Source: Metamycoplasmataceae bacterium (GTDB taxonomy: Bacteria > Bacillota_I > Bacilli_A > Mycoplasmatales > Metamycoplasmataceae). Taken from it: a stretch of DNA of 24,000 bases. The DNA is taken from assembly GCA_965263245.1 (NCBI GenBank), contig CBDHHR010001146.1, positions 782,244 to 806,243 on the forward strand. Reading direction: 5' to 3'. This document shows, in pieces, positions 1-24,000 of the stretch. The stretch's first letter is position 1. Each line of letters opens with the position of its first letter. The position numbers were made by a program, and so were the translations under genes. The notes below the pieces were generated by a model, which was given only the letters and a program-made list of their open reading frames with translations, had not been told where the DNA came from and did not search any database.

Positions 1-9450: not shown

Positions 9451-9767
9451 ATGTATAAAATTAATTTCTCAAAATTAACTAAAATGTGAAAAAATTTAAA
9501 AAATAGAGATGTTTTAACAAATGAATCAAAACCAAAAAAAGGTACTAAAGTTAAAATGATTGCTGAAGGAATTTTTCAAGGAGAAGAGGAAGATATGACA
9601 AAACCCCAAAATGATTTAAAGATTGAAATGAAAAAACTTTCATTCCTTTTAAAGAAAAAGTTGAAAAAGACATTGTTGTTATGAAACAAGAAATTGTTGA
9701 AATTAAAAAAGACATTAATGCTATGAAAAATACTCCCACAATGAAAAAAGAGCTTGGTTTAATTTAA
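9451..9767 (+). pseudogene. Small plus-strand CDS (~105 aa if intact) interrupted by a -1 frameshift at an A6 tract
   Basis: ATG 9451 lies 10 nt after GAAAGG. Frame 1 reads MYKINFSKLTKMWKNLKNRDVLTNESKPKKGTKVKMIAEGIFQGEEEDMTKPQNDLKIEMKK. After aaaaaa (9631-9636) the protein-like reading EKTFIPFKEKVEKDIVVMKQEIVEIKKDINAMKNTPTMKKELGLI* moves to the -1 frame and ends at TAA 9765-9767. The original frame becomes K/L-only with three TGA codons. Confidence 0.4.
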
Positions 9768-9971
9768 AATAAATTTAATGTTTAAAATGAGAGTGCAGAA
9801 AATTAATAATTAAAATAAATAAACTTGACTTTAATATTATTTAGCTTAATATTTCTATATAAGTATGATAGGATGCTTTAAGTTATTGCTTTAAATTAAA
9901 AACTTTATCAATTAGTGTTAGATAAAAATAAAAAATTTAAAACAAAAAAAATGAATTTAACAATCATTTTT

Positions 9972-10130
9972 TTAATCTTTTTTTGAAAGATCTTCTCTTT
10001 TGAAGAATTTAACAAGTTTATGAGGTACTTTTTCACCATTAACATTGACTAAATTGGGTTCTGATAATGCATGGTGTGATCTTCTTTTTCTTTTTCTAGC
10101 TTTAGATGTTTTTCTTTTTGGTACTATCAT
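9972..10130 (-). CDS. rpmF: 50S ribosomal protein L32 (52 aa, Cys-less form)
   Basis: It is below the track's size cut-off. Hand translation gives MIVPKRKTSKARKRKRRSHHALSEPNLVNVNGEKVPHKLVKFFKREDLSKKD*, and the (A/I)VPKRKTSK..R..RR.H N-terminus is the L32 signature. AAGGAAAA Shine-Dalgarno; TAA at 9972-9974. Confidence 0.9.
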   Translation of the reverse strand: MIVPKRKTSKARKRKRRSHHALSEPNLVNVNGEKVPHKLVKFFKREDLSKKD

Positions 10131-10157
10131 TTTATTTTCCTTGTTTTATTGAAAAAG

Positions 10158-10166
10158 ATTATACCA
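10158..10166 (-). promoter_or_regulatory. Extended -10 promoter (TGGTATAAT) for rpmF
   Basis: Exact TGnTATAAT on the minus strand, 27 nt upstream of the rpmF ATG. Confidence 0.5.
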
Positions 10167-10257
10167 AAAAAACAATAATTAAAACTAATAAAAAACAAAT
10201 AATAGTGAAAGACAAATTAAGACTAATAAAAGACAAATAATTTTTAAAAATTTTAAA

Positions 10258-13053
10258 TTAAAATCCTCCTTGGGAAACAAAAACAAATAATGATAATCCC
10301 ACTGAACCAATTGTACTTGCAATTCCTATGAGCGAAGTAAGTAAAATTAATCCTTTTCTTGATTTGAATTTTAAATTATTTTTCTTTAATTTTTTCTTAG
10401 ACTTTATTAAACTTATTAATGATGCACCTGATGCGATTGAACCAAGGGCTAAAACTCCTGCTGAAGAAGCTAAAATGTATTTGAAAGTTTTAGAAATAAT
10501 TACTTTGCTATTTAAAACCTTTTTAAAATTTCAATCCACTGAATCAAGCATTTTTGCGATGCCTTCATAATCTAAATTTAAATCATTTATTTTACTCAAT
10601 GATGCTATTAATTCTTCATCAAGTTGTTTTAAAAGCTTTTGTTTTTCTTCTTCAGAAGCACCTTTAAGATTTTTTATTTCATCAACTTTTTCTTTGTGTT
10701 TTAAACGTAAAATTTCAATTCAGATTTTTTTTGTATCTGCTTTATAATCTTCTGATATTTGTTTAAGTTTAATTGCATTTACAAAACTATTTAAAAAATC
10801 TTCATTTTGAAAATAATTTGTTTGTGAATCATTATATAAATCCTGAAATTTTTTTAAATATTTTTTTTCTTCATTTGAATCAGAAAGTTTTATTTTACTT
10901 AGTTGATTTAAACTTTTTTTATGAATTTCGTCAATTTCATCTCTTACTTTATAAATTTCGTCAGTATTTGCTTTTTTAAATATAGGTTTATAAAATGTGT
11001 AAAGTTTTCGAGATTTTGAATTATAAAAACTAAAAGAAACATAAAGAGTATCATCGTTAGCATATCTAAAAAAGTGTTTTCTATATTTTAAATCTAAATT
11101 TTGCGTATCGGTTTCAAGTTCGTTAAGATTTAGAAAAATATCTTCGAAAGTAAAATCAAAATTTATTTGAGGAGCTTGTAAATTCTCAATATTTTCTTGA
11201 ACAAATGAAGAGTTAACTTCTAATTTTTTCTCAATTCATTTTTCCAAATATTGTCTTTGGGAAAAATCATTATATCAGTAGCTTATAATTTCTTCCCAGG
11301 GTTCTTTTAGTTTTTTTAAAGAAGGGTTTCAACCAGCATATTTATCATTTGAAGAAGCATATTTTCAATTTATTTCATTATTAAAAGTAAATTCAATAAG
11401 AAAGTAAAAGAAAGGATTATTTGCAGGATCATCTGGATTATTAAAAGCAATCTTATTAGTTCAAACAAATCTTGGGTAAGAAAGAAGGTTGTCATCAGGA
11501 GGTTGATTGCCATATTTTTTGTATCATTTTCCACCAGGATTTATTTTTTTAAGTAATTCAATTCATTCATCATTTTTACGAAAAATTTTTTCTGGACCAG
11601 TTTGATCTTCAAGACTATCTCATTCATCTAAAAATAAATATTTTGGTTTGTTTTTCGATGAAAAATCTACTAGTTTTTGAAGATCAATAATTTTTGTTGA
11701 AAAAACAAATATTTCCTTAGAAAAAATTTTTTCATCTGTATTTTTTATTAAATCTTCAAAAGTAAATTCTAACTTAATTTTTCTATAATCAATACGATTT
11801 TCTGGAGTGCTAACAGGAGAATTTATAAATTCAATTTTAAAATCTGTTAGATCAAACGAAGGAAATTGAGTTCTAAAACTTTCAAGTTTTGCAAGTTTTA
11901 AACTGTTAAATCCGTTGGTGTTGAACCAATCATACAGTTGTTCTAGATTATTAACTTTATTACTTAAAAAATTTGTTTGCTCGACTTTAAAAACTTTGTC
12001 ATCATTAATTTCGTCTACTAAATCATTAATTAATGATTGAAACTCTTCTTTTGGGTTGTAAAAAAGAACGTTAGGAACTTTTATTCTTAAATTTTTAGTA
12101 ATTGATGCATCCCCTAATTTTAATTTAATACTTCCTTCTAAAAAAACATCAATTTCTTTAAAACCATTACTTTTTTCTCTAACTGCAGATTTACTGATGT
12201 TAATTGAGGAAACTTCAACATCAGAATTATTTTCTATTTTAAAATTTTCTTTTAATATCAATTTAAAATTTTTAAGTAAATTATCATTAACTTCATTAAT
12301 ATCAAGACCATTTGTTCCAAATCTATCAATTTCATAACTATTAAGATTATTTTTAAAACTTCAAGTTTCTGAAGTAATATTAGCAATTAAAGCATTAGCA
12401 AGGGTGTTAATTTCGTTTAATATATTTTTTTTAACATAATTTTTAACAAATTCTTTTAGTCCTAAATTATAAGTGTTGCTTTTGATAGAGGCTTCTCTAA
12501 GTCATAATTCTTTAATTTCGGGAAATTTTTTATTAAAAAAATTAGTAACGTAAAGAACGTCTTTATCACTTGAGTCATTTCACCTTGGTGAAAATTTACT
12601 CATAATGTCTAGAACGTTTTCTTCAATTAAAACAGGAACAATTTCCTCTAATTTTGGAATATCCAAATTTATAAAATGATTTGTAAAATTTGTAACAATT
12701 CTATTAATTGTTTTAGTTCTTATATCTGGTTCATTTAAGCCATCTTCTAACTTATTAACATCGATTAAATTTAATTTTTTTTCAATTTCTTCTTTTATAT
12801 CATAACCATTATCAAAAGCTTCTTTTCATTTAAGACCCAAACTTTCTATATAATTTTCAGGAATATAATCTTTATAATATATTAAAATTGAATTTCAATA
12901 TGCAGATGGTTTATAATTTCCGTTATTAATCAAAGATCTAATTTTTATTAAAATTTTTGCATTAAGAAAATTTAAAAATAATTTATATTCTTCTGAATCA
13001 ATTGTTGTTACATCCCTTTTAAAACGATTATTATAATTTACGTTATATTCCAT
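10258..13053 (-). CDS. F1-like ATPase cluster 931-aa protein, second (distal) paralog; C-terminal two-helix membrane hairpin; function unknown
   Basis: Starts at ATG 13051-13053 (MEYNVNYNNRFKRDVTT...). It is in frame with track fragment 11620..12261. I traced 11190-11620 codon by codon (many TGA=Trp, no TAA/TAG), and the remainder translates in parallel with the proximal copy. It ends ...ILASSAGVLALGSIASGASLISLIKSKKKLKKNNLKFKSRKGLILLTSLIGIASTIGSVGLSLFVFVSQGGF* at TAA 10258-10260. AAAAAGG Shine-Dalgarno. Confidence 0.85.
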
Positions 13054-13135
13054 AATTTAACCTTTTTCAATTGTACCACTTAAAAGAAAAAATTTAATTC
13101 ATTTTTCTTAATTATCTCATTAATTTTTAAAACAA

Positions 13136-13140
<5 letters not shown>
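13054..13140 (-). pseudogene. Relic of the 3' end of the epsilon-like gene, marking the duplication junction
   Basis: Plus-strand attcatttttcttaattatctcattaatttttaaaacaattatt (13098-13140) matches attcattttttttaattatctcattaattgttaaaccaatcatt inside the epsilon-like CDS (about 18941-18984). aatttaaccttttt directly 5' of both ATGs is shared. The relic has internal deletions and no open frame. Confidence 0.7.
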
Positions 13141-16079
<2,939 letters not shown>

Positions 16080-16080
<1 letters not shown>

Positions 16081-18875
16081 TAAAATCCTCCTTGTGAAAC
16101 AAAAACAAATAATGATAATCCTGCTGAACCAATTGTACTTGCAATTCCTATGAGCGAAGTGAGTAAAATTAATCCTTTTCTCGATTTAAATTTTAAATTA
16201 TTTTTCTTTAATTTTTTCTTAGACTTTATTAAACTTATTAATGATGCACTTGACACAACTGAACCAAGAGCTAAAACTCCTGCTGAAGAAGCTAAAATGT
16301 ATTTAAAAGTTTTAGAAATGATTACTTTGCTATTTAAAACCTTTTTAAAATTTCAATCCACTGAATTAAGCATTTTAATAATATCATAATCTAAATTTAA
16401 ATCCTTTATTTTGCTTAATGATGCAAGCAACTCTTCATCAAGTTGTTCCAAAAGTTTTTGTTTTTCTTCTTCAGAAGCACCTTTAAGATTTTTTATTTCC
16501 TTAATTTTTTCGTCGTATTTTGAACGTAAAATTTTAATTCAAATTTGTTTTGTATCTTCTTTATAATTTTCTAATATTTTTTCAAGTTTAAATGTATTTA
16601 CAAAACCATTTAAAAATTCTTCATTTTGAAAATAATTGGTTTGTGAATCATCATATAAATCTTGAAATTCTTTTAAATATTTTTTTTCTTCATTAACGTT
16701 AGAAAGACTTATTTTATCTAATTGGTTTAAACTTTTTTTATGAATTAAATCAATTTCATTTTTTACTTTATTAATTTCTTCAGTGGTTGCTTTTTTAAGT
16801 ATAGCTTTTTCAACTGTATAAGGGGCAAGATTTTTAACTAAATTTTCAAAATTAAAATAAACGTAAATAGTATCATCTTTATATTTTCGATACTCCATTT
16901 TATAAGTTATATCTAAATCATTTGTTATAACGTTAAGTTCATCAAGATTTTCAAAAAGATCTTCAAGATTAATTGTTGGAAATAACGTTAACTTGTCATA
17001 ATTATCTTGAATAAAAGAAAAGTTAAGTTTTAATTTTTCTTTTATTCATTTTTCCATGTATGAACTTTGACTAGCAGCAATAACTTCGTGTGCCATGCTT
17101 CCGTATCAAGATTCTTTTAATTTTTTTAAAGATGGGTTTCAACCTGAATATTTATCATTTAAAGAAGTGTATTTTCAATTTACTTGATTTTCAAAATTAA
17201 ACCTAATTTTTTCACCTTCTTCATCTGAAGCGGGTAAAGTATTTCAGTAAAATTTTGGATAAAAACTAAGATCTTGATCAATTACTTCATTAGAAGAAAT
17301 TCCGTTAGAACCAAAAGAAGGGCCTTTTTTATACCATATACCATCAGGACTTACTAACTTAAGTAATTCGATTCATTCATCGTTTTTAAGAAAAATATTT
17401 TTTGGAATATTATTTTCATAATAAGTTCGAGGATATCAATCTTCACCAAATAAGTATTTTGGTTTATTTTTAGTTAAAAAATTCATTAATTTTTGAAGAT
17501 TAATAATTTTTGATGAAAAAACAAATATTTCATTAGAAAAAATTTTATCATTTGTTTTTTTTATTAAATCATTAAAAGTAAATTCTAACTTAATTTTTCT
17601 GTGTTGAATGATTAAATCATCAAGATCATCAATAATGGGAAAATTTATAAATTCAATTTTAAAATCTGTTAGGTTAAACGAAGGAAATTGAGTTCTAAAA
17701 CTTTCAAGTTTTGCAAGTTTTAAAGTGTGTAGTCCGTTGGTGTTGAACCAATCATATAATTGTTCTAGATTATTAACTTCCTTGCTTAAAAAATCTATTT
17801 GTTCAATTTTAAAGATTTTATCATTATTAATTTCGGTTACTAAATCATTAATTAATGATTGAAACTCTTCTTTTGGGTTATAAAAAAGAACGTTAGGAAC
17901 TTTTATTCTTAAATTTTTAGTAATTGATGCATCCTCTAATTTTAGCTTTATGGTTCCTTCTAAAAAAACGTCAATTTCTTTAAAACCATTACTTTTTTCT
18001 CTAATTGCAGATTTACTAATGTTAATTGAGGAAGTTTCAACATCAGAATAATTTTCTATTTTAAAATTTTCTTTTAACATTAATGTAAAATTTTCAAGAA
18101 AATATTCATCAATTTCATTAATGTGAAAAGTAGTTGTTTCAAAGTTATCAATTTCATAACTGTTAAGATTATTTTTAAAACTTCAATTTTTTGAAGTAAT
18201 ACTACTAATTAAACCGTTAGAAACTAAATTAATTTGGTTTAATATGTTTTTTTTAACATAATTTTTAACAAATTCTTTTAGTCCTGAATCATAAGTTTTA
18301 CTTTTGATAGCAGCTTCTCTAAGTCATAATTCTTTAATTTCAGAAAATTTTTTGTTATAAAAATTAATAACTTGTAAAACATCTTTATTGTTTATTTTGT
18401 TTCATTTTGGTGAAAATTTACCCATGATTTTTAAAACGTTTTTTTCAATTAAACTAGGAACAACTACTTCTAATTTTGGAATGTCTAAATTTAAAAAATG
18501 ATTTGTAAAATTTGTAACAATTCTATTCGTTGTTTTAATTCTTATATCTTGTTCGTTTAAGCCATCTTCTAATTTATTAACATCAATTAAACTTAATTTT
18601 TTTTCAATTTCTTCTTTTATATCATAACCATTATCAAAAGCTTCTTTTCATTTAAGACCCAAACTTTCCATGTAATTTTCAGGAATATAATCTTTATAAT
18701 ATATTAAAATTGAATTTCAGTATGCAGCTGTTTTATATTCTCCAGAATTTATTCAACGTTGAACATTTGTTGAAATTTTTGAATTAAGAAAATTTAAAAA
18801 TAATTTATATTCTTCTAAATTAGATGCTGTTACATCTCTTTTGAACCGGTTGTTATAATTTACTCTATATTCCAT
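16080..18875 (-). CDS. F1-like ATPase cluster 931-aa protein, first (in-operon) paralog; C-terminal two-helix membrane hairpin; function unknown
   Basis: I traced it codon by codon from ATG 18873-18875 through track fragments 17436..18080 and 16539..16898 to TAG 16080-16082; the only interruptions are TGA. There is no N-terminal signal or TM segment. The C-terminus is ...YILASSAGVLALGSVVSSASLISLI-KSKKKLKKNNLKFKSRKG-LILLTSLIGIASTIGSAGLSLFVFVSQGGF*. Its stop overlaps the alpha-like GTG start. Confidence 0.9.
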
Positions 18876-18985
18876 AATTTAACCTTTTTTTGAAGTGTCT
18901 TTTTGCTTGTCTAAAAGAAAAAGCTCTAATTTAGATTCTAATTCATTTTTTTTAATTATCTCATTAATTGTTAAACCAATCATTT
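16080..18985 (-). repeat. Direct repeat copy 1 (~2.9 kb): 931-aa gene plus the 3' end of the epsilon-like gene
   Basis: See copy 2. The 3'-terminal ~430 nt (16083-16510 vs 10261-10690) differ by only a few substitutions per 100 nt by eye. Confidence 0.9.
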
Positions 18986-19304
18986 CCTTTTTAGTTAAAA
19001 TTTTAATTTTGTGTTTTAAATCTCTTAAATTCATTTTTTTTATTCATGAATTATCTAAAACATTTTCAAGTTTAATGTCGGTTCAAATTATAATGTTTCC
19101 TAACTCATTGGAATAAATTATAGGAAATAATAAAAATAATTTTTTCATTTTTTCATTTTCATCAACCAAAATTAATTTAGCAGCTAGTGGTGAGTGCACT
19201 TCGTTGCTTTTAATTTTTTTACTATAATTTTTAGTAATCAAATATGCTAATTTAATTTTATAGTTAACAGAATTTTCGTATGATACTAATTCTAAATTAA
19301 ACAT
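18879..19304 (-). CDS. F1-like cluster 141-aa protein, probable epsilon-like subunit
   Basis: Track ORF 19083..19304 extends through two TGA codons to TAA 18879-18881. Its size matches F1 epsilon. The N-terminal half is beta-strand-like (MFNLELVSYENSVNYKIKLAYLI...SPLAAKLILVDEN) and the C-terminal half is helical and K/E-rich. Its ATG overlaps the upstream stop by 1 nt. The subunit assignment rests on size, position and published cluster composition, not on alignment. Confidence 0.5.
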
Positions 19305-20131
19305 TATTTAACTCCTCTTTTAGCAATTTGTGACATAAAAACAAGATCTTCAGTGGTTTTTTTTCTAATGTCTTTATTTATCTCTCTTTGTTTTTCTTCA
19401 ATTAATTTATCGATATTTTTTATTGAATTTTCATTTTTTATTAATTTTTCTTTTAAATAGTAAAAACTCTTTTCAATAATCAAAGCTTTGGCAATTTTAG
19501 AAAAATATAAATTTAATAACGTGTTAACACAACTGTTAATTGAAGGATAAAATATTTGTTTATTAATTATTAATTCATCTTTTTTATAATAATTAATGTC
19601 AAGTTTTTCAAGTGGAAAAATGTCTATTTTACCCTTTTTACTTCTTAAAGAATCACATAAAAATGTAATTTTACTTATTTCATCACCTAAGACCATTTTT
19701 GTTAAAAGGTTTCCGATTCCGGTTCCCGCATTAGAAATTTTTTTGCTTGAATAAATTGTTTCGTAACTATTTTTTACAGCGAATTCACAAGCTGCAAAAC
19801 CAACACAAATTAAATAATCATTTTCTTTGTCAAAATCTTTAGAGAGAATTTTGGAAAATTTAAAAACATTTGCTGATATAAGTTCTTTTTCTGGAGTAAT
19901 AAAGACCCATATTTTTCTTTTTTTTGTATTTTTTCGATCGTTTTTACTTAGTTTATATTTATTTTTGATAAAACTTAAGATTTTTTTTGAAACTAGTGCA
20001 ACATCTAAAAATCTTTTAGAAATCTTGTTAGCTCTTTCTAATTTTTGCAAAGTATCAAACTTAGAAATTTCAACAATTTCTTTTAGTCGGTTTAAATTAT
20101 TAATTTGATTAATTTTCTTTTGCTTATCCAT
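19304..20131 (-). CDS. F1-like cluster 275-aa protein, probable gamma-like central-stalk subunit
   Basis: Intact track ORF with an AAGGA Shine-Dalgarno. The length is close to F1 gamma. Long helix-prone N- and C-terminal segments (MDKQKKINQINNLNRLKEIVEISKFDTLQKLERANKISKRF... and ...EKQREINKDIRKKTTEDLVFMSQIAKRGVK) flank a central globular part, as in gamma. No alignment was run. Confidence 0.5.
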   Translation of the reverse strand: MDKQKKINQINNLNRLKEIVEISKFDTLQKLERANKISKRFLDVALVSKKILSFIKNKYKLSKNDRKNTKKRKIWVFITPEKELISANVFKFSKILSKDFDKENDYLICVGFAACEFAVKNSYETIYSSKKISNAGTGIGNLLTKMVLGDEISKITFLCDSLRSKKGKIDIFPLEKLDINYYKKDELIINKQIFYPSINSCVNTLLNLYFSKIAKALIIEKSFYYLKEKLIKNENSIKNIDKLIEEKQREINKDIRKKTTEDLVFMSQIAKRGVK

Positions 20132-20133
20132 TT

Positions 20134-21534
20134 CTATCCTTTAAATTTTGAACCTTCAATTACAATTAAATTATCATTTTCTTTCGAAAGAAGTAAGTGA
20201 TCATAAAGCTTAATAATTGAACCATATTCTAATTTTTCATCAATTAAATCATTGTAAAATTTTTTCTCTTCTCCTGAAAATGGAGAAAAGTTTCATTTTT
20301 TAATATAATCTAAAACTATAAATTTTTTATACTTTTTGTCTAAAAATTTAATAAATTGGTTTTTAAGTGCTAAGGAATAACCAGAAATAAGAGCAAGAAT
20401 TTGGGTTTCATAAATGTGATTTATAACTTCTTCGGTAAACATTTTATCAAAATAAACAAACGTTGCTTTAATTATTGATCTAATGTCAACCGGATTTTCT
20501 TGATTAATTATTTTTTCAAATAAAGCAACTTCATTAAAAACTTTTTTCTTGTTTTTAAAGATGTTAGCAGAAAAAATATTTTTTGTTTTATGAGTTTTAA
20601 TAAACCTATTTTTTCTTTTAGGAATATAAACATTTTCGTATGAAAACTCTGCACTAGGTTTTAAATTTTTATTAAAGTTTAACGAATGATTTATTTTTTT
20701 GACACTAATTTCTTTAATGTTTAATTTTTCAATTAGTTCTTTTTCTTTAAGGGCATCAAGTTTTTGTTGCTGAAACTTTTGATTCATTAAAATATCTTTT
20801 TGGATTTTAATTTCTTCTTCAGCAATGTTTTGTTTAAATAATCTTAATTCAATTTCTTTTTCAGCTTGAAATAATTTATTTTTTTCTATTCTTTTTTGTG
20901 TTTCTTTTAATTTTTCTTCTTCATCAAGAACTTCAATTTTTTTAAGTTTGATTTTATCCTGTTTAATTTCATTAAAAGTTTTTAAAAGTTTTTTCTTAGA
21001 ATCTAACTCTTCGTTTTGAAATTTAATTTCAAGATCAGTTTTTTCTTTTTCTAAATTAGAAATTTCTTTTAAGTTATCATTTTTAAGTTTGATTTTTTTA
21101 AGGTTAATTTTTTTAATTTCATCATCAATTTGTTTTTGGAGAATTTTAGAATCTTTTTTTTGTTTAATAATTAACTCTCTTTTTTTGTTAGTAAGTTCTT
21201 GTTTAGCAAGTTTTATTCTTTCTTTATTTCTTGCTCTTTCTTCTTTAAGAAAAATAAGATTTTGCTTTAATTTTTGGTTTAAATCATCAAATTCTTTTTT
21301 ATACTTAGTGACTACTTCGTTTTCTTTTTTTAATTTTTCTTTTTCGTTTTTTCTAAGAGCAATTTTTAATTTTTTTTCTTCTTCCTTAGCAATTTTTAGT
21401 TGCATTTTGTAATTTTCAATCGCCTTTTTTCTTTCGGCTTTTGCTTTTTTAATTTCTAAATTAGATTTTAACTTTGTTTTAATTTGTTCTAATTTTTTAT
21501 CTGTTAAATTTTTACTTCTTAATTTTTTAAACAT
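20134..21534 (-). CDS. F1-like cluster 466-aa protein: ~270-residue K/E-rich coiled-coil region plus a C-terminal globular domain; function unknown
   Basis: Track ORF 20293..21534 extends past a TGA, traced codon by codon to TAG 20134-20136. AAAGGAG Shine-Dalgarno. There is no hydrophobic segment. The stop lies 2 nt before the next ATG. Confidence 0.85.
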
Positions 21535-22858
21535 TTTTCTCCTTTAAGTTATTTTTTTTGATAATTTGTTTCTTGTTTATTTTCGTTTCTTTGGCGTTAA
21601 AGTTATTTATTCCCATTGTTGTTAACCACCAAGAAACAGAGAGTTTTAATATTAATCAAACCACTGAGGAAATTAAGGTCATGTTTACAAGTTCATTTCA
21701 ACTTAATAAATTATTTAAAATGTCATTTGAAACGTTAAATTGTCTAAACACTCATAAAACAATTATTAAGTTAGAACAAATAAAGATAAACGAAGAAAAG
21801 GAAATTGCTTCGTTAAGACTATCGTTACTACTCTTTGAAGTAACGATAAAAGCTAAAATGTTAATAGCAACGATGGTTGCAATAATTGTTCAATCAAAAT
21901 CAATATAAATTTTGTAATAATATTCAAAATAAAGTTTATTAACTGAAACAAACAAAAACGCTCAGGCAATAACCATTTTTAAAATTTTAAAAGAAGAAAG
22001 TTCACTGTTTCTAAGAAGCGAAAATATTATGGAAACTAAAATACAAATTACCGGAATAAATAAGAAAAACCAACTGTATTCATTAAAATTATCAAACTGA
22101 TAATCTTTTGAAAATCAAATCGTAAAAGGCGTAACCCAAATGATAGACACAAGATAATACTTACTAAAATCTTTATTAAAAGTTAGTTTCTTTTTTGTAA
22201 AATTAATCAAAATAAGACCTTTATAAATGAACGTAAATACAAATAAAAAAATTAACGTAATTAAATATGCTGAATCAGAGTAACTATTAATGTTAATTTT
22301 TTTATCTCCACCTAAAATAAAATGTCTTCTAAGAAAAAAATCAAGTAATACCAAAAAAGTAATTACTAATAAATTATTCATAAAATTATTAATGTTTTTT
22401 TTATAAAGAAAAGGTTGAATTTTTCTTTCAGAAAAACCAATAAAAAGATTTCAAAAAGATAATAAACCAATAATCGGAATTACGACATAATATAATGCGT
22501 TGTAAAAATTTATCCATTCTTTTGGTAAAAATTCATCCATTAAAAAAACTAGTATTGACTGGTATGAAATAAAAATTAAAATTAAAAAAATAATTAAGTA
22601 CTTAGATTTAATTCAAACTAAATTGTAATTTAACATTAAAAAAGAAATTAAGTTGATAACAACCATTACAAACATTATTCATGCTATTTTTAAATAATCA
22701 TTTAAATTATCTTTATTAACGTTGTCAATTAATAAGTAAGTTGATAGAAAAATAGTGTAAAAAACAATTAAATATTTAAAAATTTCTCTAAACACAAAGT
22801 TTTTTTGAAAAACACTAGGTTTGTTATTAATTTGAAAAATTAAACTTTTACTTTCCAT
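21527..22858 (-). CDS. F1-like cluster polytopic membrane protein (about 443 aa, ~12 hydrophobic segments); candidate X0 membrane sector
   Basis: Track fragments 22679..22861 and 22115..22381 share one frame. I traced 22508-22681 and 21527-21601 by hand. About 12 hydrophobic stretches of 17-22 aa were counted by eye. ATG 22856-22858 follows AAAGGAGAGG. The TAA at 21527-21529 overlaps the next gene's start by 8 nt. Confidence 0.8.
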
Positions 22859-22890
22859 CACCTCTCCTTTAAAAATATTATTTTAATAAA

Positions 22891-22906
22891 ATTATACTAT
22901 TATACT
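22891..22906 (-). promoter_or_regulatory. Tandemly duplicated -10 element (AGTATAAT AGTATAAT) upstream of the F1-like operon
   Basis: Plus-strand attatact attatact occupies 22891-22906. The proximal TATAAT is 32 nt upstream of the ATG at 22858, in the rpsO-operon spacer. Confidence 0.4.
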
Positions 22907-22959
22907 ATTTCAATAAAAAACAATTGTTTGTTGATAACATAAAATTTTTATAGTTTTTT

Positions 22960-23226
22960 TTATTTTCTTAATTTTAATTTTTTAATAGTTTGTTTATATT
23001 TATCAAAATTTTTAAATTTAAGATAAGTGAGTAGTCTTTTTCTTTTTTCAATTTTAGATATAAATCCTCTTTTTGAATGAAGATCTTTTTTGTTTTTTTC
23101 AAAATGTTTAGAAAGATCATTAATTTCATGAGTTAAAATGGCAATTTGAACACTTGTATCACCAGTGTTTGTTTGACTTCCACCAAATTCTTTTATTATT
23201 TTTGATTTTTGTTCTTTAGTAATCAT
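22960..23226 (-). CDS. rpsO: 30S ribosomal protein S15 (88 aa)
   Basis: Intact track ORF MITKEQKSKIIKEFGGSQTNTGDTSVQIAILTHEINDLSKHFEKNKKDLHSKRGF...RLLTYLK, a typical S15 sequence. True TAA stop. Confidence 0.95.
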   Translation of the reverse strand: MITKEQKSKIIKEFGGSQTNTGDTSVQIAILTHEINDLSKHFEKNKKDLHSKRGFISKIEKRKRLLTYLKFKNFDKYKQTIKKLKLRK

Positions 23227-23356
23227 ATTTTCTCGTTTCTTTCACGATACTCTAGCAAAAATGTTAACAAAATCTTAACCAAAAATATCGAAAATGTACA
23301 TAATACCATTAAATTATATATGATTTATTTTTGAATAATAAATATTTTTTATTTGA

Positions 23357-24000
23357 TTAATAACTAAGTTTTGATAAAAAATTTAAAGAATATTTAATGT
23401 CTTGTTCGGTGATTTTGTCTTTAAAATTATTATTAAAGAATCTTATTTGTTTTACAAATTCTAATGTAGCATTAAAACTTTTGTTATTGGTTAATAATTC
23501 TGGTGTGTATAATTTATTTTTATCTTTATTAATATAAATAATGCATCAATACTTAATTTTATTTACAATAATTCAACCAACATAATTTCCAAATTTAGGT
23601 TTTAAAACATTAATTTTAAATTCGTTTTTATAATCTACATTTACATCCATCGAAAAATAAAAAGGAGACATCTTTTTAACTAAATCAACTTCCCCAAATT
23701 CAATAAAATCTCTTATAAGTTCACTAGAAATTTTATTTTTTTTGTGATGAATATTTTTTACGATTGTAGTTTTAAAATCTTTTTTGAGATCTTTGGCATC
23801 ATAACTTCGATTTTTCCCCATTTTAAAATCTTGTCCAACAATAAATTCATTAACAAAATATTTTTCTTTAAGAATTTTTGCAAATTTTTTTCCACTAAGA
23901 AATTGAATTTTTGAATTAAATTCTAAAACAATCGCCTCATTTACGTTCAAATTAGAAATTTTTTGCAATCTAATTTCTAAAGATTCAATTTCCTTTTTAT
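23357..24000 (-). CDS. ribF: Riboflavin kinase/FMN adenylyltransferase-like protein; 5' end lies beyond the right edge
   Basis: Track ORF 23573..23968 is open upstream to the window edge. It contains FVNEFIVGQDFKMGKNRSYDAKDL and KISSELIRDFIEFGEVDLVKKM, which are RibF-type FxFG and ISST.IR motifs. It continues past a TGA to TAA 23357-23359. ribF-rpsO synteny is conserved. The C-terminal kinase-like part looks degenerate because no GFPTAN-type motif was seen. Confidence 0.7.

Follow-up and report, generated by a model that had tools for sequence, protein, structure and literature searches.

The window analysed here, a 24,000-nucleotide stretch of the genome of a Metamycoplasmataceae bacterium, contains on its minus strand a cluster of ATPase genes in which one member is present twice. 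The two paralogs, designated copy A (P0001, 10258..13053) and copy B (P0002, 16080..18875), each encode 931 amino acids and bracket the genes for an alpha-like F1 subunit (14587-16080; Pfam ATP-synt_ab; NCBIfam PRK07165 alpha, 464 bits) and a beta-like F1 subunit (13136-14587; Pfam ATP-synt_ab; NCBIfam MSC_0618_beta, 524 bits). Copy B has the epsilon-like and alpha-like genes on its two sides, and copy A lies between the beta-like gene and rpmF. The remainder of the cluster (18879..22861) is made up of the epsilon-like gene (18879-19304), a gamma-like gene (19304-20131; MSC_0622_gamma, E = 4e-24), a long form of Protein 2 (20134-21534; 466 aa) and Protein 1 (21527-22861; ~11 hydrophobic helices), all on the same strand. 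Translated with table 4, both paralogs are open, with 15 TGA codons read as tryptophan in each and no TAA or TAG interruption; thus the sequence-only reading, which had described both copies as uninterrupted, missed no stop codon.

Both genes encode "Protein 5", the large, mostly helical and C-terminally membrane-anchored subunit of the mycoplasma F1-like X0 ATPase cluster, since the gene order and the two C-terminal transmembrane (TM) helices match the published seven-gene clusters (Beven 2012, PMC3369863; Berlureau 2026, PMC12994834). A role as a peripheral stalk or an adaptor has been proposed for this subunit in the literature. The order found here, Protein 1 (~11 TM), Protein 2, gamma, epsilon, Protein 5, alpha and beta, is the Type 3 order (12-TM Protein 1, cytosolic Protein 2, gamma/epsilon-like, Protein 5, alpha/beta-like), with 11 hydrophobic segments in Protein 1. 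In a hydrophobicity scan, the only hydrophobic 19-mers of Protein 5 were the helices of a C-terminal two-helix hairpin, encoded on the minus strand at 10273..10476 in copy A, where it has a polybasic loop, and at 16095..16298 in copy B. This hairpin is the best-conserved part of the protein, and omega between the copies is 0.16 over the last ~100 codons. Copy B has two features of the MSC_0620 family, namely epsilon-like and alpha-like flanks and two C-terminal TM helices, whereas copy A has the hairpin but is positioned after beta. Predictions of topology conflict, in that the absence of a signal peptide points one way and the polybasic loop another.

In profile searches, the alpha-like subunit passes NF005523/PRK07165 (464 > 414), and the curated cut-offs are not reached for MSC_0619_alpha (422 vs 520) or, by the beta-like subunit, for MSC_0618_beta (524 bits vs 570). 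In a beta tree, this locus falls into a clade with 94% UFboot, whose sister group includes the canonical Type 3 betas together with that of a short cluster (G001:C5). The Protein 5 copies themselves gave no NCBIfam match at E <= 0.01, and a search of Pfam and NCBIfam with the whole proteins and with their N-terminal, central and C-terminal pieces returned nothing beyond a sub-threshold DUF1542 at residues ~785-825. An hhalign comparison of 11 long Protein 5 sequences with six canonical ones aligned 24 columns at 50% probability, which is no meaningful match. HMMER against 1.84 billion representative proteins yielded just seven matches, all from the same small family or from the C-terminal 230-265 residues of Protein 5 in related MAGs, and a word-index search recovered the sister-genome copies alone. 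Several public sequencing runs contain this locus, with 65-87% of the sampled words present. As a lead, a protein-language-model atlas ranked MSC_0620-family clusters first (score 0.78).

Like the Type 3 Protein 5 (MSC_0620 / MMCAP2_0577), copy B lies in a seven-gene cluster with the epsilon-like gene on one side and the alpha-like gene on the other; both kinds of protein are large, with helix-rich ends, an alpha/beta middle and two TM helices near the C terminus, and both evolve very fast between species. They differ in length (931 aa here vs 690-789 aa), in copy number (two here, one of them outside the canonical position) and at the N terminus, where the canonical protein has a signal peptide or TM segment and the copies here have none. 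The highest Kyte-Doolittle 19-mer within residues 1-60 scores 1.09 in copy A and 0.06 in copy B; the same type of scan found an N-terminal hydrophobic segment in three of six canonical members (G013, G007 and G004), and a signal peptide was reported for MMCAP2_0577 (PMC12994834). A further difference is that the canonical Type 3 cluster works with the MIB-MIP system, whereas this genome and its genus lack a detectable MIP protease: the MIP model NF045841 found no candidate in the genome itself (94.9% complete) or in two other genomes of the genus, but matched (E <= 0.001) 12 of the 24 other genomes of the same family, which served as a control. Neither PF01732 nor NF045841 had matched in the initial control genomes. 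MMOB1650, from the gliding ATPase cluster (Type 2, G1) of Mycoplasma mobile, also occupies the same cluster position and is likewise large, with two C-terminal TM helices and a sequence unrelated to MSC_0620 (PMC12994834); unlike the copies here, it has a reported signal peptide. Moreover, the Type 2 beta carries a defining N-terminal extension of 200-300 aa that is absent from the beta-like subunit here, which has 483 aa, aligns only to positions 228-696 of the MMOB1670 model and scores lower with that model (370 bits) than with the Type 3 model (524 bits).

The position of copy B is the ancestral one, because relatives hold one copy between epsilon and alpha, and copy A, which follows the beta-like gene, is the inserted one. 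A single gene of 924-1104 aa with two C-terminal TM helices occupies the copy B position in L012, L013 and G001/G005/G010/G024, and L015 has one frameshifted gene there; no Protein 5 copy follows beta in L012, L015, G001, G005, G010 or G024. A 3'-terminal remnant of the epsilon-like gene (13054..13158, minus strand), which came along with copy A and overlaps the final codons of beta, marks the duplication junction. The regions upstream of copies A and B align over ~105 nt, with the similarity ending at the ATG. A tandem duplication would thus have taken in the complete gene together with ~105 nt from the 3' end of epsilon and perhaps ~20 nt from the 5' end of alpha, and the duplicated unit would have been placed after the beta gene shortly before the split from the sister species. 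In the sister genome, L006, the matching positions hold one B-type orthologue (83% identity) and two A-type orthologues (81% and 79%). Protein 5 is present in two copies here, three in the sister genome and at least two in a congener. In what follows, W_A and W_B are copies A and B, L6_c1 is the B-type gene of L006, and L6_c2 and L6_c3 are its A-type genes. Synonymous differences at identical residues amount to ~14% between paralogs and ~12% between orthologues.

The divergence between copies A and B is unevenly distributed. Amino acid identity is 78% (365/468) over the N-terminal segment (residues 1-470), 47.5% (104/219, plus 27 gapped columns) in the centre (residues ~469-701) and 84% (194/230) in the C-terminal part, rising to 93% (129/139) in the last 140 residues; the difference between centre and ends is highly significant (Fisher p = 2e-19). 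At the nucleotide level the corresponding values are 86.5%, 68.8% and 89.9%. In 40-residue windows, identity ranges from 0.6 to 0.95 over residues 1-470, drops to 0.20-0.62 over ~480-700 and recovers to 0.82-0.98 over the last 150 residues, a profile that is clearly not flat. The strongly diverged centre that the sequence-only reading had described is thereby borne out, and its placement was correct: the diverged block extends over 10954..11649 in copy A (residues 469-700) and 16773..17465 in copy B (residues 471-701), both on the minus strand. The islands of identity quoted for it (NDEWIELLK, WYKK, NWKY.S.NDKY.GWNPSLKKLKE.W and EKWI), as well as the example strings, are all found in the sequences. 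Its description of the ends as near-identical does not hold for the DNA, which differs there at 10-13% of bases, with a dS of ~0.23-0.27.

Whether the centre is older than the ends or merely changed faster can be judged from the two classes of substitution, which were counted by parsimony and by Nei-Gojobori methods in five sequences (the A and B types here and in L006). Along the internal branch between the A and B types, the density of fixed synonymous changes is equal in the centre (0.071 per site) and the two ends (0.057 and 0.073), whereas fixed replacement changes are ~3.3 times denser in the centre (0.107 vs 0.033 and 0.038; p = 2.5e-10). Likewise, at residues invariant in all five sequences, the fixed synonymous differences between the clades are 2.7% in the centre vs 2.4-2.8% in the ends. 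A centre three times older than the ends is rejected (P = 0.0008), and one twice as old is borderline (P = 0.054). The ratio of replacement to synonymous changes also differs between centre and ends (Fisher p = 0.023), and maximum-likelihood internal branches measure 0.405 in the centre vs 0.09 in the N-terminal remainder and 0.099 in the C-terminal part, with W_B and L6_c1 grouped at 100% bootstrap in all three. Since the synonymous depth is equal and only replacements are enriched in the centre, the mosaic probably reflects mainly a domain-specific acceleration of protein evolution combined with strong constraint on the ends, rather than segments of unequal age.

The cause of the acceleration is less sharply defined. 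Omega on the A/B branch is 1.51 in the centre (95% bootstrap range 0.80-3.39) vs ~0.55 in the ends, and its excess over 1 lacks significance (binomial p = 0.33; MK-type test p = 0.11). Positive selection on the centre is therefore suggested rather than proven, and it is inseparable from neutral relaxation in these data. The sequence-only reading had offered two explanations, gene conversion homogenising the ends and diversification of the central domain. Diversification fits much better, given the equal synonymous depth, the orthology trees and the enrichment of replacements alone, although positive selection is not demonstrated by this omega and conversion does occur locally.

A GENECONV-type test of the kind the sequence-only reading had proposed detected a significant fragment, a run of 15 matching polymorphic sites (p = 1e-4), confined to a short tract at codons ~54-118. 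In this tract (18522..18716, minus strand), A-type sequence has overwritten copy B. The nucleotide distance there is 0.03-0.10 between W_A and W_B vs 0.22-0.25 between W_B and L6_c1, seven species-grouping sites occur in a row (permutation p = 1.4e-4), and the maximum-likelihood tree joins W_A and W_B at 100% bootstrap. Copy A (12700..12894, minus strand; codons 54-118) is the likely donor, because W_A stays close to its orthologue L6_c2 (0.06-0.10) while W_B departs from its own. A weaker cluster was seen at codons 271-330. Segment trees give the orthology topology everywhere save codons ~54-118, and gene conversion thus seems to have acted only locally in this pair.

These tracts are also what would be expected if the duplication were old, the centre recorded its true age, and repeated conversion had kept the N- and C-terminal parts alike. 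Several other observations fit such a history. Nei-Gojobori dS reaches 0.48-0.51 in the centre, an alignment with indels from which 27-43 columns were dropped, vs the lower value given above for the ends; synonymous differences at identical residues of the A/B pair here are 18.3% in the centre vs 11.6% in the ends (p = 0.07); and the centres of A and B are about as similar to each other (~40-47% identity) as to the outgroup L015 (39-43%). In addition, the younger L006 pair, c2/c3, is 97-100% identical at the ends and 75-83% in the centre, with synonymous divergence higher in the centre (10.1%) than at the ends (4.1%; p = 0.006), so that homogenisation of ends does occur in this family. For the A/B pair here, however, this history is largely refuted and we regard it as unlikely. 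Centre and ends carry fixed synonymous differences between the two clades at the same density, and the rejection of a threefold older centre bears directly on it. Apart from the short tract, the two ends follow the orthology topology at 100% bootstrap, which means that they have not been homogenised since the species split. Moreover, the A/B pairs of L006 show neither an excess in the centre (11.8% vs 14.3%; 16.3% vs 14.2%) nor a conversion fragment (p = 0.25-0.37). Because of the 18.3% vs 11.6% contrast in the A/B pair, a modest difference in age between centre and ends, up to ~2x, could still contribute.

Alternatively, the extra A-type copy may be drifting towards loss, in which case its centre would have diverged through incipient decay under relaxed selection and acquired no new function. 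After the species split the A-type centre did evolve faster than the B-type centre (dN 0.19-0.25 vs 0.098; omega 0.52-0.78 vs 0.50), omega between the centres of L6_c2 and L6_c3 is 0.90, and omega on the internal branch is compatible with 1. Neither a separate terminator nor a convincing promoter was found for copy A, in a scan that says little for DNA so rich in AT (69 sites vs 62 expected; no terminators). Against decay, A-type copies are full length (918-931 aa) and free of stops and frameshifts here and in two related assemblies, and in the sister genome the A type even went through a second duplication. Every A-type orthologue comparison gives an omega below 1, with 0.19-0.20 in the C-terminal part, which indicates strong purifying selection on the ends; the polarised changes are roughly symmetric (eight on the B branch, four on the A branch), and the predicted fold of the centre appears to be retained. 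Decay of copy A is therefore quite improbable. Both copies look functional, as the sequence-only reading had argued, judging from their intact reading frames, the orthologues at the same positions in the sister genome, an omega of 0.15-0.52 in orthologue comparisons (0.78 for the centre of W_A vs L6_c3) and the shared predicted structure of the centre. Import of one centre by recombination, as a cassette taken from a divergent allele in a different strain or species, would fit the outgroup-like divergence of the centres and the mosaic, conflicting site patterns among A-type copies (e.g. codons 635-680), yet it is very improbable, since centre and ends have the same synonymous depth, both central types with the same type-specific indels lie at matching positions in the sister species, so that the import would predate speciation without leaving a synonymous trace, and no candidate donor was found among the 1.84 billion representative proteins. 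Neither centre has a nearer database sequence than the orthologue of its own copy.

Accelerated evolution of the centre, the preferred reading, is consistent with what is predicted of its structure. AlphaFold2 models, which the sequence-only reading had called for, give the same strand/helix/strand pattern for both centres (pLDDT 64-85 for residues ~591-690 of copy A and 73-86 for ~601-700 of copy B), but they were built from a 12-row alignment and are of low confidence overall (pLDDT 56 and 54), and a Foldseek search against the PDB gave no match below E = 0.04, so that no fold was assigned. Core motifs of the centre are kept in the outgroups L015 and G002, and the loops specific to the B type have been maintained in both species. 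After the duplication, the N-terminal helical region and above all the C-terminal coiled helices and hairpin would have been kept under purifying selection, while the centre (~470-700) would have undergone a burst of amino acid replacements and loop indels that left its aromatic core motifs and predicted fold in place, through relaxed constraint, positive selection or both.

The central domain may accordingly be read as a partner- or substrate-specifying module, and the paralogs might provide one F1-like motor with alternative adaptors or with a hetero-oligomeric stalk. More tentatively, motor specificity in this clade, which appears to lack MIB-MIP, might have been diversified by amplifying Protein 5 itself rather than by duplicating external partners, with the centre serving as the recognition module and the ends docking the paralogs onto the same head and membrane sector, either as several adaptors or as a hetero-oligomeric stalk. 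Cyanobacterial and chloroplast F1Fo ATP synthases offer a parallel in their b and b' subunits, which are membrane-anchored, elongated helical stator subunits that arose by gene duplication within the operon and were both retained. These are ~150-180 aa long, with a single TM helix and no globular central domain. The resemblance, a duplicated stalk subunit in an ATPase operon, would be one of analogy only, with no homology.

The F1-like X0 ATPases of mycoplasmas are derivatives of rotary ATPases, and Protein 5 is their least understood subunit. In 2026, the canonical Type 3 cluster was linked to antibody cleavage by MIB-MIP (Berlureau 2026, PMC12994834). A duplicated Protein 5 in which one internal domain diversifies amounts to a natural experiment that sets the parts conferring specificity against the structural parts. 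Since the ends are constrained, the motifs conserved and the predicted fold retained, and the centre alone changed fast, the central domain is marked as the likely specificity-determining part of the motor. As a variant of a system already described, the locus is of interest without being revolutionary. It shows that a sister clade of the Type 3 clusters, in which Protein 2 is long and Protein 5 lacks a signal peptide, exists in genomes without detectable MIP, so that these motors must serve at least one additional function.

The window is AT-rich (GC ~24%), its frames are open solely when TGA is read as Trp, and the minus strand carries nearly all of its genes. In the order of transcription, a FAD-synthase fragment and rpsO are followed by a seven-gene F1-like ATPase cluster and an eighth gene, past which come rpmF, mraZ, rsmH, an FtsA-like gene, ftsZ, an amino-acid permease gene, ileS, and lspA. 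The cluster, all on the minus strand, begins with the genes for Protein 1 (21527-22861), a protein of 444 aa with 11 hydrophobic segments, and for Protein 2 (20134-21534), which is cytosolic and, at 466 aa, long. Next come gamma-like (19304-20131) and epsilon-like (18879-19304) subunits, the former assigned to the MSC_0622 family at E = 4e-24, then a protein of 931 aa designated copy B (16080-18875), and finally alpha-like (14587-16080) and beta-like (13136-14587) subunits. The eighth gene, copy A (10258-13053, minus strand), lies after the beta-like gene and also encodes 931 aa. Beven et al. 2012 (PMC3369863) and Berlureau et al. 2026 (PMC12994834) describe this gene organization for the F1-like X0 ATPases of mycoplasmas, where epsilon and alpha flank the gene of Protein 5, MSC_0620 / MMCAP2_0577. 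Protein 5 is large, with two transmembrane helices at the C-terminus as its anchor, and a role as a peripheral stalk was tentatively proposed (PMC3369863, PMC12994834). The assembly as a whole comprises 17.75 Mb in 1146 contigs, of which a single one of ~1.04 Mb is the mollicute chromosome (C1146, with the window at 782-806 kb); these sizes mark the assembly as mixed or host-associated rather than as a clean mollicute genome.

The sequence-only reading described the two 931-aa paralogs as having near-identical ends and a strongly diverged central domain, and its coordinates, identity islands, and example strings are all right. The mosaic is real (centre versus ends, Fisher p = 2e-19): protein identity is 78% over residues 1-470, 47.5% in the centre (residues 469-700 of copy A and 471-701 of copy B, with a further 27 gapped columns), and 84% in the C-terminal part, reaching 93% in the last 140 residues. 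The corresponding nucleotide identities are 86.5%, 68.8%, and 89.9%. "Near-identical" is too strong for the ends, the DNA of which differs by 10-13% with a dS of ~0.25. As the sequence-only reading had stated, no code-4 stop interrupts either copy; both frames are intact, and each has 15 TGA codons.

Each protein contains exactly two hydrophobic helices, located at residues 860-927, and none outside this region. The resulting C-terminal hairpin (10273-10476 in copy A and 16095-16298 in copy B) has a polybasic loop, with 10 K/R of 18 residues. By the positive-inside rule this loop should lie on the cytoplasmic side, which would place the 860-residue N-terminal part outside. Such a location clashes with the absence of a signal peptide and poses a topology puzzle; trypsin protection in the canonical relative pointed to the bulk of the protein being cytoplasmic (PMC3369863). 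The long helices ahead of the hairpin match DUF1542, a helical repeat of Gram-positive surface proteins, at a sub-threshold level of 20-23 bits (cut-off 24.3), at residues 785-824 of copy A (E = 7e-4) and 781-826 of copy B (E = 1e-4).

Against the Type 3 model, which has a cut-off of 570 bits, the beta-like subunit reaches 524. Type 2 enzymes possess an N-terminal beta extension, whereas the window's beta does not. Beta scores of 40 relatives fall into three classes: a canonical Type 3 class (>570 bits; 13 genomes, all but G004 with a match to the MIP protease family), a second class of 513-559 bits that includes the window's own genome, and long, Type-2-like forms. In a tree of beta sequences, the class to which the window belongs forms a clade (94% support), sister to a group with the canonical Type 3 forms and the beta of a short cluster in a congener (G001:C5). 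Its members include the window's cluster (13136-22861) and loci L012, L013, L028, and L030-L033 of relatives. Compared to canonical clusters, those of this clade encode a longer Protein 2 (350-499 versus 165-186 aa) and a longer Protein 5 (924-1104 versus 690-789 aa) that has no N-terminal hydrophobic segment. MIP had no match in any of the seven class genomes searched (G001, G002, G005, G010, G022, G024, and the window's own, G000, at 94.9% completeness), so that MIB-MIP cannot be the system with which these motors work. A sequence link between the 931-aa proteins and the MSC_0620 family was not found; position, architecture, and a weak language-model lead (0.78) are all that tie them, and the proteins are treated as equivalents of Protein 5 in position and architecture rather than as members of the family. 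The size of Protein 5 is evidently very plastic. The G001:C5 cluster (L029; 10600-24304), a second and compact one in this congener, encodes a Protein 5 of 313 aa with two C-terminal TM helices, a Protein 2 of 155 aa, and a beta of 445 aa on a long branch.

Similarity between the copies begins ~105 nt 5' of the ATG. Ahead of copy B, this stretch belongs to the epsilon gene, at its 3' end; ahead of copy A, it is the spacer after beta, overlapping the final beta codons. On the 3' side, similarity stops at the stop codon, except for ~20 nt resembling the alpha start. Among relatives with a syntenic cluster, a single Protein 5 gene lies between epsilon and alpha, with nothing after beta, in L012 (where rpmF and mraZ come next after the cluster), L013, L015, G001:C23, G005, G010, and G024. 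Copy B thus holds the ancestral position, and copy A is derived, by tandem duplication. In a sister genome, L006 (an ENA contig of 988 kb), the same B-type gene is present as c1 together with two A-type copies, c2 and c3, the three lying in L006:9856-16044. The 512-nt c2-c3 spacer contains an epsilon relic and a relic of the beta 3' end (94% identity), the latter showing a second, younger tandem duplication in L006. Overall identity is 83% between copy B and c1 and 81% between copy A and c2, but 72% between copies A and B; the A/B duplication is therefore older than the split of the two species, so that the A/B internal branch can be separated from later change. These comparisons establish the duplication, its junction, its direction, and its timing relative to the sister species.

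Another congener, G002, possesses at least two Protein 5 copies (L003 = G002:C84, L004, and L005), the second of which is not sited after beta, and its assembly breaks within hairpin sequence common to at least two copies. A 665-aa fragment on G002:C84 has its central module tandemly duplicated internally, with the N.EW, NWKY, GW, and SQ..Y.E motifs occurring twice each. The closest single-copy outgroup gene (L015:1010-3801), 46% identical over residues 1-411, is broken by two frameshifts and sits on a contig with 1.95x coverage; the frameshifts are probably sequencing errors, the alternative being a pseudogene.

Two explanations of the mosaic had been offered, a diversifying centre and ends homogenised by gene conversion, both taken to imply two functional copies. 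The orthologue and dN/dS comparisons proposed at the same time, made with the sister genome, support orthology and faster protein change in the centre. Quartet-informative sites number 168 for orthology, 32 for species grouping, and 19 for the third tree, and ML trees join copy B to c1 at 100% bootstrap in all three segments (N-terminal remainder, centre, C-terminal part), with internal branch lengths of 0.09, 0.405, and 0.099, respectively. Fixed replacement differences between the A and B clades amount to 0.107 per site in the centre, a 3.3-fold excess over the ends with their 0.033 and 0.038 (p = 2.5e-10). Fixed synonymous differences per synonymous site are 0.071 in the centre and 0.057 and 0.073 in the ends, and when only residues that never vary among the five sequences are counted, 2.7% and 2.4-2.8%; the synonymous age of the centre is that of the ends. 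Omega on the A/B branch is 1.51 in the centre (bootstrap range 0.80-3.39), compared with ~0.55 for the ends. Centre and ends have different N:S ratios (p = 0.023); that of the centre does not depart significantly from neutrality (p = 0.33), nor was an MK-type contrast of A/B-branch and later changes significant (p = 0.11). Since the split, the B-type centre has been conserved, B-specific loops included (dN 0.098, omega 0.50), and A-type centres are still changing (dN 0.19-0.25; c2/c3 omega 0.90). With L015 as the outgroup, eight changes fall on the B branch and four on the A branch, roughly symmetric, with 18 undetermined. The earlier interpretation is partly supported: both copies are retained under purifying selection and look functional, and a diversifying centre, through either positive selection or relaxed constraint, is favoured over converted ends.

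Conversion did occur, locally and not as the main cause of the mosaic. Several results converge on codons 54-118. There the distance between copies A and B is 0.03-0.10, versus 0.22-0.25 between copy B and c1; seven species-grouping sites occur in a run (p = 1.4e-4); a GENECONV-type test, also proposed earlier, picked out 15 consecutive polymorphic sites that match (p = 1e-4); and the tree joins copies A and B at 100% bootstrap. Because copy A lies near c2 in this tract, the direction was probably from A into B. A second, weaker cluster spans codons 271-330, and no fragment converted between A-type and B-type genes was detected in the sister genome. Orthology trees in all segments outside the tract argue that the ends were not homogenised since speciation; one conversion tract is demonstrated. 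Synonymous differences at identical residues between copies A and B are 18.3% in the centre and 11.6% in the ends without tracts (p = 0.07), and between the sister genome's A and B types 11.8% and 14.9%, so no age difference is consistent across these pairs. Within the c2/c3 pair, synonymous differences are 10.1% in the centre and 4.1% in the ends (p = 0.006), identity is 75-83% and 97-100%, respectively, site patterns in the centre conflict, and codons 635-680 group copy A with c2; this pair has probably either had its ends homogenised or a centre of mosaic history. As to a centre older than the ends, a threefold age was rejected (P = 0.0008) and a twofold age was borderline (P = 0.054).

The centre is rich in aromatic residues (F/W/Y, 16-20%), and its core motifs, N.EW..LL, NW.Y, KY.GW, and Q..Y.E.WI..KL, are also kept in outgroups at 30-43% identity. 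AlphaFold modelling, suggested in the sequence-only reading, gave AF2 models that were poor overall (pLDDT 56 for copy A and 54 for copy B) and had no PDB fold match. Both copies nevertheless agree on a pattern of three strands, helices, and three strands, with a pLDDT of 73-86 over residues ~600-695. Judging from these models, the centre appears to be folded in both copies, with divergence mainly in loops, indels, and non-core residues. It may constitute a specificity module, with the ends docking onto common motor and membrane parts, and the paralogs might serve as alternative adaptors or together form a heteromeric stalk, as an analogy to b/b' in photosynthetic F-ATPases would suggest. The cluster represents a lineage-specific version of a system that is known but poorly understood, and its duplicated Protein 5 is a pointer to which part holds specificity.

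What the first reader, a model, noticed from the sequence alone, without database searches (positions are those of the whole stretch)
16083..16320. C-terminal small-residue-rich TM hairpin with a polybasic loop: a c-subunit-like shape without an ion-binding carboxylate, and a topology puzzle
Seen in sequence: both paralogs end with two hydrophobic helices rich in G/A/S, YILASSAGVLALGSVVSSASLISLI and LILLTSLIGIASTIGSAGLSLFVFV. An 18-residue loop, KSKKKLKKNNLKFKSRKG (10 of 18 residues Lys/Arg), connects them, and only 5 residues follow. The same element lies at 10261-10498 in the distal copy and is the most conserved part of the gene. Neither helix contains Asp or Glu.
Established knowledge: F/V/A-type rotor c-subunits are helical hairpins with glycine-rich packing motifs, a polar cytoplasmic loop that contacts gamma/epsilon, and an essential membrane-embedded carboxylate.
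Inference: the hairpin could anchor or oligomerise as part of the unknown X0 sector but cannot bind H+/Na+ in the canonical way. The positive-inside rule places the loop in the cytoplasm. That would put the ~850-residue N-terminal domain, which has no signal peptide, outside the cell. The alternative topology puts 10 basic residues outside. Either arrangement is unusual.
Basis: partly seen in the sequence, partly recalled or inferred. Interest (0 to 1): 0.6.

Follow-up and report, generated by a model that had tools for sequence, protein, structure and literature searches.

The report
Membrane anchor of F1-like ATPase subunit
The two-helix tail with a lysine-rich loop is the already-described membrane anchor of the large 'Protein 5' subunit of mycoplasma F1-like ATPases, but this genome belongs to a rare, undescribed branch in which that subunit has lost its export signal, so which way it sits in the membrane is a genuine open question.

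Summary
Under code 4 both 931-aa paralogs end in two uncharged ~25-residue helices joined by an 18-residue loop with 10 Lys/Arg, followed by 5 residues. There is no Asp/Glu and no other hydrophobic segment.

It is not a new object. It is the C-terminal anchor of 'Protein 5' of the mycoplasma seven-gene F1-like X0 ATPase cluster. That hairpin and its topology ambiguity were published in 2012, and the topology was still called unknown in 2026. It shows no detectable homology to c-subunits.

What is new is the lineage. By α+β phylogeny the cluster is a separate clade, sister to Type 3. It was found in 7 of 151 sampled family genomes, and no MIP (DUF31) gene was found in its genomes.

All 16 Type 2/3 Protein 5s examined carry an N-terminal signal peptide, which puts the big domain outside and the basic loop inside. 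None of the 12 proteins of this lineage does. Here helix 1 is also far less hydrophobic and richer in Gly/Ala/Ser, and the loop is twice as long and twice as basic.

My best reading (inferred) has four parts:
- The body is cytoplasmic.
- The loop stays inside.
- Helix 2 acts as a tail-anchor.
- Helix 1 only dips into or packs in the membrane.

Earlier notes of this scan describe analogous secreted-domain plus carboxylate-less hairpin subunits in CPR bacteria; I did not check them.

The parts
16080..18875 (-). Gene 5, 'Protein 5' of the F1-like X0 cluster (931 aa, P0001), proximal copy. It has no signal peptide and ends in the C-terminal hairpin.
   Evidence: It occupies the syntenic slot directly upstream of the alpha-like gene in all clusters examined.
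16227..16301 (-). Helix 1 (residues 859-883). It is 52% Gly/Ala/Ser, marginally hydrophobic (best 19-mer summed dG +1.7 kcal/mol) and not amphipathic (muH 0.05).
16173..16226 (-). Polybasic loop (residues 884-901; 10 of 18 Lys/Arg, no acidic residue). It carries the lineage-conserved [ST]-x-K-[KR]-L-x-K motif.
16098..16172 (-). Helix 2 (residues 902-926), the more hydrophobic of the two and the proposed membrane-spanning tail-anchor.
16083..16097 (-). Five-residue tail SQGGF. Its GGA GGA codons form the Shine-Dalgarno sequence (AGGAGGA) of the overlapping alpha-like gene, whose start is in TAGTG.
10258..13053 (-). Second copy of Protein 5 (931 aa, P0002, 71% identical), downstream of the beta-like gene. 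Its hairpin lies at 10261-10498.
   Evidence: The sister-genus MAG G002 also has two hairpin-ending genes.
21527..22861 (-). Gene 1, 'Protein 1' (444 aa), a polytopic membrane protein with roughly 12 TM helices. It is the other X0 membrane subunit.
   Evidence: literature
20134..21534 (-). Gene 2, 'Protein 2' (466 aa, soluble). This is the long form, against ~170 aa in Type 3.
19304..20131 (-). Gene 3, gamma-like subunit (275 aa).
   Evidence: Weak PF00231 match at E=2.5e-4, below Pfam's cut-off. BLAST-level similarity to gene 3 of all other clusters.
18879..19304 (-). Gene 4 (141 aa), in the epsilon-like slot. Its stop lies 3 nt before the start of gene 5.
   Evidence: The epsilon-like assignment rests on position and the literature, not on a test made here.
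14587..16080 (-). Gene 6, alpha-like subunit (497 aa) with Walker A GDRSSGKT.
   Evidence: PF00006 at 2.8e-67
13136..14587 (-). Gene 7, beta-like subunit (483 aa) with Walker A GGAGVGKT. It lacks the long N-terminal extension of Type 2 beta.
   Evidence: PF00006 at 3.1e-70

Best explanation
SHOWN: the element is the C-terminal membrane-anchor module of 'Protein 5', the large X0 subunit of a mycoplasma seven-gene F1-like X0 ATPase. The gene order is 12-TM Protein 1, Protein 2, gamma-like, epsilon-like, Protein 5, alpha-like, beta-like. It is not a c-subunit homologue and has no ion-binding carboxylate. The cluster belongs to a separate lineage, sister to Type 3, whose genomes yielded no MIP gene. 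In this lineage Protein 5 has no signal peptide, whereas every Type 2 and Type 3 Protein 5 examined has one. INFERRED (topology and mechanism): in Types 2/3 the signal peptide puts the large domain outside, the short basic loop inside and the C-terminus outside. In the window's lineage the ~855-residue body cannot be exported and stays in the cytoplasm beside the F1-like head. The polybasic loop also stays on the cytoplasmic face. There it clamps the anchor to anionic lipid head-groups and, given its conserved [ST]xK[KR]LxK motif, probably contacts a cytoplasmic surface of Protein 1 or the gamma/epsilon-like foot. Helix 2 spans the membrane as a tail-anchor, and only the five terminal residues cross. 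Helix 1 has become Gly/Ala/Ser-rich and too weakly hydrophobic to insert on its own. It does not act as an independent span. It dips into the inner leaflet or packs against helix 2 and Protein 1. Functionally the hairpin tethers a large cytoplasmic stator or adaptor-like subunit to the X0 membrane sector. It is not part of an ion-translocating rotor. The confidence given applies to the whole statement including the inferred topology; the identity as the Protein 5 anchor alone I would put above 0.9.
For: Identity. The gene order and Pfam hits match the published cluster. A large ORF ending in helix, basic loop, helix sits directly upstream of the alpha-like gene in all 22 F1-like clusters examined, except two that have a single helix. 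The genuine atpH-atpA operons lack it.

Lineage. In an alpha+beta maximum-likelihood tree the split between this class and Types 1-3 has support 100, and Type 3 monophyly has 92. Close alpha orthologues (50-71% identity) occur in only 7 of 151 family genomes and in 0 of 267 genomes from 14 other families. PF01732 (MIP) was not found in G000, G001, G005, G010 or G024, but lies next to the Type 3 clusters in four control genomes.

Signal peptide. The maximum N-terminal hydrophobicity (15-residue window) is <=1.29 in 12 of 12 proteins of this class and >=1.57 in 13 of 13 Type 3 proteins. Type 2 also has N-terminal hydrophobic segments. No upstream segment has summed dG below +6.8 kcal/mol. The start codon abuts or overlaps the stop of gene 4 in all five clusters, which leaves no room for a missed exon.

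Loop inside. Two sister Type 3 genomes carry a genuine signal peptide, ectodomain, single TM and basic tail, which is a classic type I arrangement. The stop codon is followed directly by the RBS and the alpha start.

Remodelling tied to loss of the signal peptide:
- Helix 1 best-19-mer dG: median +1.68 against -2.18 kcal/mol (P=0.004).
- Helix 1 Gly/Ala/Ser content: 52% against 22% (P=0.0025).
- Loop length: 21 against 10.5 residues (P=3e-4).
- Loop Lys+Arg: 9 against 5 (P=5e-4).
A loop that had to be translocated would be expected to lose positive charge, not double it.

Constraint. dN/dS is 0.12 in the hairpin, and motifs are conserved across proteins only 18-24% identical. Distant HMM hits match only the C-terminal ~100 residues.
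Against: No topology predictor or experiment was available, so the orientation is inferred from charge bias and comparison only.
- Helix 1 is 25 uncharged residues, long enough to span, and is not amphipathic (muH <=0.25). It is therefore not an obvious interfacial helix, and a 'dipping' helix is an ad hoc solution.
- Its strong conservation shows it matters but does not say how.
- The only published experiment on a homologue is trypsin-bead shaving of the Type 3 protein MSC_0620. It placed residues 182-231 in the cytoplasm (Beven 2012). That contradicts the signal-peptide-based reading of Type 3 used here as a calibrator.
- In M. mobile a C-terminal EYFP fusion of MMOB1650 fluoresced (PMC7052211). 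This is easier to reconcile with a cytoplasmic C-terminus.
- The dG values are simple sums of central-position Hessa values, not the full position-dependent predictor.
- AF2 gives the hairpin only pLDDT 35-57.
- The P-values compare related sequences and overstate independence.
Confidence: 0.45

Rival explanations
1. Classic in-out-in hairpin, the 'simplest model' of Beven 2012. The body is cytoplasmic, both helices span the membrane, the polybasic loop is displayed on the cell surface and the C-terminus returns to the cytoplasm. The exposed +10 loop could then bind anionic host or surface partners.
For: Both segments are ~25 uncharged residues flanked by charges, which is the textbook length for a span. 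No signal peptide is needed. Trypsin shaving put the body of the Type 3 homologue in the cytoplasm. The C-terminal EYFP fusion of M. mobile MMOB1650 was fluorescent and localised. AF2 draws two long antiparallel helices.
Against: It requires moving 6-10 net positive charges and no acidic residue across the membrane, against the positive-inside rule. The loop is longer and more basic precisely in the lineage that would have to export it. Helix 1 has a positive summed dG (+1.7 kcal/mol median). The homologous loop or tail is on the cytoplasmic side in signal-peptide-bearing Types 2/3, including the single-TM type I variants.
Confidence: 0.28
2. Same topology as Types 2/3 and as a c-subunit (N-out, loop-in, C-out). 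The ~855-residue body is exported without a classical signal peptide, for instance by the cluster's own 12-TM Protein 1 and F1-like ATPase acting as a dedicated translocase.
For: It keeps the ancestral orientation of the hairpin and obeys the positive-inside rule. The central domain is the fastest-diverging part of the two paralogs, at 45-65% identity with indels, as is often seen in host-exposed proteins. F1-related ATPases do drive protein export in type III systems (established knowledge; also raised in Toyonaga 2025).
Against: No hydrophobic or signal-like segment exists anywhere upstream. The N-terminus lacks the Ser/Thr/Asn/Gly-rich linker seen after Type 2/3 signal peptides. Mollicutes are known to have only Sec/YidC (my own knowledge, not tested here). 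There is no precedent for exporting an 850-residue N-terminal domain by a reverse signal-anchor. It does not explain why helix 1 lost hydrophobicity.
Confidence: 0.1
3. The hairpins oligomerise into a c-ring-like rotor that is turned by the gamma/epsilon-like shaft through the basic loops. This is a proton-blind rotor.
For: The shape is a helical hairpin with a polar loop. Helix 1 of several orthologues has Gly-rich runs reminiscent of c-subunit helix 1. This scan's earlier notes describe c-like carboxylate-less hairpins in CPR F1-like operons (not checked here).
Against: There is no detectable homology to the c-subunits of the same family of genomes (hhalign probability <1%) or to PF00137. 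No carboxylate is conserved. Small-xxx-small spacing is not above shuffled expectation. Each protomer would carry an 855-residue domain. Published AF3 models place the gamma/epsilon-like foot on the 12-TM Protein 1, not on Protein 5. Two Type 3 genomes do without helix 2 altogether.
Confidence: 0.04

Closest known systems
Protein 5 of the Type 3 F1-like X0 ATPase (MSC_0620 / MMCAP2_0577; Beven 2012, Berlureau 2026)
   Same: Same slot in the same seven-gene order. It is a large, fast-evolving protein that ends in two uncharged helices joined by a Lys/Arg-rich loop immediately before the alpha-like gene. The alpha/beta-like subunits are the nearest relatives by phylogeny, as a sister clade.
   Different: Type 3 has an N-terminal signal peptide, a short loop (6-15 residues, 4-6 Lys/Arg), strongly hydrophobic helices, a short Protein 2 (~170 aa) and adjacent MIB/MIP genes. 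The window's protein has none of these. The large domains show no detectable homology (hhalign probability <1%).
MMOB1650 of the Type 2 (G1) gliding-motor ATPase of Mycoplasma mobile
   Same: Same slot, a large protein with two C-terminal helices and a basic loop. Protein 2 is the long form, as here.
   Different: It has a signal peptide. Its beta subunit has a long N-terminal extension (556-784 aa against 483 aa here). Its alpha is only 37% identical, and it groups with Type 1 rather than with this class in the tree. The window's Protein 2 gave no match to any PDB chain, including the G1-ATPase entry.
F-type ATP synthase c-subunit (Pfam PF00137)
   Same: A helical hairpin with a polar connecting loop, encoded in an F1-related operon. 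In Types 2/3 the predicted topology is also the same (termini out, loop in).
   Different: There is no sequence or profile similarity, no membrane carboxylate and no R-N/Q-P loop motif. The loop is polybasic. An ~855-residue domain is fused in front. The genome has its own genuine c-subunit operon elsewhere.
Tail-anchored membrane proteins (general class)
   Same: The proposed working mode is the same: a large cytoplasmic body, a basic juxtamembrane stretch on the cytoplasmic side, one C-terminal span and only a few residues translocated.
   Different: Tail-anchored proteins have a single hydrophobic segment. Here a second, conserved, small-residue-rich helix precedes the basic stretch, and its position is unresolved. 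Membership was not tested experimentally.

Membership tests
Mycoplasma F1-like X0 ATPase cluster (Beven 2012) | Seven co-oriented genes in the order 12-TM protein, soluble protein, gamma-like, epsilon-like, large protein with C-terminal TMs, alpha-like, beta-like, in addition to a genuine F1F0 operon | tested here: met
   The genuine alpha/beta pair lies elsewhere on the same contig.
Mycoplasma F1-like X0 ATPase cluster (Beven 2012) | Alpha- and beta-like subunits with an ATP-synt_ab nucleotide-binding domain and Walker A | tested here: met
   PF00006 at 2.8e-67 and 3.1e-70. Walker A is GDRSSGKT and GGAGVGKT.
Mycoplasma F1-like X0 ATPase cluster (Beven 2012) | Protein 5 anchored by two C-terminal transmembrane helices with a short loop | tested here: met
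   The hydrophobicity of helix 1 is marginal.
Type 3 F1-like X0 ATPase | Alpha/beta-like sequences fall inside the Type 3 clade | tested here: not met
   They form a sister clade. The split has support 100 and Type 3 monophyly 92. Alpha identity to Type 3 is 40-44% against 50-71% within the class.
Type 3 F1-like X0 ATPase | Co-occurrence with MIB-MIP (126 of 126 strains in Berlureau 2026) | tested here: not met
   PF01732 was not found in the own genome or in four other genomes of the class. Four Type 3 control genomes were positive. MIB itself was not searched for. M. mobile is a published exception.
Type 3 F1-like X0 ATPase | [quoted passage not shown] | tested here: not met
   There is no N-terminal hydrophobic segment. 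Protein 2 is 466 aa.
Type 2 (G1) ATPase of gliding mycoplasmas | Alpha/beta in the Type 2 clade; beta with a long N-terminal extension; signal peptide on the MMOB1650 homologue | tested here: not met
   Tree. Beta is 483 aa against 556-784 aa. There is no signal peptide. The PDB 9io5 alpha scores no better than chloroplast alpha.
F-type c-subunit (PF00137) | Match to the ATP-synt_C profile or to c-subunit alignments | tested here: not met
   No PF00137 hit at E<=10 for seven hairpins. hhalign probability is <1% against the c-subunits of four related genomes.
F-type c-subunit (PF00137) | Conserved membrane-embedded Asp/Glu in helix 2 | tested here: not met
   None in the window's two copies. 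Only sporadic, non-aligned acidic residues occur in 29 hairpins.
Pfam PF28258 (MSC_0620_UU052) | Match to the family profile | not testable with these tools
   The family is named only by the Atlas look-alike search, at a score of 0.76, which is a lead only. The local Pfam copy does not hold it: Type 3 proteins also gave no hit.

The most novel reading that the evidence does not exclude
This is a fourth kind of mycoplasma F1-like machine. One possibility is that its large X0 subunit has been turned to face the cytoplasm, so the motor's output is intracellular or within the membrane instead of at the cell surface. The more radical possibility is that the 855-residue domain is still surface-exposed and is exported without any signal peptide by its own 12-TM/F1-like partner. 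That would make X0 a protein-conducting device.
Probability: 0.12. Interest if true: 0.8.

Novelty: new variant of a known kind. Interest (0 to 1): 0.45.

Why it matters
The topology, stoichiometry and mechanism of the X0 sector of mycoplasma F1-like ATPases are still stated to be unknown (Berlureau 2026). These machines include the gliding motor and the ATPase needed for antibody cleavage by MIB-MIP.

The comparison made here gives two natural experiments:
- Type 3 variants with a signal peptide, one TM and a basic tail argue that the large subunit is extracellular and the basic loop cytoplasmic. This conflicts with the 2012 protease-shaving model.
- A rare sister lineage has lost the signal peptide and MIB-MIP and has remodelled helix 1 and the loop.

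Determining the orientation of this one protein would show whether force from the F1-like head is always delivered to the cell surface or can be used inside the cell. It would also give a minimal system for studying how the hairpin couples to the motor.

Tried and rejected
- Word-indexed protein search found only 5 close relatives.
- A pattern scan of genome contigs with the Protein 5 profile found nothing. With the alpha-like protein it returned only one uncultured MAG, so the organism could not be named.
- The Protein 5 profile against 61 relatives hit only the same genus. I therefore switched to the conserved alpha-like gene to locate clusters.
- An HMM search of 1.8 billion representatives gave 9 hits. 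The distant ones matched only the C-terminal ~100 residues.
- PDB sequence searches with Protein 5 and Protein 2 found nothing.
- AF2 on the full-length protein was poor (pLDDT 48). The C-terminal third was good for residues 592-820 but poor for the hairpin.
- Foldseek against the PDB gave no match with E<0.04 for either model.
- hhalign between the large domains of the three classes showed no homology. Between the hairpins of this class and Types 2/3 the signal was only weak (probability 36%, E=4e-4).
- My first MIP control, M. mobile, was invalid because that species is published to lack MIB-MIP. I replaced it with four Type 3 genomes.
- The Pfam DUF1542 hit at residues 781-826 is below the curated cut-off and lies in a Lys/Glu-rich helix, so I did not use it.
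- An in-plane amphipathic helix 1 is rejected because muH is <=0.25.
- A functional C-terminal GG[F/L] motif is rejected in favour of overlap with the alpha gene's RBS.
Full report
**Observation.** The window has ~24% GC, and its long reading frames close up only when TGA is read as Trp. It is therefore Mollicute DNA. On the minus strand, 16080-18875 and 10258-13053 each encode a 931-aa protein. The two are 71% identical.
- an uncharged helix at residues 859-883;
- an 18-residue loop with 9 Lys, 1 Arg and no acidic residue;
- a second uncharged helix at 902-926;
- five final residues.

These two helices are the only hydrophobic segments in either protein. The least unfavourable upstream 19-mer has a summed Hessa dG of +9.3 kcal/mol. 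The loop is by far the most basic 18-mer in the protein, net +10 against +5 for the runner-up. Between the paralogs the hairpin is 95% identical in amino acids, with 9 synonymous and 4 non-synonymous differences (dN/dS ~0.12). It is therefore held by purifying selection. The central domain (residues 485-735) has fallen to 45-65% identity. The only detail that fails is the 'packing motif' claim: small-xxx-small spacing is no commoner than in shuffles of the same helices.

**What it is.** The surrounding genes on the minus strand are, in order:
- a 444-aa polytopic membrane protein with roughly 12 TM helices;
- a 466-aa soluble protein;
- a gamma-like protein, with a weak PF00231 match;
- a 141-aa protein;
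- the 931-aa protein;
- an alpha-like and a beta-like ATPase subunit (PF00006 at 1e-67 and 1e-70, Walker A present).

This is the seven-gene 'F1-like X0' cluster described by Beven et al. 2012 (PMC3369863). That paper already reports 'Protein 5' as anchored by two C-terminal helices joined by a short loop. It notes that TMHMM and TMpred give opposite topologies, and it settles on a cytoplasmic body from bead-trypsin shaving of MSC_0620. Berlureau et al. [quoted passage not shown] They state that the topology of the complex is unknown. Toyonaga et al. list MMOB1650 with two TM segments as a possible partner of the gamma foot. The hairpin and its puzzle are therefore known.

**Which cluster type.** The genome has only two alpha/beta pairs, the genuine operon and this one. 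I searched 151 genomes of the same family with the alpha-like protein. Close orthologues (50-71% identity, 500-760 bits) appeared in only seven genomes of four genera. All other hits sat near 40%. A further sample of 398 genomes across 15 families found none outside the family.

I fetched 26 clusters and annotated them under code 4. G004 appears to be M. mobile on two grounds. Its 226-kb alpha gives exactly the score of the PDB G1-ATPase alpha chain. A concatenated alpha+beta maximum-likelihood tree rooted on the genuine operons gives Type 1, then Type 2, then Type 3 and the window's class as sisters. The split that isolates the window's class has support 100, and Type 3 monophyly has 92.

The MIP family model (PF01732) hits genes flanking the Type 3 clusters in four control genomes. 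It finds nothing in the own genome or in four other genomes of the class. I found no paper describing a fourth type.

**The informative contrast.** Every Type 3 Protein 5 (13 of 13) and every Type 2 Protein 5 (3 of 3) starts with a basic n-region and a hydrophobic core. In Type 3 this typically ends in an Ala-x-Ala/Ser-like site followed by a Ser/Thr/Asn-rich linker. None of the 12 proteins of the window's class has this; their N-terminal hydrophobicity values do not overlap with those of Type 3. The start codons of this class abut or overlap the stop of gene 4, so no upstream coding sequence has been missed.

A signal peptide followed by two helices with a basic loop yields body-out, loop-in, C-terminus-out. 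Two sister Type 3 genomes (L049, L056) have genuinely lost helix 2. The stop codon is followed at once by the RBS and the alpha start, which leaves a signal peptide, an ectodomain, one TM and a Lys-rich tail. This is a textbook type I protein. That is independent support for a cytoplasmic loop in Type 3, and it disagrees with the 2012 shaving result.

In the window's class the hairpin is remodelled:

| Feature | Window's class (median) | Types 2/3 (median) | P |
|---|---|---|---|
| Helix 1 best 19-mer dG (kcal/mol) | +1.68 | -2.18 | 0.004 |
| Helix 1 Gly/Ala/Ser content | 52% | 22% | 0.0025 |
| Loop length (residues) | 21 | 10.5 | 3e-4 |
| Loop Lys+Arg | 9 | 5 | 5e-4 |
| Helix 2 best 19-mer dG (kcal/mol) | -0.86 | -2.69 | 0.016 |

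Helix 2 remains favourable in both groups. These P-values compare related sequences and so overstate independence.

Across proteins only 18-24% identical, several motifs persist: an S-K-x-x-K-Y flank, a G-x-A-S-x-L-G-L-G-like core in helix 1, and a [ST]-x-K-[KR]-L-x-K loop motif. Distant HMM hits align only over this C-terminal ~100 residues.

**Mechanism (inferred).** An 855-residue domain with no signal sequence stays in the cytoplasm. A loop carrying 6-10 positive and no negative charges should stay there too, and it became more basic exactly when the signal peptide was lost.

The arrangement that satisfies both has three elements:
- Helix 2 is a tail-anchor, with only the five terminal residues crossing.
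- The polybasic loop lies on the inner face, bound to anionic lipids and probably to Protein 1 or the gamma/epsilon-like foot.
- Helix 1 no longer acts as an autonomous span. It dips into the membrane or packs there.

I put this at about 0.45. The classic in-out-in hairpin with an exposed loop gets about 0.28. It is favoured by helix length, by the 2012 experiment and by the fluorescent C-terminal EYFP fusion of MMOB1650. Export of the body by an unconventional route gets about 0.1. A c-ring-like rotor gets about 0.04.

**Not a c-subunit.** The genuine c-subunits of four related genomes show the Gly-rich helix 1, the R-N-P-E loop and the membrane Glu. Profile comparison of the hairpins with them gives probability below 1%. 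No ATP-synt_C hit appears at E<=10. No acidic residue is conserved in 29 hairpins.

**Structure.** AF2 on the full protein with a 12-sequence alignment was poor, at pLDDT 48. The C-terminal third gave a confident alpha/beta-plus-helical-bundle domain for residues 592-820 (pLDDT 80-95), but only 35-57 for the hairpin. Foldseek found no PDB neighbour for either model. The Atlas pointed weakly (score 0.76) to PF28258 'MSC_0620_UU052', which the local Pfam copy does not hold.

**Side result.** The terminal GG[F/L/Q/I] is a by-product of gene overlap. Its GGA GGx codons are the Shine-Dalgarno sequence of the alpha-like gene. The motif appears where the Protein 5 stop abuts the alpha start and is absent where a spacer carries the RBS, with one exception.

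**Verdict.** The object is known. The c-subunit reading is not supported. The topology conflict is genuine for this lineage. The lineage itself is a signal-peptide-less, MIB-MIP-less sister of Type 3 with a remodelled anchor, and it appears to be undescribed. It is a new variant of a known kind, of moderate interest.

Noticed in passing
window 16083-16097 and the alpha-like start at 16078-16080; loci L041, L042, L050, L053, L057, L078: The conserved C-terminal GG[F/L/Q/I] of Protein 5 is encoded by GGAGG, which is the Shine-Dalgarno sequence of the overlapping alpha-like gene. Proteins whose stop is separated from the alpha start by a spacer lack the motif. L043 is an exception.
   Followed up: yes
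L049 (G117) and L056 (G156), Protein 5 3' ends: Two sister Type 3 clusters encode Protein 5 with a signal peptide, a single C-terminal TM and a Lys-rich tail. Helix 2 is genuinely absent, not frameshifted. This argues that the large domain of Type 3 is extracellular, contrary to the 2012 trypsin-shaving model.
   Followed up: partly
L009 and L010 (G002 contigs C54 and C9): The sister MAG of the same genus also has two hairpin-ending genes. One is followed by the alpha-like gene and one by non-coding DNA. The Protein 5 duplication therefore predates the split of these two genomes.
   Followed up: partly
L078 (G001:C5): A genome of the window's genus carries, besides its own-class cluster, a Type 3-like cluster whose Protein 5 is only 313 aa but keeps the hairpin. 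It sits on a long branch in the alpha+beta tree.
   Followed up: no
L075 (G003:C1:833500-849900): An orphan alpha-like/beta-like pair groups inside Type 3. It has no Protein 1-5 genes upstream and lies next to a 752-aa signal-anchored ORF.
   Followed up: no
own assembly G000: The assembly holding the window is 17.7 Mb in 1146 contigs, while the window's contig alone is ~1.04 Mb and looks like a complete Mollicute chromosome. The assembly is probably a mixture of host, other organisms and this Mollicute.
   Followed up: no
window residues 592-820 of P0001 (about 16416-17102, minus strand): The juxtamembrane alpha/beta-plus-helical-bundle domain folds confidently in AF2 (pLDDT 80-95) but has no Foldseek neighbour in the PDB (best E=0.2).
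   Followed up: partly
literature, PMC3369863 section 19: The 2012 text assigns the short (19 kDa) Protein 2 to Type 2 and the long one to Type 3. In the clusters I annotated it is the reverse: about 155-220 aa in Type 3 and about 290-320 aa in Type 2. The window's class is longest, at 350-499 aa.
   Followed up: partly
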